From contig SVTC01000007.1 of assembly GCA_015063985.1 (NCBI GenBank), forward strand, positions 35,477 through 99,476: DNA of 64,000 nt, given 5' to 3'. The translations under genes were made by a program, and so were the position numbers. Every line of letters starts with the position of its first letter. Position 1 is the first letter of the stretch. The stretch comes from Oscillospiraceae bacterium (GTDB taxonomy: Bacteria > Bacillota > Clostridia > Oscillospirales > SIG627). Of the stretch, positions 1 through 64,000 are shown one piece after another. The notes beneath the pieces were generated by a model. The model ran no database searches and was not told the origin of the DNA. It was given only the letters and a program-made list of their open reading frames with translations.

Positions 1-96
1 GAGCTCGTCCCCGATGACGTAAAGGTCATTCCATTCAGCGCACTTAACGGCGAAAACGCCGACGAAATAAGAGAAATCCTCTTTTCTGCCGTTTAA
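1..96 (+). CDS. C-terminal fragment of a GTP-binding protein, probably ribosome-biogenesis GTPase EngB/YsxC (5' end outside window)
   Basis: Frame 1 reads ELVPDDVKVIPFSALNGENADEIREILFSAV and ends at TAA 94-96. This resembles the C-terminal tail of EngB-type GTPases. The fragment is too short for certainty. Confidence 0.4.
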   Translation, partial: ELVPDDVKVIPFSALNGENADEIREILFSAV

Positions 97-138
97 AACC
101 AAGCTTGCGTGCCATACTAAGAAAAAACGGAGGAAAGT

Positions 139-420
139 ATGGCAATAACCCTTTGCTGTCACGGCCACCCCAATGTAACCTTAGCACCCGATGCTCCCCC
201 GCAGACCCTTTGGTGTGCGATGGATCAAAAAAGCACGGTAAGCTTTTCCAGCATCGGAGAAAATAAAGCAATGCTCAGTGTAAACCGAACGGTATTTTTA
301 AAAAACTCAAAAATAGAGCAATCGGAATATCCCGTCAGTTACGACAGAAAGCTATCGGTGGAGCAAAATCTACTCAACTGCGCCGCAAAACTCATCACAG
401 AGAAAGGAAAAGAAAAATGA
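139..420 (+). CDS. hypothetical 93-aa protein, translationally coupled to the downstream helicase
   Basis: GGAGG lies 6 nt upstream of the ATG at 139. The stop overlaps the next start in an ATGA at 417-420. I recognise no motif. Confidence 0.5.
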   Translation: MAITLCCHGHPNVTLAPDAPPQTLWCAMDQKSTVSFSSIGENKAMLSVNRTVFLKNSKIEQSEYPVSYDRKLSVEQNLLNCAAKLITEKGKEK

Positions 421-2600
421 ATACACAAAAGCCCGTCTTTTCCTTCAACGCCGAGGAGCTGATCCGACTCAGCTCGGATCTTATCTTTCCGACCATAAAG
501 CCCCATACCCACGCTATGCCCAAAGCCGATAACTCATTCCCCGATGCCGCCTTGTCCTGCAAGGTGGAGCGGGGATCTTTTGTCCTTGAGCTGACCGCGG
601 TATGCGATATGGTTACCAAAACCGAATCGGGATATTGTGCGGACTACGTTTCATCACCCGAAAATCCTCTCCACCGTCTAAACGCTCTTGTCTGCGCCGC
701 GATCCTTTGCCGTTCCCGCAAGCTTGATTCTGTCACGGTCAGAGAGGCAAGCTTTAAAAACAAGCTTTGGAGCTTTAAAAGCGAAGGCTTTTCCGCATCG
801 GCTCTTTCGGAGGCGCTGGAGCGCCGCATAGATATTCTCTGTAAGCTCATTGAAAAAACAAAGCTAAAAAGCAAAGCCCCCGTATTTCCCCATCCATCTC
901 TCCGCGAAGGTCAACGGGAGCTTATGGATGCCTGCTACGATACGATAAAGTCAAAAAAGAAGCTCTTCGTTTGCGCGCCCACGGGAATGGGCAAGACCCT
1001 TTCCTTCCTCTACCCCGCACTGAAGGCAGTGGAAAGATCAAGAGCAAAGCGAGTAATATTCGTTACCCCCAAGGGCTCTACTCAGGCTCAGGTGCAAAAA
1101 AGCGCCGAAAGCCTGTGCAAGGGTGTAGTATCTATGATACTGCCTTCAAGACAAAGCCTTTGCTACCGCTCTGCCCAACGCTGTGAATGCTGCAGCTCGG
1201 GAAAGCTCAGCGCCGCCCTGGAAATGCTCTTCGATAATTCCCGTATCACTCCCTCTCATATACTCTCCGCCGCCCGCGCCTTTTCCGTATGCCCCACCGC
1301 ACTGGCGCGTACCGCATCACGGCTTTGCGATCTTATTATCTGCGATTACAATTTTCTTTTTGACCCCAAGGCAAAGCTTGATTATTTTTGCGACAAGCAA
1401 AGCATTCTGCTTATAGATGAGGCTCACAATCTTCCTGACAGAGTCAGCGCCTGCCTTTCCTCATCCATCTCCCCCGAGGATATCAGTAAGCTTAAAGAGC
1501 TCTTCCCGCCCACCTCCCTTTCAGCGCCACTGACCGATGAGCTGTCCCGCCGCTTTGAAGTCCAAGCCCGAGCACTTGAAAACGGAAAGGAGAGCATATC
1601 CTCCCAAAGCGCCGACAAGGAAGCCGAGCTATGCAACAAGATATTTGCCGCCTTCTATACCCTTGACTTACTCTCACACCCCCAAAAGGCGGAGCTTCTG
1701 TACAGATTCAAGCATTTTTATAAAACCAACAACACCTTCAGCCAAGGCTACGTAAAGGTCATAACTCCCGACGGAGGCATAAGGCTCTGTCTTGCGGATC
1801 CCTCGGAGCATATCAGAAGCTGCTGCAGTCAATTTGGCAGCGCAGTGTTCTTCAGCGCCACTCTCATTCCCGAGGAATATTTCACTTTGGCTTTGGGCGC
1901 CGACCCCTGCGACGGCTTCATCCATGGCACATCCCCCTTTGACCCGGACTCTCTCGGTCTCTTCGCCTTTCCCTTGAATACCTCCCTTTCCTGCCGCGGA
2001 CAAAGCATGATAGCCCTTTGCAAGGTCATAAAGGCATCCACCTCCCACAGGGGAAGATACATAGCCTTTTTCCCCTCCTTCGAGTACCTATACAGCGCCA
2101 AGACCGCAATTTCATCCTTTTTAAAAAACCTTAAAGTGATCACCCAAGAGCAAAATATGTCCCCTCAAAGCAGAGCTCAATTCTTCACCGAGCTGAGCCA
2201 AGGCGATACAAACAGATCCGTCCTTGCTCTCTGCGTTCTGGGCGGACTCTTCTCCGAGGGCATTGAGCTTCCCGATGCATCACTTGACGGGGTCATAGTG
2301 GTAGGCAGTGGTATGATTCCCCCATCGCCCGAGCGAGAGGCGGTGTGCTTCTATTATAACGAAAACGATTTCGACGGCAGATCCTTTGCCTACACCCTCC
2401 CCGGCTTTAACAAGGTGCTCCAGGCGATAGGCAGAGTCATCCGCAAGGAATCGGATCGCGGAATAGCAGTGCTTTGCGACCGCCATTTCGCCGACGGCTC
2501 CTTTGATACCCTCTTCCCCGAGCACCTCCCCGAGCTTCAGGTCTGTGCAACACCTAACGAGCTTCTCGCACGTATTCGCAAATTCCACACTCCCATTTAA
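417..2600 (+). CDS. Rad3/XPD/DinG-family ATP-dependent DNA helicase with a non-helicase N-terminal region of about 170 aa
   Basis: Walker A motif VCAPTGMGKTL, DEAH box LLIDEAHNL, a Cys-rich insert (CYRSAQRCECCSSGK) where XPD-type Fe-S clusters sit, and C-terminal helicase motifs (GRVIRKESDRG). Confidence 0.8.
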   Translation: MNTQKPVFSFNAEELIRLSSDLIFPTIKPHTHAMPKADNSFPDAALSCKVERGSFVLELTAVCDMVTKTESGYCADYVSSPENPLHRLNALVCAAILCRSRKLDSVTVREASFKNKLWSFKSEGFSASALSEALERRIDILCKLIEKTKLKSKAPVFPHPSLREGQRELMDACYDTIKSKKKLFVCAPTGMGKTLSFLYPALKAVERSRAKRVIFVTPKGSTQAQVQKSAESLCKGVVSMILPSRQSLCYRSAQRCECCSSGKLSAALEMLFDNSRITPSHILSAARAFSVCPTALARTASRLCDLIICDYNFLFDPKAKLDYFCDKQSILLIDEAHNLPDRVSACLSSSISPEDISKLKELFPPTSLSAPLTDELSRRFEVQARALENGKESISSQSADKEAELCNKIFAAFYTLDLLSHPQKAELLYRFKHFYKTNNTFSQGYVKVITPDGGIRLCLADPSEHIRSCCSQFGSAVFFSATLIPEEYFTLALGADPCDGFIHGTSPFDPDSLGLFAFPLNTSLSCRGQSMIALCKVIKASTSHRGRYIAFFPSFEYLYSAKTAISSFLKNLKVITQEQNMSPQSRAQFFTELSQGDTNRSVLALCVLGGLFSEGIELPDASLDGVIVVGSGMIPPSPEREAVCFYYNENDFDGRSFAYTLPGFNKVLQAIGRVIRKESDRGIAVLCDRHFADGSFDTLFPEHLPELQVCATPNELLARIRKFHTPI

Positions 2601-2620
2601 AAATGCGGACAAATTTTTTG

Positions 2621-2649
2621 TTGCAAATATGATATAGTTGTAGTATAAT
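2621..2649 (+). promoter_or_regulatory. sigma-A type promoter for glnA
   Basis: TTGCAA (2621-2626), a 17-nt spacer, then TATAAT (2644-2649). It lies about 30 nt upstream of the AGGAG RBS of glnA. Confidence 0.6.
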
Positions 2650-2679
2650 GGAAATATAATATACTAAGGAGATAACAGT

Positions 2680-4104
2680 ATGAATGAAAAAATCAAGGCC
2701 ATAATGGACCTTATCAAGACCGAAGGTATTGAAATGGTCGATTTCAAGATGGTCGACATCAACGGAGCCTTCCGCCACGTCACTGTTCCCGCACACAGCT
2801 TCAATGAAGAAATGATGACCGACGGTATCGGCTTTGACGCCTCCAACTACGGCTACGCAGTTGTTGAAAAGAGCGATATGGTATTCATTCCCGACCCCGA
2901 CACCGCTTTTATCGACCCCTTCTGCGATATCCCCACTCTGTCAATGAGCGGAAACGCAATGATAATCGACTATCCCGAAAACCGTCCCTTGGCTCAGTAT
3001 CCCAGAAATATCGTTGTTGCCGCAGAAAAATATATGCAGGATCAGGGCATAGCAGACGAGATCCTTATCCTCCCCGAGTTTGAATTCTATCTTTTCGATC
3101 AGGTAGGCTGGGAGGTAAAGCCCCATTCCATCGCAATGGATCTCGACGCCGAAGCCGCTTATTGGAACAGCGCAACAGACGGCAGCGGAAACGTGGTTCC
3201 CAAGCAGAAGAACTACCACATTGCCAAGCCCTTTGACACCTCCTACGAGATCAGAAGCGAAATGTGCCGCCTTATCGAGCAGGTGGGTATCCCCGTAAAA
3301 TATCATCATCCCGAGGTTGGCGCCGCAGGTCAGTTTGAGATCGAGCCCAAGCTTGGCAAGCTCTCCAAAATGGCAGACGGAACCATGATGATAAAGTACA
3401 TAATCAGAAATACCGCCGCAAAACACGGCAAGAGCGCAACCCTTATGCCCAAGCCCGTTATGGGCGAGGCAGGCAACGGTATGCACGTTCATATGCTTCT
3501 TATGAAGGACGGCCGGCCCGTGTTCAGCGATGACAACGGCTACGCTCACCTGAGCCGCGAAGCTCATTGGTTTATCGGCGGACTTTTGAAGCATATCAGT
3601 GCGCTCTGCGCCATCACCAATCCCAGCACCAACTCCTTCAAGCGTCTCGTTCCCGGCTTTGAGGCTCCCGTAACCGTGGGCTATGCCACAAGCAACCGCA
3701 GCGCGGTCATCCGTATCCCCGCATACGCAAAGCGTCCCGAGGAGCGCCGCTTCGAGCTGAGAAATCCCGATGCCACCTGCAACCCCTATTTCTGCTACGC
3801 CGCCATCCTTATGGCAGGTCTTGACGGAATCAAGAACAAGATCGATCCCAAGGAAAACGGCTGGGGCCCCTACGACTTTAACCTCTTCAACCTTCCCGAG
3901 GAGGAGAAAAAGAAGCTCAAGGGCTTGCCCACCTCCCTGGATGCCGCGTTGGATGCCCTCGAGGCAGATCACGACTTTCTCACCGAGGGCGGAGTATTCC
4001 CCCTGCACCTTATCGAGAAGTTCATTTCCACCAAGCGCGACGAGCTTCGCCAGATGGCAGCCATCCCCCATCCCGCAGAATTTGAAAGATACTACAACCT
4101 TTAA
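2680..4104 (+). CDS. glnA: glutamine synthetase, type I
   Basis: 474 aa with GS signatures NGMHVHMLL, SNRSAVIRIP and RFELRNPD. The RBS is AAGGAG. Confidence 0.95.
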   Translation: MNEKIKAIMDLIKTEGIEMVDFKMVDINGAFRHVTVPAHSFNEEMMTDGIGFDASNYGYAVVEKSDMVFIPDPDTAFIDPFCDIPTLSMSGNAMIIDYPENRPLAQYPRNIVVAAEKYMQDQGIADEILILPEFEFYLFDQVGWEVKPHSIAMDLDAEAAYWNSATDGSGNVVPKQKNYHIAKPFDTSYEIRSEMCRLIEQVGIPVKYHHPEVGAAGQFEIEPKLGKLSKMADGTMMIKYIIRNTAAKHGKSATLMPKPVMGEAGNGMHVHMLLMKDGRPVFSDDNGYAHLSREAHWFIGGLLKHISALCAITNPSTNSFKRLVPGFEAPVTVGYATSNRSAVIRIPAYAKRPEERRFELRNPDATCNPYFCYAAILMAGLDGIKNKIDPKENGWGPYDFNLFNLPEEEKKKLKGLPTSLDAALDALEADHDFLTEGGVFPLHLIEKFISTKRDELRQMAAIPHPAEFERYYNL

Positions 4105-4178
4105 TTAAATAATACTATTTACTTTTCGGTTTTTTTGTGGTAAAATAAGCAAAACTTCATATTTAAGGAGATAATTTT

Positions 4179-4418
4179 ATGGACATTTTGAAGAAATTAT
4201 GGCCCACAGCCTTCGCGATCAAGGCCAAAGACGTCGTTTCCTTCGTTATCCAGCTTGTGATCTTTTTGGTGGTTTGCGCAGTTGTCGGCTGGCTTATCGC
4301 AGTTCTGGCTTCCATCCCCGTTATCGGCATAATCTTCGGTATCATCGGAGCTCTGATGGAGATCTACTCCGTAGTGGGAATCATACTTTGTATTCTCAAA
4401 TTCCTGGGAATGCTGTAA
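4179..4418 (+). CDS. small integral membrane protein (two predicted TM helices), unknown function
   Basis: 79 aa, strongly hydrophobic, AAGGAG RBS, followed by a terminator hairpin. Confidence 0.6.
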   Translation: MDILKKLWPTAFAIKAKDVVSFVIQLVIFLVVCAVVGWLIAVLASIPVIGIIFGIIGALMEIYSVVGIILCILKFLGML

Positions 4419-4431
4419 AAGCAAAATTAAA

Positions 4432-4466
4432 GAGTCTGCACCCGGTGCAGGCTCTTTTTCTTTATC
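4432..4466. terminator. bidirectional intrinsic terminator between convergent genes
   Basis: GAGTCTGCAC ccg GTGCAGGCTC stem with one G-U pair, followed by TTTTTC. It is flanked by A-rich sequence on the other side. Confidence 0.6.
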
Positions 4467-5043
4467 TGAAAAGAGATGAAAAAAAGTCCAGAATGAAAAA
4501 TCTTAAATTTCTCTCATTGCCTGACGAGAACACTCCGTCTTCAAATATCTCGCCGTCCGGAGTGGATGCCGAAAGGCAGGCGGGCGGAAACATAACGCAC
4601 CACCAATTTTCTCCTTCTCCCTTCCCCAGGCTGATCCTCAGAGAAAGGTACTCCCCTGCGGGGAGACTTATCTTATCATAATGCCTCGTAGGATAATATT
4701 CCTTCCCAAAGCTCACCTCGGATAAGTATTCTGCGCCGTTTTTCTTTAAAAATACGTCGGCGAAGCACTTGATATCGGCTTTATTTCTCTCCAATACCCT
4801 TGCCGCCTCCTCAACGCTTTCGCAATCCTCCACCATCCCCTCCACGTAAAGACAAACACTGTCCTTTAAAGCCATCTTCAAGGAAATATCCTCACTTGAA
4901 TTACTGTTTGCGGGCACGTGCAGCCTTATCACCGAGGAATATATCCCGCTGTCCCGACTCAAGGGCAAGACCACGGTGTAAAGCAGTATCACCACAAGGC
5001 TTAAAACACCAATCCTCTTAAGAGCTTCCTTTGTTTTTTCCAA
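4462..5043 (-). CDS. spoIIR: stage II sporulation protein R
   Basis: N-terminal signal/TM segment and the conserved WWCVMFPPAC motif typical of SpoIIR. The size (193 aa) fits. Confidence 0.75.
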   Translation of the reverse strand: MEKTKEALKRIGVLSLVVILLYTVVLPLSRDSGIYSSVIRLHVPANSNSSEDISLKMALKDSVCLYVEGMVEDCESVEEAARVLERNKADIKCFADVFLKKNGAEYLSEVSFGKEYYPTRHYDKISLPAGEYLSLRISLGKGEGENWWCVMFPPACLSASTPDGEIFEDGVFSSGNERNLRFFILDFFSSLFR

Positions 5044-5079
5044 AATAAAAAATCGCCTCCTTTGAGACGATTTTTGACT

Positions 5080-5964
5080 TCATATAAGTGTTTTATTCAC
5101 AAACTCCACACTGTATGCGGTAATTTTTTCCTTTCTCAAGGCATCGCAACAGCTTTTTGCGCCAAGCTCATCGAAAAATACACCGAACACAGATGGGCCC
5201 GAGCCACTCATAACAGAGCATTTTGCGCCCATTGAAAGCATTTTTTCCTTCAAGATCGCAATCGCAGGCCTTTTGGGGATGCTTACCTGCTCCATAACGT
5301 TAAAAACGCTTTTACTCATCAGCTCCGGATCCCCATTCCTCAACGCCTCCACGCACTGAGAGGTCAAGGGGTGGCTCTCGTAGCTTTCAAGGGAATCGTA
5401 AAGACTGTACATCTGAGGTGTGGACAAGCCTGCAGTGTTTTTTGCTATTACCGCATAGGCGCAAAGCCTCGACTGAAAGCTCTCCATCACCTCGCCCCTG
5501 CCTCGGCATACGGCGGTACCGCCCACCGTGGTAAAGGCGACGTCCGAGCCTACCTTTGCCGATATTTTGCAAAGCTCGGCCTTGTCTCCCTTGGAGAAAT
5601 ATTTTGCCAGAAGCCTTATCACCGCACTTCCGTCGGCGCTTCCTCCTCCCAAGCCCGCACAAACGGGTATGTTCTTTGAAAGGTGGATATCAAAGCCTCT
5701 GTCCTCTATTCCAAAATAATCAAAATAGGCATTGGCTGCCTTTATGCAGATATTATCCCCATTCTTCGGAACAGAATTGCTTTCGGAGATCATCCTCAGC
5801 TCTCCGAAGGCGTTTTTTTCAATACCGACTCTGTCATACAAGCCCGTAAGCTGCATAAGGGATTCTATCTCGTGAAATCCGTCGTCCCTTTTTGAAAGGA
5901 TATCCAGAGTAAGGTTTATTTTTGCATATGCCTTTTCACTGAGCATCGTCGTCTTCTCCGTCAT
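5080..5964 (-). CDS. ispE: 4-diphosphocytidyl-2-C-methyl-D-erythritol kinase
   Basis: AKINLTLDI N-terminus and the GHMP kinase motif PVCAGLGGGSADGSA. The start may be the internal Met at 5946. Confidence 0.9.
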   Translation of the reverse strand: MTEKTTMLSEKAYAKINLTLDILSKRDDGFHEIESLMQLTGLYDRVGIEKNAFGELRMISESNSVPKNGDNICIKAANAYFDYFGIEDRGFDIHLSKNIPVCAGLGGGSADGSAVIRLLAKYFSKGDKAELCKISAKVGSDVAFTTVGGTAVCRGRGEVMESFQSRLCAYAVIAKNTAGLSTPQMYSLYDSLESYESHPLTSQCVEALRNGDPELMSKSVFNVMEQVSIPKRPAIAILKEKMLSMGAKCSVMSGSGPSVFGVFFDELGAKSCCDALRKEKITAYSVEFVNKTLI

Positions 5965-6697
5965 CCACCAGAGATCTTGGTCTTTTCTTCTCCTTGGGCT
6001 TCTCCTCAGCCTCAGGCTCCTTCTTTTCTCCGATGCGCTTTTCAGTGCCGTTCTTCAGCCTTAAGATATTGTCCTTATGCATTACGATAATAAACGCAGC
6101 TATTGCCACCGCAAACAAGGCGGTAGTGAAAAAGCTGTTGGCAGAGGTAAATTTAATGCTGATCAAAGGATACATAGCCGCGGCAGTGATGGATGCCACC
6201 GAAACGATCTTTGTGACCCAAAGCATAAGTCCCCACACCAAGGCAAGAAGCAAAAATACCACAGGATCAATTATAAGCACGGTTACCGCGGCAACCAGCA
6301 CACCCTTTCCGCCCTTGAAATTATAATAAAGTGGGAAAACGTGTCCGAATATGCAAAAGAAGCCTCCGAGATGAGCGCCGCCAAAGGCTCTTCCCACTAT
6401 CAAGGAGCTGATAAGCACCGCTATCAAAGCCTTCAAAACGTCTCCCAGCAGGGTCAGTATGCCCGCTTTTTTGCCAAAAACTCTGAACATATTGGTCATT
6501 CCCGCATTTTTTGAGCCGTAGCTTCTTATGTCCTTCTTATAAAGACCGCGGGAAACTATGATCGCGGTATTAACGCTTCCCAAAAGATAGCTCACTATAG
6601 AGGAAATGGTATATCCCACCAAAAGCATTGCTATAAAGCTTTCGCCTGCGCCGGCCTTGTATATCAAGCCTTCGTTAATCAGCTTAAGAAAAAGCAT
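5936..6697 (-). CDS. plsY: glycerol-3-phosphate acyltransferase PlsY with a charged C-terminal tail
   Basis: GSKNAGMTN and FKGGKGV motifs with multiple TM helices. The unusual Lys/Glu/Asp-rich C-terminus overlaps the ispE start. Confidence 0.9.
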   Translation of the reverse strand: MLFLKLINEGLIYKAGAGESFIAMLLVGYTISSIVSYLLGSVNTAIIVSRGLYKKDIRSYGSKNAGMTNMFRVFGKKAGILTLLGDVLKALIAVLISSLIVGRAFGGAHLGGFFCIFGHVFPLYYNFKGGKGVLVAAVTVLIIDPVVFLLLALVWGLMLWVTKIVSVASITAAAMYPLISIKFTSANSFFTTALFAVAIAAFIIVMHKDNILRLKNGTEKRIGEKKEPEAEEKPKEKKRPRSLVDDGEDDDAQ

Positions 6698-6708
6698 AAT
6701 TATCTCCT

Positions 6709-8046
6709 TTACAGCTCGGGAGCGCTTTCGCCCTTCTCACGGATCACCAAGCGAATGGGTGTTCCTCTGAAGCCGAATGCCTCTCTGAGACAGTTTTCAA
6801 TGTATCTTTGATAAGAAAAATGGAAAAGCTCAGCCTTGTTGCAGAAAATAACAAACTCCGGCGGCTGAACCCCCGTCTGAGTCATATAATATATCTTCAG
6901 CCTTCTTCCCTTATCTGTGGGAGGCTGTACACGGGAGGTCGCATCGTTAAGAAGGTCGTTGAGCATACCCGTGGTGATCCTCTTAAGGCTCTGCAGATGT
7001 ACTGCATTGATCTCCTCAAAAAGCCTGTCTATACGCTGCCCCGTCTTTGCGGAAATATATACAACGGGAGCATAGGTCATATAGGGGAACATATTATATA
7101 TCTCTTTTGTATAGTTCTTAACAGTCTCGTTATCTTTATCGATAAGATCCCACTTATTGACCGCGATAACCGATGCCTTTCCCACTTCATGGGCGATTCC
7201 GGCAATTCTTGCATCCTGGAAGGCGGTTCCGTCGGAGGCATCTATGAGAAGAACGCATACGTCGGCTCTTTCCACCGCAAGCTTCGAGCGGATAACGGAA
7301 TATTTCTCTATGGAATCATTGATCCTGGCGTTTCTCCTTATTCCCGCAGTGTCGATAAGGTTAAACACTCCGTGCTTGTTTTCCACCCTGCTGTCAACGG
7401 CATCACGGGTGGTTCCCGCAACGTCGGATACAATAAGCCTCTTTTCTCCCAGGATCTTGTTTATCAGCGAGCTTTTTCCCGCGTTGGGCCTTCCTATGAC
7501 CGCAACGTTGATAAGCTCCTTGTCATCCTCCTCATTTTCCTGAGGCGGCAACAGCTCACATACCTGATCCAGAATATCTCCCGAACCCGTTCCGTGAATG
7601 GAGCTCAGCGCAAAAGGGCCGTATTCATAGCCCAGCTCGTAAAATTCATAAAACTCCAACGGAAGCTCTCCTATGCTGTCCACCTTGTTTACCGCAAGAA
7701 TAACGGGCTTTCCGGAGCGCTTCATAAACGCCGCCAGCTCTCTGTCCTCCGCGGTAACGCCCGCACGGATGTCCGCCATATAGATTATAACGTCGGCGGT
7801 CTCCATAGCAAGCTCCGCCTGCTCCTTGATATAGGATACTATCTCATCCTGAGGACGGGATTCTATTCCTCCCGTATCTATAAGCACCATATCTCTGCCG
7901 TTCCAGCGTATCTGAAAATAGATCCTGTCCCTTGTCACACCGGGAGTATCGGCAACAATGGATATTCGCTGACCCGATATTTTATTGAAAAAGGTACTCT
8001 TTCCCACGTTGGGTCTGCCAACAATGGCAACTATCGGCTTAGCCAT
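6709..8046 (-). CDS. der: ribosome-associated GTPase Der/EngA
   Basis: Two tandem GTPase domains (GRPNVGKST and GRPNAGKSS P-loops) plus a KH-like C-terminus. Confidence 0.95.
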   Translation of the reverse strand: MAKPIVAIVGRPNVGKSTFFNKISGQRISIVADTPGVTRDRIYFQIRWNGRDMVLIDTGGIESRPQDEIVSYIKEQAELAMETADVIIYMADIRAGVTAEDRELAAFMKRSGKPVILAVNKVDSIGELPLEFYEFYELGYEYGPFALSSIHGTGSGDILDQVCELLPPQENEEDDKELINVAVIGRPNAGKSSLINKILGEKRLIVSDVAGTTRDAVDSRVENKHGVFNLIDTAGIRRNARINDSIEKYSVIRSKLAVERADVCVLLIDASDGTAFQDARIAGIAHEVGKASVIAVNKWDLIDKDNETVKNYTKEIYNMFPYMTYAPVVYISAKTGQRIDRLFEEINAVHLQSLKRITTGMLNDLLNDATSRVQPPTDKGRRLKIYYMTQTGVQPPEFVIFCNKAELFHFSYQRYIENCLREAFGFRGTPIRLVIREKGESAPEL

Positions 8047-8049
8047 ATA

Positions 8050-9357
8050 TTACTCCTTTCTCACAGTCAGTGCATCCACAAGCTCTCGGGCACTGTCCGT
8101 AAAGATTATTTTTCTGTTTAATCTTTCCTCAAGCTCCTCGGTAGTCATGGAATCCAGAAACTGATCTCCCTGACTCCTGAGCATTCTGGCAGGAAGTATT
8201 ACCCTGTCGCCAAGCTCAACACCCTTTGCCGCAGCGATAATATCGCTTCCCGTAAGAAGCCCCGCAACGGTGACCTCTCCGCCAAAGAAACGGTTCTTTG
8301 CACAGATCACCTCAAAGCTTCCCTTGGCATCGGTGCGGGCTTTTATTTTTTCCACCCAGCTCCTCATCGACTCATATGCGCTCTCTCCGGTAAAAAGAGT
8401 TACGCTTCCGCCGTAACCCTCTCCCGCATCGCAAAGAGCATCCTCCAGCTCCTCGTCCATAAGAGCAAGAGCACCCACTCCGTTATCAAGCTGAGGATAG
8501 CCCTCGTAAAAGTCGCCGTCGGGTATTTTTCTCTGCGCCTTTAAATAAAACTCGTCGGAGCAGAAAACAAAGCGGGTCATTCTTTCCTCCAGCGCCTTTT
8601 TTGCAAAGCTGTCGGTAATATCAATGACCTCCCCGGCGCTGATCTTATCATAAGGCTCTATGGGGTAAAGGCCGCTACGGTAAGCAGTCAGACCCGCAGG
8701 CACCACCGCCACGCTTTCCACCGAGTCTCCGAGCTCATACAGATCGGCAAGAGTACGCTTTAAGCTTTCTTTGTCGTTGATGCCCTTACAGAGAACTATC
8801 TGACAGTTCAGGGATATTCCCCCGTCACAAAGATACTTGAGCTTTTGCAAAACGTCACCGGCAAAGCGGTTATTGAGCATCATACACCGAAGCTCGGGAT
8901 CCGTGGTGTGCACCGAAACGTTAACGGGCGAGAGTCTCATTTTTATGATTCGGTCAAGCTCATTGTAGGATACGTTTGTAAGAGTAACGTAATTCCCCAT
9001 TAAAAAGCTCAGCCTGGTATCGTCATCCTTAAAGTAGACGGTCTCTCTCATTCCGGGAGGATTCTGGTCGATAAAGCAAAAAATACATTTATTTGTGCAT
9101 GAGCATTTTTTATCCATAAGATAAGTGTCAAACTCAAGACCTATATCGGTATATTCACCCTTGGTAAAGCTGAGAGTATATTCCTCGCCGTCTCTTTTCA
9201 GCAAAAGCTTCACTCTCTTCTCGGTAAGGTAAAATCTGTAATCAAGAACGTCCCTGATAGGGTTGGAGTTTATCTCGAGAAGCATGTCTCCCGCCTTGAT
9301 CCCCTGCCTTTGAGCTATGGAGCCCTCGGCAACGCCCGATATTGTAACCACAAGCAT
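8050..9357 (-). CDS. DUF512 / PDZ-domain radical-SAM-like protein (the family usually found upstream of der in Clostridia)
   Basis: N-terminal PDZ-like segment (GIKAGDMLLEINS), CxxxCxFC motif (CTNKCIFCF), and position directly upstream of der. The exact start is uncertain: AGGAGG abuts the ATG at 9357, and a GTG at 9351 is also possible. Confidence 0.7.
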   Translation of the reverse strand: MLVVTISGVAEGSIAQRQGIKAGDMLLEINSNPIRDVLDYRFYLTEKRVKLLLKRDGEEYTLSFTKGEYTDIGLEFDTYLMDKKCSCTNKCIFCFIDQNPPGMRETVYFKDDDTRLSFLMGNYVTLTNVSYNELDRIIKMRLSPVNVSVHTTDPELRCMMLNNRFAGDVLQKLKYLCDGGISLNCQIVLCKGINDKESLKRTLADLYELGDSVESVAVVPAGLTAYRSGLYPIEPYDKISAGEVIDITDSFAKKALEERMTRFVFCSDEFYLKAQRKIPDGDFYEGYPQLDNGVGALALMDEELEDALCDAGEGYGGSVTLFTGESAYESMRSWVEKIKARTDAKGSFEVICAKNRFFGGEVTVAGLLTGSDIIAAAKGVELGDRVILPARMLRSQGDQFLDSMTTEELEERLNRKIIFTDSARELVDALTVRKE

Positions 9358-9373
9358 CCTCCTTTCAAAAAGT

Positions 9374-9457
9374 AAAGGAAGACACGCCAAAGGCAACCGA
9401 TAACAGCCTCTTGAAATTATCGGCTGTCAGCGGTTGTCATATAGCATATCTTCCTTT
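9374..9457. repeat. AAAGGAAGA(C)/TCTTCCTTT inverted repeat enclosing a CCGATAA/TTATCGG hairpin; probable rpmF terminator
   Basis: AAAGGAAGAC at 9374-9383 and TCTTCCTTT at 9449-9457, with an inner stem at 9397-9403/9417-9423. The outer arms have the same sequence as those bounding the hairpin-ladder elements at 34.1 and 60.5 kb. Confidence 0.45.
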
Positions 9458-9482
9458 TAGTACGTCCACGGAAGGTTTTTAC

Positions 9483-9668
9483 TTATGCCTTCGCATCCAT
9501 ATTCACAACGACCTTGCCGTCATATTTGCCGCAATTGGAGCAAACTCTGTGAGGAAGGTTGTATGTGCCGCAGGAGCAAAGTGTCATTGCGGGAGCGCTA
9601 AGCTTCCAAACACTGGAACGTCTCTTGTCTCTTCTCGCTTTAGAAGTTTTTCTCTTCGGTACTGCCAT
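9483..9668 (-). CDS. rpmF: 50S ribosomal protein L32
   Basis: [18 protein letters not shown]-terminus, 61 aa. Confidence 0.95.
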
Positions 9669-9712
9669 GATCCTAACATCCTTTCAAATTTTAGCAATGA
9701 TCGCAACCGATC

Positions 9713-10225
9713 TTATTCATTAAAAAAGTCCATTAAACCTGCAAGCCTGGGATCGACCTGCTTCTTTGCACAGTCGCAGTCTTCAAGGTTTAAGTTGATG
9801 CCGCAGTGAGGACAAAGTCCCTTGCAATCCTCCGAGCACAAAAGCCTTGTGGGGAGATTTATGCCGAGGTATTCGTACACAATGGCTCCCAGATCTATCC
9901 GGGAGTCCTCCACGATGAAATAATCACCGTCTTGGTCGGGGATGCTGTCGGGCTCGAAGCCATCCAGCTCAACATTTACCTCCAGCGCTGATCTCACTGT
10001 CTCTAAGCATCTGGCGCAGGGGGATGAAAAGCCGAAGGTCAACTTACCTTCCATCCTGACAAAGCCTCCGCATTCTTTAACGACACCGGCGAATCGCACT
10101 GCTCCGTCGGGAACAATGTCCGGGTCATCAATATCAGGGTTCAGGCTTACGTCAAATTTTCTGAGCGTTTCCTCACCCGATAGGAGCGTTGATATATCAA
10201 GAAGCACAGTTTTGTCATTTGCCAT
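9713..10225 (-). CDS. DUF177 (YceD-like) protein
   Basis: 170 aa, acidic, with paired CxxC motifs (CARC, CPHC). Canonical position upstream of rpmF. Confidence 0.8.
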   Translation of the reverse strand: MANDKTVLLDISTLLSGEETLRKFDVSLNPDIDDPDIVPDGAVRFAGVVKECGGFVRMEGKLTFGFSSPCARCLETVRSALEVNVELDGFEPDSIPDQDGDYFIVEDSRIDLGAIVYEYLGINLPTRLLCSEDCKGLCPHCGINLNLEDCDCAKKQVDPRLAGLMDFFNE

Positions 10226-10280
10226 CTATATCACCTCAAAGCACGGCATTTATAAATTATAGACTAAAATCTAAGTTTTG

Positions 10281-11591
10281 TCAATACATTATGCCTAATT
10301 TTTTTAAATTTCCTTGAAGGGTCAAATTAGCCGTCACGTAATACTCCCCAAGCACGTACGCCTCCGATGAGGATTGGAACTCCACCTTAACGGGAACCGC
10401 ACTCTTTATACCCTCTGTGTCGAAGGAAGAAAGATCTATCCTAATCTTTATATCCGCAGGATTGAGGGCGGAAAGTGCGTCGGCTCTTCCTCTGAAGCTA
10501 AGATTCAATGCCTCTCTGTCAAAGCTGTAATCAAGTCCTGCGGGAGCTATAACCGTCACGTTTTCTCCGCTGAGAGGTACGGTGATCTCCGCAGAGCTGT
10601 TAAGAAGCCTCAATTCAACGTCGAAGCCGGATTTGTAAACGTCCGGATCGTTAAGCTGCACTCCCTCGGGAAGCACAAGACTGTCATAGCTTAAAGCGGT
10701 GTTTGACACAGGCGCCGACAAGAAGCTTTCATCAAAGGTCTTAAGATCAACAAACTCCAGACCGTCTATCACGTCGGGGTCGCCCTTCAGCTTGACCGTA
10801 GCCGGCGTTATCTTCACGTTGACGTCGTCCTCTCCCAGGTATCCGCTGAGAAAATCGACCTTCAAGGGCACGGATTTTGTCTTATATACTTTATAGCTGA
10901 CGGTGATCTGATTAACCGCACATTTTACGTAGGGGCTTTCGACCTTGTTTCCGTCACTATCGGTCAGCATGACTGTTCCGAGAATATCAAAGCTGTCGGT
11001 CACGTTACCCAGATCAAGGCTTACGGTGGCATTCTTCACCGTTTCGAGAAGCTTTGCGGGGCCGGTAACGTTAACGGTGGTCTGGGAAAGCACGGGGGCA
11101 GATATCTCTATATCACCGGGCTTTGTCATAGATATAACGTTTATCTTTACGGGAACGGGAACCGTGGCGCTTTCATCCGCGTATACGGTGACAGTCTGGG
11201 GATAGCAGCTCACCACGCTCATTCCGTCGGGCAATTCATACTTGACAGTCAGCTTGGTATCTCCGGCAGCGGAAACTCCGTCAAGATCCACCCAGCAAAC
11301 TATATCCGACGCCTTGAGCTTTGAAATGTCGGCTTTTCTGCCCGATACGGTTATATCGGCAGTAGCACCGTGTCCCGAAAGAACACTAAAGCCCTTATCT
11401 GACAAAAGCTTATCGGAATTTTCCAGGGCTATGGGAATATAGGTAAACTTCTTCTCTGCCATATCCGTATCCACGCCCGCAACATAGAACCACAAAAACA
11501 CCGCACAAAGAACCGCCAGGATCAAATAGAGCAGTGAAGGCTTTTTCTTCGCAACCGAGCCGGAATCAATTATCGTTTCGTTACCGTTCAC
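10281..11591 (-). CDS. cdaR: YbbR-domain protein, regulator of diadenylate cyclase
   Basis: N-terminal TM helix followed by repeated YbbR-like beta domains. It overlaps the end of cdaA by 11 nt. Confidence 0.8.
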   Translation of the reverse strand: MNGNETIIDSGSVAKKKPSLLYLILAVLCAVFLWFYVAGVDTDMAEKKFTYIPIALENSDKLLSDKGFSVLSGHGATADITVSGRKADISKLKASDIVCWVDLDGVSAAGDTKLTVKYELPDGMSVVSCYPQTVTVYADESATVPVPVKINVISMTKPGDIEISAPVLSQTTVNVTGPAKLLETVKNATVSLDLGNVTDSFDILGTVMLTDSDGNKVESPYVKCAVNQITVSYKVYKTKSVPLKVDFLSGYLGEDDVNVKITPATVKLKGDPDVIDGLEFVDLKTFDESFLSAPVSNTALSYDSLVLPEGVQLNDPDVYKSGFDVELRLLNSSAEITVPLSGENVTVIAPAGLDYSFDREALNLSFRGRADALSALNPADIKIRIDLSSFDTEGIKSAVPVKVEFQSSSEAYVLGEYYVTANLTLQGNLKKLGIMY

Positions 11592-12471
11592 CGTTCTTTC
11601 CTCCTTTTTTCTTTGTGAGAGTATACAGCTTTTTCACAGGATTTTCCTTCTTTTGGGCATCCACCTCATAAAGAAGCTTAAGCTGCTCGGCAAGACTGTG
11701 CTTATCAAAATTTCTGGTAAGCTTGCCGTCGCGGGCAACGGAGATCATTCCCGTTTCCTCGCTGACCACTATAACAAAGGCATCGCTGACCTCACTCAGA
11801 CCTATTGCGGCTCTGTGGCGGGTTCCCAGCTCCTTTATTATCTCGTGGTTGTGGCTCAGCGGCAGAAAGCAGCCGCAGGCATACACTCTCGAGTCGCGTA
11901 TTATCATTGCACCGTCGTGCAAGGGAGCCTTGTTAAAGAAGATATTGCCTATAAGATATCTGGATACGTCGGCATTTACCACAACTCCGCTCTTTATCTC
12001 ATCGCCCAGCTTGGTAATGCCCTCAATGGCGATAAGTGCGCCCGTCCTGCTCTCGCTGAGATTGGCGCAGGCCTCGCAGATCTCCTCTATAAGCGCGGTC
12101 TTTTCGGTGTTTTCCTTGTTCTCACTGAGCTTGGTAAGCCCCTTTATTGAGCTTCCGCCCATTTTTTCAAGCATACTTCTCAGCTCGGGCTGGAAGATAA
12201 CTATCAAAGCCACCATTCCGACCTGCACCACGTTTTCCAAAATAAATCCCAAAGAGCGCATAGATAGAACGTTGCTTATCATTACCGCCAACAGCAAGAA
12301 TATTACGCCGATAGCAAGCCTTCCCGCTCTTCTTTCGCGGATAAACACCAAAACGTAATAAAGCAGTATGCTCACAAGGGCTATATCCACAAAATCCACA
12401 AGCCCCATGGAGGAAAACTGATCGCAAACATATTCCCAAAGGTTTTTCAAATAGTCCAAGATCTGTCCCAT
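11581..12471 (-). CDS. cdaA: membrane-bound diadenylate cyclase (c-di-AMP synthase)
   Basis: Three N-terminal TM helices and DAC-domain motifs LHDGAMII and GTRHRAA. Confidence 0.9.
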   Translation of the reverse strand: MGQILDYLKNLWEYVCDQFSSMGLVDFVDIALVSILLYYVLVFIRERRAGRLAIGVIFLLLAVMISNVLSMRSLGFILENVVQVGMVALIVIFQPELRSMLEKMGGSSIKGLTKLSENKENTEKTALIEEICEACANLSESRTGALIAIEGITKLGDEIKSGVVVNADVSRYLIGNIFFNKAPLHDGAMIIRDSRVYACGCFLPLSHNHEIIKELGTRHRAAIGLSEVSDAFVIVVSEETGMISVARDGKLTRNFDKHSLAEQLKLLYEVDAQKKENPVKKLYTLTKKKGGKNGER

Positions 12472-12504
12472 TTTAAGACTCCGATAAAAAAGTATAGTTC
12501 AGAC

Positions 12505-14337
12505 TCAGTCGATGCTCTCCATCAATTCAAGAGTCTGGGAAATGAGCTCTCCCGTCTCGTCGGCTGTAAGCTGTCTTTGAGCCATAACCGCAAGCATATA
12601 GATCTGACGTGCAAGCTTTTTGGCGTTGTCAGGCTTTGTCTCGTTCATCTTCTCCAGCTTATCCATCAAGGGACAAGAAAGGTTAAGGCAAAGCTTCTCG
12701 CCCGCCTGAGAGGGCATATCGGGACCGCCGTTTCTTGCGGTGTAGAATTTCATCATATCATCGAAGCGTCTCTGCTCCTCGTTGAAGGTGATTATGGCAG
12801 GTGTTTTCTCGTTCTTGAGTCTTGTCATCTCGACCTGTGTACCCTCACCCACAACAGACTTGAAGAGCTCGGTAAGCTTTTCTCTGTCCTCGGCGTCACC
12901 CTCGCCCTTGAGAACACTGTCCACGTCGCCGTCTATTCTTACAAACTTCAGCTCCTTGTTCTCGTTCTCCATAAAGGTAACGAACTGAGTGTCGATGACC
13001 GCATCCAATACCGCAACGGGTATCTGCTGCTGACGGAAAAGCTCCACGTAGCTTGCCTGACGGATCACGTCGTTGGTGTAGTACACCTTCTTTTCCTCGG
13101 AGGAAAGCTCACCGAGATATTCCTCAACGGTGCGGCACTTGTCGTCGGTGCATTTGAGAAGCATCATATTCTTAGTTCTGTCAAAGAACTTTCTGTCCCT
13201 CATACAGCCGTATTCCACAAAGGGCTTAACGTCTGCCCAGAAGCCCTCCAGCATCTCACGCTGATTGTTGAAAAGTCCGTTGAGCTTGTCGCAGACCTTC
13301 TTTACTATGTGGGCACTGAGCTTTGCCACGTAGCCCGAGTTTTGCAGATAGCTTCTGGATACGTTCAAGGGAAGCTCGGGGCAATCCAGAACACCCTTCA
13401 AAAGCATAAGATATTCGGGTATTACCTCCTTGATATTGTCGGCAACGAACACCTGATTATAATAAAGCTTGACCTGACCCTCAAGGTTGGCATACTCGTG
13501 GCTGAGCTTGGGGAAATACAAAATACCCTTAAAATTCAAGGGGAAGTCCGCGTTGATATGAATGTAGAACAAGGGGTCGTTCATATCGGGGAAAAGCTTG
13601 TGATAAAAGCTCTTGTAATCCTCCTCGGTGCATTCGGAGGGATTCTTCTGCCACAGGGGCTGAGTATCGTTTACCGCCTCGGGAGCTTTTCCCTCCTCGG
13701 GGGTCTCCTCCGCATCCTCTACAAATATCTCCACCGGCATAAAGGCGCAGTACTTTTTGATAAGCCCCTCAACGGTGCTCTTTTCAAGGAAGCTCTTTTC
13801 CGCCTCGGTAACGTGCATGACCACCTTGGTCCCGCGCTCATTCAGCTCGCAAGCCTCCATGGTGTATTCTCCGCTTTCGTTGCAGCTCCAGTGAACGCCC
13901 TCTGCATCGGTATAGCTCTTTGTGAAGAGCTCAACGGTGTCACTTACCATAAAGGCACTGTAAAAGCCAAGACCGAAGTGACCGATAATACCGCCGTCAC
14001 CCTCTCCCTGATACTTTTCCACAAATTCCAATGCACCGGAAAGAGCGATCTGACAAATATACTTTGAGACCTCCTCCCCGCTCATTCCTATACCGTTGTC
14101 GGTAACGGTAAGAGTACCCAGCTTCTTGTCCACTGCCACCCTTATCTTGTAATCATCCGCTGCCTCAGCCTGAGAAAGACTGACCAGACGCTTCATTTTC
14201 GTGATCGCATCGCAGGCGTTGGAAACTATCTCTCTTAAAAAGATCTCCTTGTCCGAATAGAGCCATCTTTTTATAACAGGGAATATATGCTCCGTCTGTA
14301 CGGATATTCCACCCTTTTGAATCTTTTCTTCTGCCAT
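12505..14337 (-). CDS. htpG: molecular chaperone HtpG (Hsp90 family)
   Basis: 610 aa with GHKL ATPase motifs (REIVSNACDA, DNGIGM, HFGLGFYSAFMV). Confidence 0.95.
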   Translation of the reverse strand: MAEEKIQKGGISVQTEHIFPVIKRWLYSDKEIFLREIVSNACDAITKMKRLVSLSQAEAADDYKIRVAVDKKLGTLTVTDNGIGMSGEEVSKYICQIALSGALEFVEKYQGEGDGGIIGHFGLGFYSAFMVSDTVELFTKSYTDAEGVHWSCNESGEYTMEACELNERGTKVVMHVTEAEKSFLEKSTVEGLIKKYCAFMPVEIFVEDAEETPEEGKAPEAVNDTQPLWQKNPSECTEEDYKSFYHKLFPDMNDPLFYIHINADFPLNFKGILYFPKLSHEYANLEGQVKLYYNQVFVADNIKEVIPEYLMLLKGVLDCPELPLNVSRSYLQNSGYVAKLSAHIVKKVCDKLNGLFNNQREMLEGFWADVKPFVEYGCMRDRKFFDRTKNMMLLKCTDDKCRTVEEYLGELSSEEKKVYYTNDVIRQASYVELFRQQQIPVAVLDAVIDTQFVTFMENENKELKFVRIDGDVDSVLKGEGDAEDREKLTELFKSVVGEGTQVEMTRLKNEKTPAIITFNEEQRRFDDMMKFYTARNGGPDMPSQAGEKLCLNLSCPLMDKLEKMNETKPDNAKKLARQIYMLAVMAQRQLTADETGELISQTLELMESID

Positions 14338-14489
14338 TATTAAACCTTCATCTCCCGTTTTGCCGTAAAAACAGCCATTTTTACTTATATGTATAATTAT
14401 ATCACAGTAAAGGGCCTTATTGCAATAGTGAAAAAGTATTTTTATTGTAAATAAACTTTTAGTTTTTCTTTCCCCTCCAAGTGAAAATA

Positions 14490-14516
14490 GGGCTGATCCG
14501 AAAATCGGATCAGCCC
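14490..14516 (-). terminator. intrinsic terminator of the flippase gene
   Basis: GGGCTGATCCG / CGGATCAGCCC stem with a 5-nt loop. On the minus strand it is followed by TATTTTC. Confidence 0.6.
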
Positions 14517-14522
14517 CGGAAT

Positions 14523-15770
14523 TTATTTCTCCGCCTTTAATAGGTGCTTATTTTTCAATATCACCGCTATTCTGTAAATAAGGATAAATCCCTCCGTGCA
14601 GCTTGTGGCTATTCCCAGAGTGACTATATTAAGCACTCCCGCTAAAAACAGTATTGCAAGAGCAGCTATGTGGAATACTCCCGCAAAAACCACGGAAAGA
14701 TTTGCTTGCTTGGCAAGCCCCATAGCTCCCAAAGTGGGAAATCCCAAAAGATAGCTTGGAAGGATCATAACTCCGATAGGCAAAAGAGTTCTGAGGGAAA
14801 CACCCGCGCCCTCAAAGCCCTCTCCGAAAAACCAAAGACAAATAGGCTCTGACCATATAAACATCACCGTGCAGGCAATGATTATCACAGGCTCCAAGGC
14901 CAAAAGCACCTTTTTTATTATGGAAAAATCTCTGTGCTTTATCATATAGGGATAAACACTGTCGCTTATGGGAGATATTCCGTTTTTAGCCGTGGTCATA
15001 AGCTTATCCGCGGAGGTATAAAAGCCCGTCATCGAGCCCGCGCTGATAAGGTCGAGGACCACCGTATTTGCAAAGGTATAGGCAGTGGTGGCGATCCTGG
15101 AAAGAAAGAAGGTCGCGCTTCTTCTGAATCTGAAAAGCATATCCCGAAGGCTTATACGGCATAGCCCTATTCCAAGCCTTCGCCTCAGATCCCACACCGA
15201 TGCCAAAAGGGCACCCAGATTTCCGATCGCCTGCAAAATAGGGATAAAAACAACGTCCTCCGGTCTTTTTACAAAAACAAAGACCATAAGCGTGAAGAAC
15301 AGCTTTATTATAACGGTCCTGACGGTTATCGCCGTCATTTTTTCTATGCCGCGATACAAATAGTCGGGTATAAGACTGTTTATAGCCGTTGCCGCAAAAT
15401 AAAAGAGAAGAACGTCTCTGTTTTGGTTCCATCTGTCCACGGAAAGACACATCACAAAGATCACCGCAAAGCTTACGGCGGTCAGCAAAAGCTTGTTTGC
15501 GCTGACGGAGGTAAAGATCCTTGAAAGCATTCTCTTGTCGTCGCGGTTGTTGGCGACCTCCTCCGTAGCGGAAAGAAGAAAGCCGAAATCTATTACCAGC
15601 TGCACAAAGCCCATCAAGGCGGCGGCAACGCCCAATACTCCGTATACCTCGTCTCCCAGCACTCTCGTCTGATACGGGACCACGATAAGTCCCATAAGAT
15701 AGTTGGAAAAGGTGAGGATATAGAGCATCACCGTGTTTTTTAAAAGATTTCTTTTACCGGTATTTGCCAT
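14523..15770 (-). CDS. polysaccharide/teichoic-acid flippase (MOP/Wzx-like superfamily)
   Basis: 415 aa with about 12 TM helices. The N-terminus is typical of polysaccharide biosynthesis protein flippases, and it is adjacent to tagD. Confidence 0.7.
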   Translation of the reverse strand: MANTGKRNLLKNTVMLYILTFSNYLMGLIVVPYQTRVLGDEVYGVLGVAAALMGFVQLVIDFGFLLSATEEVANNRDDKRMLSRIFTSVSANKLLLTAVSFAVIFVMCLSVDRWNQNRDVLLFYFAATAINSLIPDYLYRGIEKMTAITVRTVIIKLFFTLMVFVFVKRPEDVVFIPILQAIGNLGALLASVWDLRRRLGIGLCRISLRDMLFRFRRSATFFLSRIATTAYTFANTVVLDLISAGSMTGFYTSADKLMTTAKNGISPISDSVYPYMIKHRDFSIIKKVLLALEPVIIIACTVMFIWSEPICLWFFGEGFEGAGVSLRTLLPIGVMILPSYLLGFPTLGAMGLAKQANLSVVFAGVFHIAALAILFLAGVLNIVTLGIATSCTEGFILIYRIAVILKNKHLLKAEK

Positions 15771-15777
15771 ATCAGCC

Positions 15778-16170
15778 TCAACCGTGAAGGTTATTTTTTA
15801 TCTGACTTGTGGATACCTCGGGAGTTCTGGAAAGGTATACCACCTCGACCCCCGTCTCCTTCAGATAATCAAACTTGCCCTTCCAATCGTCGCCGATAAC
15901 AAAAACGTCAACGTGGTATTCCTTCATATCACTGACCTTCTGCTCCCAGCTCTCCTCGGGAATAACAAGGTCAACGTATCTTATCGCCTCAAGCAAAAGC
16001 TTTCTCTGCTGATAGGAAAAATAGCAGTTCTTCTTTTTCTGCAAATAGTTAAATTCATCGGTGGAAAGACATACGATAAGGTAATCACCAAGCTCCTTTG
16101 CACGTCTTAATAAATTTATATGTCCGTAATGCAAAAGGTCAAAGGTACCGTAGGTTATGACTCTTTTCAT
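15778..16170 (-). CDS. tagD: glycerol-3-phosphate cytidylyltransferase
   Basis: MKRVITYGTFDLLHYGHINLL...GDDWKGKFD closely matches TagD. I chose the start at 16170 because GGGAGA lies 6 nt upstream; the longer ORF to 16263 is unlikely. Confidence 0.9.
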   Translation of the reverse strand: MKRVITYGTFDLLHYGHINLLRRAKELGDYLIVCLSTDEFNYLQKKKNCYFSYQQRKLLLEAIRYVDLVIPEESWEQKVSDMKEYHVDVFVIGDDWKGKFDYLKETGVEVVYLSRTPEVSTSQIKNNLHG

Positions 16171-16203
16171 TTTTTCTCCCATTTCTTCCGTTTGTTTTAC
16201 TCT

Positions 16204-16232
16204 ATCATACCACAAATTTATGCCGTTGTCAA
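16204..16232 (-). promoter_or_regulatory. sigma-A type promoter for tagD
   Basis: Minus strand reads TTGACA (16232-16227), a 17-nt spacer, then TATGAT (16209-16204). Confidence 0.6.
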
Positions 16233-16247
16233 ATTTCTTAAGAAAAG

Positions 16248-16360
16248 CAGAGGTTTTCCACATATGTGGAAAACCTCTGTGGAAAAGTTATTGTAAACCA
16301 AAATCCCTTTTTTATACTCTTTTATCGACTTTTTTCTCAGATGCTTAAAGTTATGTAAAC
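16248..16360. repeat. copy 1 of a dispersed repeat: 32-bp perfect palindrome, GTTATTGTAAACC box and TATGTAAAC box
   Basis: CAGAGGTTTTCCACATATGTGGAAAACCTCTG (16248-16279) is a perfect palindrome. The 47-nt core at 16253-16299 matches 17764-17810 at 41/47 positions. The second box, TATGTAAAC, is at 16352-16360. Confidence 0.85.
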
Positions 16361-16367
16361 CATACCC

Positions 16368-17102
16368 CTATTCTTCGGCAAAAAATTCCCTTGTTATCTT
16401 AGCGAACACGTCTCCCAGAGGAGCTCTTATTACAAGCTCCGCCTCGTTGTCAAGCGGCGTGGGAGAAAGATTGAGTATGACCAGCTTTTTCGCGCTTTGA
16501 GCAAAGGATGCCGCAGGCCACACGGTAAGAGAGGTGCCGCAGGCTATAACGAGCTCTGCTCTTTCGCATTCCGCCTCCGCCTTCTCAAGGCACTTTTTCT
16601 CCAGAGCCTCGCCGTATAGGGTGACCCGCGGTCTGACTATCCCCGCGCAGTCGCTGCAACGGCAGATCCCGTCACACTCCTCAACCTGCATCCTTGTATA
16701 GCTTCTTCCGCAACGCATACAGTAGTAATCCCTGCAGTTTCCGTGAAGCTCTATAACTCTTTCGGAGCCTGCCGCAGTATGAAGTCCGTCTATATTCTGG
16801 GTAATCACCCCATTTGCCAAGCCCGCCTTTTCAAGTCTTGCCATAGCATAATGAACCGAATTGGGCCTTGCATCGCTAAAAAGCATATTCTTTCTGAAAA
16901 ACCTATAAAACTCCTCGGGCTCTCTTACAAGACATTCCCTGCTTAAATAATACTCATTTCCCAAGCCCGAATTCTTATAAAGGCCCTTATCGCCGCGAAA
17001 ATCGGGTATTCCGCTATCGGTGGATACTCCCGCCCCGGTGAAAAACAAGCTGCCTTCGGAGTATTTTATCAGATCGCAAAGCTTTTTTATTTCTTTTTCC
17101 AT
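16368..17102 (-). CDS. NAD-dependent protein deacylase (sirtuin, CobB/SrtN type)
   Basis: GAGVSTDSGIPDFRG, the QNIDGLH motif and a Zn-ribbon (CMRC...CSDC). Confidence 0.85.
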   Translation of the reverse strand: MEKEIKKLCDLIKYSEGSLFFTGAGVSTDSGIPDFRGDKGLYKNSGLGNEYYLSRECLVREPEEFYRFFRKNMLFSDARPNSVHYAMARLEKAGLANGVITQNIDGLHTAAGSERVIELHGNCRDYYCMRCGRSYTRMQVEECDGICRCSDCAGIVRPRVTLYGEALEKKCLEKAEAECERAELVIACGTSLTVWPAASFAQSAKKLVILNLSPTPLDNEAELVIRAPLGDVFAKITREFFAEE

Positions 17103-17105
17103 AGC

Positions 17106-17657
17106 TTATTCTTTTGCCGCTTCCTTAATTGCATCTGCTACGGCCTTTGCGCAAAGCTCTATCCCCTCGGCTGAAAGATGGATAAGATCGTCGCAAATAT
17201 ATCTGTCCACGTCCTGCTTCACAAGAGCGTTCAGATCGTTTATCCTTACCCCCATCTTGGAAAGCTCCGGTACAACCGCCGCATTATATTTGTCTATGAT
17301 GGCATTATTATTGTCAGGTTTTCCCTGCCTTACGGGAGTTGTGGTGGCAAAGATCACCTTGCCGTAATTATCCTTTAATATCTTTGCTATCTTGACAGTA
17401 TTCTTAACGTACTCGTCTACGTCGGTAAAGGATTCATTGTCAAAAAGGATGCAGGTATCCCAAAGTCCCACGTTGAAATGGACTATCTCGGAGCCCTTCA
17501 TATTCTTTCTCCACTCATAGATGCCTCTGAGAGTATATTTTGCAAATCTGCAGTTCTCCTCGGGCTGAAACACCTCAAAGTCCTCACCCAAAAGCTTTTC
17601 CGTTTCCTTTCCGTATCCCAAAAGCCTTATTGAATCTCCAAGCAAGCTTATCTTCAT
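17106..17657 (-). CDS. SGNH/GDSL-family hydrolase
   Basis: The block I motif LLGDSI follows the start at 17657 (MKISLLGDSIR). The upstream extension to 17726 is unlikely. Confidence 0.65.
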   Translation of the reverse strand: MKISLLGDSIRLLGYGKETEKLLGEDFEVFQPEENCRFAKYTLRGIYEWRKNMKGSEIVHFNVGLWDTCILFDNESFTDVDEYVKNTVKIAKILKDNYGKVIFATTTPVRQGKPDNNNAIIDKYNAAVVPELSKMGVRINDLNALVKQDVDRYICDDLIHLSAEGIELCAKAVADAIKEAAKE

Positions 17658-17763
17658 TATTTCTCCTCTTTTCACTTTTTCTTTAGGTATATAATACCAC
17701 AACTTTTCCCACAATGCAATAACCAAAGCGCTTCACCGTGCAAAAAAATACACACCGCAAAAA

Positions 17764-17871
17764 GTTTTCCACACCTGGGGAAAACTCCTGTGAAAAAGTT
17801 ATTGTAAACCTCGAAAACTCCTTTTTCGGGCTTTTAAGCCATTATTTTCTCCGATAAAAAAATATGTAAAC
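17764..17871. repeat. copy 2 of the 16248-16360 repeat
   Basis: GTTTTCCACACCTGGGGAAAACTCCTGTGAAAAAGTTATTGTAAACC (17764-17810) and TATGTAAAC (17863-17871). The two boxes sit at the same 53-nt offset as in copy 1. Confidence 0.85.
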
Positions 17872-17911
17872 TCTTTTTTCACCAAGGTGATGGGGAAAAG
17901 TATTTTCGGTA

Positions 17912-17940
17912 TTGAATATTTTCCGCCGTTATGCTACAAT
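17912..17940 (+). promoter_or_regulatory. sigma-A type promoter for the 17973 gene
   Basis: TTGAAT (17912-17917), a 17-nt spacer, then TACAAT (17935-17940). Confidence 0.5.
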
Positions 17941-17972
17941 ATATTCACCGTTTTACCGAAAAGGAGACGAAA

Positions 17973-18752
17973 ATGGAATTTGGATTTTACGTCGGCTTTA
18001 ACCGACTTTTTGAAAGTATGGATCCCGTCAGCGTATTAAGCACCGCAAAAAAAATGGGATATAGCTTTTTTGAACCCCTGCATTCCTCGCGACTGTATCT
18101 GAAAAACTCGCCCGAGGCGTTAAAGGAAGCAATGGCAGAAACGGGCGTAGGCATTCATTGCTACAGCGTGGGACTTAATATCTTTACCCAAAAAGGGCTG
18201 GACACCGCCAAGGAATGTCTGAGGATCGCCTCCTTTTTAGGCGCCGAGCATCTGCACCACACAATGTGCTTTTCCCTTACCGAAAAGAATAATATAGACG
18301 ATATTATATCCCCCACCGCCAAAAACACCGCCGCTGTCTGCGATATGGCAAAGGAGCTTGGAATGAACGTGCTGGTGGAAAACCAAGGGCTGGTGTTCAA
18401 CGGTGCAGATAACTTAAGCCGTCTTTTCGAGGCGGTAAACAGAGATAATTTTTTCTTTTGCTCCGATCTGGGAAACAGCCTCTTCGTGGGAGAGGATCAC
18501 ATCCACGCCGCAAAAAGGTTTATGCATCTGACAAAGCACGTCCACGTAAAGGACTATCGCTTCACCGCCGAAGGCCCCTATCGCACCCCCGACTCAAGAG
18601 CCTTTGAGGAGGTCATTCCCGGAGAGGGAGATCTGCCCTTAAGAGAGCTTCTTGGTCTATACAAGGATAAAAGCATCCCAATCTCGGTGGAATATTCCTG
18701 CCCCGAGGCACAGTACGAAAAAGCACTTAACTGCACAAAGGCACTGCTTTAA
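17973..18752 (+). CDS. sugar phosphate isomerase/epimerase (xylose-isomerase-like TIM barrel), paralog 1
   Basis: Family-typical pattern (LVENQG, HVHVKDY). The start at MEFGF has AAGGAG 7 nt upstream. Confidence 0.65.
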   Translation: MEFGFYVGFNRLFESMDPVSVLSTAKKMGYSFFEPLHSSRLYLKNSPEALKEAMAETGVGIHCYSVGLNIFTQKGLDTAKECLRIASFLGAEHLHHTMCFSLTEKNNIDDIISPTAKNTAAVCDMAKELGMNVLVENQGLVFNGADNLSRLFEAVNRDNFFFCSDLGNSLFVGEDHIHAAKRFMHLTKHVHVKDYRFTAEGPYRTPDSRAFEEVIPGEGDLPLRELLGLYKDKSIPISVEYSCPEAQYEKALNCTKALL

Positions 18753-18811
18753 GAAATGCAAAAGCCGCCGAGCTACCCTCGGCGGCATATTTTTTATTAA
18801 AGACGGGACTC

Positions 18812-19024
18812 TCAGACTATGATAGCCGCCGCAAGCGCGGGATCTATGCTGTACCTGCCGTCCTTGATGCTTACCACGCAGCTTCCCTTACGGCGCGATA
18901 CCACGGTTATAGGCTCGCCGCTATAGCAGCCCAAAGAGAATAAAAAGCTATTAAGCTCTTCGTCGTCGGTCTCAATGCTTTTGATTATATATTCCTTTCC
19001 CTCTTGTGCATCGTTCAGATTCAT
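18812..19024 (-). CDS. FeoA-domain small protein (orphan, no feoB nearby)
   Basis: The 70-aa SH3-like FeoA pattern (KEYIIKSI...GCYSGEPITVVSR...VSIKDGRYSI). The start at 19024 has GGGAGA upstream. Confidence 0.65.
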   Translation of the reverse strand: MNLNDAQEGKEYIIKSIETDDEELNSFLFSLGCYSGEPITVVSRRKGSCVVSIKDGRYSIDPALAAAIIV

Positions 19025-19081
19025 TTTCTTCTCCCGTAAAGCAAAGTCGATTAGCAAGGACTAACTCCCGCCCACAAAAAA

Positions 19082-19137
19082 GCGGTTAGTCTACCTTAAC
19101 CGCTCATAATAATAGCACTTTATTCCTTATTTGTCAA
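19082..19137 (-). promoter_or_regulatory. promoter plus leader inverted repeat upstream of the FeoA-like gene
   Basis: Minus strand reads TTGACA (19137-19132), a 17-nt spacer, then TATTAT (19114-19109). Next comes GCGGTTA-N8-TAACCGC (19103-19082) followed by TTTTTTG. A second near-palindrome, TTAGCAAGGACTAA, is at 19051-19064. Confidence 0.5.
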
Positions 19138-19189
19138 GGTTTTTGAAGGCTTTTTTACTGTTTTTTACTGATTTTTTCATAAAAAATAA

Positions 19190-19207
19190 GGGGCTTCAAC
19201 GAGCCCC
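19190..19207 (-). terminator. intrinsic terminator of the 19213-20043 gene
   Basis: GGGGCT tcaacg AGCCCC. The minus strand is followed by TTATTTTTT. Confidence 0.55.
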
Positions 19208-19212
19208 CAAGC

Positions 19213-20043
19213 TTAGAATTTTTGTTCAAGCTCTCTTATAAGATCTCTTGCGCGGATTATATCGGATATCTGCTTTTCGCCGGAGATCTCTCTTTCAATA
19301 GTCAAGTACCCCTGATAGTCGCCTTCCTTCAAAAGCTTCACCAAAGCCTCGAAATCCACCTTGCCTTCTCCCACCGGAGTTTCCTTTCCCAGATTCTTTC
19401 CGTCCGTGGGATAAAGGCCGTCCTTGATATGCATATCCATAACGTATTTGCCGAAAATACCGAAGGCGTCCACGGGATTTGCCTTTCCGTAAAGAACGAG
19501 ATTTCCCGTATCAAAGTTTATGCCGACGTTCTCAAGGCCGATATCCTCTATTGCCCTTACAAGGGTAACGGGGGTTTCCTGACCGGTCTCAAAAAGAAAG
19601 CTCAGCCCCTTCTCCTTCATAGCTCTGCAAAGCTTTCTCAATGCACCCACAGTACCGACGTAATCGGGGTCGTTGGGATTCTCAGGCAAAAAGCCCACGT
19701 GAGTGGCAATGTTTTTTGTGCCGATAGCCTCGGCAAAGGGGATAGCCCCCTCAAGCTCCGCAAGCCTCTGACCTCTGTAAGCCGCGGGAACAAGTCCTAA
19801 GGTTACGGGACCGTAAGTGAAATTCCATTCCTTGGGACCGCTCCAGCCGGCCCAAAGGGTGGATACCCTTACGCCGCTCTTTTCCTGTGCCTCATTTATT
19901 ATTGCCGCGTTCTCCTCTGTATAGAGCTCGTTCTCCCAGACGGAGATCTGACAGCTTTGCAGACCCATATCCGCGATCTTCTGAAACTCGGCCATCATAT
20001 CGACATCCTTGGTAAGACGCACCAATACTCCTAATTTAAGCAT
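19213..20043 (-). CDS. sugar phosphate isomerase/epimerase (xylose-isomerase-like TIM barrel), paralog 2
   Basis: MLKLGVL start. Family-typical LFETGQE, INFDTGN and HIKDG motifs. Confidence 0.65.
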   Translation of the reverse strand: MLKLGVLVRLTKDVDMMAEFQKIADMGLQSCQISVWENELYTEENAAIINEAQEKSGVRVSTLWAGWSGPKEWNFTYGPVTLGLVPAAYRGQRLAELEGAIPFAEAIGTKNIATHVGFLPENPNDPDYVGTVGALRKLCRAMKEKGLSFLFETGQETPVTLVRAIEDIGLENVGINFDTGNLVLYGKANPVDAFGIFGKYVMDMHIKDGLYPTDGKNLGKETPVGEGKVDFEALVKLLKEGDYQGYLTIEREISGEKQISDIIRARDLIRELEQKF

Positions 20044-20151
20044 ACACGTTTCTCCTTGATTTTTTACCATTATACATTATTTTCACACTTTTGGCAAGTG
20101 CGATAACACATAATCATATAAAGCATCACTTTAAAAACACCTTGGCATACT

Positions 20152-20180
20152 AAAAAGGGACCGAGCTTTCGCCCGGCCCC
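20152..20180 (-). terminator. intrinsic terminator of the solute-binding protein gene
   Basis: Minus strand reads GGGGCCGGGC gaaa GCTCGGTCCC followed by TTTTTA. Confidence 0.65.
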
Positions 20181-20205
20181 TTTCGGATTTTCAGCTTAAA
20201 CCGAT

Positions 20206-21765
20206 TTATTCCTCTGTGAAGTACGAAATAACGTCGTTAAACTTATCGGTAACGTCAGTCTCTATACTGTTCCACATAGAAGCAAAGTCGTTGGAAGCGT
20301 CTCTACCGATCATATGACGGAACTTGAAGGATACGTTTCCGCAAAGGGTGGAGTAAATAAGACCGAAGTTGAAGTTGTTACCTTCAAGGATCATATCGTA
20401 GACCTTCAGATCGTAATCCTCGCTGTCCTCGGAACGGATGTAACGGTACTTCATTACCACCTCGAAGAAGTTGGGAGCAACGGTTCTGTAGCTCTCTTCG
20501 TTGAGCTTTTCAAGAACTGCACCTGCAAGATAGTCTCTGGTGGTGCTTCCGTCGCTGCAGGTGTGGTTCTCAATACCTGCGGGAATGCAGAATGCGTTGT
20601 AGCTGTCTGTCTGAGAGGTATAGTAATTGGTCTGTTTCTCGTCGAACTTGGGCATGGGGAGAAGACCGTAATCGTCCTTCATATCTCTGAATCCGTTAGC
20701 TTCACCAAGAGCAGCTGCGTGGAAGATCATGCTTCCGTTGATGAACTTATCTCTGAAGATGGGGTTGCCGCTGTTATAGTATTTGGTGTCGGAAAGAACG
20801 CCGTCGCACTCGTAAGCGAGAGTGTAGAGCTTGTTGAGAGCGTTAACGGTTCTCTCGGTGTTGTAGGTGAGGTAGGGAACGCCGTTCTCATCGTCTCTGG
20901 TGATAGGAGCATCCATGCCGTACTGGAATGCGTCGCAGGGCATAGGACCGCTCCAAAGAGAACCGAAGCCGAAGAAGTCACCCTCACTCTTCTGACCGTC
21001 GCCGTCGGAGTCTACCCACTTATCCTTAACGAGGTTTGTGAAGGCTTCCATGGTCCACTTGCCGTCGAGAACCATCTTGTAGATTCCTTCGGAACCGCCG
21101 ATGTCAGCAAAGTGCTCGTCTGCAAGACGCTTGTTGAAGAAGATACAGCCTGCTTTTTCCTTACTGGAAAGAGAAAGGTCACCAACGCAGGTGTACATCT
21201 GACCGTTAAGAGTTGCGTTCTCAACGTAGATCTGGTTCCACCAGGGCTTTTCAAAATCCAGGTAGGGGATGTCATAAAGGTTAGCATAAGTGTTTACGCA
21301 AACCATTGCGGGAAGGAAGTAGCCGTAGCCGCCGCAGATGTCATAGTCGCCGGTATCGTTAAACACCATTGCATCGATCTCGGAGGCAAAGCCGGTGCTG
21401 GCAACGCTCTGAGCGCCGGTATACTTTATGAAGTTGAGCTCTACGCCCAGATCCTCTTCTACCTTGATGTTTCTGTTGTATACGGCATCGTTGATGATGT
21501 CATCGTTAAGCTCCTCAACGGTGTAATGAGTCAATATACTTCCGTCGATAAAGAAGTTTACTGTCTCGCCGTTAAAGTTGAGGTCTGCGGGAAGAGAGGA
21601 ATCCACCTTATCTCTGCCCCATTCGTCCTTGTCGGAAGCCTGTGCGGTTCCGGTAGGCTTTTGGCTGCCTGTCTGAGGCTGTGTCTTTGCAGGATCTCCG
21701 CCGCATGCGGCAAACAAAACAAGAACCATAGAAAGAACCAGCATAAGTGTTAGCAGTTTTTTCAT
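20206..21765 (-). CDS. large extracellular solute-binding lipoprotein (ABC-type sugar binding), no adjacent permease or ATPase genes
   Basis: The signal peptide has a lipobox (LVLFAACGG). The size of about 520 aa is typical of family-1 carbohydrate binding proteins. Confidence 0.65.
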   Translation of the reverse strand: MKKLLTLMLVLSMVLVLFAACGGDPAKTQPQTGSQKPTGTAQASDKDEWGRDKVDSSLPADLNFNGETVNFFIDGSILTHYTVEELNDDIINDAVYNRNIKVEEDLGVELNFIKYTGAQSVASTGFASEIDAMVFNDTGDYDICGGYGYFLPAMVCVNTYANLYDIPYLDFEKPWWNQIYVENATLNGQMYTCVGDLSLSSKEKAGCIFFNKRLADEHFADIGGSEGIYKMVLDGKWTMEAFTNLVKDKWVDSDGDGQKSEGDFFGFGSLWSGPMPCDAFQYGMDAPITRDDENGVPYLTYNTERTVNALNKLYTLAYECDGVLSDTKYYNSGNPIFRDKFINGSMIFHAAALGEANGFRDMKDDYGLLPMPKFDEKQTNYYTSQTDSYNAFCIPAGIENHTCSDGSTTRDYLAGAVLEKLNEESYRTVAPNFFEVVMKYRYIRSEDSEDYDLKVYDMILEGNNFNFGLIYSTLCGNVSFKFRHMIGRDASNDFASMWNSIETDVTDKFNDVISYFTEE

Positions 21766-21898
21766 TTCTTTTCTCCTTTTTAATTTTCGAGATATCACCT
21801 CGTATTGGATATTTTATCACACAATAAGCAAAAAGTCAATACAATAATTTATATGCTTCTTATCTTCATAACAGCACCGTGATCGGTATTATGCCATA

Positions 21899-22753
21899 TC
21901 AAGCCTCAAAGTCTATTTGATAAACGTTGCCGTGAGAATCGCTGTAGATGCATCTTCCGTCATAAAAATCTATAAGCTCGGGCTCGACGTTTGCTCCCGC
22001 CTCCACAAGATCATAGTATCTCTCCTCGCGCTTTATCGGATCCACAATGCGAATCGCGGGTCTGTTTTTCGTATCCCTTCCGCCAAATCCCTCTGTGGAG
22101 TATATCCTTCCGCCGTAAAAGCAGGCACCCTGAAGAAAATAATGATATGAGCAATCAAAGCTCGATATAATATCACCCTCGCTCAGCACAACGCAGCTTA
22201 CACCGAGCCTTTCGTCAAAGCTTCCCTCTCCCACACGGGGCATAGCGAATTTAAAATACCTTGTGCCCAGCTCTTCGTTTCTCATTACAAAGGCGTAAAG
22301 CTCGTTATTTTCTCGGTCTATAACAAAATTTCCGTAGGGACGCTTTCCGTGCTCATCCTCGCTTGCCTTCCAGAGCCTTGCATCCTCACAAAAGCCTATC
22401 TTTATCGCCCCCACCGCCTCGGCGGAATAAGTGCCACCATCTCTCTTGAGGCGATACGCCATTACGGTCCCCATAAGCTTATCCACGGGGTCCTTGTGAT
22501 AGTTATTGTAGATATTGGAGTATAAAATGGGATATTCGTCCTCGGCAGAATACTTTTCCGCACCGAAGCACACCGAATTACTGTGAGGGATCACTCCGCT
22601 GAGGGTAAAGCTCGCCTTGGGCTTCACCTCCCCCTTTAATGAGGTGATATCGTATACCTTGCATACTCCTTCACTGTCAAATCTAAATAGCTCGTTTCCC
22701 CACACCGCGCCGTCCTGAGCTCCGTCTATCACGGCGATCTGTTCAAGCTTCAT
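21899..22753 (-). CDS. hypothetical protein
   Basis: 284-aa ORF with AAGGAG 8 nt upstream of the ATG at 22753. It is tightly packed in the operon. I recognise no motif. Confidence 0.6.
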   Translation of the reverse strand: MKLEQIAVIDGAQDGAVWGNELFRFDSEGVCKVYDITSLKGEVKPKASFTLSGVIPHSNSVCFGAEKYSAEDEYPILYSNIYNNYHKDPVDKLMGTVMAYRLKRDGGTYSAEAVGAIKIGFCEDARLWKASEDEHGKRPYGNFVIDRENNELYAFVMRNEELGTRYFKFAMPRVGEGSFDERLGVSCVVLSEGDIISSFDCSYHYFLQGACFYGGRIYSTEGFGGRDTKNRPAIRIVDPIKREERYYDLVEAGANVEPELIDFYDGRCIYSDSHGNVYQIDFEA

Positions 22754-22765
22754 TTTTATCACTCC

Positions 22766-23680
22766 TTATTCTTCAAAAATGCCGTAGGCATTAAGCATAT
22801 ATTTTGAGGTATCGTACATCATTGCTTCTATATGCCTTTGCATAAAGAGCTGAGGCTCTCTTAAAAGGTCCGAGGCTTCAAACCTCCTTCTCTTTCCCTG
22901 CCAGCAATTATAGTTTCTCAGCGAGGAATCGCACTCAAGGGTGAAATATCCCTTGAAGCCCACGTCAATAAGAGCACTTATGACCTCATCGTGGTTAAGC
23001 GTTCCCAAAAACGGAGCAACGTGCTCGTCTCCGCCGCCGCGATTATCATTGTAATGCACCGCGTAAAGCTCGTCCTTCAATGTCATTATCTCGTCGTACT
23101 GGTTGCCCTCGCAGTTGGCGTGGCCCGTGTCCCAGCAGCCGTGGATCATGGGATGGTCAACAAATTTGATAAAGTCGTACATATCCTTGCCGCAGTTTAT
23201 AAAATAGCTCTCTCCCATATTTTTGGAGGTACTGTTCTCGCAAAGCACGTTTACTCCGCAAGCCTCCATAGCGGGAAAGAGCCTTGTATAGAATTTGCGA
23301 TTTACCTCAAACCACTCGTCCTTGCCGATGCCCTTTTTAACGCCGTTGTGAACTACCGTGTTCTTAATTCCCAGCATACCGCATATCTCAATGGAGCGAA
23401 TGGTCGCCTCCAATAAAAACTCCACCTTGCCTTCATCGTCGGAAAGGGGATTTCCGCCCTGAGAATGTGCCTGAACAAAGCTCATACCAAGACTGTCTGC
23501 AAGCTCCTTTATCCTTTGAACCTCCTTTTCCCAGCCCTCGTTCATATAGACACAGTCGGGAGTAAAGGTATACATATTAAGGTCGATATACCTAAAGCCC
23601 GCTTTGTGAAGCTCTGTTATCCTTTCGCTGTCGGTCTTACAAAATCTTGAAAAGTCTCCCGTTGTCGTTGCGATCTTCAT
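22766..23680 (-). CDS. sugar phosphate isomerase/epimerase (xylose-isomerase-like TIM barrel), paralog 3
   Basis: MKIATTTGDF start with an AAAGGAGAG RBS. Motifs LCENS, GCWDTGHAN and HYNDN. Confidence 0.65.
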   Translation of the reverse strand: MKIATTTGDFSRFCKTDSERITELHKAGFRYIDLNMYTFTPDCVYMNEGWEKEVQRIKELADSLGMSFVQAHSQGGNPLSDDEGKVEFLLEATIRSIEICGMLGIKNTVVHNGVKKGIGKDEWFEVNRKFYTRLFPAMEACGVNVLCENSTSKNMGESYFINCGKDMYDFIKFVDHPMIHGCWDTGHANCEGNQYDEIMTLKDELYAVHYNDNRGGGDEHVAPFLGTLNHDEVISALIDVGFKGYFTLECDSSLRNYNCWQGKRRRFEASDLLREPQLFMQRHIEAMMYDTSKYMLNAYGIFEE

Positions 23681-23693
23681 TTTTTCTCTCCTT

Positions 23694-24785
23694 TTATTCT
23701 TTTTTTCCAAAGGTCAATAAATTTTCAAACATCGGCGCAAGCCCGGGCATTGAAGCAGGTGGCACAAGAGATGGCACGCACGCCACCTGAAAATCATCTC
23801 CGTCAACAGTGACAAGAGTGGCGCCGTTTTGCCCGGGAACGTGATAATCGTATTGCCCCGTCTTCATTCCGAACACCCATTTTATTCCCTTGTGGCTTAT
23901 GCACCCGCAGTTATTGTGGTTGTGCCCCATAAAGACTCCGTCCACACAAAGCTCCTTTAACAGCTCATAAAAGCCGTCCGTGGCTATATATCCCTCATTC
24001 TCAAGGAAAAAACCGAAATCCCCATCAAGAGCCGGGGTATCAACTCCGATAATAAAGCTCCTTTTGCCTTCCTTTAAATATCCCTTTTCCTTAGCCGCAT
24101 CAAAGAAAAGATCAACGGGAACGTGAAAAGCCATGAACGCCTTGACGTCCCTTTTCTGTGCGGTCCGTATCCTTACAGCCTTCTCCCTCATAGCCTCAAG
24201 CTGGTCGGGATAGAGCCCCGTTTTCCTTGTTACCTTAGGATCCTCTGCTTTGCAGCCGTTGGAATCCAGCATATACATTACCCTTAAAAGCTTCCCGCTT
24301 TTTGCTATTCCTACCGTGTAGTTGGAATTACCCGTCACGCCGCCTCTTTTAAAAACGCAGTATCTGCTCCTTTCAAGCTGCTCACATTGCCAATTGACAC
24401 CCAAACGGCATTCGTTATCGTGATTTCCGAAAACAGGCGCCCAAGGTATCTTAAAGGAATCCATAAGACGGCAAAACCACTCCATAACTCTGCCGCTGTC
24501 ATCAAAGGAGCCGTACACAAAATCTCCCGTTATGAATATGAGATCGGGCTTTGTTTGGTTTACTATGCTCCTTATGTGATCCCCGCACTGCTTATCGAAA
24601 TACTCGGGCAGCCATGCCGCGTACTCATCGGGTCTTAATCTGTCGGGCTTCCTTTGCTGAGTGGAATCTATGACCTGCGTATCGGTGATCTGCAAAAGCC
24701 TCAGCTTCGAATCTTTCACCTCCACCACCGCATCACAGCCGTCAAACGCCGAGCCCTGATTATCGTATATAATCCTTGCCTCCAT
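23694..24785 (-). CDS. calcineurin-like metallophosphoesterase
   Basis: Motifs ITDTQ, GDFVYG, GNHDNE and GHNHNN. Confidence 0.75.
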   Translation of the reverse strand: MEARIIYDNQGSAFDGCDAVVEVKDSKLRLLQITDTQVIDSTQQRKPDRLRPDEYAAWLPEYFDKQCGDHIRSIVNQTKPDLIFITGDFVYGSFDDSGRVMEWFCRLMDSFKIPWAPVFGNHDNECRLGVNWQCEQLERSRYCVFKRGGVTGNSNYTVGIAKSGKLLRVMYMLDSNGCKAEDPKVTRKTGLYPDQLEAMREKAVRIRTAQKRDVKAFMAFHVPVDLFFDAAKEKGYLKEGKRSFIIGVDTPALDGDFGFFLENEGYIATDGFYELLKELCVDGVFMGHNHNNCGCISHKGIKWVFGMKTGQYDYHVPGQNGATLVTVDGDDFQVACVPSLVPPASMPGLAPMFENLLTFGKKE

Positions 24786-24886
24786 ATCTTCTTCCTCAAA
24801 AAACTGTCTTTTTGCTCTTTTTTCATTTACATTCTATCACCGTTATGGTATAATTTCAATATAAATTTTGCATCTGGAGGAGAAAA

Positions 24887-25963
24887 ATGTTAAATTCTCT
24901 CACTTTGAAAAGGAATATTAAAAGCTTTTCCGTTTCACCGGAAAATCCCACGGGAGAAAAGGGAAGGGGCGGTATGGCAACTCTCGAAAATGCAAGCGCT
25001 GCAAGAGCCGCAAGAGAGCTGGGAACGGGTTGGAAGCTCAATCCGTACATTGTTCTGGATGGGCAAAAAACAGCCGTTCTTGCCGACATTAAGGGAGAGG
25101 GCGCCATTAAGCATTTCTGGATAACCGACAGCGCTCAAAGAGGAAGACACCTTATTTTGCGCATTTATTTCGATTCTCAAAGCTCCCCCGCCGTTTGTGC
25201 CCCGCTTTCCGATTTCTTCGCCAATGCAGACTACAACGACTACCGCGCCGTCAACAGCCTTGCAATGTGCTTCAACCCCAAAAAGGGAATGAATTGCTAT
25301 TTTGAAATGCCTTATTTCAAGGGCTTTCGCGTAGAGGTGGAAAACTTAAGCGAGCACCCCGCCAATATCTACTATCAGATAGACTGCGAGGAAAAAAAGC
25401 TTGATCCCGATTCTCTTTATTTTCACGCCCAATTCAGAAGAGTGAATCCCCTGCCCTATAAATCGGTCTACACTATTTTGGACAACGTTAAAGGAAAGGG
25501 CCAGTACGTGGGAACCTATCTTCATTGGGGAGTAAAATCCAACGGCTGGTGGGGAGAGGGAGAGATAAAGTTCTTCATCGACGGAGACACCCAATACCCC
25601 ACGATATGCGGCACGGGAACCGAGGATTATTTCTGCGGAGCCTATAATTTTGACGTAGGCGGAAAGTACACGGAATTCTGCACGCCCTACACGGGTCTGT
25701 CAAAGGTGGAAAGAACCGACGATCTGTACAAGGTCCAAAAGCACTTTGATATGTACCGCTGGCATATAACCGACCCCGTTTATTTTGATAAAGATATAAG
25801 GGTAACCATTCAGGCATTGGGCTGGCGAAGCGAGGGCAGATACCTCCCACTGCAGGATGACATTTCCTCGGTGGCTTATTGGTATTCCGATAATCTTTCC
25901 GATGAATATCCCCCTCTCCCCGATAACGACTCCCTTGAATTGATCGGCGGCACCAAGCTGTAA
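24887..25963 (+). CDS. DUF2961-family protein (glycoside hydrolase family 172-like)
   Basis: 358 aa with the GTGTEDYF motif and a beta-jelly-roll-like composition characteristic of DUF2961. The RBS is GGAGGAG. Confidence 0.65.
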   Translation: MLNSLTLKRNIKSFSVSPENPTGEKGRGGMATLENASAARAARELGTGWKLNPYIVLDGQKTAVLADIKGEGAIKHFWITDSAQRGRHLILRIYFDSQSSPAVCAPLSDFFANADYNDYRAVNSLAMCFNPKKGMNCYFEMPYFKGFRVEVENLSEHPANIYYQIDCEEKKLDPDSLYFHAQFRRVNPLPYKSVYTILDNVKGKGQYVGTYLHWGVKSNGWWGEGEIKFFIDGDTQYPTICGTGTEDYFCGAYNFDVGGKYTEFCTPYTGLSKVERTDDLYKVQKHFDMYRWHITDPVYFDKDIRVTIQALGWRSEGRYLPLQDDISSVAYWYSDNLSDEYPPLPDNDSLELIGGTKL

Positions 25964-25983
25964 AGGAGAATATGTAAATACAA

Positions 25984-26028
25984 AAAGCCCGATGAACTGC
26001 AGTTAGATTCTTCGGGCTTTTGCTTTTT
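25984..26028 (+). terminator. intrinsic terminator of the DUF2961 gene
   Basis: AAAGCCCGA ... TCGGGCTTT stem followed by TGCTTTTT. Confidence 0.55.
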
Positions 26029-26035
26029 GAAAAAA

Positions 26036-26059
26036 CAAGGCGCCGTGCACGGCGCCTTG
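26036..26059 (-). terminator. intrinsic terminator of the LRR lipoprotein gene
   Basis: CAAGGCGCCG tgca CGGCGCCTTG. The minus strand is followed by TTTTTTC. Confidence 0.65.
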
Positions 26060-26072
26060 GCAAATGACATTT

Positions 26073-27308
26073 TTAATAAACAGGGTCCGGATTCGGCTCG
26101 TAGTGAGAATTTATCACCGCATCTTCGTGTATAACACAGGTTTTCGGAACGTCGTTAAACTTCAGCCTGTATTGATTACTGTAATTGACTATAGCACTTT
26201 TTTCTATAAGTTCAACATTTTCGGGAAGGTTTATTTCATAAAGCAGATTAGTACCGATGAAACTATATGAGCGTATAATTTTAAGTGTGGAAGGAAGCTT
26301 GAGCGACATTATATTCCCCGAAACCTTCTCAAAAGCTCCGCCCCTTATTTCAGTTACACCCTCCGGAATCTCAACATGACCGCCAAATCCAAGATACTTT
26401 ATCAAAACTCCATCCCTTATGACAAAATTATCCGGATTGCTGTCAGTAAGCTTATATTCCGGTCTATTATCGGCATTTAAATCACAGCCAATAAGATACT
26501 GAGACACAGTTATTGGTACTGACAACGTTGAGCTATCAATTATATTCACCAAAAAGTCTTTGGGGTCAAAGTCCATTTCCATTGTTTCAAGATTGTAACA
26601 TTCTCTTATTATGTATTCGTCTATGTCCAAAATATAATTTTCGCAAACGTTATTAAGTTGAATCCTTTTAAGGGTATTGTTATACGCAAAGGCTTCTCTT
26701 TCTATACCTTGAATTAGGCTGCAATCAATAACCGCTTCCTCTATTCTTCCCATATCGTCAAAACGACATATATATCCTCCGGCAATAATACAACCGTTTT
26801 CGTATTTTATATCAAGTTGACGATTTTCTTGCTCGTTAATTATATTAATTTCATCATTAAAGTCATAGTCGGGATTTTTGGATAGATTATTTTCGATATA
26901 ATCCCCTAATAATCTGTAGTATTTTTGATTACCTAACTTTCCTCTTGCGACAATTACAGCTTCAAGCTCTTTTCCGACAAGCTTAAACTCTTTTGGACTG
27001 CCATATCCCCAATAGTCAACCAATGTATTTAATACATCTATTGCCTCTTTATAAGACATTACCTTTTTCTCGGTAATCTCTTCGGTTTTTTGAGAATCAG
27101 AGTTTTCGGAGGTTTCGGTTTTGTCTTTGGTAATTATGTCTCCGTTATCGGTTAACGGCAAGGTTTTATTTTCCGTTTTCTCAGAAGTGATCGGCTTTGT
27201 ATCCGGCAATGTCTTAGTCGGCTCACTTCCTTGACAGGAGGTAAAAACACTTAAAAGCATTACAGTGACTAAAAGTATTGATAATAATTTTTTCATTAAA
27301 TCTTTCAT
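26073..27308 (-). CDS. BspA-type leucine-rich-repeat lipoprotein in an AT-rich island
   Basis: Signal peptide plus lipobox (VFTSCQG), a Thr/Glu/Lys-rich linker, and C-terminal repeats of the IPEGVTEI..AF type. The RBS is AGGAGG. Confidence 0.7.
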   Translation of the reverse strand: MKDLMKKLLSILLVTVMLLSVFTSCQGSEPTKTLPDTKPITSEKTENKTLPLTDNGDIITKDKTETSENSDSQKTEEITEKKVMSYKEAIDVLNTLVDYWGYGSPKEFKLVGKELEAVIVARGKLGNQKYYRLLGDYIENNLSKNPDYDFNDEINIINEQENRQLDIKYENGCIIAGGYICRFDDMGRIEEAVIDCSLIQGIEREAFAYNNTLKRIQLNNVCENYILDIDEYIIRECYNLETMEMDFDPKDFLVNIIDSSTLSVPITVSQYLIGCDLNADNRPEYKLTDSNPDNFVIRDGVLIKYLGFGGHVEIPEGVTEIRGGAFEKVSGNIMSLKLPSTLKIIRSYSFIGTNLLYEINLPENVELIEKSAIVNYSNQYRLKFNDVPKTCVIHEDAVINSHYEPNPDPVY

Positions 27309-27591
27309 ATTAATATCCTCCTTTATTTAATTCTATTTTAAATCCCCAAAAACAGCTTTTATTACAAATGACCCATTGGACTATACCCTCTTTCCGGATT
27401 ACAGAAAATGTGCATTAATGAAGTTTATCACACTCTGTATTTTTATTATATTTAATTGCATCCACTTTGTCAAGGTTTTATATTGATATCAAGGTGATTT
27501 CGTATACTTCCACATTTTGTAATTGATGGAATTGTGCAGTTTTACTATAGATCTGTTTTAGTGGTAAGATGCGGTGTTTTTCAAGAGAAAT

Positions 27592-27624
27592 AAAAACCCA
27601 AGATCGCATCGGATCTTGGGCTTT
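27592..27624 (-). terminator. intrinsic terminator of the 27629-28900 gene
   Basis: CCCAAGATC gcatcg GATCTTGGG. The minus strand is followed by TTTTTATTT. Confidence 0.6.
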
Positions 27625-27628
27625 GTTA

Positions 27629-28900
27629 TTATTCTACCGTCACAAACACTCCGTCGCCCTGCTCTAAGCTTACCGTGAAAACACCGTTACAAGGCTTTAA
27701 TTCCGAGGGCTCTCCGTCGCGGTAAATGGTTATTTTCCCATTTGCCTTAAAGCTTGCGGTAGCAGTCTTGGGCTTCTGAAAATCCTGCATATTCACAAGG
27801 GTAAACGCCTTACCTTCGCCCTTTTCCTTCTCAAAGCATCCCACAAGCAAGGGGGTATCACAAGAAATGTCCCATATAGCGTCAAAATCCGTATAGGGGG
27901 TGTTCATTTCAAGATACGGGGTAGTCTCGGGGGATGAATTTACGTTGAAGGCGCCCAGATTTTTATAGCTTACAAACAACGGCGAAAGCTTCTTTAAGCC
28001 CAACGCCAATTTTTGAGCTTCAAAATAGAGAGCATTTCTTTCCCCTATGAAATCCATCAAAGCATAATCGTGTCCGGGGCGAGCGGCGAAAACGTAGTAC
28101 AAAAAGTTAGTGGTACCGTAGGAAAGGCAAGTATAAGCCTGCCATCTCAGCTCGGCGCCGTCCACGGGGCGCACGTTTTTGTACCAGGTGCAGCTCTGAA
28201 GACATATCCACAATTCCCTATTGCTCTTTCTTGCCGCATTTGCTCCGTACTCAATGTTTTTAACGTAATCGGGGTAATTATATTTAATATGCTTTACCGG
28301 ATACATATCGGGATATTCGGGATCGGGACGGCGCTTGCAGGGATATATGTCTATGCATATATAGTGGGTATCGATAAGTCTTATATATTCGTCAAGATAG
28401 GTCTTGTAGATATGGTCGTCGGAGGAATAATACTCTATGGGAGCCGCCCAAGCACCACCCTTAAGCTGCTGCTCGTTGGCATAAAGGGGCAAAAGATTAA
28501 TGAAGGCGAATTTATCGGGATATCTTTTGTTAAATTCACTTACCTCCCTGCCAAGCTCCTCGAACACTGCCATTCCGGGCTCGTCGATATAGGAATAGGA
28601 AATATATCCGGGCTCATTTTTATAGAACATCAGCTCTTCTTTATCAAAATCCAGAACCGTAGCGTGATCTCCCACCGTCTTGTTGGTCTTGGGATCGTCC
28701 ACCGCAAAATCTATGCCGTATTTGGAAAACCAGGACATAAATTCGGGGCTTATCTTATCGGGGGCAATGAGCTTAAACTCTATCACCGCAAAATCCACGC
28801 CTGCCTCGCCAAGCTCCTTAACGTGCTTTTCGTCGGGGTGTGATACGGGCATATATGCGCCAAATCTTATCCTTTTTTCAAAAGCTCTTCCTTTTTTCAT
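27629..28900 (-). CDS. hypothetical protein (possibly a glycoside-hydrolase-like TIM barrel)
   Basis: 423-aa ORF in the sugar-gene context. I have no motif I can name with confidence. Confidence 0.55.
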   Translation of the reverse strand: MKKGRAFEKRIRFGAYMPVSHPDEKHVKELGEAGVDFAVIEFKLIAPDKISPEFMSWFSKYGIDFAVDDPKTNKTVGDHATVLDFDKEELMFYKNEPGYISYSYIDEPGMAVFEELGREVSEFNKRYPDKFAFINLLPLYANEQQLKGGAWAAPIEYYSSDDHIYKTYLDEYIRLIDTHYICIDIYPCKRRPDPEYPDMYPVKHIKYNYPDYVKNIEYGANAARKSNRELWICLQSCTWYKNVRPVDGAELRWQAYTCLSYGTTNFLYYVFAARPGHDYALMDFIGERNALYFEAQKLALGLKKLSPLFVSYKNLGAFNVNSSPETTPYLEMNTPYTDFDAIWDISCDTPLLVGCFEKEKGEGKAFTLVNMQDFQKPKTATASFKANGKITIYRDGEPSELKPCNGVFTVSLEQGDGVFVTVE

Positions 28901-28914
28901 ATTAATTCTCCTTT

Positions 28915-29859
28915 TTATATCTCGGCAACTGCCTTAAAAGCTCCAACGTCGGCATCGCCGTAAAGCTCTGTGTAATCCTCTCCCAAAAAGCAGGCAAAGG
29001 TCGCCGCTTTAAAAAATCCCAGCCTTTTATATTCCGCCGCCTCAAAAAGCATAGCCGCTTCATCAAGAGCAAAGCGCTTTGGAGGCTTTTTCCAACCCGA
29101 ATAAAGAGAATTATCATACCAATACTCCAAAACCTCGGCACTTTCTCGAGGAAAACAAGCCATCAGCGGCAAAAGCATTTTTCTTTCGTTTTCAACTCTC
29201 TCGCATCTGTCATCGCCCTTAGCGGTATACTTTTCCATGGGAGCATATTGGAGAAAAACGCCGTCAGCGGGCTTTATAGCTGCGGGAGGCACAAGACTGT
29301 CATAATAAGCAAGATAAGCCGCCTTGCCATCGGGAAAGACCGACCTTATGCCCTCTGTGATCGCATTGATCGCCATCATTTGCTGATCGGAAAAGGAAAG
29401 CGAGGCGCAGCTCGGGCAATGACAGCCCAGATCCTTGCCGTCATCCATCCAAAAATAAAATCTGTGACTGCTTTTGTAAAGCCTCGAGGCAAGCTCCGCG
29501 GCTCTTTTTGAGAAGAGCGTCAGGGCGTTTTTGTCGGATACGCAAAAATTCCAATCCCCGTTCCTTTTCCCCTCGTTATCAACTCTGAAATACTCCGGAT
29601 GCTCGCCGAAAAGCTCCCTTGGCATAAGATATCCCGCGGCGTGGAGATGGTATTCTATCTCCAGCCCCTTACGGCAGGCATAATCTATAAGCTCCTTGTA
29701 TTCGTCTCTTTCAAGCAAGCTCAAAAGCTCCTTTAAGGCATCCGTGGCGTGTCTTCCGCCCTTGGGATGTAAGCCCAATACTCCAACCTTGGCTTCAAAG
29801 AGCTTATCTATCCATCTTTTGGAAAGTTCCTCGGGGTGTATCAGCATTGCGGTTTTCAT
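28915..29859 (-). CDS. hypothetical protein, possibly a DUF4838-like carbohydrate-active enzyme
   Basis: The start at 29859 has GGAGG 7 nt upstream. It contains HCPSC and the WMDDG motif. The family assignment comes from memory of the pattern only. Confidence 0.5.
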   Translation of the reverse strand: MKTAMLIHPEELSKRWIDKLFEAKVGVLGLHPKGGRHATDALKELLSLLERDEYKELIDYACRKGLEIEYHLHAAGYLMPRELFGEHPEYFRVDNEGKRNGDWNFCVSDKNALTLFSKRAAELASRLYKSSHRFYFWMDDGKDLGCHCPSCASLSFSDQQMMAINAITEGIRSVFPDGKAAYLAYYDSLVPPAAIKPADGVFLQYAPMEKYTAKGDDRCERVENERKMLLPLMACFPRESAEVLEYWYDNSLYSGWKKPPKRFALDEAAMLFEAAEYKRLGFFKAATFACFLGEDYTELYGDADVGAFKAVAEI

Positions 29860-29928
29860 TATTAACCTCCATAGCTCGGGATCGTAAAATAATGATACCC
29901 CCAAATAGGTTTTATTGCAAGAGCTTTT

Positions 29929-30993
29929 TCAATTTTTATATTTTTTTATACTGCAAATCCCGCTTGAAAGGATCAGCCTTCTCAGAAAGGGAGAAAACAA
30001 AACGTGCATCTTCAATATCTTTAAGCCAAGCTTTAATCTTAGCTTCATTGTCTTTTTTCTGTAGCTTTTCAGTATTTTATCAGCCCCGTCCTCGCAAAAG
30101 GAATCGGCAAGCTGCTTTGCGCTCAGAAAGGCACTGCTTATACCCTCAAAGGAGCTGGAGCTGATCAAGCCCGCCGCTTCTCCGATAAGAAACACTCCGT
30201 CCCTTCCCAAAACAAAATCACCGAGGCTCAAGGGAGCGGTCACAAGGCAAGCCTCCCTGAAAAGAGGCTCTCCGAGACTCTTTTTCATATGGTCCTCCAA
30301 GCGGCTCCTTTGCCTTTGGAAGGCCTCCTTGCAGCCCTTTGGCTCAAAGGCGCCGCCGAATATCATCCTGCCGTTTTTTCTTATAATCCACGAGCAGGCC
30401 TTGGAGGTAACGGGATCGAAAACGCAGGAGTAATTTGCCATATCTTCTCCCTTGTCGGGATAATGCTCCTGAATAGCAAGGTACTGCCTCTTTGGCATTT
30501 TGAAAAAGCTTCTCCTGACGACAGATGCAGCGCCGTCCGCTCCCACAAGGTAACGGCAGGAAAGCTCCGATTCTCCCTCCGCTCCCTTCAGCCGAGCCCA
30601 ATAAGTGCCCTCCGAGGCACCTACGGCAACACAGATCCCGCGGATGATATCAACACCCTCGGGTATAAGGCTCAACAGCCAACGGTCAAAATCACCCCTT
30701 GTCATATTCAGATAGTGTCGCTGATAATGCCGCTCCTTGCCGAGGGGAATATCTATAGTCTTAACGTCAAATATCTGCAGTCGGGCAAGAAGCTCCTTGG
30801 GAAGAGTCAGGTCAAACTGAGCCATGACCTTTTGTGCATCGGGCGAAAGAAGCCCGCCGCATACCTTGCTTGAGCCTTCCGCCATACCGTCCACAAGAGC
30901 GATACTCTTACTCGGACAAAGCTTTTTAACCTCTCTTGCAAAAGTCGCACCTGCAGGTCCGCCGCCTATTATGACAATATCATAGCTCTTCAT
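29929..30993 (-). CDS. FAD-dependent oxidoreductase (geranylgeranyl-reductase-like family)
   Basis: The dinucleotide-binding motif YDIVIIGGGPAGA follows the start at 30993, which overlaps the end of the upstream XRE gene. Confidence 0.7.
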   Translation of the reverse strand: MKSYDIVIIGGGPAGATFAREVKKLCPSKSIALVDGMAEGSSKVCGGLLSPDAQKVMAQFDLTLPKELLARLQIFDVKTIDIPLGKERHYQRHYLNMTRGDFDRWLLSLIPEGVDIIRGICVAVGASEGTYWARLKGAEGESELSCRYLVGADGAASVVRRSFFKMPKRQYLAIQEHYPDKGEDMANYSCVFDPVTSKACSWIIRKNGRMIFGGAFEPKGCKEAFQRQRSRLEDHMKKSLGEPLFREACLVTAPLSLGDFVLGRDGVFLIGEAAGLISSSSFEGISSAFLSAKQLADSFCEDGADKILKSYRKKTMKLRLKLGLKILKMHVLFSPFLRRLILSSGICSIKKYKN

Positions 30994-31201
30994 CTTCGGC
31001 TCCCTCAACGTATTCAAGCAGATCCGCGGGCTGACATTCCAGCACACGGCAAAGCTTATCCAGTGTGGATATTTTAAAAGCCTTTATTTTTCCGTTTTTC
31101 AAAAGTGAAATGTTTGCCATAGTAAAGCCCACCCTTTCGGCAAGCTCGGTAACGCTCATCTTTCTTTTGGCGAGCATAACGTCGATGTTTATTCTTATCA
31201 T
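30980..31201 (-). CDS. XRE/Cro-family helix-turn-helix transcriptional regulator (YozG-like)
   Basis: 73 aa; MSVTELAERVGFTMANISLLKNGK is a classic HTH. Confidence 0.8.
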   Translation of the reverse strand: MIRINIDVMLAKRKMSVTELAERVGFTMANISLLKNGKIKAFKISTLDKLCRVLECQPADLLEYVEGAEDEEL

Positions 31202-31659
31202 AAGGTAGCCTCCGATTCCTCTTTAAGGATCGCCGCTCTTTTTATATAGTCCGAAAGAATGAAAAGAGCGCAGTCCACCAAAAATCCCATAAGTCCGATA
31301 AATCCCAAGGCGGGCGCGAGAATATACTCCCCGAGGGCAATAAGCACCGCCGCTGCCATAAATACCACAAGACAGTCGCAGAACAAAAGCACAGATACAA
31401 GCCTTACCCTCCGCGATACCTCAATGCTGAATACCGTATCCTTTTCTATATCCTTAACAAAGGAAAAGCCTATAGCGAGAATAACAAATATCGGTAACGC
31501 CGCAATAACAAACAGGGTGTATATCACCGCCTCGGGCACAAAAAGACATTCCGTAAGATAGGTCGCAGCACGGGGGATCCATAGGATGCACAGCAGTGCG
31601 CAAATAAGTATTACCGCGAGCATTCCCGGCTTTATCAGCTTTATAATATTTCTTTTCAT
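31198..31659 (-). CDS. DUF2975-like membrane protein
   Basis: Four TM helices. It overlaps the XRE gene start by 4 nt, which is the common DUF2975 + small HTH gene pair. Confidence 0.6.
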   Translation of the reverse strand: MKRNIIKLIKPGMLAVILICALLCILWIPRAATYLTECLFVPEAVIYTLFVIAALPIFVILAIGFSFVKDIEKDTVFSIEVSRRVRLVSVLLFCDCLVVFMAAAVLIALGEYILAPALGFIGLMGFLVDCALFILSDYIKRAAILKEESEATL

Positions 31660-31679
31660 AAAAATCACCTCTTTTCTTC

Positions 31680-31721
31680 ATTATACTCGAATATTTCGCA
31701 TTTGTCAATAAATATTTATTG
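31680..31721 (-). promoter_or_regulatory. consensus sigma-A promoter overlapped by a 16-bp perfect palindrome (candidate XRE operator)
   Basis: Minus strand reads TTGACA (31708-31703), a 17-nt spacer, then TATAAT (31685-31680). The palindrome CAATAAATATTTATTG (31706-31721) overlaps the -35 box. Confidence 0.65.
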
Positions 31722-31748
31722 CAACACGATAATTTTTTACCGTAAAAA

Positions 31749-31770
31749 GCGCTTGTCAATTGACAAGCGC
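31749..31770 (-). terminator. intrinsic terminator of the MFS gene
   Basis: GCGCTTGTCAATTGACAAGCGC is a perfect palindrome. The minus strand is followed by TTTTTA. Confidence 0.65.
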
Positions 31771-31777
31771 CTGAATT

Positions 31778-33013
31778 TTATTGATCGGTCACTTTATTTT
31801 TTTCAATGATGCGGATTATCCTCAAAAGAGCGATCAACGCAACAAGCATAAGAGCGCAGAACACGAAGAGAATAATATCGTAGCTTCCCAGAATATCAAA
31901 GCAGGCGTTGGCAATGGGACCGCCAACTGCATATCCCGCGGTATTTACAGAGGCAATGATACCCAAGGCGGTGTTAAAATACTTCTCTCCGAAAAGCTCA
32001 CGGGCATAGATCGGAAGCATAACCGTTTCAAGGGGCAAAGCCAGATCGCGAAAGAGTCCGCATGCCGTGGCGATAATTGCGCTTCCGCTACGGCTGACCC
32101 ATACAAGAAGCAAAAGTGAGATCACTGCGGAAAAATAGCAGATAGAGGAGGTAAACCTTACTCCCCTTTTATCGTATATAAAACCCACCGCAAGCTTTGT
32201 AACGGAGAGAAATACAGAGGTCACGCTTACGATATTTGCTATGGAAAGAGCATCTATTCCCGCATCGGAATAAATCGGCACTGCCACGCCGCTCACTCCC
32301 TGAAGCACTGCACCCGCGATAAAGATACAACCCAGCGCCACGAAAAATTCCGGCTTTGAGAGCAGCTTTTTCAAATCGTCGGGAGAAGCTTTTTTCTTTT
32401 GAGGCGATTGATCGGCAGTCTGCGAATCCTTGTTTTTGAAAAACAAAAGGATCAATACAAATAATACCGCCAGTATAAGGACTGTAAGTCTGTAGGCATC
32501 TCTGAAGCCGCCTGATCCGCCGTTCAGAACGGGAGTCAGAATATGTACCGCAAGGGCTCCGCCTATGCCGTTTGATGCAAGGATCACACCCATGATCGTG
32601 CCCTTATTCTCCTTGCACCAGAGATTGACCACAAAGCCCACCATGGTGGTGGTCGTCCATGCAATACCCAGACCCAAAAATATACTGCTTATATACAAGC
32701 TCGGCGCATTTTGGGCAAGGGAGGCTATCAATGAAGAAAGCATAAGCGAGCCGATTCCCAATAGAATAAGAAGCTTTGCCCCCAAGCGCCGTATCAGCAC
32801 CGAAAAAAACACGTTGATGATCGCCGTGGATACGTATCTGAAGCTGTCGGAAACCGAAAACTCAGTTCTGCTTATATCAAGTCCCTCGCATACGGGCAGG
32901 ATAAAAATACTTTTGCTTGAGCTGCAAAAGCCAAGGCAGGTAAAGGTCATAAGAAAGCACAGTGCAATTATTATCCATTTGTAGTTGATCCTTTTCTTTC
33001 CCGACTCGCTCAT
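31778..33013 (-). CDS. MFS transporter
   Basis: 411 aa, 12 predicted TM helices with a central charged loop. Confidence 0.8.
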   Translation of the reverse strand: MSESGKKRINYKWIIIALCFLMTFTCLGFCSSSKSIFILPVCEGLDISRTEFSVSDSFRYVSTAIINVFFSVLIRRLGAKLLILLGIGSLMLSSLIASLAQNAPSLYISSIFLGLGIAWTTTTMVGFVVNLWCKENKGTIMGVILASNGIGGALAVHILTPVLNGGSGGFRDAYRLTVLILAVLFVLILLFFKNKDSQTADQSPQKKKASPDDLKKLLSKPEFFVALGCIFIAGAVLQGVSGVAVPIYSDAGIDALSIANIVSVTSVFLSVTKLAVGFIYDKRGVRFTSSICYFSAVISLLLLVWVSRSGSAIIATACGLFRDLALPLETVMLPIYARELFGEKYFNTALGIIASVNTAGYAVGGPIANACFDILGSYDIILFVFCALMLVALIALLRIIRIIEKNKVTDQ

Positions 33014-33125
33014 AAGCTCCTCCGTTTATTGACATTACGATTTTAATATTATATAATATTTTTTGCGGAAAATAAAGGAAGAATAAACAAAAAATATCAA
33101 AATCGATCACATTAAGGAGCCTCTT

Positions 33126-33980
33126 ATGTCCGGAAGTGCGCTTTGGGAAACACAATCTATCGACGAAAAGCTTATAAAGGTCGACTATATGAACACCCAC
33201 ATTACCCCCGATAAAACCAACAAGCTCCACTGTCATCCCTTTTTCGAGCTTATCATAATCGATCGCGGGGAGGTAAAATATACTAAAAATAACAGTATGA
33301 CCGAGATAAAAAACAAAGCCGTCGTGTTTAACAGGATATACGATATTCACAACCCCTTCGTCAGCTATTCGCCTTTGTATAAAAGAATAAAGATACAGTT
33401 CTCCCATAAGCTTCTGGAGAAGTATATAAAGCCGTCCGCGGAGTTAGAGCTTGCCCTGGGAGCATCATACATCAAAAGCCTTAACGACGTTGATTTTGAA
33501 AGGATCTTCTCCCTTTCAAAGAGCATTTTTCAACTGTGCGGCAACGGTGAAGAAGAGCTTGAAAAAACGAGAGTCTGCCTTTATCTTGCTACGCTTATCC
33601 TTAATTGCTACGATGCTGCTCCGCTGCCTGCTGACAGCAGGCAAAGCTACGTAAACGGCGTAAGAGAATATATTATCGCCAATCTTTCCCGCCGACTTAC
33701 CATAGAGGACATAGCCGGCACCTTTTTCGTGAGTAAAACAAAGCTGATTTGCGATTTTAAAAGGTATAGCAATCTGAGTGTTTTGCAGTTTATCACCGCC
33801 GAAAGGGTAAAAGCTGCCCAAAGGCTTCTTTTGAAGGGCTATTCCGTTAGCTCCACTGCCGAAAAATGCGGCTTCTCAAGCCCCAGCTATTTTATTAAGG
33901 TATTTTCCCAAACAATGGGAATCACCCCTCTTAAATACACCTCTCTTCGACTCGAAGGCTCCGACACAAACCGCTTCTGA
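33126..33980 (+). CDS. AraC-family transcriptional regulator
   Basis: N-terminal cupin-like domain and a C-terminal double HTH (GFSSPSYFIKVFSQTMGITP). Confidence 0.85.
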   Translation: MSGSALWETQSIDEKLIKVDYMNTHITPDKTNKLHCHPFFELIIIDRGEVKYTKNNSMTEIKNKAVVFNRIYDIHNPFVSYSPLYKRIKIQFSHKLLEKYIKPSAELELALGASYIKSLNDVDFERIFSLSKSIFQLCGNGEEELEKTRVCLYLATLILNCYDAAPLPADSRQSYVNGVREYIIANLSRRLTIEDIAGTFFVSKTKLICDFKRYSNLSVLQFITAERVKAAQRLLLKGYSVSSTAEKCGFSSPSYFIKVFSQTMGITPLKYTSLRLEGSDTNRF

Positions 33981-34029
33981 CTTTTTTCCTTATACTATTA
34001 TTCACTAAAAGCAAACAATCGATAATTTA

Positions 34030-34106
34030 TTTACATAACATTGTTTACATTAGTATTATGTAAATCATTAAATTTACATAAGTTATAATATCTGTATTTA
34101 TGTAAA
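34030..34106. repeat. cluster of TTTACATAA / TTATGTAAA boxes
   Basis: TTTACATAA at 34030-38 and 34073-81, TTTACAT at 34044-50, and TTATGTAAA at 34056-64 and 34098-106. Confidence 0.8.
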
Positions 34107-34120
34107 CAATTTTCAAGAAT

Positions 34121-34506
34121 AAAGGAAGGCTTTTTAGCGTAGTGCCCTTAAGGACACTACGCGTCGATATAGATCCGCTTGCGCGGATCTTCGATATACG
34201 CTGACACGTTCGATATGATGTTTGCTACGCAAACACTCGATATGCTCACCGCGTGAGCGCGGATCTATATCATATCAAGCTTGAGTGTAGCGAAAGCATA
34301 TCGAATTTGCCGCAAGGCAAATATATCGAGCCGAGCGAAGCGACGGCATATCGACAAATAGCATCTGTGGACACAGATGCAGTGCTTGCAAAGAAAAGAG
34401 GACAGAGAGTGTAAAAACATTCTCTGTCCTCTTCCTGTCGGTGGGTGCTATTTCTATTGAATCTAAAACTATCCTTAAGAGTACGTCTCTTTAGAGTCTT
34501 CCTTTT
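34121..34506 (-). repeat. hairpin-ladder element, copy A (TIR-bounded; orientation given relative to copy B)
   Basis: AAAGGAAGGC (34121-30) pairs with GTCTTCCTTT (34496-505). Inside, TCGATAT occurs 4 times and then ATATCGA 3 times, interleaved with perfect hairpins without spare nucleotides. A terminator-like hairpin is at 34398-34431. Confidence 0.85.
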
Positions 34507-34517
34507 TACACCATTAA

Positions 34518-34550
34518 GTTTACATAACACACCAAATTCCAAGTTATGTA
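34518..34550. repeat. TTTACATAA-N16-TTATGTA inverted repeat
   Basis: GTTTACATAA at 34518-27 and TTATGTA at 34544-50. Confidence 0.75.
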
Positions 34551-34562
34551 TTTGTGACCCTA

Positions 34563-34734
34563 AACACCATCGAGCACTGTATTTGCGTGAACTATGTCGT
34601 CATTGAAGGTTTTTTGCCTACTTTTTTTCAAAGCTCACGTCCCTATCAGTACTAATATGACCTTCGAGCACTGTGTTTGTACTGACTTTACCGACATTGA
34701 AAGTTTTTTGCCTACTTTTTTTCAAAAAAGTAGG
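34563..34734 (-). repeat. stop-codon-abutting hairpin plus two tandem units of about 94 bp (locus A)
   Basis: The palindromic hairpin CCTAC T7 C A6 GTAGG (34711-34734) starts at the nucleotide after the TAA of the oxidoreductase gene. The unit core is GCAAAAAAC..TTCAATGTCG..AACACAGTGCTCGA. Confidence 0.85.
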
Positions 34735-35772
34735 TTATGCTTTGGGATATTTGATCTTAACGGGCATACCGGTCTTGGTGGACTCAACGGTAGCGGTGCA
34801 GACAGCCACGGTGCTTGCGCCCTCAAGACTGCTTACGGGGAGGGGAGTGTTGTTAACAAGGGCGTTGACAAAGGCATCGATTTCCGCGGTAATATTGTGG
34901 TTGTTGATCTCGATGGGTATCTCCTTGCCCTTGGTGAAGCTGCTTTTGCCGTTTTCCAGAGGACCGACGTCTTCAAAGAGCGTCATTGTGGGAGAGGTGT
35001 TGTCGCAGATTATGGTACCGTTGGTGCCGTAGAAAACACTTCTCATTGTGTAATCTCTCTTGCATCCGATGGAGGTGAACACCTTACCTGCAACGTTGTT
35101 GGGGAACTTGTAGATGGCAACTGCACAGTCGTCTGTGGGCCAGGTCGTGAGACACTTGTGGTTAGCAATGGCATATACCTCGCCGGGGTTGCCCGCGATC
35201 CATCTGAGAAGATCAACTGCGTGGCATCCGCCGCCGATAAAGCCGTGTCTTTCGGGTGTTACTCTCCAATCGTCCACACCTCTTGCCTTGGCATAGCTGT
35301 GAGCGTATTCGCTTTCAACAAAGAAAAGCTCGCCGATCTTGCCCTCCTCGATGAGCTTCTTTGCCTGCAAAAAGGCGGGGGTGCAACGGCATACCTGACC
35401 GATCATAAGTCTTCTGCCGGACTCCTTTTCGGCATCGATCATTCTCTGACACTGCTCCATATCAAGAGCCATAGGCTTTTCGCAAAGAACGTCCTTGCCG
35501 GCTCTGAGGAATGCTTCGGTCATTTCCAGATGGTACTGGTCGGGTGTAACGATAACCGCCGCATCAACCTTGGGATCGTTTACAAATTCTCTGTAATCGG
35601 TCACCGCCTTTTCAACGTCAGGGAAGCCCTCAAGCCTCTTTTTGAGAATGTCCTCGTGCTTGTCGCATATTCCGTAAAGCTTTGCGCCTTCCTTTGCAAC
35701 AACTCCGTCCATGTGACGTCTTGCCATATCACTGCATCCGATAACTACAATGTTTAAAACTTTATTTTCCAT
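34735..35772 (-). CDS. Gfo/Idh/MocA-family NAD(P)-dependent oxidoreductase
   Basis: N-terminal Rossmann motif (NIVVIGCSDMARRH) and the EKPM motif (CEKPMAL). 345 aa. Confidence 0.85.
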   Translation of the reverse strand: MENKVLNIVVIGCSDMARRHMDGVVAKEGAKLYGICDKHEDILKKRLEGFPDVEKAVTDYREFVNDPKVDAAVIVTPDQYHLEMTEAFLRAGKDVLCEKPMALDMEQCQRMIDAEKESGRRLMIGQVCRCTPAFLQAKKLIEEGKIGELFFVESEYAHSYAKARGVDDWRVTPERHGFIGGGCHAVDLLRWIAGNPGEVYAIANHKCLTTWPTDDCAVAIYKFPNNVAGKVFTSIGCKRDYTMRSVFYGTNGTIICDNTSPTMTLFEDVGPLENGKSSFTKGKEIPIEINNHNITAEIDAFVNALVNNTPLPVSSLEGASTVAVCTATVESTKTGMPVKIKYPKA

Positions 35773-35875
35773 TTCTATTGACCTTCCTTTCTGTTTGTGA
35801 TACTATTATATCAAGCTAATTGTTGGAATACAAGAATATTTTGTTGGTTTTTATCCTCATTTTGTTGGAGGTTTT

Positions 35876-36712
35876 ATGAATATCAAAAAAACTGATAACG
35901 TAAAAATAGAAAAGCTGAAAAACCGCGACCTATTTTCTCCCGATGACGTTACCTTATATTACTGCGGAATAGATAAAGATCTCAGCCCGGGAGCACGTTA
36001 CGGCCCGGTTATAAGAGAATGCTATATTCTGGAGGTATGCACCGGAGGGAGGGGCTCGGTTATTATAAACGGAACGGAATTCGAGGTAAAGGCAGGGGAC
36101 GTATATTTGCTTTTTCCCGGAGATACCGTGGTGCATACTGCAGATACCGTCTGCCCCCGAGAGGGATATTTTTGCGGTTTTTGGGGAATGCACGTTGCCC
36201 ATTGGCTGTCTCCGTCTCCTATCAGCTCCCGCCGCCCCTTTGCTGAGGCGAAGGCATTTGAGCCGATTTTAAAGCTTATTAAGGAGCTTTACCGATGCGG
36301 GCAGGATAAGAGCGCGGGGGTAAATCTGAAGATCAAGGGCTTGATATGCCTGATGCTTTCTCAGCTTATCGGCGATATTCCCCCTCAGCAGGAGGTTTCG
36401 GATCCGATAAACAACGCGCTGAAGCTTATGGAGCAAAGATACCACGATCCTTTGACGGTTTCTCAGATAGCCGCCGCATCGGGCTTGGAAAGAAGCTATT
36501 TTTCCACTCTTTTTAAGGAGCGAACAAAGCTCAGCCCCTACGATCATCTCTGCCGACTGAGGATAAATAAGGCTTGCGCTCTTTTGAAGGACCGCCGTTG
36601 CTCGGTGAACGTTGCCGCAACGAGCTGCGGGATAGAGCCTCATAATTTCGCCCGCCTTTTTAAAAAGTATCTGGGCACTACCCCCGCAAAATGGCTGGAG
36701 TCAATTAAATAA
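35876..36712 (+). CDS. AraC-family transcriptional regulator
   Basis: Cupin-like N-terminal domain and a C-terminal double HTH. Confidence 0.85.
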   Translation: MNIKKTDNVKIEKLKNRDLFSPDDVTLYYCGIDKDLSPGARYGPVIRECYILEVCTGGRGSVIINGTEFEVKAGDVYLLFPGDTVVHTADTVCPREGYFCGFWGMHVAHWLSPSPISSRRPFAEAKAFEPILKLIKELYRCGQDKSAGVNLKIKGLICLMLSQLIGDIPPQQEVSDPINNALKLMEQRYHDPLTVSQIAAASGLERSYFSTLFKERTKLSPYDHLCRLRINKACALLKDRRCSVNVAATSCGIEPHNFARLFKKYLGTTPAKWLESIK

Positions 36713-36726
36713 ACCAATATAAAAAT

Positions 36727-36772
36727 ACATCCACCGCTATGACATAAATAATCATTGCGATGGATGTTTTTG
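36727..36772. terminator. terminator-like hairpin after the AraC gene
   Basis: ACATCCA ... TGGATGT stem flanked by AAAAAT and TTTTTG. Confidence 0.45.
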
Positions 36773-36810
36773 CTTTATGAATATTTAAAACCTTCAAAAA
36801 ACACCGGGAT

Positions 36811-37085
36811 TATGTAAACCAAAAGCTTTCGAGCACTGTGTTTGCATTGATGTGATCGACATTGAAAGTTTTTGCCTGCTTTTTTTCAAAACTCACGTCC
36901 CTATCAGCGCTAATATGACCTTCAAGCACTGTGTTTGCACTGACTTTACCGACGTTGAAGGTTTTTTGCCTGCTTTTTTCAAAACTTCCATTAAAGTTGG
37001 CACTGATATCGCCATCGAGCACTGTGTTTGTGCTGACTCTGTCGACATTGAAAGTTTTTTGCCTACTTTTTTTCAAAAAAGTAGG
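36811..37085 (-). repeat. stop-codon-abutting hairpin plus three 93-bp tandem units ending in GGTTTACATAA (locus C); open in frame with the upstream gene
   Basis: The hairpin at 37062-37085 starts right after TGA (37086-88). GCACTGTG recurs at 36833, 36926 and 37019, giving a 93-nt period. The minus-strand frame is open for 91 codons up to the TAA inside the TTTACATAA box. Confidence 0.85.
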
Positions 37086-38429
37086 TCAGAACAGCTTTTC
37101 GCAGAATTCCTCGATGAGACCCAGATCCCAAGCCAAACGGCTTGCAACATACTTGTCGCGGATATCCTTGGTTGCCTTGAAGGAATCCTTGAGGCAATCG
37201 GGACAGATACCGATCTCCTCAACCGCCTTGGGTGCACCGATAAGGTCCATAAGATCCTCAACGGTCTTAGCATCGGGGAGCTCTTCTGCCATGATCTTCT
37301 TGATCTCGTCCCAATTATCGATGATCTTTTCAAGACGTGCGGCGTGCTTTTCGAGATTGTATTTGCCGGCGCCTGCCTCTGCCTCGATCATAGTCTCTGC
37401 GGCAGTGCCCAGAAGCTTTCTCAGATCCTCGCTCCAAGCCTCGAAGGAGAAGCTCTTAACGTAGCTGAGAGCCTTTTCTCTGTCGGGAGTTGCCGCCTTA
37501 AGAAGATCGTATACCTTAAGGCTGAGAAGCGTACCTATGCCAACCTGAATACCGTGAAGATCCACGGGAGTTCCAAGCTCAAGACCTCTCATATCCCAAA
37601 CGTGGGAGAAGTAGTGCTCCATACCGGAAGCGGGACGGCTCATACCGGCGTAGTTCATACCGATGCCCGCAATGAGCATACCCTCCATAACACTCTTTAC
37701 GCTTTCGGGGTCGCGCTTGATAAGACCCGCAGCGCCGTCAACAACGCGCTTAAGTGCGGTACGTACAAGACCTGCAACGTTTTCGCAGTAGTACTCTCCG
37801 ATGAGAAGGCTTGCTATTCTCCATTCGCAAATGGAAATGTACTTTGCAAGCATATCGCCAACGCCGGCCTGGAGCATTTTCATGGGAGCATTGCAAAGAA
37901 TATCAAGATCGCCGATAACTACCTGAGGGCAGGTGGAATCAAGAGAGACCTTAAGGCCGTCTCTTGCCATAGAAGAGGTCGCAGATGCGTAACCGTCCAT
38001 ACTGGGTGCAGTTCCAACGATAAAATAAGGGTGACCCGTGATCTTGGAAAGGATCTTTCCCAGATCGTTGATAACACCGCCGCCAACGCCGACGATAAGA
38101 TCGCAGCTGTGGTCGTAGTGCATCACGGCACTGCCAACAGCCCACTCATCGGGCTCAAGATGCTCTTTTCTGAAGGCGTAACGGCTGTGGGGGATCCCCG
38201 CAGCGTCAAGCTCTGCCTCGCAAAGCTCTCCTGCCGCCTTGTAGGTGTTAGTGTCGCAAAGGATAAACACCTTCTTGCCGCCGTACTTTTTAACCAGCTC
38301 GGCAAGCTTTTTTACAGCACCCTTCTCAATGTATGCTTCCTTTACCATTGCAAAATGCTTTTTGCCGCAATCGCACAGTGCGCCGTCGTTGGCAAGAAGC
38401 TCCGCAACGGTTGCTTTTGTCATATCCAT
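37086..38429 (-). CDS. iron-containing alcohol dehydrogenase family protein (glycerol-1-phosphate dehydrogenase/AraM-like)
   Basis: Family-typical GGGVINDLGK and polyol-dehydrogenase His motifs. The start at 38429 (MDMTKA) has GGAGG 8 nt upstream. Confidence 0.7.
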   Translation of the reverse strand: MDMTKATVAELLANDGALCDCGKKHFAMVKEAYIEKGAVKKLAELVKKYGGKKVFILCDTNTYKAAGELCEAELDAAGIPHSRYAFRKEHLEPDEWAVGSAVMHYDHSCDLIVGVGGGVINDLGKILSKITGHPYFIVGTAPSMDGYASATSSMARDGLKVSLDSTCPQVVIGDLDILCNAPMKMLQAGVGDMLAKYISICEWRIASLLIGEYYCENVAGLVRTALKRVVDGAAGLIKRDPESVKSVMEGMLIAGIGMNYAGMSRPASGMEHYFSHVWDMRGLELGTPVDLHGIQVGIGTLLSLKVYDLLKAATPDREKALSYVKSFSFEAWSEDLRKLLGTAAETMIEAEAGAGKYNLEKHAARLEKIIDNWDEIKKIMAEELPDAKTVEDLMDLIGAPKAVEEIGICPDCLKDSFKATKDIRDKYVASRLAWDLGLIEEFCEKLF

Positions 38430-38496
38430 ATTATTTACCTCCAAATCAATCTCTTACACTATTATATTATATCAACGCTCTTTCGTCAAGAGGCGT

Positions 38497-39798
38497 TCAT
38501 TTCACTTTCGGCAGAAAATACATAACCAAAACGGAATCCTTTTTCACCACTCCGTCAAAGAAGCATCTTGACATCGTCTTCTTTTCGCTTATCTCCTCGC
38601 AAAGATAAAGCTCATAAGGGGTATCTATCTCCAGCTCTATATCATTATCGGTGGGGTTTGCCACAACGATGACCTCGTCCTTCTCGCCCCTTGCGCAAAC
38701 GGCATACAGGCCTTCCTTATCGCCCTTAAGAGCAAGCTTTTCGCCTCTTTTGTAGAGCTCGTTAAAGGCAACGAAGGACCAGTAGGTCTTGTAGGGCTCC
38801 GCGCTTGCGGGATCAAAGAGCGAGCCGTAAATACTGACTCCGTAGCGTGCATCGTAGAACATGGCACTGTCCACGGGAAGATCCTCAAAGGAAAGCATCA
38901 TAGCGGCGGTAACCGCGGCATGCTTTGCCGTACCTCGCAGATTTACCAGACTGTTCCACTCGTTTACCGAGATATGAACGTCCTTGTAGCCTGCTTCATC
39001 GAGGGTGTCTCTGGCGTATTTTGCATATACCGCATTGTTTTCAACTGTATCGTAGCTGTGCCAGGAGAAGAAGTCCAGCGGACATTTGTGAAGAGTGATA
39101 TACTCAAGAAAGCGCTTGAAGAATACTATAAAATATTCCTTTCTTGGGGAGCTGTTGGCATTTGCAACAAAGCTCTTTTTCAGATCGTAGAAGCCGCAGG
39201 ATGCATAACCGCCTATCATCAGATGAGGGAATCTACCCTTCAGATGCTTGCTGGCAACGTCATAGAGCTCAAAGTATTCCTCCATATCGCCGCGCCACAT
39301 CTGATTTTCCATAGGATCCTCGTAGTTGTCGGGCTCGTTCCAGATCTCCCAAAAGCGGATATTGTATTTAAAGCCCTTTGCCCAACCCTCGGTATAGTGG
39401 CGGATTATACCCTCGCATATCTTCGCCCATTTAAGCTTGTCCTTAGGCGGGTATATATCGTACGCCTTTACGGCACAGTAGTTTTCTATAGACACACCGA
39501 GACGGATAAAGGGCTCAACGCCGTTTTCCACAAGAGCGCTTATCAAAAGATCCGCAAAACTAAAGTCGTATGCGCTCTCATCCTCGGGATCCCTGGCCCC
39601 GTCCTTGAATATGTAAGGTATGTCCAGGAAGCGACCGTAAAAGAAGCCTACGTCGTGAAGACGGGAAAAGGGAATACCTGCGTCCTTTAAGTAACTAATC
39701 ATCGAAAAGTCAATACCCTTATAGGGGGGCTGACCGACGCCGTGCATAGGCTTGATCCTACCGGTTGAAGCCGATCTGTCCACTGTAAGCTTTGCCAT
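38497..39798 (-). CDS. clan GH-A glycoside hydrolase (GH39-like)
   Basis: The WEIWNEPD catalytic-acid motif in a TIM-barrel-sized protein. The start at 39798 has GGAGAA upstream. Confidence 0.6.
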   Translation of the reverse strand: MAKLTVDRSASTGRIKPMHGVGQPPYKGIDFSMISYLKDAGIPFSRLHDVGFFYGRFLDIPYIFKDGARDPEDESAYDFSFADLLISALVENGVEPFIRLGVSIENYCAVKAYDIYPPKDKLKWAKICEGIIRHYTEGWAKGFKYNIRFWEIWNEPDNYEDPMENQMWRGDMEEYFELYDVASKHLKGRFPHLMIGGYASCGFYDLKKSFVANANSSPRKEYFIVFFKRFLEYITLHKCPLDFFSWHSYDTVENNAVYAKYARDTLDEAGYKDVHISVNEWNSLVNLRGTAKHAAVTAAMMLSFEDLPVDSAMFYDARYGVSIYGSLFDPASAEPYKTYWSFVAFNELYKRGEKLALKGDKEGLYAVCARGEKDEVIVVANPTDNDIELEIDTPYELYLCEEISEKKTMSRCFFDGVVKKDSVLVMYFLPKVK

Positions 39799-39800
39799 TA

Positions 39801-41432
39801 TTATTTCTCCTTGTCTTTCCAATACTTCCTTACGACCTTGCTTACCGCAAGATAGTTGTTTGTGAGGATGGTATCGATGCCCATCTTGGCATAGTTCAGT
39901 GCTTTATCGGGACTGTCCGCCCAGAAGAGATTGCAGATAATGCCGTTTTTGTGAGCCTCGTCGATGGTGTTCTGATCAAAATAGGGTCTGAAGAGCTGGA
40001 TCTTCTTTATTCCCAGAGCCAGGGCTCTGTTGACCATACTCATCTTGTCCTCGTTGCCGTCCCATCCTACACACACCGCAATGTCGGGAGCATATTCCAT
40101 TGCCATTTTCAGCATTTTATCGCTGGTGGTCATAAAGTAGCAGTGCTTTGCGCAGTCATATTTTCTGATAAGCGCCACTATCTCCTCCAGCTTGTGATCC
40201 TCAAATTCAGCATCCCATATCTTTACGTGGATATTCATAACCACTCTGGAGGCAAATTTTTGCAAAATTTCCTCAAAGGTGCAGATACCGAGACCCGCAA
40301 AGCTCTCGGAGTGCTTGGAACCAAAGTCCAGATCCTTAAGCTCATCAAAGGTCTTTTCATATATCTTTCCGCTGCCGTTTGATACTCTGTCCAGCGTGGG
40401 ATCGTGACAGCTTACCAGCACGCCGTCAAGAGTTGACCATATGTCAAATTCTATCTCCTCGGCTCCCAAAGCCACCGCCGCCCCGAAGGCAGGCATTGTG
40501 TTTTCGGGACAAGCCACACTGAATCCTCTGTGAGCGCATATTCTCGGATAGGGCATTACGTCCTCAAAAGCAACGACACCGGGACCGCCGTTGCGGTAAA
40601 GCCAAGGTCTTCTGCCCTCCTCGATGTATTCGTAATGGCTCTTTTCCTTCCCCTTGAAGCCCGCGGCTTTATAATACTTCTTTTTCGGATCTATTTCACA
40701 GATACCGAGACCTATTCTGCTCTTCATATCCACGAGGACCTTGGAATCCGGAGCAATAACGCAGCTGCATCCGCAAATATCGCTGTCCTCTCCCAGGCTG
40801 ACCGCAGACCTTATAAGATAGGCATTGGTATTGTAGCACAAAAAGCGATTTATCAACTCAAGAGCGCTGTGACTGTCCGTCCTTTGATGACTGCAGCCTA
40901 TCACCACGTCCACACCCTCTCTTGCCAACGCCGCAAAGGACTCGTAGAAATAGAAATCGTAGCAGGTCATAAAGCCGTATTTCACGCCCTCGATCTCCAC
41001 GGTATATGGCTTGGCAAAGCTATAGCTGTAGCTTACGTCCAGCTCGTTTCCGCCCTGAGCGGCTGTCTTTACCTCGCTGGGCGCAGGGTGTGCCTTGTAG
41101 TATTTTCCAACCGTATTGCCCTTTCTGTCAATGGCGTGAGTGCAGTTTACGTAGCCGTTGGGGCTTTTGTCGGCGGCGTTTACGAATACTATGGCGTTGC
41201 ATCTTATCGCCGCCTCCCTTGCCTTTGTCATAACGGTTTGATTATACTTTTCTATTGACTTATGGAACTCCTCCTTGGAGGGCTGATCGGCAGGAACGTC
41301 GGAATACTCCGGCATTACGATAAGATCCAGACTGTCATCGCAGGAATCCAAAAGCGCGATCATTTCATCAAAGCATTTTTGGGTATCCGCTCCGTCAAAG
41401 GAATAGTATGGCTGAATAACGCAAACCTTCAT
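39801..41432 (-). CDS. fusion protein: carbon-nitrogen hydrolase (nitrilase superfamily) domain plus glycerophosphodiester phosphodiesterase domain
   Basis: The N-terminal half (VCVIQP...VMPEYS...MTCYDF) is CN-hydrolase-like. The C-terminal half (CAHRGFS..PENT..EFDI..CHD) is GDPD-like. Confidence 0.65.
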   Translation of the reverse strand: MKVCVIQPYYSFDGADTQKCFDEMIALLDSCDDSLDLIVMPEYSDVPADQPSKEEFHKSIEKYNQTVMTKAREAAIRCNAIVFVNAADKSPNGYVNCTHAIDRKGNTVGKYYKAHPAPSEVKTAAQGGNELDVSYSYSFAKPYTVEIEGVKYGFMTCYDFYFYESFAALAREGVDVVIGCSHQRTDSHSALELINRFLCYNTNAYLIRSAVSLGEDSDICGCSCVIAPDSKVLVDMKSRIGLGICEIDPKKKYYKAAGFKGKEKSHYEYIEEGRRPWLYRNGGPGVVAFEDVMPYPRICAHRGFSVACPENTMPAFGAAVALGAEEIEFDIWSTLDGVLVSCHDPTLDRVSNGSGKIYEKTFDELKDLDFGSKHSESFAGLGICTFEEILQKFASRVVMNIHVKIWDAEFEDHKLEEIVALIRKYDCAKHCYFMTTSDKMLKMAMEYAPDIAVCVGWDGNEDKMSMVNRALALGIKKIQLFRPYFDQNTIDEAHKNGIICNLFWADSPDKALNYAKMGIDTILTNNYLAVSKVVRKYWKDKEK

Positions 41433-42553
41433 TATTTATCCTCCTTCTTATCGAAAGCCTCAGATGCTCTTTCCAAATTCTTTATTATCTCCAGATGCTG
41501 GGGACATATAGCCTCGCAGGCTCCGCATTTTAAGCAATCCTTTGCTTTTCCCTTTCCGTGGGTGGCAACCGAATAATAATATTTGCTGTTCCAGCCCTTC
41601 AGTGCATTGTACTTATTGTAGCAGCTGAACACGTCGGGAATGGGGATGTTTGCTGGACAGCCGTCGGTGCAATATCTGCAGGCGGTACAGGATACAAGGT
41701 CAAGGCTTTTAAAATACGCAACCACGTTATTTACCGCCTCTCTTTCCTTTTCGTCAAGAGGCTTAAAAGCCTTCAGGCTGGCAATGTTATCTCTCAGCAT
41801 CGCCTCGTCTCCCATACCGGAGAGCACACTGACCACGCCTTCAAAGCCTGCGGCAAAACGGATGGCATAGCTTGCTGCCGAGGCAGAGCCCAGCCTTTTA
41901 AAATGCTCTGCAGCTTCATCGGGAAGATTTGCAAGGCTGCCTCCCTTTACGGGCTCCATTACAAAAACGGGAATATTCCTTTCCCTGCAAAGCTCGTAGC
42001 ATTTTCTCGACTGGATGGCGTCATCCTCGTAATCAAGATAGTTAAACTGAAGCTGTACCACCTCTATCTGAGGATAAGCGTCGAGAATGGTCTTGAGCAT
42101 ATCGGCGTTATCGTGGAAGGAGATTCCGAAATGCTTTATCCTGCCCTCCTTCAAAAACTCCAGCGCAGTCTCGTAAGCACGGCAGGCTTTATATTTTTCA
42201 AAAAGCTTTTTCTCCTGGGCGTGCATAAGATAAAAATCAAAATACTCTACTCCGCAGGCATCAAGCTGTCTTTGAAAATAAGGTCTTATGTCCTCATTCT
42301 TTTCAAAGAAGGGAGTGGAGAGCTTATTTGTAAGAAGGTATGACTCTCTGGGGTATCTGTCGGTAAGACATTTCTTTAAAGCCGTCTCGCTCTTTCCCGA
42401 AAGATAGCCCGTTGCAGTGTCAAAATAGTTAAAGCCCTCTGCCAAAAATATATCCACCAAAGCACTGAAGGCATCGTGATCCACCTCGTCATCCTTCATG
42501 GGAAGCCTCATGCATCCAAATCCCAATTTGCCCTTTATACTGTCAAAGCTCAT
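41432..42553 (-). CDS. aldo/keto reductase with a C-terminal 4Fe-4S ferredoxin-type domain
   Basis: AKR N-terminus (GFGCMRLP), then CTACRYCTDGCP and CLKCGACEAICP cluster motifs. Confidence 0.75.
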   Translation of the reverse strand: MSFDSIKGKLGFGCMRLPMKDDEVDHDAFSALVDIFLAEGFNYFDTATGYLSGKSETALKKCLTDRYPRESYLLTNKLSTPFFEKNEDIRPYFQRQLDACGVEYFDFYLMHAQEKKLFEKYKACRAYETALEFLKEGRIKHFGISFHDNADMLKTILDAYPQIEVVQLQFNYLDYEDDAIQSRKCYELCRERNIPVFVMEPVKGGSLANLPDEAAEHFKRLGSASAASYAIRFAAGFEGVVSVLSGMGDEAMLRDNIASLKAFKPLDEKEREAVNNVVAYFKSLDLVSCTACRYCTDGCPANIPIPDVFSCYNKYNALKGWNSKYYYSVATHGKGKAKDCLKCGACEAICPQHLEIIKNLERASEAFDKKEDK

Positions 42554-43950
42554 TCTTTTTCCCCCGCCTTACGTATTACCTTCAGCCATTTTCCGCTTTT
42601 CAGTCGGAAAAAGCACCAAATGCATTTAATTACCTCATCTATTTTCAGACAAACGAATATCCAGAAGGGAGGCCAGTGGAACACAAGCCCCGCCAGAGCA
42701 CCGAGAGGTATGCTTGCAACCCACAAGAACAAAATATCTCCCATCATCAGAAATCTCGTATCTCCGCCTGCTCTGAGCACTCCCTTTGTAAGGATAGAAT
42801 TCATAGACATAAAGATCACTATAAAGCCAATGGCCTTTAAAAGCTCTCCCGCTATCTGCTTTGCCTCTGATGAAATATCGTAGAATGCCACCACCGGCGC
42901 CTTTATAATAAGGATCACGACGCTGGCAAAAACGCCGATCATTCCCGCCATTATCAAAAAGGTATAGCCCTGCTTCTGCGCCTTTTCAAACTTACCCTCT
43001 CCCATGGTGTGGCCGGTGATTATTCCCGAGGCGTTGCTGATTCCGGTGGTAAGCACCGTGGAAAGCTGCTGTACGACCACTGCAACGGCGTTGGCGGCTA
43101 CAAAGCTCTCTCCGATACGCCCCATTATCATTCCCACAGCGTTATTACCTATGGCAAGAAGGCCGTCGCTGACAAGCACGGGAATGGATACCTTTATATA
43201 CTCCCTTACAAGATCGCGGCATTTCATAAAGAAATCCTTTATTCTGTACGCCGCCCTCTTATCAATAAAGAAGAAGTATCCGCAAATAAACACAAGCTCG
43301 AAAATTCTGGCAATAAGAGTACCCAAGGCGGCACCCTCGATCTCCATTCGCGGCATACCGAGCTTACCGAAAATGAACACCCAGTTGCTGAACACGTTTA
43401 CAAAGAAAGCGATCACGGAACAGACAAGAGGGATCTTGACCTGCCCGATGGTCCTGAGAACTATGGTAAGAGTCAGGCTCAGCCCCATGCAGAAGTAGGT
43501 AGGGACCATCCACTTCAGATACCTTATTCCGTAGCCGATTATTACTTCCTCTCCGGTATATATTCTCATAACCAGCTCAGGTGCAACGGCTGTAAAGATG
43601 GTAAATACCGATGCAAACACAACGGTGACCCTGAGCATTATGGTTATAGCCTTCTTAAGGCTGTTCTTATCTCCCATGCCCCAGAAGCGGCTGGTAAGCA
43701 CCGAGGCTCCCATTCCGATACCCATACAGAAGATCATAAACAGAGTTATAAACTGCGCCGCAAGGCTTGATGCGGAAAGCTGGCTGTCCCCCATGCCGCT
43801 GAGCATTATAGTATCCATAAGGTTTATGCCCACCGTAATAAGAGATTGCAGTGACACCGGCACGGCTATTCTCGCCATTTTTTTGTAAAGCTCCTTGGAG
43901 CCCAGGTATTCCTTTATTCTGACCATTTTCCCTCCGGTTATTTTCTCCAC
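42550..43950 (-). CDS. MATE-family efflux transporter
   Basis: 466 aa, 12 TM helices, N-terminal pattern of MATE proteins (PVSLQSLITVGINLMDTIM). Confidence 0.8.
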   Translation of the reverse strand: MEKITGGKMVRIKEYLGSKELYKKMARIAVPVSLQSLITVGINLMDTIMLSGMGDSQLSASSLAAQFITLFMIFCMGIGMGASVLTSRFWGMGDKNSLKKAITIMLRVTVVFASVFTIFTAVAPELVMRIYTGEEVIIGYGIRYLKWMVPTYFCMGLSLTLTIVLRTIGQVKIPLVCSVIAFFVNVFSNWVFIFGKLGMPRMEIEGAALGTLIARIFELVFICGYFFFIDKRAAYRIKDFFMKCRDLVREYIKVSIPVLVSDGLLAIGNNAVGMIMGRIGESFVAANAVAVVVQQLSTVLTTGISNASGIITGHTMGEGKFEKAQKQGYTFLIMAGMIGVFASVVILIIKAPVVAFYDISSEAKQIAGELLKAIGFIVIFMSMNSILTKGVLRAGGDTRFLMMGDILFLWVASIPLGALAGLVFHWPPFWIFVCLKIDEVIKCIWCFFRLKSGKWLKVIRKAGEKE

Positions 43951-45377
43951 GCGCCGGGATACAAAAGACTGAGCATCGGGAACAGCTCCAGTCTTCCCGC
44001 AAGCATATCAAAGCTTAAAACAAGCTTACTGAGCACCGACATATCGGCATAATTTCCCATAGGACCAACCGTTTCAAGACCGGGACCTATGTTATTAAGA
44101 CAAGCAGCGACCGAGGTAAAGGACGTCACCATAGAAAAGCTGTCTAAGCTGATTATCGCCAAAGACACGACGAAAACGCAGATATATACCGTCAGATATC
44201 CCATTATTCCGCTCTGCAAAGACGAATCCACAAGCTTCTTTTCAAACTTTACAGTCTGAACACTTCTTGGAGAGACCTGCTTTTTGACCTGCGCTATGGC
44301 TGTCTTTATCATTATAACTATTCTTGAAACCTTGATACCGCCGCCGGTAGAGCCCGAGCAGGCTCCGATAAACATCAAGCCCACCAAAATGACCTTGGAA
44401 AAGTCCGGCCAAAGATCAAAATTCGCCGTGGCAAAGCCCGTGGTCGATATAAGACTGGCAACAGAGAAGGATACGTCTCTGAAGGCGTGAGAAAGACTGT
44501 CGTACAAAGGAAGGACGTTTATGGTAACGGAAATCACGGCGAAGACCACGATCCTGCCGAACCATTTAAGCTCCTCACTTTTAAGAGCCTCTCGCCAGGA
44601 GCCTATAAGAATAAAGTAATAAAGGTTGAAATTTATGCTGAATAAAAGCATAAATACCGTTATGACCCATTCAGCCCAAACGCTTTGATACTGACCTATG
44701 CCGAGATTTTTAATTCCGAAGCCGCCCGTTCCCGCGGTCGCAAAGGAGTTGAGCATAGAATCGAAAATATCCATTCCGCCAAAGACCAAAAGCACAAACT
44801 CCACAACTGTCAGGGATACGTAGATAAGATACAGAATTCTTGAATTCACCTGCATCTTGCTCACAAGCTTTCCTGCCTGATGCCCCGGCACCTCCGCACG
44901 CATAATGTGCATACTGCGGCTGTCATTGAAGGAAAGGATAGCCATAACGAAGACCAAAACGCCCATTCCACCTATCCAATGGGTAAAGCTGCGCCAGAAC
45001 ATAGTGCAGTGGCAAAGTGTTTCCACCTCTCGAAAGATAGTGGCACCGGTGGTGGTAAAGCCGCTTACGATCTCAAAAAAAGCATCAATATAGTTTGCCT
45101 CGGAACAAAGCGTGAGAGGCAAAGCTCCGAAAAGACTTACCGCTATCCATCCGAGTCCCGCTATTGCAAGTCCCTCTCTTGCTCTGAGAATCTTGCTTTG
45201 AGGCTTGAAGACAAAGCTCAGCGCCCCCGTGGCGACAAGCCCAACGGCTGTCATAAAATAATTCAGCGACTGAAAATATTCACCGTATATAAGTCCCACC
45301 AAAGCCGAAGGGACCAAAAGCAAGCCCTCGATAAAAATCAGCTTGCCCAATATCCAAAAAACAAATCCTACGTTCAT
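43938..45377 (-). CDS. trkH: TrkH/KtrB-family potassium uptake membrane subunit
   Basis: 479 aa polytopic protein with repeated GFTTTGA/ATAGTGGF selectivity-filter-like motifs. It is adjacent to trkA. Confidence 0.85.
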   Translation of the reverse strand: MNVGFVFWILGKLIFIEGLLLVPSALVGLIYGEYFQSLNYFMTAVGLVATGALSFVFKPQSKILRAREGLAIAGLGWIAVSLFGALPLTLCSEANYIDAFFEIVSGFTTTGATIFREVETLCHCTMFWRSFTHWIGGMGVLVFVMAILSFNDSRSMHIMRAEVPGHQAGKLVSKMQVNSRILYLIYVSLTVVEFVLLVFGGMDIFDSMLNSFATAGTGGFGIKNLGIGQYQSVWAEWVITVFMLLFSINFNLYYFILIGSWREALKSEELKWFGRIVVFAVISVTINVLPLYDSLSHAFRDVSFSVASLISTTGFATANFDLWPDFSKVILVGLMFIGACSGSTGGGIKVSRIVIMIKTAIAQVKKQVSPRSVQTVKFEKKLVDSSLQSGIMGYLTVYICVFVVSLAIISLDSFSMVTSFTSVAACLNNIGPGLETVGPMGNYADMSVLSKLVLSFDMLAGRLELFPMLSLLYPGAWRK

Positions 45378-45378
45378 A

Positions 45379-46734
45379 TCAGCTCAGAATATCATCAAGG
45401 GTGGAGAGCTTTTCACTGCGCACAGCCACCACTACGTTGTCGCCCGCACGAATAACGTCGTTACCACCGGGAATAATGATGTTATTGTCTCTTATTATAC
45501 AGCAAATAAGAAGATCCTTCTTCAATTCCAGCTTAAAAAGAGGAATATTTACGGCTCTGCTGTCCTCCGAGGCATGAAATTCCACCGCCTCGACTCTGTC
45601 ATCGGCAAGCCTGCACACCGTAAGCACCTCTCCGCCTCTCGCACTCTTCATAGCACGGATATATCTGAGTATCATATTCTCCGTAAGAGTCTTGGGGCTT
45701 ACCACGCTGTCCAGTCCCACCGCACGGAACATATCACCCAAATGGGTCTTACTTACCTTTATTACCGATTTTTCTATGCCCTCACGCTTTGCATACATTC
45801 CGACTATGATATTCTCCTCGTCCCTGCCCGTTACGGCAATGCAAACGTCGGTATCGGAAAAATTCTCCTCGTCAAGAAGCTCCATATCCGTTCCGTCGCC
45901 GCAGATTATATGCGCCTTGGGCAAAAGCTCGCAAAGCTCGAGGCATCTCTTTTCGTCTATCTCCACCACCTTGACGCTTACACCCGTATCACAAAGCATA
46001 CTTGCAAGGTAATAGGCTATCCTGCCGCCGCCGATTATAAACGCATTCTTCAGCCTTGTTCTGAACACGCCCATCTCCCTGAAAAAGGCACTGAGTTGAT
46101 CGTGGCTTGAGGTAAAGAATATCCTATCGTCTGCATAAATGGAGCTTTCGCCGTTAGGGATGATAAGCTCATCGCCGCGCAAGATCGCACAGATAAGCAC
46201 TCGGGCATCCAGCTTTTTGGAAAGATTCTTCATTTTCACCCCGTCAAGAGGAGAGCCCTCGGGCACTCTCATCTCCGCCACGTCCACCTTACCTTTTGCA
46301 AAGCTGTTTAAGGCTATGGCAGAGGGATAGCGGATAAGCTTTGATATCTCCCTTGCGGTGGCAAACTCGGGATTGACCGCCAGATCAAGTCCCATCTTAT
46401 CAAGCAGAGTTATAAAGTTCTTGGAATACTCGGGGTCTCTTATTCTGGCTACGGTCCTTCTGACTCCCAGCTTTTTCGCCACAAGACAGCAAAGCATATT
46501 GATCTCGTCGGAGGAGGTGGTGGCAATCACCACGTCCGCGTGACCGACTCCCGCCTCGCTCTGCACGGAATAGTTTACTCCGTTTCCCGCAATGCCGTTT
46601 ACGTCAAAGCTGTTAAGCGCCGCATCTATCACGGCCTGATCCGTATCAATAAGAGTAAGATCGTGACCCTCGGCGCTGAGCGATCCCGCAAGGGCAAGAC
46701 CTATCTTTCCTACACCGATTATTACTATTTTCAT
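45379..46734 (-). CDS. trkA: Trk system potassium uptake protein TrkA (two RCK/NAD-binding domains)
   Basis: MKIVIIGVGKIG and a second IIGGGRIA Rossmann motif. 451 aa. Confidence 0.9.
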   Translation of the reverse strand: MKIVIIGVGKIGLALAGSLSAEGHDLTLIDTDQAVIDAALNSFDVNGIAGNGVNYSVQSEAGVGHADVVIATTSSDEINMLCCLVAKKLGVRRTVARIRDPEYSKNFITLLDKMGLDLAVNPEFATAREISKLIRYPSAIALNSFAKGKVDVAEMRVPEGSPLDGVKMKNLSKKLDARVLICAILRGDELIIPNGESSIYADDRIFFTSSHDQLSAFFREMGVFRTRLKNAFIIGGGRIAYYLASMLCDTGVSVKVVEIDEKRCLELCELLPKAHIICGDGTDMELLDEENFSDTDVCIAVTGRDEENIIVGMYAKREGIEKSVIKVSKTHLGDMFRAVGLDSVVSPKTLTENMILRYIRAMKSARGGEVLTVCRLADDRVEAVEFHASEDSRAVNIPLFKLELKKDLLICCIIRDNNIIIPGGNDVIRAGDNVVVAVRSEKLSTLDDILS

Positions 46735-46758
46735 TTTCCGTCCCTCTGTTTTGCATTC

Positions 46759-47568
46759 TCAGCAGGTTATCAGCTGATCGCCGTCCTTGATAACGTAGTG
46801 CTCCTTGACTCCCATTTTCTCCATCCAGCCTCTGACTATAACAGTCTTGAAGCTTGCGGTATTAAATCCGCCGCCTCTGTCGTTATCCCAAAGCCAATCG
46901 GGAGCGCACCACAAGCAGGTCTTGCACTCGGTGGCGTTGTAAAAGGCCTCGTCAACACCCTCCTGGCCGTGATGTGCCATCTGAACGGTGTCGCACTTTA
47001 TTGCCTCGGGCATATTTCTCATCAGCACGTGACCGCCCTCAACACCAAGATCACCCAAAAACAGCACCCTTCTGTCTCCGAGGGTCATTTTAAACACGGT
47101 GGACGAGTTATTGCACCAGTTATCGTTTATCGTTGTATCCGCGGTGTAAAGCACCTCGAATTTTGCCTCGCCTATTTGGTAAACGTCTCCCACGCTTACC
47201 GTTACGACCTTATGGTATATCCTTCCCTGAAGATCGTAAAACTTCTGAAGGGTAGCAGCTCCGTCAAGAGCAAGGTACTGCTTGGAGGGGAAATTACAGT
47301 AGATCTTATCAAAGCTGAAGCAATCAAGGTATTTATCGTAAAGCTCGTAAAAGGCGTGAACGTGATCGCTGTGAGCGTGAGTAAAGAACCATGCGTCAAC
47401 GTGCGGCTTTTTCTGACCGGTCAGCTCTCTGAGTCTCTGCAAAAGATAAGGCGCGTCAAGAGTATTTCCGCCGTCTATTACTATCACCTTTCCGCTCTTG
47501 TCGAGAATAACAAAGCTCATCATCTGTGTATGTGTATTATTCTTAAGCATCCAAATGCAGTTTTCCAT
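46759..47568 (-). CDS. MBL-fold metallo-hydrolase
   Basis: HAHSDH (HxHxDH) motif. 269 aa. Confidence 0.75.
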   Translation of the reverse strand: MENCIWMLKNNTHTQMMSFVILDKSGKVIVIDGGNTLDAPYLLQRLRELTGQKKPHVDAWFFTHAHSDHVHAFYELYDKYLDCFSFDKIYCNFPSKQYLALDGAATLQKFYDLQGRIYHKVVTVSVGDVYQIGEAKFEVLYTADTTINDNWCNNSSTVFKMTLGDRRVLFLGDLGVEGGHVLMRNMPEAIKCDTVQMAHHGQEGVDEAFYNATECKTCLWCAPDWLWDNDRGGGFNTASFKTVIVRGWMEKMGVKEHYVIKDGDQLITC

Positions 47569-47764
47569 TTTCCTTCTCCTTTTTGAAAAAGCTTATCATT
47601 GTAATTATACTTCAGCCCCAATGCTTTGTCAATAAGTACGCTTAAAATATGACTGTTTATATCATAAAAACAGTCCGCACAAATTCTTGATTTTACGTTG
47701 TTTGTATTGACATAAAGAAAAAAATATGGTAAAGTTCAAATAAAAAAATCTCAGGAGCAGCAAT

Positions 47765-49840
47765 ATGAACATTCCGCTTCCCTCAATAGGCGCCAAAGCC
47801 ATTAATTATCCTCACTTTCCGTCCCGTCAGCAAGAATTCATCTTCCGCTCCCATGAATTTGCCACTCCCTTGCAGATGGCAAAGCTTTTAAAAACCGACG
47901 AAAAGACCGTCCTTGAAGCAATGGATGCAATGGGCATAAAGCCCGGAGAATACTGCGCTCAAATGATGGCAAAAAGCTACATTACCTTGATCAAGCAGCT
48001 CTGGCACGTTTTAAACTACGATCAGCTCCTTGAATTTTTGGGAATGACCTCCGACGAGCTCGCCATCACCTTAAGAGAAGAGGATTTTCTTGATGTAAAG
48101 CTCAAGGCAAAGCCCGACTGCGATCCCCTTTTCTGGGAGGAGCTCAGCCCCGAACAGATCAAAGCCACAAAGCTTATCAAAGAAGCAATGGCAGACGTTT
48201 CCCTCTCGGGAAAGGCCCCCTTTGATTTTGAATACAACGTCACTCCTCTGCAATTCTCAGGCAAGGCAAGCTTCGATCTTCGCATCCTCTACTTTTTCTC
48301 GGGGCTTTTCCAGCACGCCTTCGACGTTGACAGTGAAGAATACCTGCCCGATTCTATGCTCCAAGCCTACCAAAGCATAGGGATAAACGGTCTCTGGACC
48401 CAAGGCATACTCTATCAGCTCTGCCCCTTCCCCTTTGAGCCAAAGCTATCCGAGGGCTGGGAAAAGCGAATGGAAAACCTTAAAAAGCTCGTTGGCAGAA
48501 TGAAAAAATACGGCATCAAGCTCTATCTCTACCTCAACGAGCCCCGTTCTATGCCCGCCGCCTTCTACGAAAAATATCCCCATCTCAGAGGACACGAGGC
48601 ACAAAAGGAAAAGATCTGCCTTTGCACGTCCACTCCCGACGTACAAAAATACCTCACTGACAGCGTGGAGCTTATCTGCCGCGAGGTACCCGACATCGGC
48701 GGCTTCTTCTCGATAACCCGCTCCGAAAATCCTTCCAACTGCTACTCCCACTCCAATCCCGAGACCTGCACCTGTCCCCGTTGCTCTAAGCGCCCCTTAC
48801 CCGAGGTAATAGGAGAATACTTCTCCCTTCTTCGCCGCGGCGCAGACAGAGTCAGCTCCGGTATAAAGGTAATGGCTTGGAGCTGGGGTTGGAACACCCG
48901 CAATCTTGACATTATCCGCGCTCTGCCTCAAAACGTGATCCTACTCAGCCAAAGCGAGCTTGACATCCCCTACACCATCGGCGGAGTCAGCGGCAACGTT
49001 TTAGACTATTCCATAAGCATTCTCGGCCCCGGCGAAAGAGCTCTCAAGGAATGGGAGGTGGCCAAGGAGTGCGGTCTGGAGTTGGGAGCAAAGGTGCAAA
49101 TAAACACCTCCTGGGAGTGCTCCACTGTTCCCGCCATCCCCGTCTACGATCTCATCGAGGAGCATATAAAGCGTCTTCGCGATCTCAACATCAAAAACCT
49201 TCTTCTCAGCTGGACTCTCGGCGGCTTCCCATCAAGAAACGTAATGCGAATAGCTCAGTATTTCCACGAAGGCTTGGATAATCCCGAAGCCATTTCCTTG
49301 ACCCCCGCAGAGAAAAAGGCATCCGCCCTCTTTTGCGAGGCGTTTAAAAACTTCCCCTTCAGCTGCAGCGTTCTCTATTCAGGACCCCAGAACGGCGGAC
49401 CTTCCAATCTTCTCTACGCCGAGCCCTCAGGCTACAAGGCAACGATGACCTGCTTTGCCTACGATGATCTCAACGGCTGGAGAAGCCGTTATCCGGTGCC
49501 CGTTTTCTACGATCAGTTCTCCAAGATCTGCGACATATGGAAGCAGGGGCTTGAGCTTATCCAAAACGACAGCGGCGAAATGGCAACTATGGCAAAAGCA
49601 GCTTATCTCGTCTTCTCCTCCTGCCGCGATCAGATAGCCTTCTACGTCGCCCGCGAGAAAAACGACACCGCCTCAATGGCCGAGCTGGCAAAAAAAGAAG
49701 AGCAGACCGCAAGAGCTATGCTTAAGCTTATGAACGAGAACGCTTCCATCGGCTTTGAAGCGGCAAATCAATACTACTATTCCCGCTCCGTCTTAGCCGA
49801 AAAGATCATAAACTGCCGCTACATCTCTTCCCTTTTTTAA
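47765..49840 (+). CDS. hypothetical 691-aa protein (likely carbohydrate-active; family not recognised)
   Basis: Long uninterrupted ORF with an AGGAG RBS and a CTCPRC motif. It sits among sugar-utilisation genes. Confidence 0.6.
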   Translation: MNIPLPSIGAKAINYPHFPSRQQEFIFRSHEFATPLQMAKLLKTDEKTVLEAMDAMGIKPGEYCAQMMAKSYITLIKQLWHVLNYDQLLEFLGMTSDELAITLREEDFLDVKLKAKPDCDPLFWEELSPEQIKATKLIKEAMADVSLSGKAPFDFEYNVTPLQFSGKASFDLRILYFFSGLFQHAFDVDSEEYLPDSMLQAYQSIGINGLWTQGILYQLCPFPFEPKLSEGWEKRMENLKKLVGRMKKYGIKLYLYLNEPRSMPAAFYEKYPHLRGHEAQKEKICLCTSTPDVQKYLTDSVELICREVPDIGGFFSITRSENPSNCYSHSNPETCTCPRCSKRPLPEVIGEYFSLLRRGADRVSSGIKVMAWSWGWNTRNLDIIRALPQNVILLSQSELDIPYTIGGVSGNVLDYSISILGPGERALKEWEVAKECGLELGAKVQINTSWECSTVPAIPVYDLIEEHIKRLRDLNIKNLLLSWTLGGFPSRNVMRIAQYFHEGLDNPEAISLTPAEKKASALFCEAFKNFPFSCSVLYSGPQNGGPSNLLYAEPSGYKATMTCFAYDDLNGWRSRYPVPVFYDQFSKICDIWKQGLELIQNDSGEMATMAKAAYLVFSSCRDQIAFYVAREKNDTASMAELAKKEEQTARAMLKLMNENASIGFEAANQYYYSRSVLAEKIINCRYISSLF

Positions 49841-50018
49841 CACACCTTTTTGAAAAAAGGTGTGCCAAAAACTTTTATTGTCGATAAAGTCAGCATAAAC
49901 AAAGCAATCGATGGTTTTCTCGGCCCGAAACCATACTTTCCTTTTTGAAAAAAGGTGTGCCAAATACCTTTATTGTCGATAAAGTCAGTGCACACGGTAC
50001 TCTATTCATTTATTTACA
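49841..50018 (+). repeat. stop-codon-abutting hairpin plus two tandem units of about 95 bp (locus D), variant hairpin sequence
   Basis: CACACC T5 G A6 GGTGTG (49841-49864) starts right after TAA (49838-40). The conserved core is CCAAAAACTTTTATTGTCGATAAAGTCAG, and the array ends near TTTACA at 50013-18. Confidence 0.8.
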
Positions 50019-50025
50019 GCTTTTA

Positions 50026-50064
50026 CAAGATCAGCAGAAAATCCTTCTGCTGATCTTGCATTTT
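50026..50064 (+). terminator. intrinsic terminator downstream of locus D
   Basis: A 14-bp stem, CAAGATCAGCAGAA / TTCTGCTGATCTTG, with a 5-nt loop, followed by CATTTT. Confidence 0.6.
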
Positions 50065-50265
50065 AGCGAGACAGACAACAATAATAATCGTTTTTCGAAG
50101 AGAAATTATTCCGCAGATCACAGGCCATCAAAAAACATAACCAAAAAAATCAACATTTTTCACTTTTTTCACTCTCGCCACCCCCTTGCATATCAAAAAA
50201 CAAGAGAGTTTTTTGTGCAACTTTCACAAAAATTCAATATTTTTTTCTACAGTGTAAAAAAACAC

Positions 50266-50294
50266 TTGACTTTTTTGTTGAAATTTGCTAAAAT
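50266..50294 (+). promoter_or_regulatory. strong sigma-A type promoter with an A/T-rich upstream region
   Basis: TTGACT (50266-71), a 17-nt spacer, then TAAAAT (50289-94). Confidence 0.65.
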
Positions 50295-50300
50295 ATATAC

Positions 50301-50514
50301 GTAAACAACAAGAGCGGTTATTTCTTCGGAAATGCCGCCATTAAATATAGCTTACTTCACATCGCTCAGTTTTTTCTCCTCTCTCTTTCTTTTCTGAGCG
50401 AATTTGTTTTTTGGGGTCCCCTCCCCAAACATTGATTACTTGAGCCTTGGAACACAGGCATTATCGTACATAGATCCCCTTTTTAAAAAACGCTTCCTTC
50501 GGGAAGCGTTTTTG
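50301..50514 (+). ncRNA. candidate standalone small RNA of about 214 nt (family unknown)
   Basis: It is bounded by the promoter above and by the terminator CGCTTCC ttcg GGAAGCG + TTTTT (50491-50513). Internal hairpins are at 50314-38 (UUCG loop), 50363-50400 (24-nt all-pyrimidine loop) and 50410-29. There is no downstream same-strand gene. Confidence 0.5.
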
Positions 50515-50524
50515 CGTTAAAAAG

Positions 50525-50553
50525 CATCCCCCGCAAAAGATTTGCGGGGGATG
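50525..50553 (-). terminator. intrinsic terminator of the 50567-52651 gene
   Basis: A 13-bp stem, CATCCCCCGCAAA / TTTGCGGGGGATG. The minus strand is followed by CTTTTTAA. Confidence 0.65.
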
Positions 50554-50566
50554 TGAAATTTAAATA

Positions 50567-52651
50567 CTACTTTTTGACAACGACCACGCCATAGGGCGGC
50601 AAAACAAAGCTATTGCTTTCACAAAGGGAAATAAAACGGTCCTCGAAGGGCTCATAAACGCTTTCCGGCGTAAATCCAAGCGTAATACTCTTTTCCATTG
50701 AGGTGCTGTTGGCAAGATAAAGACTTGAGGCGGTGTGCATACTAACAACTCCCCTTGCGTCCCCATCGGTAACAGACGAAAATTCCGCCTGCAGCTCCCG
50801 CGCACCTTCTATGGATATAACCCCTTTCGGCAATGGCTTGGCACCATTAACGGCGTATATCCTCCATCCCTTTTTCAAAAGCTCGGGTATCATTTCAAAA
50901 AGCTCGGACTCCACAGCGTCCGCATATATCACAAGACTGCGCGGCTCTGCATCCGCCAAGGAAGGAGTATCTATAAAGCCAAAGGAGATCTGCCTGTCCA
51001 TCAAGGCAAACATACATTCCTCCATTTGGCTTTGTATTGCCAAAGCCCGTTGACTTGAGGCATCCTCCACCAAAGGATCCAAGGAAAGCTTCTTTTTCAG
51101 GTCCTTGCGATCCAGAGGATAGGGCAAGCTATATTCATTGAGTATACTGTCGTAAACAGTTGCCACGTCCACGGGATTTACGGTATTTGCCATCACACCT
51201 TCAATGGGATAATGCAAAAAAACATCATAAGGCAAGGCCTCCTCGGTGCTTTTCAGCAAGCGGGAAAACGCCTTAAGTGTGCTTTCTCCGGCAAAGGTGG
51301 GGGCGCAAATGGGATCCACACCATCCATATAATAGGAGTGAAATACACTCACACCCAAGAAATGCTGCATGGCAAGGGAGGTAAAGAGCTGACGGGCAGA
51401 GACCTTGATGCCGTATTTATTTTGGAAATGGCAGGATACCTCATCCATCACGTCTCCCTCTCTGTGCAAACGGGAAACAGACGAAACCAAAAGAGGAGTA
51501 AATGCCTTTTTCCAAATACGCTCCGGCAAGGAGTCCAGCATATCCATTCCCGGGACGTGCATAGTCTTCAATATGGAAAAGAAGCTGCCTTGATATCGGG
51601 GATGATCCGTTATCCTCTCCTCCAGCAAAATATGCCCGGATGATAAGACGCCGTAGCTTTCACAGCATTTGGCAATAGGCAAAAAGAAATTCCTTCTTGC
51701 AAGCTCCGTAAGAAGCATATAAAACCTTTTGCGAAGCTTTTCGGCTCGCTCTCCCTCGGAGAAAAACAAAAAGGGAAGCTGATCCATAAGGGAGTCGCCG
51801 TAGGCATCCTCAAACCTATCCTCCAATCCGTCACTCCAGTTTACCATAGCATAAAGGGGAAGCTTGGGATCGGGAATGTGGTTTACCACGCGGGGTATTT
51901 TCTCTAAATTAAAATAAACCGCCATATAGGAGGGCTCATCCATAAAAAACGCCTCCACGGTGCCGTCCTTAATGTAAGGCAACAGACGGCGGCAATATGG
52001 CTCGTAGGTATTTTTCACAAAGGCTTCTCCCGCCTTGGGATGAGACAAATCGATATATCTCCTTTGCGAGGCAGCATTATGCTGGCAATGAGTGCCCTCA
52101 AAGGCAGGCTTTGTGAAAAACGCAAGACAGAGCAGCTTCTTGTCGCCCTCGTTAACAAAATGATATCCATTCTTGCCGTAATCGGGGCGCAGAGGCTCTG
52201 CACAAAGATCACTTTGTGTAACCTTGTCATCGCCAAAGTAATATGCAAATGCCCCCATAGGCTGAATATGCCCGTAAGGCAAGGGTATATCCCCACTCTC
52301 TCCCGGCATAAGGACCTTATGGACAGCAACGAGAGCCTTTGCCTCAAGAGAAGGATCGTCACTGAGGGTCTTAACGCCTGCGGCTCCGCTGGGATACCAC
52401 TTTTCATCGTATATCCAAAGCCTCAATCCGTGCTTCTTGCAAAGACGCGCCTTCTCCTCCACCAAACGCCAATTGGCTTCGTTTTCTATATAACCATCGG
52501 TGAAATCAACGTTCAGCACAACACCGTCGTACCCCGCCTCTTTTATATTGACCAAATGGGTTTCTGACACCGCCACCTTGGTCTCAAAGGGGGCATCGTC
52601 GGCATAGGGAAAGCCGTGCACCAGCTTAAAAATACCTTTTTTCAGTTTCAT
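50567..52651 (-). CDS. hypothetical protein of about 694 aa (glycoside-hydrolase-like context)
   Basis: Long ORF. I prefer the ATG at 52651 over the TTG at 52690. I recognise no named motif. Confidence 0.55.
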   Translation of the reverse strand: MKLKKGIFKLVHGFPYADDAPFETKVAVSETHLVNIKEAGYDGVVLNVDFTDGYIENEANWRLVEEKARLCKKHGLRLWIYDEKWYPSGAAGVKTLSDDPSLEAKALVAVHKVLMPGESGDIPLPYGHIQPMGAFAYYFGDDKVTQSDLCAEPLRPDYGKNGYHFVNEGDKKLLCLAFFTKPAFEGTHCQHNAASQRRYIDLSHPKAGEAFVKNTYEPYCRRLLPYIKDGTVEAFFMDEPSYMAVYFNLEKIPRVVNHIPDPKLPLYAMVNWSDGLEDRFEDAYGDSLMDQLPFLFFSEGERAEKLRKRFYMLLTELARRNFFLPIAKCCESYGVLSSGHILLEERITDHPRYQGSFFSILKTMHVPGMDMLDSLPERIWKKAFTPLLVSSVSRLHREGDVMDEVSCHFQNKYGIKVSARQLFTSLAMQHFLGVSVFHSYYMDGVDPICAPTFAGESTLKAFSRLLKSTEEALPYDVFLHYPIEGVMANTVNPVDVATVYDSILNEYSLPYPLDRKDLKKKLSLDPLVEDASSQRALAIQSQMEECMFALMDRQISFGFIDTPSLADAEPRSLVIYADAVESELFEMIPELLKKGWRIYAVNGAKPLPKGVISIEGARELQAEFSSVTDGDARGVVSMHTASSLYLANSTSMEKSITLGFTPESVYEPFEDRFISLCESNSFVLPPYGVVVVKK

Positions 52652-52682
52652 TTTATGTTCTCTCGCTAATAGATTATCAAGC

Positions 52683-53591
52683 TCAGTCAAGCTGTTTTTT
52701 CATAAACTCTCTCACAAAAGCAAGATTTTCCTTTTGCTTTTTCTTGTTTTCGGGATAAGCCCTTGCCAAAGAGAGGAAATAATCCTTATGGGGAGCTTCA
52801 TCGGGATCGTCTCTGTATGCGCAGATCGCCGCCATCCTTTCCTCGTCGGTCTTTGTAAAATCATCGTTTAAAAGAAAGTGCTCCGTCGCTACCGCATCTC
52901 TCAGAGAGGAAACAGCCCTGCGCCAAGGATCCAGCTCGGGGCTGATAGCTCTGTCACAAAGCTCCAAGCCCTGGAACTGAAGAAAGCACTTTGCCATATA
53001 AAAATGGCCTTCCTTGGTGGGATGAACTCTGTCGGCTCCGTAAAGCACCTCTTCGCTTGCACTGAGAAGCCTTGTAAGGTAAGAATGGTAATCGCAAATA
53101 GGATAGGAGTTTTCCTTTGCAAACTGCTTAAGATATTCACTGTAGCCAAGCATCAGAGCAGAACAGCCGCGAAGAGGCTCTACACTGCTTTCAATATACT
53201 CGGCATAGGGCGCCGGTGTACAAAGGATAAGCTCTGCACCGATATCCCCGATCCGTTTTACAAAGATATCAAGATCCTTCTTATATTGGCAAAACGCCTC
53301 CTCCAACGCATCGTATCTGTCCGGGCTTCCGGAATTAAGAAGTGTTCTTTTGGAATCGTTTATACCTATCATTAAAACCGCGTGGGTGGGCTCCCAGGGA
53401 AGGATATCCTCATCAAACACACTAAGAGCGGTCCCAAGCCTTCCGCCGGCAATCCCGCAGTTATAAAACTCCACTCCCGAATCGGGGAAATTTTTTCGAT
53501 AGTAGTCTACTATATGAGAAACAAAGTGATTGGTGTGGGTGATGCTGTCGCCCACAAAGCATACTCTCGATCCGTCGCTAAATCTTCCCAT
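52683..53591 (-). CDS. SGNH/GDSL-family hydrolase
   Basis: FVGDSITH block I and GINDS block III. The start at 53591 has GGAGGA 8 nt upstream. Confidence 0.7.
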   Translation of the reverse strand: MGRFSDGSRVCFVGDSITHTNHFVSHIVDYYRKNFPDSGVEFYNCGIAGGRLGTALSVFDEDILPWEPTHAVLMIGINDSKRTLLNSGSPDRYDALEEAFCQYKKDLDIFVKRIGDIGAELILCTPAPYAEYIESSVEPLRGCSALMLGYSEYLKQFAKENSYPICDYHSYLTRLLSASEEVLYGADRVHPTKEGHFYMAKCFLQFQGLELCDRAISPELDPWRRAVSSLRDAVATEHFLLNDDFTKTDEERMAAICAYRDDPDEAPHKDYFLSLARAYPENKKKQKENLAFVREFMKKQLD

Positions 53592-53733
53592 TTTATGATC
53601 CTCCACCAATTTTATTTTTTTCATTATATCATGGGCAAGCGTTTTTTTCAATAAAAACTTCTTCCAAAATTATTGAAACTGTGTTATAATGACCTTAGCC
53701 TTAAAATTTCAAACTTTCCCTTGGAGAAGCCTT

Positions 53734-55731
53734 ATGATAATCGAAAACAAAAGCTTTAAAATAGACATCTGTGACAAAACGGGCGCCACCTCGGCGATCA
53801 TTTCCCTTGAAAACGGTTTTAATTGGGTCCTTTCCGATTCCAATTGGGGGCTGGTCGAAGGATTTGAGACCCAAAGCGTCGTTTCAGAGGCTAACTGCGT
53901 TAAAGTAAACACCTTTAACAGCGAAAGAAACGTTCAGATCACAATCGAAAAAAGCCTTGATGAAAGCGACTATTTTGAAAGCTACAAGATCACAAACCAT
54001 CACGTCTCCGACGTTTTTCTCACAAAAGATAATTTCGGCATCCCCTTTTCTTATGATTGCCTCTATGACAAAAGGCGGGACTTTATGAACGAGTGTTGCA
54101 TCAGCCACCTTTGGTGCGGAGGCGACTGTGCGTGGATCTATTCGGTCAGATGCTCCGGCGAAGCTCCCTATCTGGTCATGAATCTGACCGAGGGCGCGAT
54201 CGACGATTACAGCATCAGCTACGATATTTCCAGAACCAAAAACGCTTCATTCTACAGAGGCGCCTTTTTGCTCCACCCCCGCAATCTTTTTCTTTTACCA
54301 AAGGAAACCAAAACTCTCACCTTCCGCTACAGACTTCAAAACCAAAAGCCCGAAAGCGCCCCTCTTGATCATGCGGGTGCCATCAGATTCACGGCGGATA
54401 AATATACCGTCAAAAGGGATGAAGAAATTTCCCTTCTCTTTGAAAGCGCATCACGCTTTGAAAATCTGAAGCTCTCCTGCGAGGATAAGTCCATCCCCTT
54501 TGAAAGCTCCGAAAACCGTGCCCGCGCAAAAATCAAATTCCAAACCACAGGCGAGCGCCTTATCACCGCAGAGGCAGACGGAAAAGTTACTCATCTTAAA
54601 ATAAACGTTATTTTGCCGATAGGCGAGCTTTTACAAAGAAGAGCCCGCTTTATCTGCGAAAAACAGCAATATCTGAAGGAGGACAGCAATCTTTTCGGAG
54701 CATATCTGGTCTATGACGACGAAACAAAAAGCCTTTATTACGACAGCGCTTGGCAGGACTACAACGCGGGAAACGAGCGTATCGGCATGGGAGTTTTGGT
54801 CTGCAAGGCACTGCAGGAAAAATTCGACCAAAAACTCTTTCAATCCTTGAAGCTCCACCGAAGCTTTGTGGAAAGAGAGCTTTTCGACAGCGAAAGCGGC
54901 ATGGTCTACGACAACGTCGCAGTAAAAAAGGACTTCCCCAGGATCTATAACTTCCCCTGGGTCTCCACCTATTATCTTGAATGGTATAATCTCAGCGGCG
55001 AAGTAAAATGCTTGGAAAACTCCGCAAAGATCCTCATAAAATTCTATGAAAACACCCACTGCAAGCTGGGCGCACAGTGTATCGAAGCCTATAAGATCCT
55101 GACAGCCTTGAAAAAAGAGGGCTTGGATTCTCTTTACAACAAGCTTTTGGAGCTGTTTTTATGCTATATCGAAAAGATAGATGCAGAGATAGTTGAGCAC
55201 GAGGGTCACACCAACGAAACCTCCTACGTCAGCGAGATCCCAAACCAAACCCTTTCCTATTTCTCTCAGGCAGCCCTTTTAACGGGAAAGGAAAAATATC
55301 TGCAATATGCCCGCGACAGCTTGAAAAAGAGCCAATGCTTTTTTGCAAATCAGCCCGATTTCCACCTTAACTGCGTAAACGTTCGTTATTGGGACAGATA
55401 TTGGTTCGGAAAGATAAAATCCTACGGCGACGTTTTCCCCCACTATTGGAGCACTCTTGCCGCTTGGGGAATGTATTGGTATAACAAAGCGACAAACAGC
55501 AGCCAAACCGAGGAAATGATCTATAATAACCTCACGGGCAACCTTTGCATCTACCGAGAGGACGGCTTTGCTCACAACAATTACCTCTACCCCTATAAGG
55601 TCATCCAATATTCCGCAAACCCCGAAAAGCAAAATAAATATCTCACCCCCGGGGTTTTCTACGGTAAATCCTACGACGCCTTCGCAAACGACCAGGACTG
55701 GGCGCTTTATTACGCAAGCTCTATTCTTTAA
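53734..55731 (+). CDS. hypothetical 665-aa protein
   Basis: Long ORF. The start at 53734 has GGAGAA 6 nt upstream. I recognise no motif. Confidence 0.55.
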   Translation: MIIENKSFKIDICDKTGATSAIISLENGFNWVLSDSNWGLVEGFETQSVVSEANCVKVNTFNSERNVQITIEKSLDESDYFESYKITNHHVSDVFLTKDNFGIPFSYDCLYDKRRDFMNECCISHLWCGGDCAWIYSVRCSGEAPYLVMNLTEGAIDDYSISYDISRTKNASFYRGAFLLHPRNLFLLPKETKTLTFRYRLQNQKPESAPLDHAGAIRFTADKYTVKRDEEISLLFESASRFENLKLSCEDKSIPFESSENRARAKIKFQTTGERLITAEADGKVTHLKINVILPIGELLQRRARFICEKQQYLKEDSNLFGAYLVYDDETKSLYYDSAWQDYNAGNERIGMGVLVCKALQEKFDQKLFQSLKLHRSFVERELFDSESGMVYDNVAVKKDFPRIYNFPWVSTYYLEWYNLSGEVKCLENSAKILIKFYENTHCKLGAQCIEAYKILTALKKEGLDSLYNKLLELFLCYIEKIDAEIVEHEGHTNETSYVSEIPNQTLSYFSQAALLTGKEKYLQYARDSLKKSQCFFANQPDFHLNCVNVRYWDRYWFGKIKSYGDVFPHYWSTLAAWGMYWYNKATNSSQTEEMIYNNLTGNLCIYREDGFAHNNYLYPYKVIQYSANPEKQNKYLTPGVFYGKSYDAFANDQDWALYYASSIL

Positions 55732-55743
55732 ACTTGGTTTTAA

Positions 55744-55778
55744 TTTACATAATTTGCCGCATTATAATATTATGTAAA
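55744..55778. repeat. TTTACATAA-N17-TTATGTAAA inverted repeat in a convergent intergenic region
   Basis: TTTACATAA at 55744-52 and TTATGTAAA at 55770-78. Confidence 0.8.
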
Positions 55779-55793
55779 CATAATACACATATT

Positions 55794-55829
55794 AAAAGAC
55801 GCTCAGGGAATTTTCCGAAAGCGTCTTTT
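55794..55829. terminator. bidirectional terminator
   Basis: AAAAGACGC ... GCGTCTTTT stem with an 18-nt loop, between convergent genes. Confidence 0.55.
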
Positions 55830-55840
55830 TAGTTTATATT

Positions 55841-56650
55841 TTAAATTTCCTCGTCGCCGTGTTTTGCCATCCATTCCAAAGCCACGTCGTAAGCTTCGTA
55901 ATCCAAGTCAGCCATGGTGTTGGTGTGGAGCACAACTCCCTCTGCCTCGCCCGCAAGGATCTTTTCGCGGTAGAAATCCAACTGCCACTTCACAGATTCG
56001 CCCGTGGCTTGCTTGCTCTCTCCGAAATTATAGAGATAACAGCCAAACATACGGCGCTGGTTGGGAGTGAGCTTTTTCAAGATCTCGAACTTTTCGGGTA
56101 TCTGAGGCGCATTCTTTTCCTCCCAGTTCCACATAATAATTCCGTTAAAGGGATCCATATATTTTTTAAAGGCAAGATCCGATTCCGGCTTCACGCCGAA
56201 TTCGTGGGTATAGAGCACCATCCACATATCTATCTTTCGCACGGGGTTATTGTTAAGCCTTTCTCTGACTTCCCAAAGCTTCTTTTCGTCAACGGGCGGC
56301 AAGCCTTTTTTCTCCAAATATTTTGCTTTAACTCTGAAATCGTCAAAAACCGCCGCGGTAATATTGGGAAATTCCTTTGATTCTTCGATTATCTGCTCAA
56401 CCTTTTCGGGATGCGCATCAGCACCGAAACATTCCCAGCCCACCGCAGAAAGAGTTTTGAAGGATTTGTTATACTGTCTGCGATTCACGTCCACGCCCAC
56501 GGGCACCATAAAGGTCTTGCTTATTCCCATATACAAACAGCCCTCCATGGGAGTCATTCTGGACACCGCAAAGTTGCCGTAATTATCCGCGTTATTGTTA
56601 TAGCGTCCCTCGGGATGTCCCCACTGCCAAAAGGTATCTCTTAATTTCAT
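55841..56650 (-). CDS. hypothetical 269-aa protein
   Basis: Uninterrupted ORF with coding-like composition. I recognise no motif. Confidence 0.55.
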   Translation of the reverse strand: MKLRDTFWQWGHPEGRYNNNADNYGNFAVSRMTPMEGCLYMGISKTFMVPVGVDVNRRQYNKSFKTLSAVGWECFGADAHPEKVEQIIEESKEFPNITAAVFDDFRVKAKYLEKKGLPPVDEKKLWEVRERLNNNPVRKIDMWMVLYTHEFGVKPESDLAFKKYMDPFNGIIMWNWEEKNAPQIPEKFEILKKLTPNQRRMFGCYLYNFGESKQATGESVKWQLDFYREKILAGEAEGVVLHTNTMADLDYEAYDVALEWMAKHGDEEI

Positions 56651-56764
56651 AGCTTTATCTCCTGAAAAAATATTGATTTTTCGCTAAAAGGATGTATAAT
56701 AATTATATATAATTAAGCCACATCAAGGAATATAAAAACGGTTTAAAAATATGGAGTTTTGGCT

Positions 56765-57526
56765 ATGAACAAAATTTCTCTTCAGCTCACTCATTCAGGC
56801 AGGCGCCTCACAGACAAAAGCTTTAAGGGCACGGTTATCTCTCCCACGGAATCAAGGCTTTATTTCATTCTCAGCGGAAGCTTCGTTATCGTCTCGCCAA
56901 ACAATGAAAAAACTGTCCTTTCCCAAGGAAATTCCTATCTGATCCCCTCGGGCTATTCCTTCGACTACTATTGCCCCGACGAAATGGATCACGTCTTTTT
57001 CCACGTCACTCTCACCGCTTTCGACGGCTTGGATCTTTTAAGAAGCGTTGAGCGCCCCATCTCCCGACCCTTTGAAAGCATTCCCGAGGACGTCTTTCGC
57101 TTCAAAACAATAGTCGAAAGCTTAAAAACCGAAGCCTTTATCATTGCTTCTCTCCACGCCCTGCTTTTGGAAAACAATATGAATTTAGACACAAATCCAT
57201 ATTCCAAAGAGGTAAAAAAGGCAATGGAATACGTTCAAAGGAATTTATCGGTTCAACTAAGCGTTAAAGACATCGCAAAAAACGCATTCACCGCCCCCAG
57301 CACCCTTTCCAGAAAATTCAGAAAGGAAACCTCAATGAGCCCGGGGGAATATCTTGACAGTATGGTTTTTCGGGAAGCAAAGCGCCTTTTAAAATCGGGC
57401 AAGCACTCAATTCTGGAAATAAGCGAGCGTTTGGGCTTTTCCGATCAGTTCTATTTTTCCCGCCGATTCACCGAAAAATACGGCGTTTCCCCATCGAAAT
57501 ACCGCCGAAGCCATTTGGATATATAA
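56765..57526 (+). CDS. AraC-family transcriptional regulator
   Basis: C-terminal double HTH (GFSDQFYFSRRFTEKYGVSP). I prefer the ATG at 56765 over the TTG at 56759. Confidence 0.85.
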   Translation: MNKISLQLTHSGRRLTDKSFKGTVISPTESRLYFILSGSFVIVSPNNEKTVLSQGNSYLIPSGYSFDYYCPDEMDHVFFHVTLTAFDGLDLLRSVERPISRPFESIPEDVFRFKTIVESLKTEAFIIASLHALLLENNMNLDTNPYSKEVKKAMEYVQRNLSVQLSVKDIAKNAFTAPSTLSRKFRKETSMSPGEYLDSMVFREAKRLLKSGKHSILEISERLGFSDQFYFSRRFTEKYGVSPSKYRRSHLDI

Positions 57527-57598
57527 GTTGCTTTTAGTATAAGGATATGGTATAATAAAAAGCATTCCGCTTAACAATAAAACGAAAGGAGCGAGAAT

Positions 57599-59560
57599 AT
57601 GCCCGACAAGTTTATTTTACATTCAAATTACAAGCCCACAGGGGATCAGCCCGAGGCCATCGAAAAGCTTACCGAAGGCTTGGAAAACGGCTTAAAGGAG
57701 CAGGTTTTACTTGGCGTAACAGGATCGGGAAAAACCTTCACAATGGCAAACGTCATCGAAAAAGCCAACCGCCCCACCCTTGTTTTAGCTCACAACAAGA
57801 CCCTTGCCGGACAGCTCTACACCGAATTCAAGGAATTTTTCCCCGACAATGCGGTGGAATACTTCGTTAGCTATTACGATTACTACCAGCCCGAAGCCTA
57901 CATACCCGGCAGAGACATATACATCGAAAAGGATTCCGCCATCAACGACGACATTGACCGGATGCGCCACAGTGCCACATCCGCTCTCTTTGAACGCAGA
58001 GACGTTATAATAGTCGCCAGTGTAAGCTGCATCTACACCCTTGGCGATCCCGAGGAATACAAAAGCATGGTGTTGAGTCTGCGCCCCGGTATGGAAATGT
58101 CAATAGAAGAGCTGACAAGAAGGCTTGTGGACATCCAATATCAGCGCAACGACTTTTCCCTTGAAAGAGGAAAGTTCAGAGTCAGGGGCGACACCGTGGA
58201 CATCTACGCCGCCTCAGGCAGCGACGAGGCAATAAGAGTTGAGTTTTTCGGCGACGAAATAGACCGCATCTTCCTTATACACACCGTCACCGCCCAGCTT
58301 CTGGGAAAGCTCAGCCACGCCGCCATCTACCCCGCCACCCACTACGTCACGGGGGATGAAAAGCGCGAGGAGGCCATTGAACGCATAGAAAAGGAAATGA
58401 CCGACAGAGTCATATTCTTCAAAAACGAGGGCAAGCTCCTTGAGGCACAGCGTTTGGAGGAAAGAGTCCGCTACGATATGGAAATGCTCAGGGAAATAGG
58501 CTACTGCTCGGGTATAGAAAACTACTCCGCAGTCTTTGCGGGAAAGGCGCCCGGGAGCCCCCCTTTCACTCTTTTGGACTATTTCCCCGACGATTTTCTT
58601 TTGATCGTGGACGAAAGCCACGTAAGTCTGCCACAGGTCAAGGGAATGAGCGCAGGCGACCGCGCACGCAAAAAGAATCTTATCGACTACGGCTTCCGTC
58701 TCCCCAGCGCCTACGACAATCGCCCCCTTACCTTCGACGAATTTGATGCAAAGCTGGGTCAGATAATCTACGTAAGCGCCACCCCCGGCCCCCTTGAAAT
58801 GGATCGCGCCGATCAAGTAGTACAACAGCTAATCCGTCCCACCGGCCTCCTTGATCCTATCATCGAGCTCTGTCCCGTGGAAGGACAGATAGACGACCTC
58901 ATAGGAAGGATCAACGACACCGTCGACAAGGGTCAACGCGCCCTTGTGGTAACTCTCACAAAGAAAATGGCCGAGGATCTCACGGATCATCTATCCCAAA
59001 ACGGCATCAAGGTCAGATATATGCATCACGCCACCGAAACGGTAGAGCGTGCAGAGCTTCTCAGAAAGCTTCGCGAGGGCGATTTCGACGTCCTGGTCGG
59101 CATAAACCTCCTAAGAGAAGGTCTCGACCTACCCGAGGTATCCCTTATCGCCATTCTGGATGCCGACAAGGAAGGCTTTTTAAGGTCTCAGCGCTCCCTT
59201 ATTCAGATAATCGGACGAGCCGCAAGGCATGTTGAGGGCAAGGTTGTTATGTACGCCGACAGCATCACCGATTCAATGAAGGGCGCCATCGACGAGACCA
59301 ACCGCCGCCGTGCCATCCAGGAGGAGTACAACAAAGCCAACGGCATTACTCCCCGTTCGGTAAGCTCTCAGATCAAAAAGCTCACCCTAACCCGAGAAGA
59401 AGAAGCCCCCGAGACGACCCAAGCACCCGCAGAGCTCCCCTCACCCGAGGAACAGATCTCCCTTCTTACCGACGCAATGAAAAAAGCCGCCGCAGAGCTC
59501 AATTTCGAAAGGGCGGCAGAGCTCCGCGACAAAATAAAAGAACTGGAAAAGGAGCTATAA
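57599..59560 (+). CDS. uvrB: excinuclease ABC subunit B
   Basis: [21 protein letters not shown] and a C-terminal UVR domain. 653 aa. Confidence 0.97.
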
Positions 59561-59564
59561 ATAT

Positions 59565-60260
59565 ATGTACAACTCAAAGCTCAAAGCCCTCACCTTCAGC
59601 TTTGATGACGGCGTCACTCAGGATCAACGTCTTATCAAGCTATTGGACAAATATCACCTGCGCTCCACCTTCAACATAAATTCCGCAAGGCTGGATCAGG
59701 CCAAGATCCTCCTCGTAGGCGACGTGACGGTCAGCCACTGCAAGCCCCGTCCCTGCGAGATCAAGGCGATCTACCAAAACCACGAGGTGGCAGGCCACAC
59801 CCTCAGCCACCCCTGTCTGACCACCCGCAGTGACGACGAAATAGTCCGCGAGGTGGAGCAGGACCGTCTTGCTCTCTCCCAACTCTGCCAATACGAGGTG
59901 GTAGGCTTTGCCTATCCCGGAGGCTCCCAATACGTGGACGACAGAGTCATAAGCGCCGTAAGGACCCGCACCGGTGTTAAATACGCACGCAACGCCTGCA
60001 CCTCCGGCAGCTTCGATCCGCCCACCGATCTTTTCAACGTGATCCCCACCGCCTCCTTTCTTGACGGCAATATTTTGGAGCTTGCAAAAGAGTTTATCGC
60101 CATCTCTCCCCATTCCCCCAAGCTATTCTTCATCTACGGACACGCCTACGAGCCCGACGGCTACTCCGACGGCTGGGAAAGAGTGGAAAAACTCTTCTCT
60201 CTCATCTCGCACAAGGATGACGTCTTCTACGGCACCAACAAAGAATGCCTACTTTTTTGA
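59565..60260 (+). CDS. polysaccharide deacetylase (CE4 / NodB-homology domain)
   Basis: The LTFSFDDG and GHTLSHP motifs. The last 13 nt, including the TGA, lie inside the repeat hairpin at 60248-60271. Confidence 0.8.
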   Translation: MYNSKLKALTFSFDDGVTQDQRLIKLLDKYHLRSTFNINSARLDQAKILLVGDVTVSHCKPRPCEIKAIYQNHEVAGHTLSHPCLTTRSDDEIVREVEQDRLALSQLCQYEVVGFAYPGGSQYVDDRVISAVRTRTGVKYARNACTSGSFDPPTDLFNVIPTASFLDGNILELAKEFIAISPHSPKLFFIYGHAYEPDGYSDGWERVEKLFSLISHKDDVFYGTNKECLLF

Positions 60261-60506
60261 AAAAAAGTAGGCAAAAAACTTTTATTGTCGATAGACTCAG
60301 CACGAACACAGTGCTCGATGCTTTGCTTTTCGGGAACAACCCTTTTTAAAAGCAGGCAAAAAGCTTTTATTGTCGATGGAGTCGGCACGAACACAGTTCT
60401 CGATGCTTTGCTTTTCGGGAACAACCCTTTTTAAAAACAGGCAAAAAACTTTTATTGTCGATAGAGTCGGCACGAACACAGTGCTCAATGCTTTAACTTT
60501 ACATAA
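60248..60506 (+). repeat. hairpin plus three 85-bp tandem units ending in TTTACATAA (locus B)
   Basis: CCTAC T6 G A7 GTAGG is at 60248-60271. GGCAAAAA recurs at 60270, 60355 and 60440, giving an 85-nt period. TTTACATAA is at 60498-60506. Confidence 0.85.
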
Positions 60507-60545
60507 TTCGCATTTACAAATGTTATGTAGATCAAACAGAGCTAA

Positions 60546-60906
60546 AAAAGGAAGACCGACAAGAGGCACACTTCCTTACGGAGTGTGCCTCAATTTTCTT
60601 TTTATATAAAATTTGACACTTTCTGTTTGAAAGTGTCATAGTGGGTTACATACTTTGAAATATTACCTATCTCAAAGATAAAAATAATAAGTGATATTGT
60701 GAGACAGGTCTCACAGTGATATTTTTGATAAATCAAAAGTGATATTAAAACCTTGCGGTTTTAGTGATATTTTATTCGCCCCTAAACTCGCAAAGCGAAT
60801 AACACTCGGCTATAGCCGAATATAACTGCGAAGCAATACAACTCGCCTTTGGCGAATAAAACTGAGGCACACTTCCTTACGGAGTGTGCCTCAAGGTCTT
60901 CCTTTT
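60546..60906 (+). repeat. hairpin-ladder element, copy B (TIR-bounded)
   Basis: AAAAGGAAGACC (60546-57) pairs with GGTCTTCCTTTT (60895-906). An identical 31-nt hairpin unit occurs at 60563-93 and 60864-94. GTGATAT occurs 4 times and then ATAnnAC 4 times, interleaved with perfect hairpins. Confidence 0.85.
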
Positions 60907-60910
60907 GCTT

Positions 60911-62425
60911 TTAATAAATATTTATCGCGGATTCGTCCACCTTATCGAGAACAATGTCCACATCCTCGCGGCTTACCTTTTTTCCGTTGAGATAAAGCCC
61001 CTCTACAGTCACGCCGTCCATTCGGCTGGTGGGAATAAAGTTTTTCATCTTCACCTTGAGACATTTTGTTCCAAGCTTCTCAAGGATCTTCTCATCGCAA
61101 TAAACGAAAATATCCTTAAGCTTAATATCCGTCACTGACGCATAGCGCTCATCACCCAAGGTGATCTTACTCTTGGATTCCCCAAGATTAAGAAAAGCAT
61201 AGCTTTCGCGGAAGCGCTTATTCCTGATACTGAGAACACCGGCAACCTCCATCTCATCCTTATTCGAATACTTCCCATCATCGCTCTTCTGAAGCTGACA
61301 CCCGGTGTAGAAGCTTTCCAGCTCCAATCTGATATTTTCAAATCTGATATTCTTGACCCGAGCATAGTCACCGTTCTGAATATCGCAAGCGGTATTACCG
61401 CCTCTTAAAATATCGCAGTCGTAAAATACTATATCGTCGTACTCATCCGCCGATGTCTCCAGGCCTATCTCACAGGTCTTACCCCAATCGCACCAAAGCA
61501 CACAGCCCTCGATCCTTATCCTGCGATTATCGGTCCGGCAGTATCTGTCTATCCCCTTAACGGTTACGGTATCGTCAAAGGAATGGATAAAAGAACCCTT
61601 GATAAGCACGTCTTGGCAATTCACCACGTCTACACCGTCGGTATTATATCTCCACTGGCCGAATACGTTTATCCTATCCAGCAACACGTCTTTACAATGG
61701 AAAAGATTGATGCACCATATCGCAGAATTCATAAAGCCAACGCCCTCAACGCTGACATTACTGCAATCGTAAAGCTTAAAGTTGCCGTTTGCATACGGCT
61801 CATAGCAATGCTGAGAAAACCTTTCCTCACCGCTGTCATCAAATATTCCGTTTCCGAAAATGCGAATATTCTCGGCGTTTTCGGCATAAATGCATCCGTA
61901 TACCAATGCATCCTTATCCACGTACACGCTCTCGTTGGACTTCAGAGTGATCTTGCCGGGAAAATGCACTCCCCTTCCGAAATAATAGCTGACCTTCTCG
62001 GGCTCCTCGCAAACCACGGGCTTATTATTAAAGATGTATAAAAGGCCGTGATAATCGTCTATCTCCAGAACGTATGCGCCGTTTTCCTTCAAGGTGAACT
62101 TAAGCTTACCATCACGCTTCTCGGGTACTACCTTCTTGGAGTAAGGCTTTAGCATAACTCTGCCGTCAATACTCTTGGTCAAGGACTCTACCTCAAGCTC
62201 CACGTCCTCGTCGGAGACAAGATTTACGTAAGACACCTTACAGCTCTGCTCCACAGGCCTCTGAAAGCCCGGCCACCATCTGTTAAAGGGATAATCCGAT
62301 ATCCTGCAGGTATAAACGGGTATCCTTTCGCCACGTGCGTAAACTCTGTAATTCCCGGACTCCTCCACCTCAATGGGAAAAGCGGACAGCTTCCAATCGT
62401 GTTTAAATCGGGAATAAGAAAACAT
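60911..62425 (-). CDS. right-handed beta-helix glycoside hydrolase (GH28-like)
   Basis: The NTDGVD and SFDDTVTVKG motifs are characteristic of GH28/pectin-lyase-fold enzymes. 504 aa. Confidence 0.55.
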   Translation of the reverse strand: MFSYSRFKHDWKLSAFPIEVEESGNYRVYARGERIPVYTCRISDYPFNRWWPGFQRPVEQSCKVSYVNLVSDEDVELEVESLTKSIDGRVMLKPYSKKVVPEKRDGKLKFTLKENGAYVLEIDDYHGLLYIFNNKPVVCEEPEKVSYYFGRGVHFPGKITLKSNESVYVDKDALVYGCIYAENAENIRIFGNGIFDDSGEERFSQHCYEPYANGNFKLYDCSNVSVEGVGFMNSAIWCINLFHCKDVLLDRINVFGQWRYNTDGVDVVNCQDVLIKGSFIHSFDDTVTVKGIDRYCRTDNRRIRIEGCVLWCDWGKTCEIGLETSADEYDDIVFYDCDILRGGNTACDIQNGDYARVKNIRFENIRLELESFYTGCQLQKSDDGKYSNKDEMEVAGVLSIRNKRFRESYAFLNLGESKSKITLGDERYASVTDIKLKDIFVYCDEKILEKLGTKCLKVKMKNFIPTSRMDGVTVEGLYLNGKKVSREDVDIVLDKVDESAINIY

Positions 62426-62512
62426 ATCAGTACCTCCAACCCTTCATCACAAATTCTTTACGTATACCAATATTAACGCCGCGCAAAGCTTCTTCCAAGC
62501 TAAGTCATTTCC

Positions 62513-63910
62513 TTATTGGCATTCTTCCTTTATAAACTGCAAAACGCCCGCCGACCAGCCGTGGCAAAGGCTATGCCTGAAGCCCTTATAGCAGAAGGCT
62601 CCGAAATCACCGTGAACGTCCTTTTGCCCCTTTTGGGGAAGACGGTCGATCCTCGAGGAATCTTGTGCCCACAGTATATCGTAATCCTCCCAAAAGGTGG
62701 TGGCTCCCTTATCAAGCATCGAGCCGTAATATTCCTTCATCATCTCAACGGCGGCCTTCTTATCAAAGGATGCCACTGCAGTTAAGATATAATAGCTCAT
62801 AAAGGTGGACATTCCCTCGGCTCCGCCCCTTACCAAAAGCTCCCTATCGCAATCATCAAGTCCCACTGCCCAATGCTTAAGACCTGCAACCTGCTTGCTC
62901 TTTTTCACCTCTATTTTCTTTAAGAGCAGGCGATCAAGGGTGGTTTTTGCCTTAACTGTGCTTCTTTTGTACATTTCAAGCAAAAACATTGCCTTCTTCA
63001 TTGCAATTATATTTATCGCCCTTACTCCGCCAAGCTCATCCTCCGTTCCGCTGCTGGGCCAATCCACAAAATAAGAGGGATAATCAAGGCTTCCGTCCTC
63101 CTTGACACAAGGCGCCATCATCTCCACCAGAGCCTCAAGGTAATCTATCTGCTTATCAAGATAGTCCTTTGACTTGGTCTTTTCGTAGTAGTCGGCAAGA
63201 ATTATTATCCACCACATGGAATACATGGGTATTCTATTCATCCATGCGGGAAGGGGCGTCTTTTCCCTGACGTAATCCAAGGATCTTTCTATAACGGATA
63301 ATCTGCCGTAAAGAGTTGTCAAGGCAAGCATTTCCGGATGTATATCTCCGATCCACACCAGCCTGTCACGCTTTACTCCGTCCCACAGATAATCTCCCGC
63401 GGCGCAAAGATCCACCGTACGCTTTGCGGTAAGATATATGCGTTTTATCAGCTTGTCATCTCCCGTATAGGAATAAAGGCATCTTTTTCTCAGTATGTTG
63501 TTTTGCGCCACCACGGTTTTTATGGTAATATCGCCGTAAAAATCCAGCCTCACAAAACGAAATCCCGTGTTGGCAAAGCTCATATCGGAATAATTCTGAA
63601 GCTCGGCATAAAAATCCCTGAGGGCGTGATCATTGGTGGCGTTCTGCTCTCCGTAAAGCTCGGAGCAGCACTCGCTGAGGCTCTCTCCGAAGCGTATTCT
63701 CACCTTGACCCTTTTCCCCTTGTGAACAAGGATCCTTATCCCGCCGTTCATTTCCTTACCGAAATCCAAAATAACGTACCCGCCCTCAAGGCACTTGGCA
63801 CATTTTTCCTCCGTAAGACCTATCTGCAGCTCCTGCTTTATCAAAAGGTTTTCTCCGTCGCTGACAAAACGGCTATCCTTGACTCTTTTTGCAAATACAA
63901 TCTCTTTCAT
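62513..63910 (-). CDS. six-hairpin glycosidase-like protein (GH78 alpha-L-rhamnosidase-like, short form)
   Basis: The C-terminal HGWSAG motif and (alpha/alpha)6-like composition. It is shorter than typical GH78 enzymes, so the assignment is tentative. Confidence 0.4.
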   Translation of the reverse strand: MKEIVFAKRVKDSRFVSDGENLLIKQELQIGLTEEKCAKCLEGGYVILDFGKEMNGGIRILVHKGKRVKVRIRFGESLSECCSELYGEQNATNDHALRDFYAELQNYSDMSFANTGFRFVRLDFYGDITIKTVVAQNNILRKRCLYSYTGDDKLIKRIYLTAKRTVDLCAAGDYLWDGVKRDRLVWIGDIHPEMLALTTLYGRLSVIERSLDYVREKTPLPAWMNRIPMYSMWWIIILADYYEKTKSKDYLDKQIDYLEALVEMMAPCVKEDGSLDYPSYFVDWPSSGTEDELGGVRAINIIAMKKAMFLLEMYKRSTVKAKTTLDRLLLKKIEVKKSKQVAGLKHWAVGLDDCDRELLVRGGAEGMSTFMSYYILTAVASFDKKAAVEMMKEYYGSMLDKGATTFWEDYDILWAQDSSRIDRLPQKGQKDVHGDFGAFCYKGFRHSLCHGWSAGVLQFIKEECQ

Positions 63911-64000
63911 TTTTTACCTCCCAAGACTTTTTTCGATTATATCACATTCTTTTGCGTTTTTCAATAAAGAAATAAATAAACGGCTTGTTTAAGTTATTTT

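Follow-up and report, generated by a model that had tools for sequence, protein, structure and literature searches.

A small non-coding element of MITE kind, with a predicted orphan oriT and a hairpin ladder, very probably occupies a shared terminator loop in a rumen Oscillospiraceae bacterium

The window analyzed here is a 64,000-nt stretch of contig SVTC01000007.1 (assembly GCA_015063985.1) from an Oscillospiraceae bacterium. Toward its end, two convergent genes, a polysaccharide deacetylase gene upstream on the + strand and a GH28 gene on the - strand, are separated by an intergenic region that contains two identical 31-nt sequences, a predicted origin of transfer and a ladder of short motifs and hairpins, a paralog of which lies elsewhere in the window. 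The features are as follows:

34137-34431, - strand: paralogous ladder A, placed by its sequence and motif coordinates
59565-60260, + strand: polysaccharide deacetylase gene (PF01522)
60546-60557, unstranded: left arm, AAAAGGAAGACC, of the split host bidirectional terminator; it complements 60895-60906, and the arms are contiguous in the variant L066
60560-60563, unstranded: left CAAG junction repeat, a candidate 3-4-bp target-site duplication (L066 comparison)
60563-60593, + strand: left 31-mer, terminal hairpin hp1 (stem-loop 60563-60591), with a T-run at 60594-60605 (terminator scan)
60564-60891, unstranded: inserted non-coding element B1, about 328 nt (block absent from L066)
60613-60660, + strand: predicted orphan oriT of the MOBV (Mob/Pre) type (plasmid matches, inverted repeat, predicted nick)
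60690-60863, unstranded: ladder, four motif-plus-hairpin units and then four inverted ones
60864-60894, - strand: right 31-mer, terminal hairpin hp2 (stem-loop 60864-60892), from repeat search, fold and the end of homology
60892-60895, unstranded: right CAAG junction repeat (L066 comparison)
60895-60906, unstranded: right arm, GGTCTTCCTTTT, of the host terminator that was split; the GH28 stop codon is 4 nt away
60911-62425, - strand: GH28 gene (PF00295)

The 31-mer GAGGCACACTTCCTTACGGAGTGTGCCTCAA was present in exactly two copies in the window, at 60563-60593 and 60864-60894, in direct orientation (31/31, E 1e-10), and the sequences outside them, AAAAGGAAGACC (60546-60557) and GGTCTTCCTTTT (60895-60906), paired perfectly with each other (12 nt, 100% complementary). 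Both the identical direct repeat and the mutually reverse-complementary flanks had been pointed out in an earlier sequence-only reading of this DNA, and our repeat search and pairing analysis confirmed them. Each 31-mer is near-palindromic by itself (a 12-bp stem with a single bulged T and a TTAC loop), so the two copies are also inverted repeats, with 38-nt arms at 60563-60600 and 60855-60892 (82% complementarity).

An empty site was available from a within-cluster variant (P0125), L066, which is 98.8% identical to the window over 3.1 kb. This variant has a plain terminator, GH28-AAAAGGAAGACC-TTGTC-GGTCTTCCTTTTTT, with a 12-bp stem and a 5-nt loop; its empty site reads AAAAGGAAGACC-GACAAG-GTCTTCCTTTT and contains neither an inner stem nor the 31-mer. 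Compared with L066, the window has one extra block of 332 nt (60564-60895) that includes one CAAG and both 31-mers, and CAAG, which is single in L066, is double in the window (60560-60563 and 60892-60895). Thus, both 31-mers are part of the insert, because L066 differs by one 332-nt insertion bounded by CAAG. One CAAG in the empty site and two in the filled site is also the pattern of a target-site duplication; the limits of B1 are uncertain by 1 nt owing to this junction repeat, whose length is 3 or 4 bp. On both strands, the empty-site hairpin has a folding energy of -17 to -19 kcal/mol and is followed by a U-run, and the split host hairpin, with the stem-loop and U-run of an intrinsic (Rho-independent) terminator, is a predicted terminator of this type. 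In principle, L066 could have arisen by precise excision and not be ancestral; the mobile unit is identical either way. Outside the species, the nearest GH28 orthologs were only 66% identical, which is too distant for a comparison of terminators.

These results agree with the earlier suggestion that a module of about 300 bp had been inserted into a bidirectional terminator hairpin, which in L066 is intact without the insert, and the proposed search for an empty site in a related strain was run and found one. However, the empty site had been expected to be about 60 bp long, with an outer stem, an internal loop and an inner 12-bp stem, and L066 has no inner stem. The 31-mers had been regarded as a 31-nt duplication or att-like repeats; since the unoccupied site holds no copy of them, they can be ruled out as a target duplication or att core, and the true junction repeat is only 3-4 bp (CAAG). 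Pattern scans of public contig collections for the expected 60-bp site and the tail/arm junction (metagenome contigs) and for an 85-nt repeat (genome contigs) yielded chance matches or none, which has no bearing on the model since these collections lack even the filled sites already known.

The 31-mers are instead the terminal hairpins of the element itself, hp1 and hp2. Among about 270 fetched loci, the 31-mer hairpin was found only at the ends of element copies and never as a free-standing terminator. By sequence, the element ends are GAGGCACAC...GTGTGCCTC. The left hairpin, hp1 (60563-60591), which is followed by AATTTTCTTT, was flagged by the terminator scan and folds at -21.6 kcal/mol; together with its T-run it is a predicted inward-facing intrinsic terminator for + strand transcripts. 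On the - strand, hp2 is followed by AGTTTTATT / AGUUUUAUU (fold -23.8 kcal/mol, then AGUUUU) and is a predicted inward-facing terminator for the GH28 transcript. The perfect 31-nt identity of both ends is peculiar to copy B1, and the ends differ in both a second copy, B2, and ladder A. Our guess is that hp1 became an exact direct copy of hp2 in B1 through homogenization of two near-palindromic ends.

No ORF of at least 60 aa was found inside the element (60610-60880), and tblastn searches for a Mob/Pre relaxase or a rolling-circle Rep gave no match in the window and the organism's other loci (about 150 kb in all). The earlier statement that the window encodes no recombinase therefore holds for these two queries, and its view that any mobility would be non-autonomous is borne out by an element that encodes no protein. 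When the whole element was used as a query, no match was obtained in the phage collection, and in the plasmid collection only the oriT core was matched, the ends remaining unmatched. In the DNA searched, neither an autonomous partner sharing these ends nor any transposase, relaxase or Rep was found. In searches of the window and of L011, L046 and L049 with Rfam covariance models, no hit reached the gathering score.

The predicted oriT contains an inverted repeat formed by GACACTTTC (60615-60623) and GAAAGTGTC (60629-60637), followed by an 8-nt spacer, ATAGTGGG, and a predicted nick between G60645 and T60646. BLAST searches revealed plasmid matches of 32-36 nt with 97-100% identity (E 8e-7 to 3e-6). 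Moreover, the 20-mer GAAAGTGTCATAGTGGGTTA was invariant across five contexts, in two of which it precedes PF01076 Mob_Pre genes by about 60-90 nt (E 2.6e-30 and 4.6e-35 for the downstream ORFs). A promoter scan revealed a promoter-like site overlapping the oriT (TTGACA, 18 nt, TG-extended CATAGT). In plasmid pMV158, IR1 is located 8 nt before the TGTG/TTATAC nick, and the mob promoters overlap the oriT (PMC5863519). We interpret B1 as carrying a predicted oriT of the MOBV or Mob/Pre type without a relaxase gene, that is, as an integrated oriT-only hitcher in the sense of the iOriT concept (PMC11389934). A relaxase supplied in trans could nick this oriT.

Downstream of the oriT, the motif AGTGATATT occurs at 60690, 60715, 60738 and 60763, each time followed by a different small palindrome, whereas in the second half of the ladder AATAnnACT (60798, 60819, 60835 and 60855), an approximate reverse complement of AGTGATATT, comes after each of four small palindromes. 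All four occurrences of GTGATATT in the 64-kb window fall within the ladder. The spacers form hairpins beyond shuffled controls, and the fold z-scores of the ladder range from -7 to -13. Across four variants the rung hairpins are 95-100% paired, with three compensatory pairs, and pairing between motifs and inverted motifs is imperfect in ladder B (75-94% of cells paired). In one variant, L018, all 11 differences over 3.2 kb are located inside 60657-60824, none of them in the rung-hairpin stems and one in the weak hairpin ahead of the first motif. The ladder motif also resembles the Rep_1 nick site CTTGATA (PMC10378824). We give roughly even chances to the idea that the ladder acts as folded single-stranded DNA, probably as a recognition or origin-like array for an HUH enzyme, for which a rolling-circle Rep or the element's mobilizing enzyme would be candidates. 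Among other candidates for the ladder, iterons of theta replicons were dropped on finding that the spacers are each palindromic and all different, integron attC sites because RYYYAAC/GTTRRRY is absent, and omega-protein heptads because WATCACW fits ladder B only; CsrB-like protein sponge RNA and type III antitoxin repeats were also considered and dropped. Subterminal binding sites of the Tn7/Mu kind are possible for the motif and would leave the hairpins unexplained.

The same 4+4 architecture was found in four independent ladders (A, A2, B1/B2 and B4), across which the motifs are conserved and the hairpins are replaced or changed compensatorily. Ladder A consists, in order, of a terminal hairpin (34431-34398), a hairpin h0, four copies of TCGATAT, four of ATATCGA and a terminal hairpin (34162-34137); its motif spacers are hairpins, and its terminal hairpins show no relationship to one another. 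Nested, stacked four-way junctions make up its minimum-free-energy fold (z -11 as RNA and -8.4 as DNA). Neither ladder A nor its first hairpin had a significant match among plasmids, and a second type of oriT within it is a guess. Ladder A2, on a phage-like contig, starts 3 nt past the stop codon of a gene for an HUH rolling-circle Rep (PF23343; phrog_3584, E 1e-47) and lies between this gene and terS/terL; this is one case of a Rep-adjacent ladder, a single phage seen twice. Ladder B4 comes after a phage head-tail adaptor gene and has neither an oriT nor the left hairpin. Because of this, and of the lack of a MOBV oriT in ladder A, the element is modular, and the oriT may be a passenger. In addition, AGTGATATT is present three times in phage non-coding DNA upstream of terS, and a packaging-site role for a ladder upstream of terS is equally compatible with the data as an origin role.

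Besides B1, the copies seen were B2 (L056), a junction next to an AMP-binding gene (L011) and the diverged ladder B4 (L074). B2, which is 298/301 identical to B1 over 60592-60892, lies between transketolase and nitroreductase genes, where it splits a different terminator with arms AAAAAGCACCC/GGGTGCTTTTT (also given as AAAAAAGCACCC / GGGTGCTTTTT). Its boundaries are CAAA/TTTG, and its putative junction repeat, TTTG, read from the filled site, differs from the CAAG of B1. The left end hairpin of B2 is only 69-76% like the right one, with inverted loops (76% against the inverted right hairpin by our own count from the alignment). At the third junction (L011, L012, L015 and L067), hp2 directly adjoins the loop of the AMP-binding gene's terminator, and four related MAGs or contigs have this terminator intact, with no insert. 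Thus, there are at least two further junctions in the same population, both in terminator loops. Homology between the contexts (B1, B2 and L011-type contigs) ends exactly at 60892; right-hand contigs start exactly k nt before this position and left-hand contigs break at 60613-60642, the pattern expected for a repeat of about 280 nt.

Contigs that join the flanks of different copies explain why the right neighbors vary in otherwise 100%-identical contigs, and such mixed-flank contigs would stem either from recombination of one near-identical copy with another or from assembly across the repeat. It is quite conceivable, if short of probable, that the variable right neighbors (GH28, AMP-binding and transketolase) are assembly chimeras across the repeat, with B1, B2 and B3 as the only real copies. 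At about 280-330 nt, the repeat exceeds the k-mers used in assembly, its borders coincide exactly with contig breaks, and one sample, ERZ27248370, yielded both an L011-type contig and a GH28-ladder contig; the hybrid contigs of the L011 and L014 types could therefore be chimeras rather than real rearrangements. However, the join of deacetylase to AMP-binding gene was found in four samples (L011, L012, L015 and L067), and another contig from the sample with the transketolase join has GH28 replaced from 62403 (L047), which indicates that real strain differences exist.

Taken together, 60564-60891 is very probably a small, non-coding, multi-copy element of the MITE kind that hit the loop of the terminator shared by GH28 and the deacetylase gene, with the 31-mers as its terminal hairpins. 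MITEs are short transposons without a transposase gene. The element has their size and lack of coding capacity (about 328 nt), terminal inverted repeats, a duplication seen between empty and filled sites, and several dispersed copies, the MITE label being used here as a structural description only. Its target would be the 5-nt loop of the hairpin terminator common to the convergent GH28 and deacetylase units, and the insertion would leave behind only a junction repeat of 3-4 bp. Each end, judging from its sequence, would be a strong hairpin with an inward T-run. One terminator for each incoming transcript would thus replace the one destroyed, and the insertion would therefore probably cost GH28 and the deacetylase gene little. 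The cargo would be a relaxase-less oriT and eight hairpin-motif units, four per strand and face to face.

Somewhat unlikely is that the insert derives from a phage or rolling-circle replicon, as its remnant or satellite, and was integrated at hairpins by an HUH protein (Rep or relaxase) without any transposase, with the ladder as an origin or packaging site and the oriT as a transfer origin. HUH enzymes favor hairpin loops as substrates, and all three insertion points are hairpin loops. The positions of A2 between an HUH Rep gene and terS/terL and of B4 after a phage head-tail adaptor gene point in the same direction, as do the three copies of AGTGATATT upstream of a phage terS, the similarity of the motif to the Rep_1 site CTTGATA (PMC10378824), and the CTTG...CTTG that bounds B1 on the - strand. 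However, B2 is bounded by CAAA/TTTG and not CTTG, which argues against a fixed target tetranucleotide, and a short junction repeat with inverted-repeat ends is more typical of cut-and-paste or copy-paste transposases. Furthermore, no Rep or Mob was found in about 150 kb of the organism's DNA, and a single ladder lies beside a Rep gene. More speculatively still, and in our opinion improbably, the MITE-like element might be a protein-less 'double hitcher', which combines an oriT and a new single-stranded-DNA array in about 330 nt, is served by helper HUH Rep or packaging functions, and colonizes terminator loops because its ends restore termination.

It is highly improbable that an ancestral two-tier terminator, with an outer 12-bp stem and the 31-mer as its inner 12-bp stem, acquired beside the inner hairpin a module of about 270 bp that duplicated 31 nt or used a 31-nt att core. 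This would fit the exact direct repeat of the 31-mer, asymmetric loop and bulge included; removal of one copy and the interval leaves a two-tier hairpin that can fold, and the outer arms pair in the minimum-free-energy structure. However, the empty allele L066 has no inner hairpin, and neither does the AMP-binding terminator in four relatives, in whose loop hp2 is found in this species; the end hairpins are 69-76% alike with inverted loops in B2 and unrelated in ladder A, and the hairpin was never found alone. Equally implausible is a resident, non-mobile small-RNA gene between two copies of one terminator, with L066 as a deletion strain: the promoter-like site (TTGACA, 18 nt, TG-CATAGT) upstream of the ladder with hp2 downstream, the very stable fold (z -12.7) and the variable loops with stems kept, as in structured RNAs, would suit it, but a 99%-identical copy occupies another split terminator at an unrelated locus and a third junction exists, a deletion would have had to recreate, precisely, a perfect terminator hairpin, the promoter-like site belongs to the conserved oriT core, much as the mob promoters of pMV158 overlap its oriT (PMC5863519), ladder A lacks a comparable promoter, and Rfam gave no match. 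That the inserted element is transcribed would be compatible with its being a MITE-like element.

The presence of a mobile element inside an intrinsic terminator appears to be cheap for the host, as the element carries a replacement terminator at each end. Its copies would be the exact breakpoints for gene-order differences among otherwise identical strains of this uncultured rumen Oscillospiraceae bacterium, and they account for the breaks in its metagenome contigs at these intergenic regions. With an orphan Mob/Pre oriT at several chromosomal sites, the element could, if a relaxase acts in trans, seed the conjugative mobilization of flanking carbohydrate-utilization genes. If the double-hitcher idea is true, chromosomal copies would make neighboring genes mobilizable and act as recombination seams. 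The hairpin ladder, a well-defined cis element, recurs in host chromosomes and phage-like contigs, and in one case it neighbors a rolling-circle Rep gene.

Several known systems share features with this element. Bacteria carry MITEs and further small non-autonomous repeats, among them Correia/NEMIS, RUP, BOX and ERIC. Like them, the element is about 330 bp long and non-coding, with inverted-repeat ends, a short junction repeat, near-identical intergenic copies and presence/absence polymorphism between strains. In contrast with MITEs, each of its ends is a complete hairpin with a T-run, a predicted inward-facing terminator, and its interior consists of an oriT and a 4+4 hairpin-motif ladder rather than a deleted transposase gene. 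IS1397 and ISKpn1 are insertion sequences that target palindrome loops in REP units; our element was also inserted in a palindrome loop, whereas its targets are intrinsic terminators and not REP units. We know of no parent insertion sequence for it. PATEs of the IS200/IS605 type have subterminal hairpins, no inverted-repeat ends and no target duplication, and insert 3' of a fixed tetra- or pentanucleotide; our element has hairpin ends together with a junction repeat that differs by copy (CAAG vs TTTG). As in att-flanked integrative elements, identical direct repeats flank the insert, but these are absent from the empty site, so there is no shared attB/attP core.

With regard to the ladder, hairpin-rich cis regions are known from the single-strand origins (sso) of plasmids with rolling-circle replication and from the Ff-phage intergenic region, which is served by the gene II protein. 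Similar to both, the ladder has hairpins conserved in structure over sequence together with short conserved motifs, and one ladder adjoins a Rep gene of the G2P/ORF2 HUH family. It has no sequence similarity to known sso elements, however, and to our knowledge a strict 4+4 dyad of hairpins and 9-mers with a predicted stack of four-way junctions is a feature of no known sso or origin. The ladder motif also recalls a Rep nick site (PMC10378824). With regard to the oriT, its core of 20-28 nt recurs unchanged immediately upstream of PF01076 genes, as in MOBV origins (pMV158 and the Tn4451 family), and the inverted repeat, the 8 nt and the G/T nick resemble the layout of the pMV158 oriT (PMC5863519); unlike in MOBV loci, the ladder occupies the position of the mob gene, and the oriT is a predicted one. 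Finally, the element resembles iOriT/pOriT elements in that no relaxase is present in cis (PMC11389934), whereas its oriT lies inside a transposable repeat of 330 bp with several chromosomal copies, and not on a plasmid or gene-bearing island.

The 31-mer GAGGCACACTTCCTTACGGAGTGTGCCTCAA occurs exactly twice in the window, at 60563-60593 and 60864-60894, and the 12-mers immediately flanking the pair are perfect reverse complements, which confirms on the sequence the repeat pair and complementary flanks described in the sequence-only reading. The main features of the region are:

Left of the insert, + strand: polysaccharide deacetylase gene (PF01522), convergent with GH28
60613-60660: oriT, with plasmid matches of 32-36 nt at 97-100% identity
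60690-60863: ladder, with AGTGATATT four times at 23-25-nt spacing
Right of the insert, - strand: GH28 gene (PF00295), convergent with the deacetylase

The window comes from a MAG of an uncultured Ruminococcaceae/Oscillospiraceae bacterium. Contigs of the species, all from metagenomes like the rest of our comparative data, were gathered by exact-protein look-ups. Among them, L066 (from SRR14289618) carries a GH28 variant and has 98.8% identity to the window over 3.1 kb. Immediately 3' of its GH28 stop codon is AAAAGGAAGACC-TTGTC-GGTCTTCCTTTTTT, followed by the window's tail and 85-nt repeats. This site is an ordinary terminator: a 12-bp stem, a 5-nt loop and U-runs on both strands (predicted fold -17 to -19 kcal/mol). 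Compared with L066, the window has a single extra block of 332 nt (60564-60895), and the one CAAG of the empty allele is matched by two in the filled allele, at 60560-60563 and 60892-60895. These data show an insertion polymorphism with a 3-4-bp junction repeat. Its polarity (insertion versus precise excision) was assigned from a second copy of the element and from empty orthologous terminators. The sequence-only reading had proposed insertion into a bidirectional terminator, with one 31-mer kept as an inner stem and a 31-nt duplication, and had suggested a search for the empty site in a related strain. That site was found in a form differing from the prediction, and insertion into the terminator stands. 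The 332-nt block is present in the window and missing from L066, so both 31-mers belong to the insert, which rules out a 31-nt duplication with a retained inner-stem copy.

Each 31-mer alone is a near-palindromic hairpin, and thus the pair can also be read as inverted repeats of 38 nt (82%). This 29-nt hairpin was restricted to the ends of the element in the fetched loci searched. Because the left hairpin is followed on the + strand by AATTTTCTTTTT and the right hairpin on the - strand by AGTTTTATT, each end resembles an intrinsic terminator oriented against the transcript entering from that side. The hairpin ends are present in the sequence; they probably act as terminators, which would let the element substitute for the terminator it splits.

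Several contigs matched the window at 100% identity as far as 60892 and then had differing genes on the right: an AMP-binding gene in L011, L012, L015 and L067, and transketolase in L014 and L057. A transketolase look-up recovered L056, which holds a complete second copy (B2) between transketolase and nitroreductase genes, identical to 60592-60892 at 298 of 301 positions. The B2 flanks AAAAAAGCACCC and GGGTGCTTTTT are the two arms of another terminator, with a TTTG repeat also flanking. Its left hairpin matches the right one at 69% (direct) to 76% (inverted), with the loop inverted; therefore, perfect end identity is peculiar to the window copy, whose left end might, as a guess, have become an exact direct copy of the right hairpin by homogenisation of near-palindromic ends. 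A third junction was observed in L011, where the right hairpin adjoins the terminator loop of the AMP-binding gene. Four related MAGs/contigs, with 88-94% identity in the AMP-binding protein, have this terminator (AAAAAGCACCC-loop-GGGTGCTTTTTT) whole and insert-free. Contigs of the L011 and L014 types are hybrids in which one copy's left flank is joined to another copy's right flank, through either recombination between copies or assembly through the repeat, and such contigs may be chimeras. Some contigs start exactly k nt before 60892 and others end k nt past 60613-60642, which fits a ~280-nt repeat present more than once per genome. Together, these loci show at least two or three copies, every one in a terminator loop. 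Real strain differences also exist: in L047 (a strain of sample 3300024270), unrelated DNA replaces GH28 from 62403, 23 nt into the gene, and GH28 is thus strain-variable. Outside the species, GH28 homologues reach at most 66% identity.

The oriT matches were in Kurthia plasmids and IncHI2 plasmids of Enterobacteriaceae. The pD610-HI2 match is 62 nt upstream of a Mob/Pre gene; the unit that holds both also carries genes for TnpV, TnpW and a DUF4368 protein, and we take it to be Tn4451-like. In a plasmid-labelled Subdoligranulum variabile record, a PF01076 ORF lies ~90 nt downstream of the same core, which has the same GACACTTT/AAAGTGTC inverted repeat. The 20-mer GAAAGTGTCATAGTGGGTTA was invariant across all five contexts. 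These matches show homology to the oriT of Mob/Pre elements and, by sequence, place the element's oriT in the MOBV group. It has the same layout as the pMV158 oriT, namely an inverted repeat, 8 nt and G/T, with the mob promoters of pMV158 overlapping its oriT (PMC5863519). A Mob/Pre relaxase could nick the element at 60645/60646. No relaxase was found encoded near the oriT, in the window or at other loci of the organism. In this respect the oriT is an orphan like those of the iOriT class of integrated oriT-only hitchers (PMC11389934). Another case of the Mob/Pre oriT core lacking a downstream mob gene is in Subdoligranulum variabile (OY725868.1; L064:1480-1530), so orphan copies of this oriT exist in other Oscillospiraceae.

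Within the ladder, each AGTGATATT is followed by a different small palindrome, and the second half has four more palindromes, each followed by AATAnnACT, an approximate complement. GTGATATT occurs only four times in the whole 64-kb window, always within the ladder. On either strand, four hairpin-plus-motif units are aimed at the centre, with the right terminal hairpin as the outermost rung. Three further ladders are related:

34431-34137, - strand: ladder A, with 4 x TCGATAT and 4 x ATATCGA and hairpin spacers differing from those of the element
L179/L264, phage-like contig: ladder A2, with 4+4 motifs as in A and other hairpins
L074: ladder B4, with 4+4 motifs as in the element, 89% identical to 60663-60845

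Ladder A is predicted to fold into stacked, nested four-way junctions (z -8 to -11), and its two SNPs are both in loops. A2 begins 3 nt past the stop codon of a gene for a rolling-circle Rep of the HUH type (PF23343; phrog_3584, E 1e-47), ~500 nt upstream of terS/terL. B4 adjoins a phage head-tail adaptor gene on its upstream side and lacks the oriT and left hairpin; its rung 2 is wholly replaced (TTTGAT/ATCAAA to TTGCC/GGCAA) and its terminal hairpin differs. Among the two element copies, B4 and the variant contig L018, rung hairpins were 95-100% paired, with three compensatory pairs, and motif/inverted-motif pairing was invariant at 75-94%. All 11 L018 differences over 3.2 kb fell inside 60657-60824, none in rung-hairpin stems and one in a weak hairpin preceding the first motif. 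Most ladder spacers were hairpins beyond shuffled controls. The compensatory pairs, the spacer hairpins and the location of L018 differences outside rung-hairpin stems and of ladder A SNPs in loops show that hairpin structure is conserved but stem sequence is not, and a 7-9-nt motif is conserved within each ladder type. The motifs TTGATAT, TCGATAT and GTGATAT resemble the Rep_1 nick site CTTGATA (PMC10378824). The ladder may act as folded ssDNA recognised by an HUH-type protein, serving as an origin, single-strand origin or mobilisation site; a packaging site is a possible alternative. Three copies of AGTGATATT, 21-23 nt apart and separated by non-palindromic rather than hairpin spacers, are also present in phage non-coding DNA of IMG/VR contigs from the same sample series (L112:2040-2110 and L138). 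This site adjoins two 34-nt direct repeats and has a CI-like repressor gene on one side and terS/terL on the other.

Related structures were observed elsewhere. Viral contigs (L177:10990-11200, L254:2100-2460, L270:3150-3420) contain long arrays of palindromic TATCGATA (period ~14 nt), which look like iteron or partition sites on the TCGATA core common to ladder A. Ladder A has an extra 62 nt on one side, including an orphan AGCACCC arm, and its outer flanks AAAAAGGAAGAC (34507-34496) and GCCTTCCTTT (34130-34121) resemble the terminator arms split by the element. A hairpin-dense intergenic element ~250-600 nt past the window's right end (L046:9385-9745, z -6.2) has in common with ladder A a GCATYTG...CARATGC hairpin and the AGTGCTTG after it, with a compensatory C>T / G>A change; this layout could be the nick site of another HUH enzyme. 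A structured non-coding region conserved in the species and a relative (L011:8100-8400 and L049:1-400, reverse complement; AMP-binding protein 94% identical) had no Rfam match; its two-hairpin module (GGCTCCCC...GGGGAGC, TGTCAGC...GCTGACTGAGGGG) also precedes A2 (L179:5040-5125).

Other features of the window include an 85-93-nt tandem repeat family directly 3' of stop codons (60263-60517 and 49844-49988, +; 36822-37085 and 34568-34744, -). Each array starts with a hairpin NNNNNN-TTTTTTGAAAAAAA-NNNNNN whose stem varies by locus, and in related MAGs a similar hairpin, then CCAAAAACTTT, lies past the AMP-binding terminator; unit number is polymorphic (one fewer in L019), and a ladder element comes after two of the four arrays. 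The conserved hairpin TACATAA...TTATGTA closes the 85-nt arrays immediately ahead of the terminator arm. Motif clusters of TTACATAA / TTATGTAA are present at 34030-34110, 60519-60547 and 34540-34510. At 50255-50520, a near-consensus promoter (TTGACT, 17 nt, TAAAAT), ~200 nt of non-coding DNA rich in hairpins and then a terminator form a possible small RNA gene, with no match in Rfam. Finally, 27357-27583 is 95.6% identical over 227 nt to L046:7-233, ~10 kb past the window's right end, probably as part of paralogous GFO_IDH_MocA genes.

The combination of terminator-loop targeting, self-terminating hairpin ends, orphan oriT and 4+4 ladder was not found in the literature searched and, to our knowledge, has not been described. 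The 4+4 hairpin ladder is common to the element and phage-like contigs. The element would be mobilised in trans by an enzyme. By structure it is MITE-like: it is small, codes for no protein, ends in inverted repeats, has a short duplication and exists in several copies, and an empty site is present in a relative.
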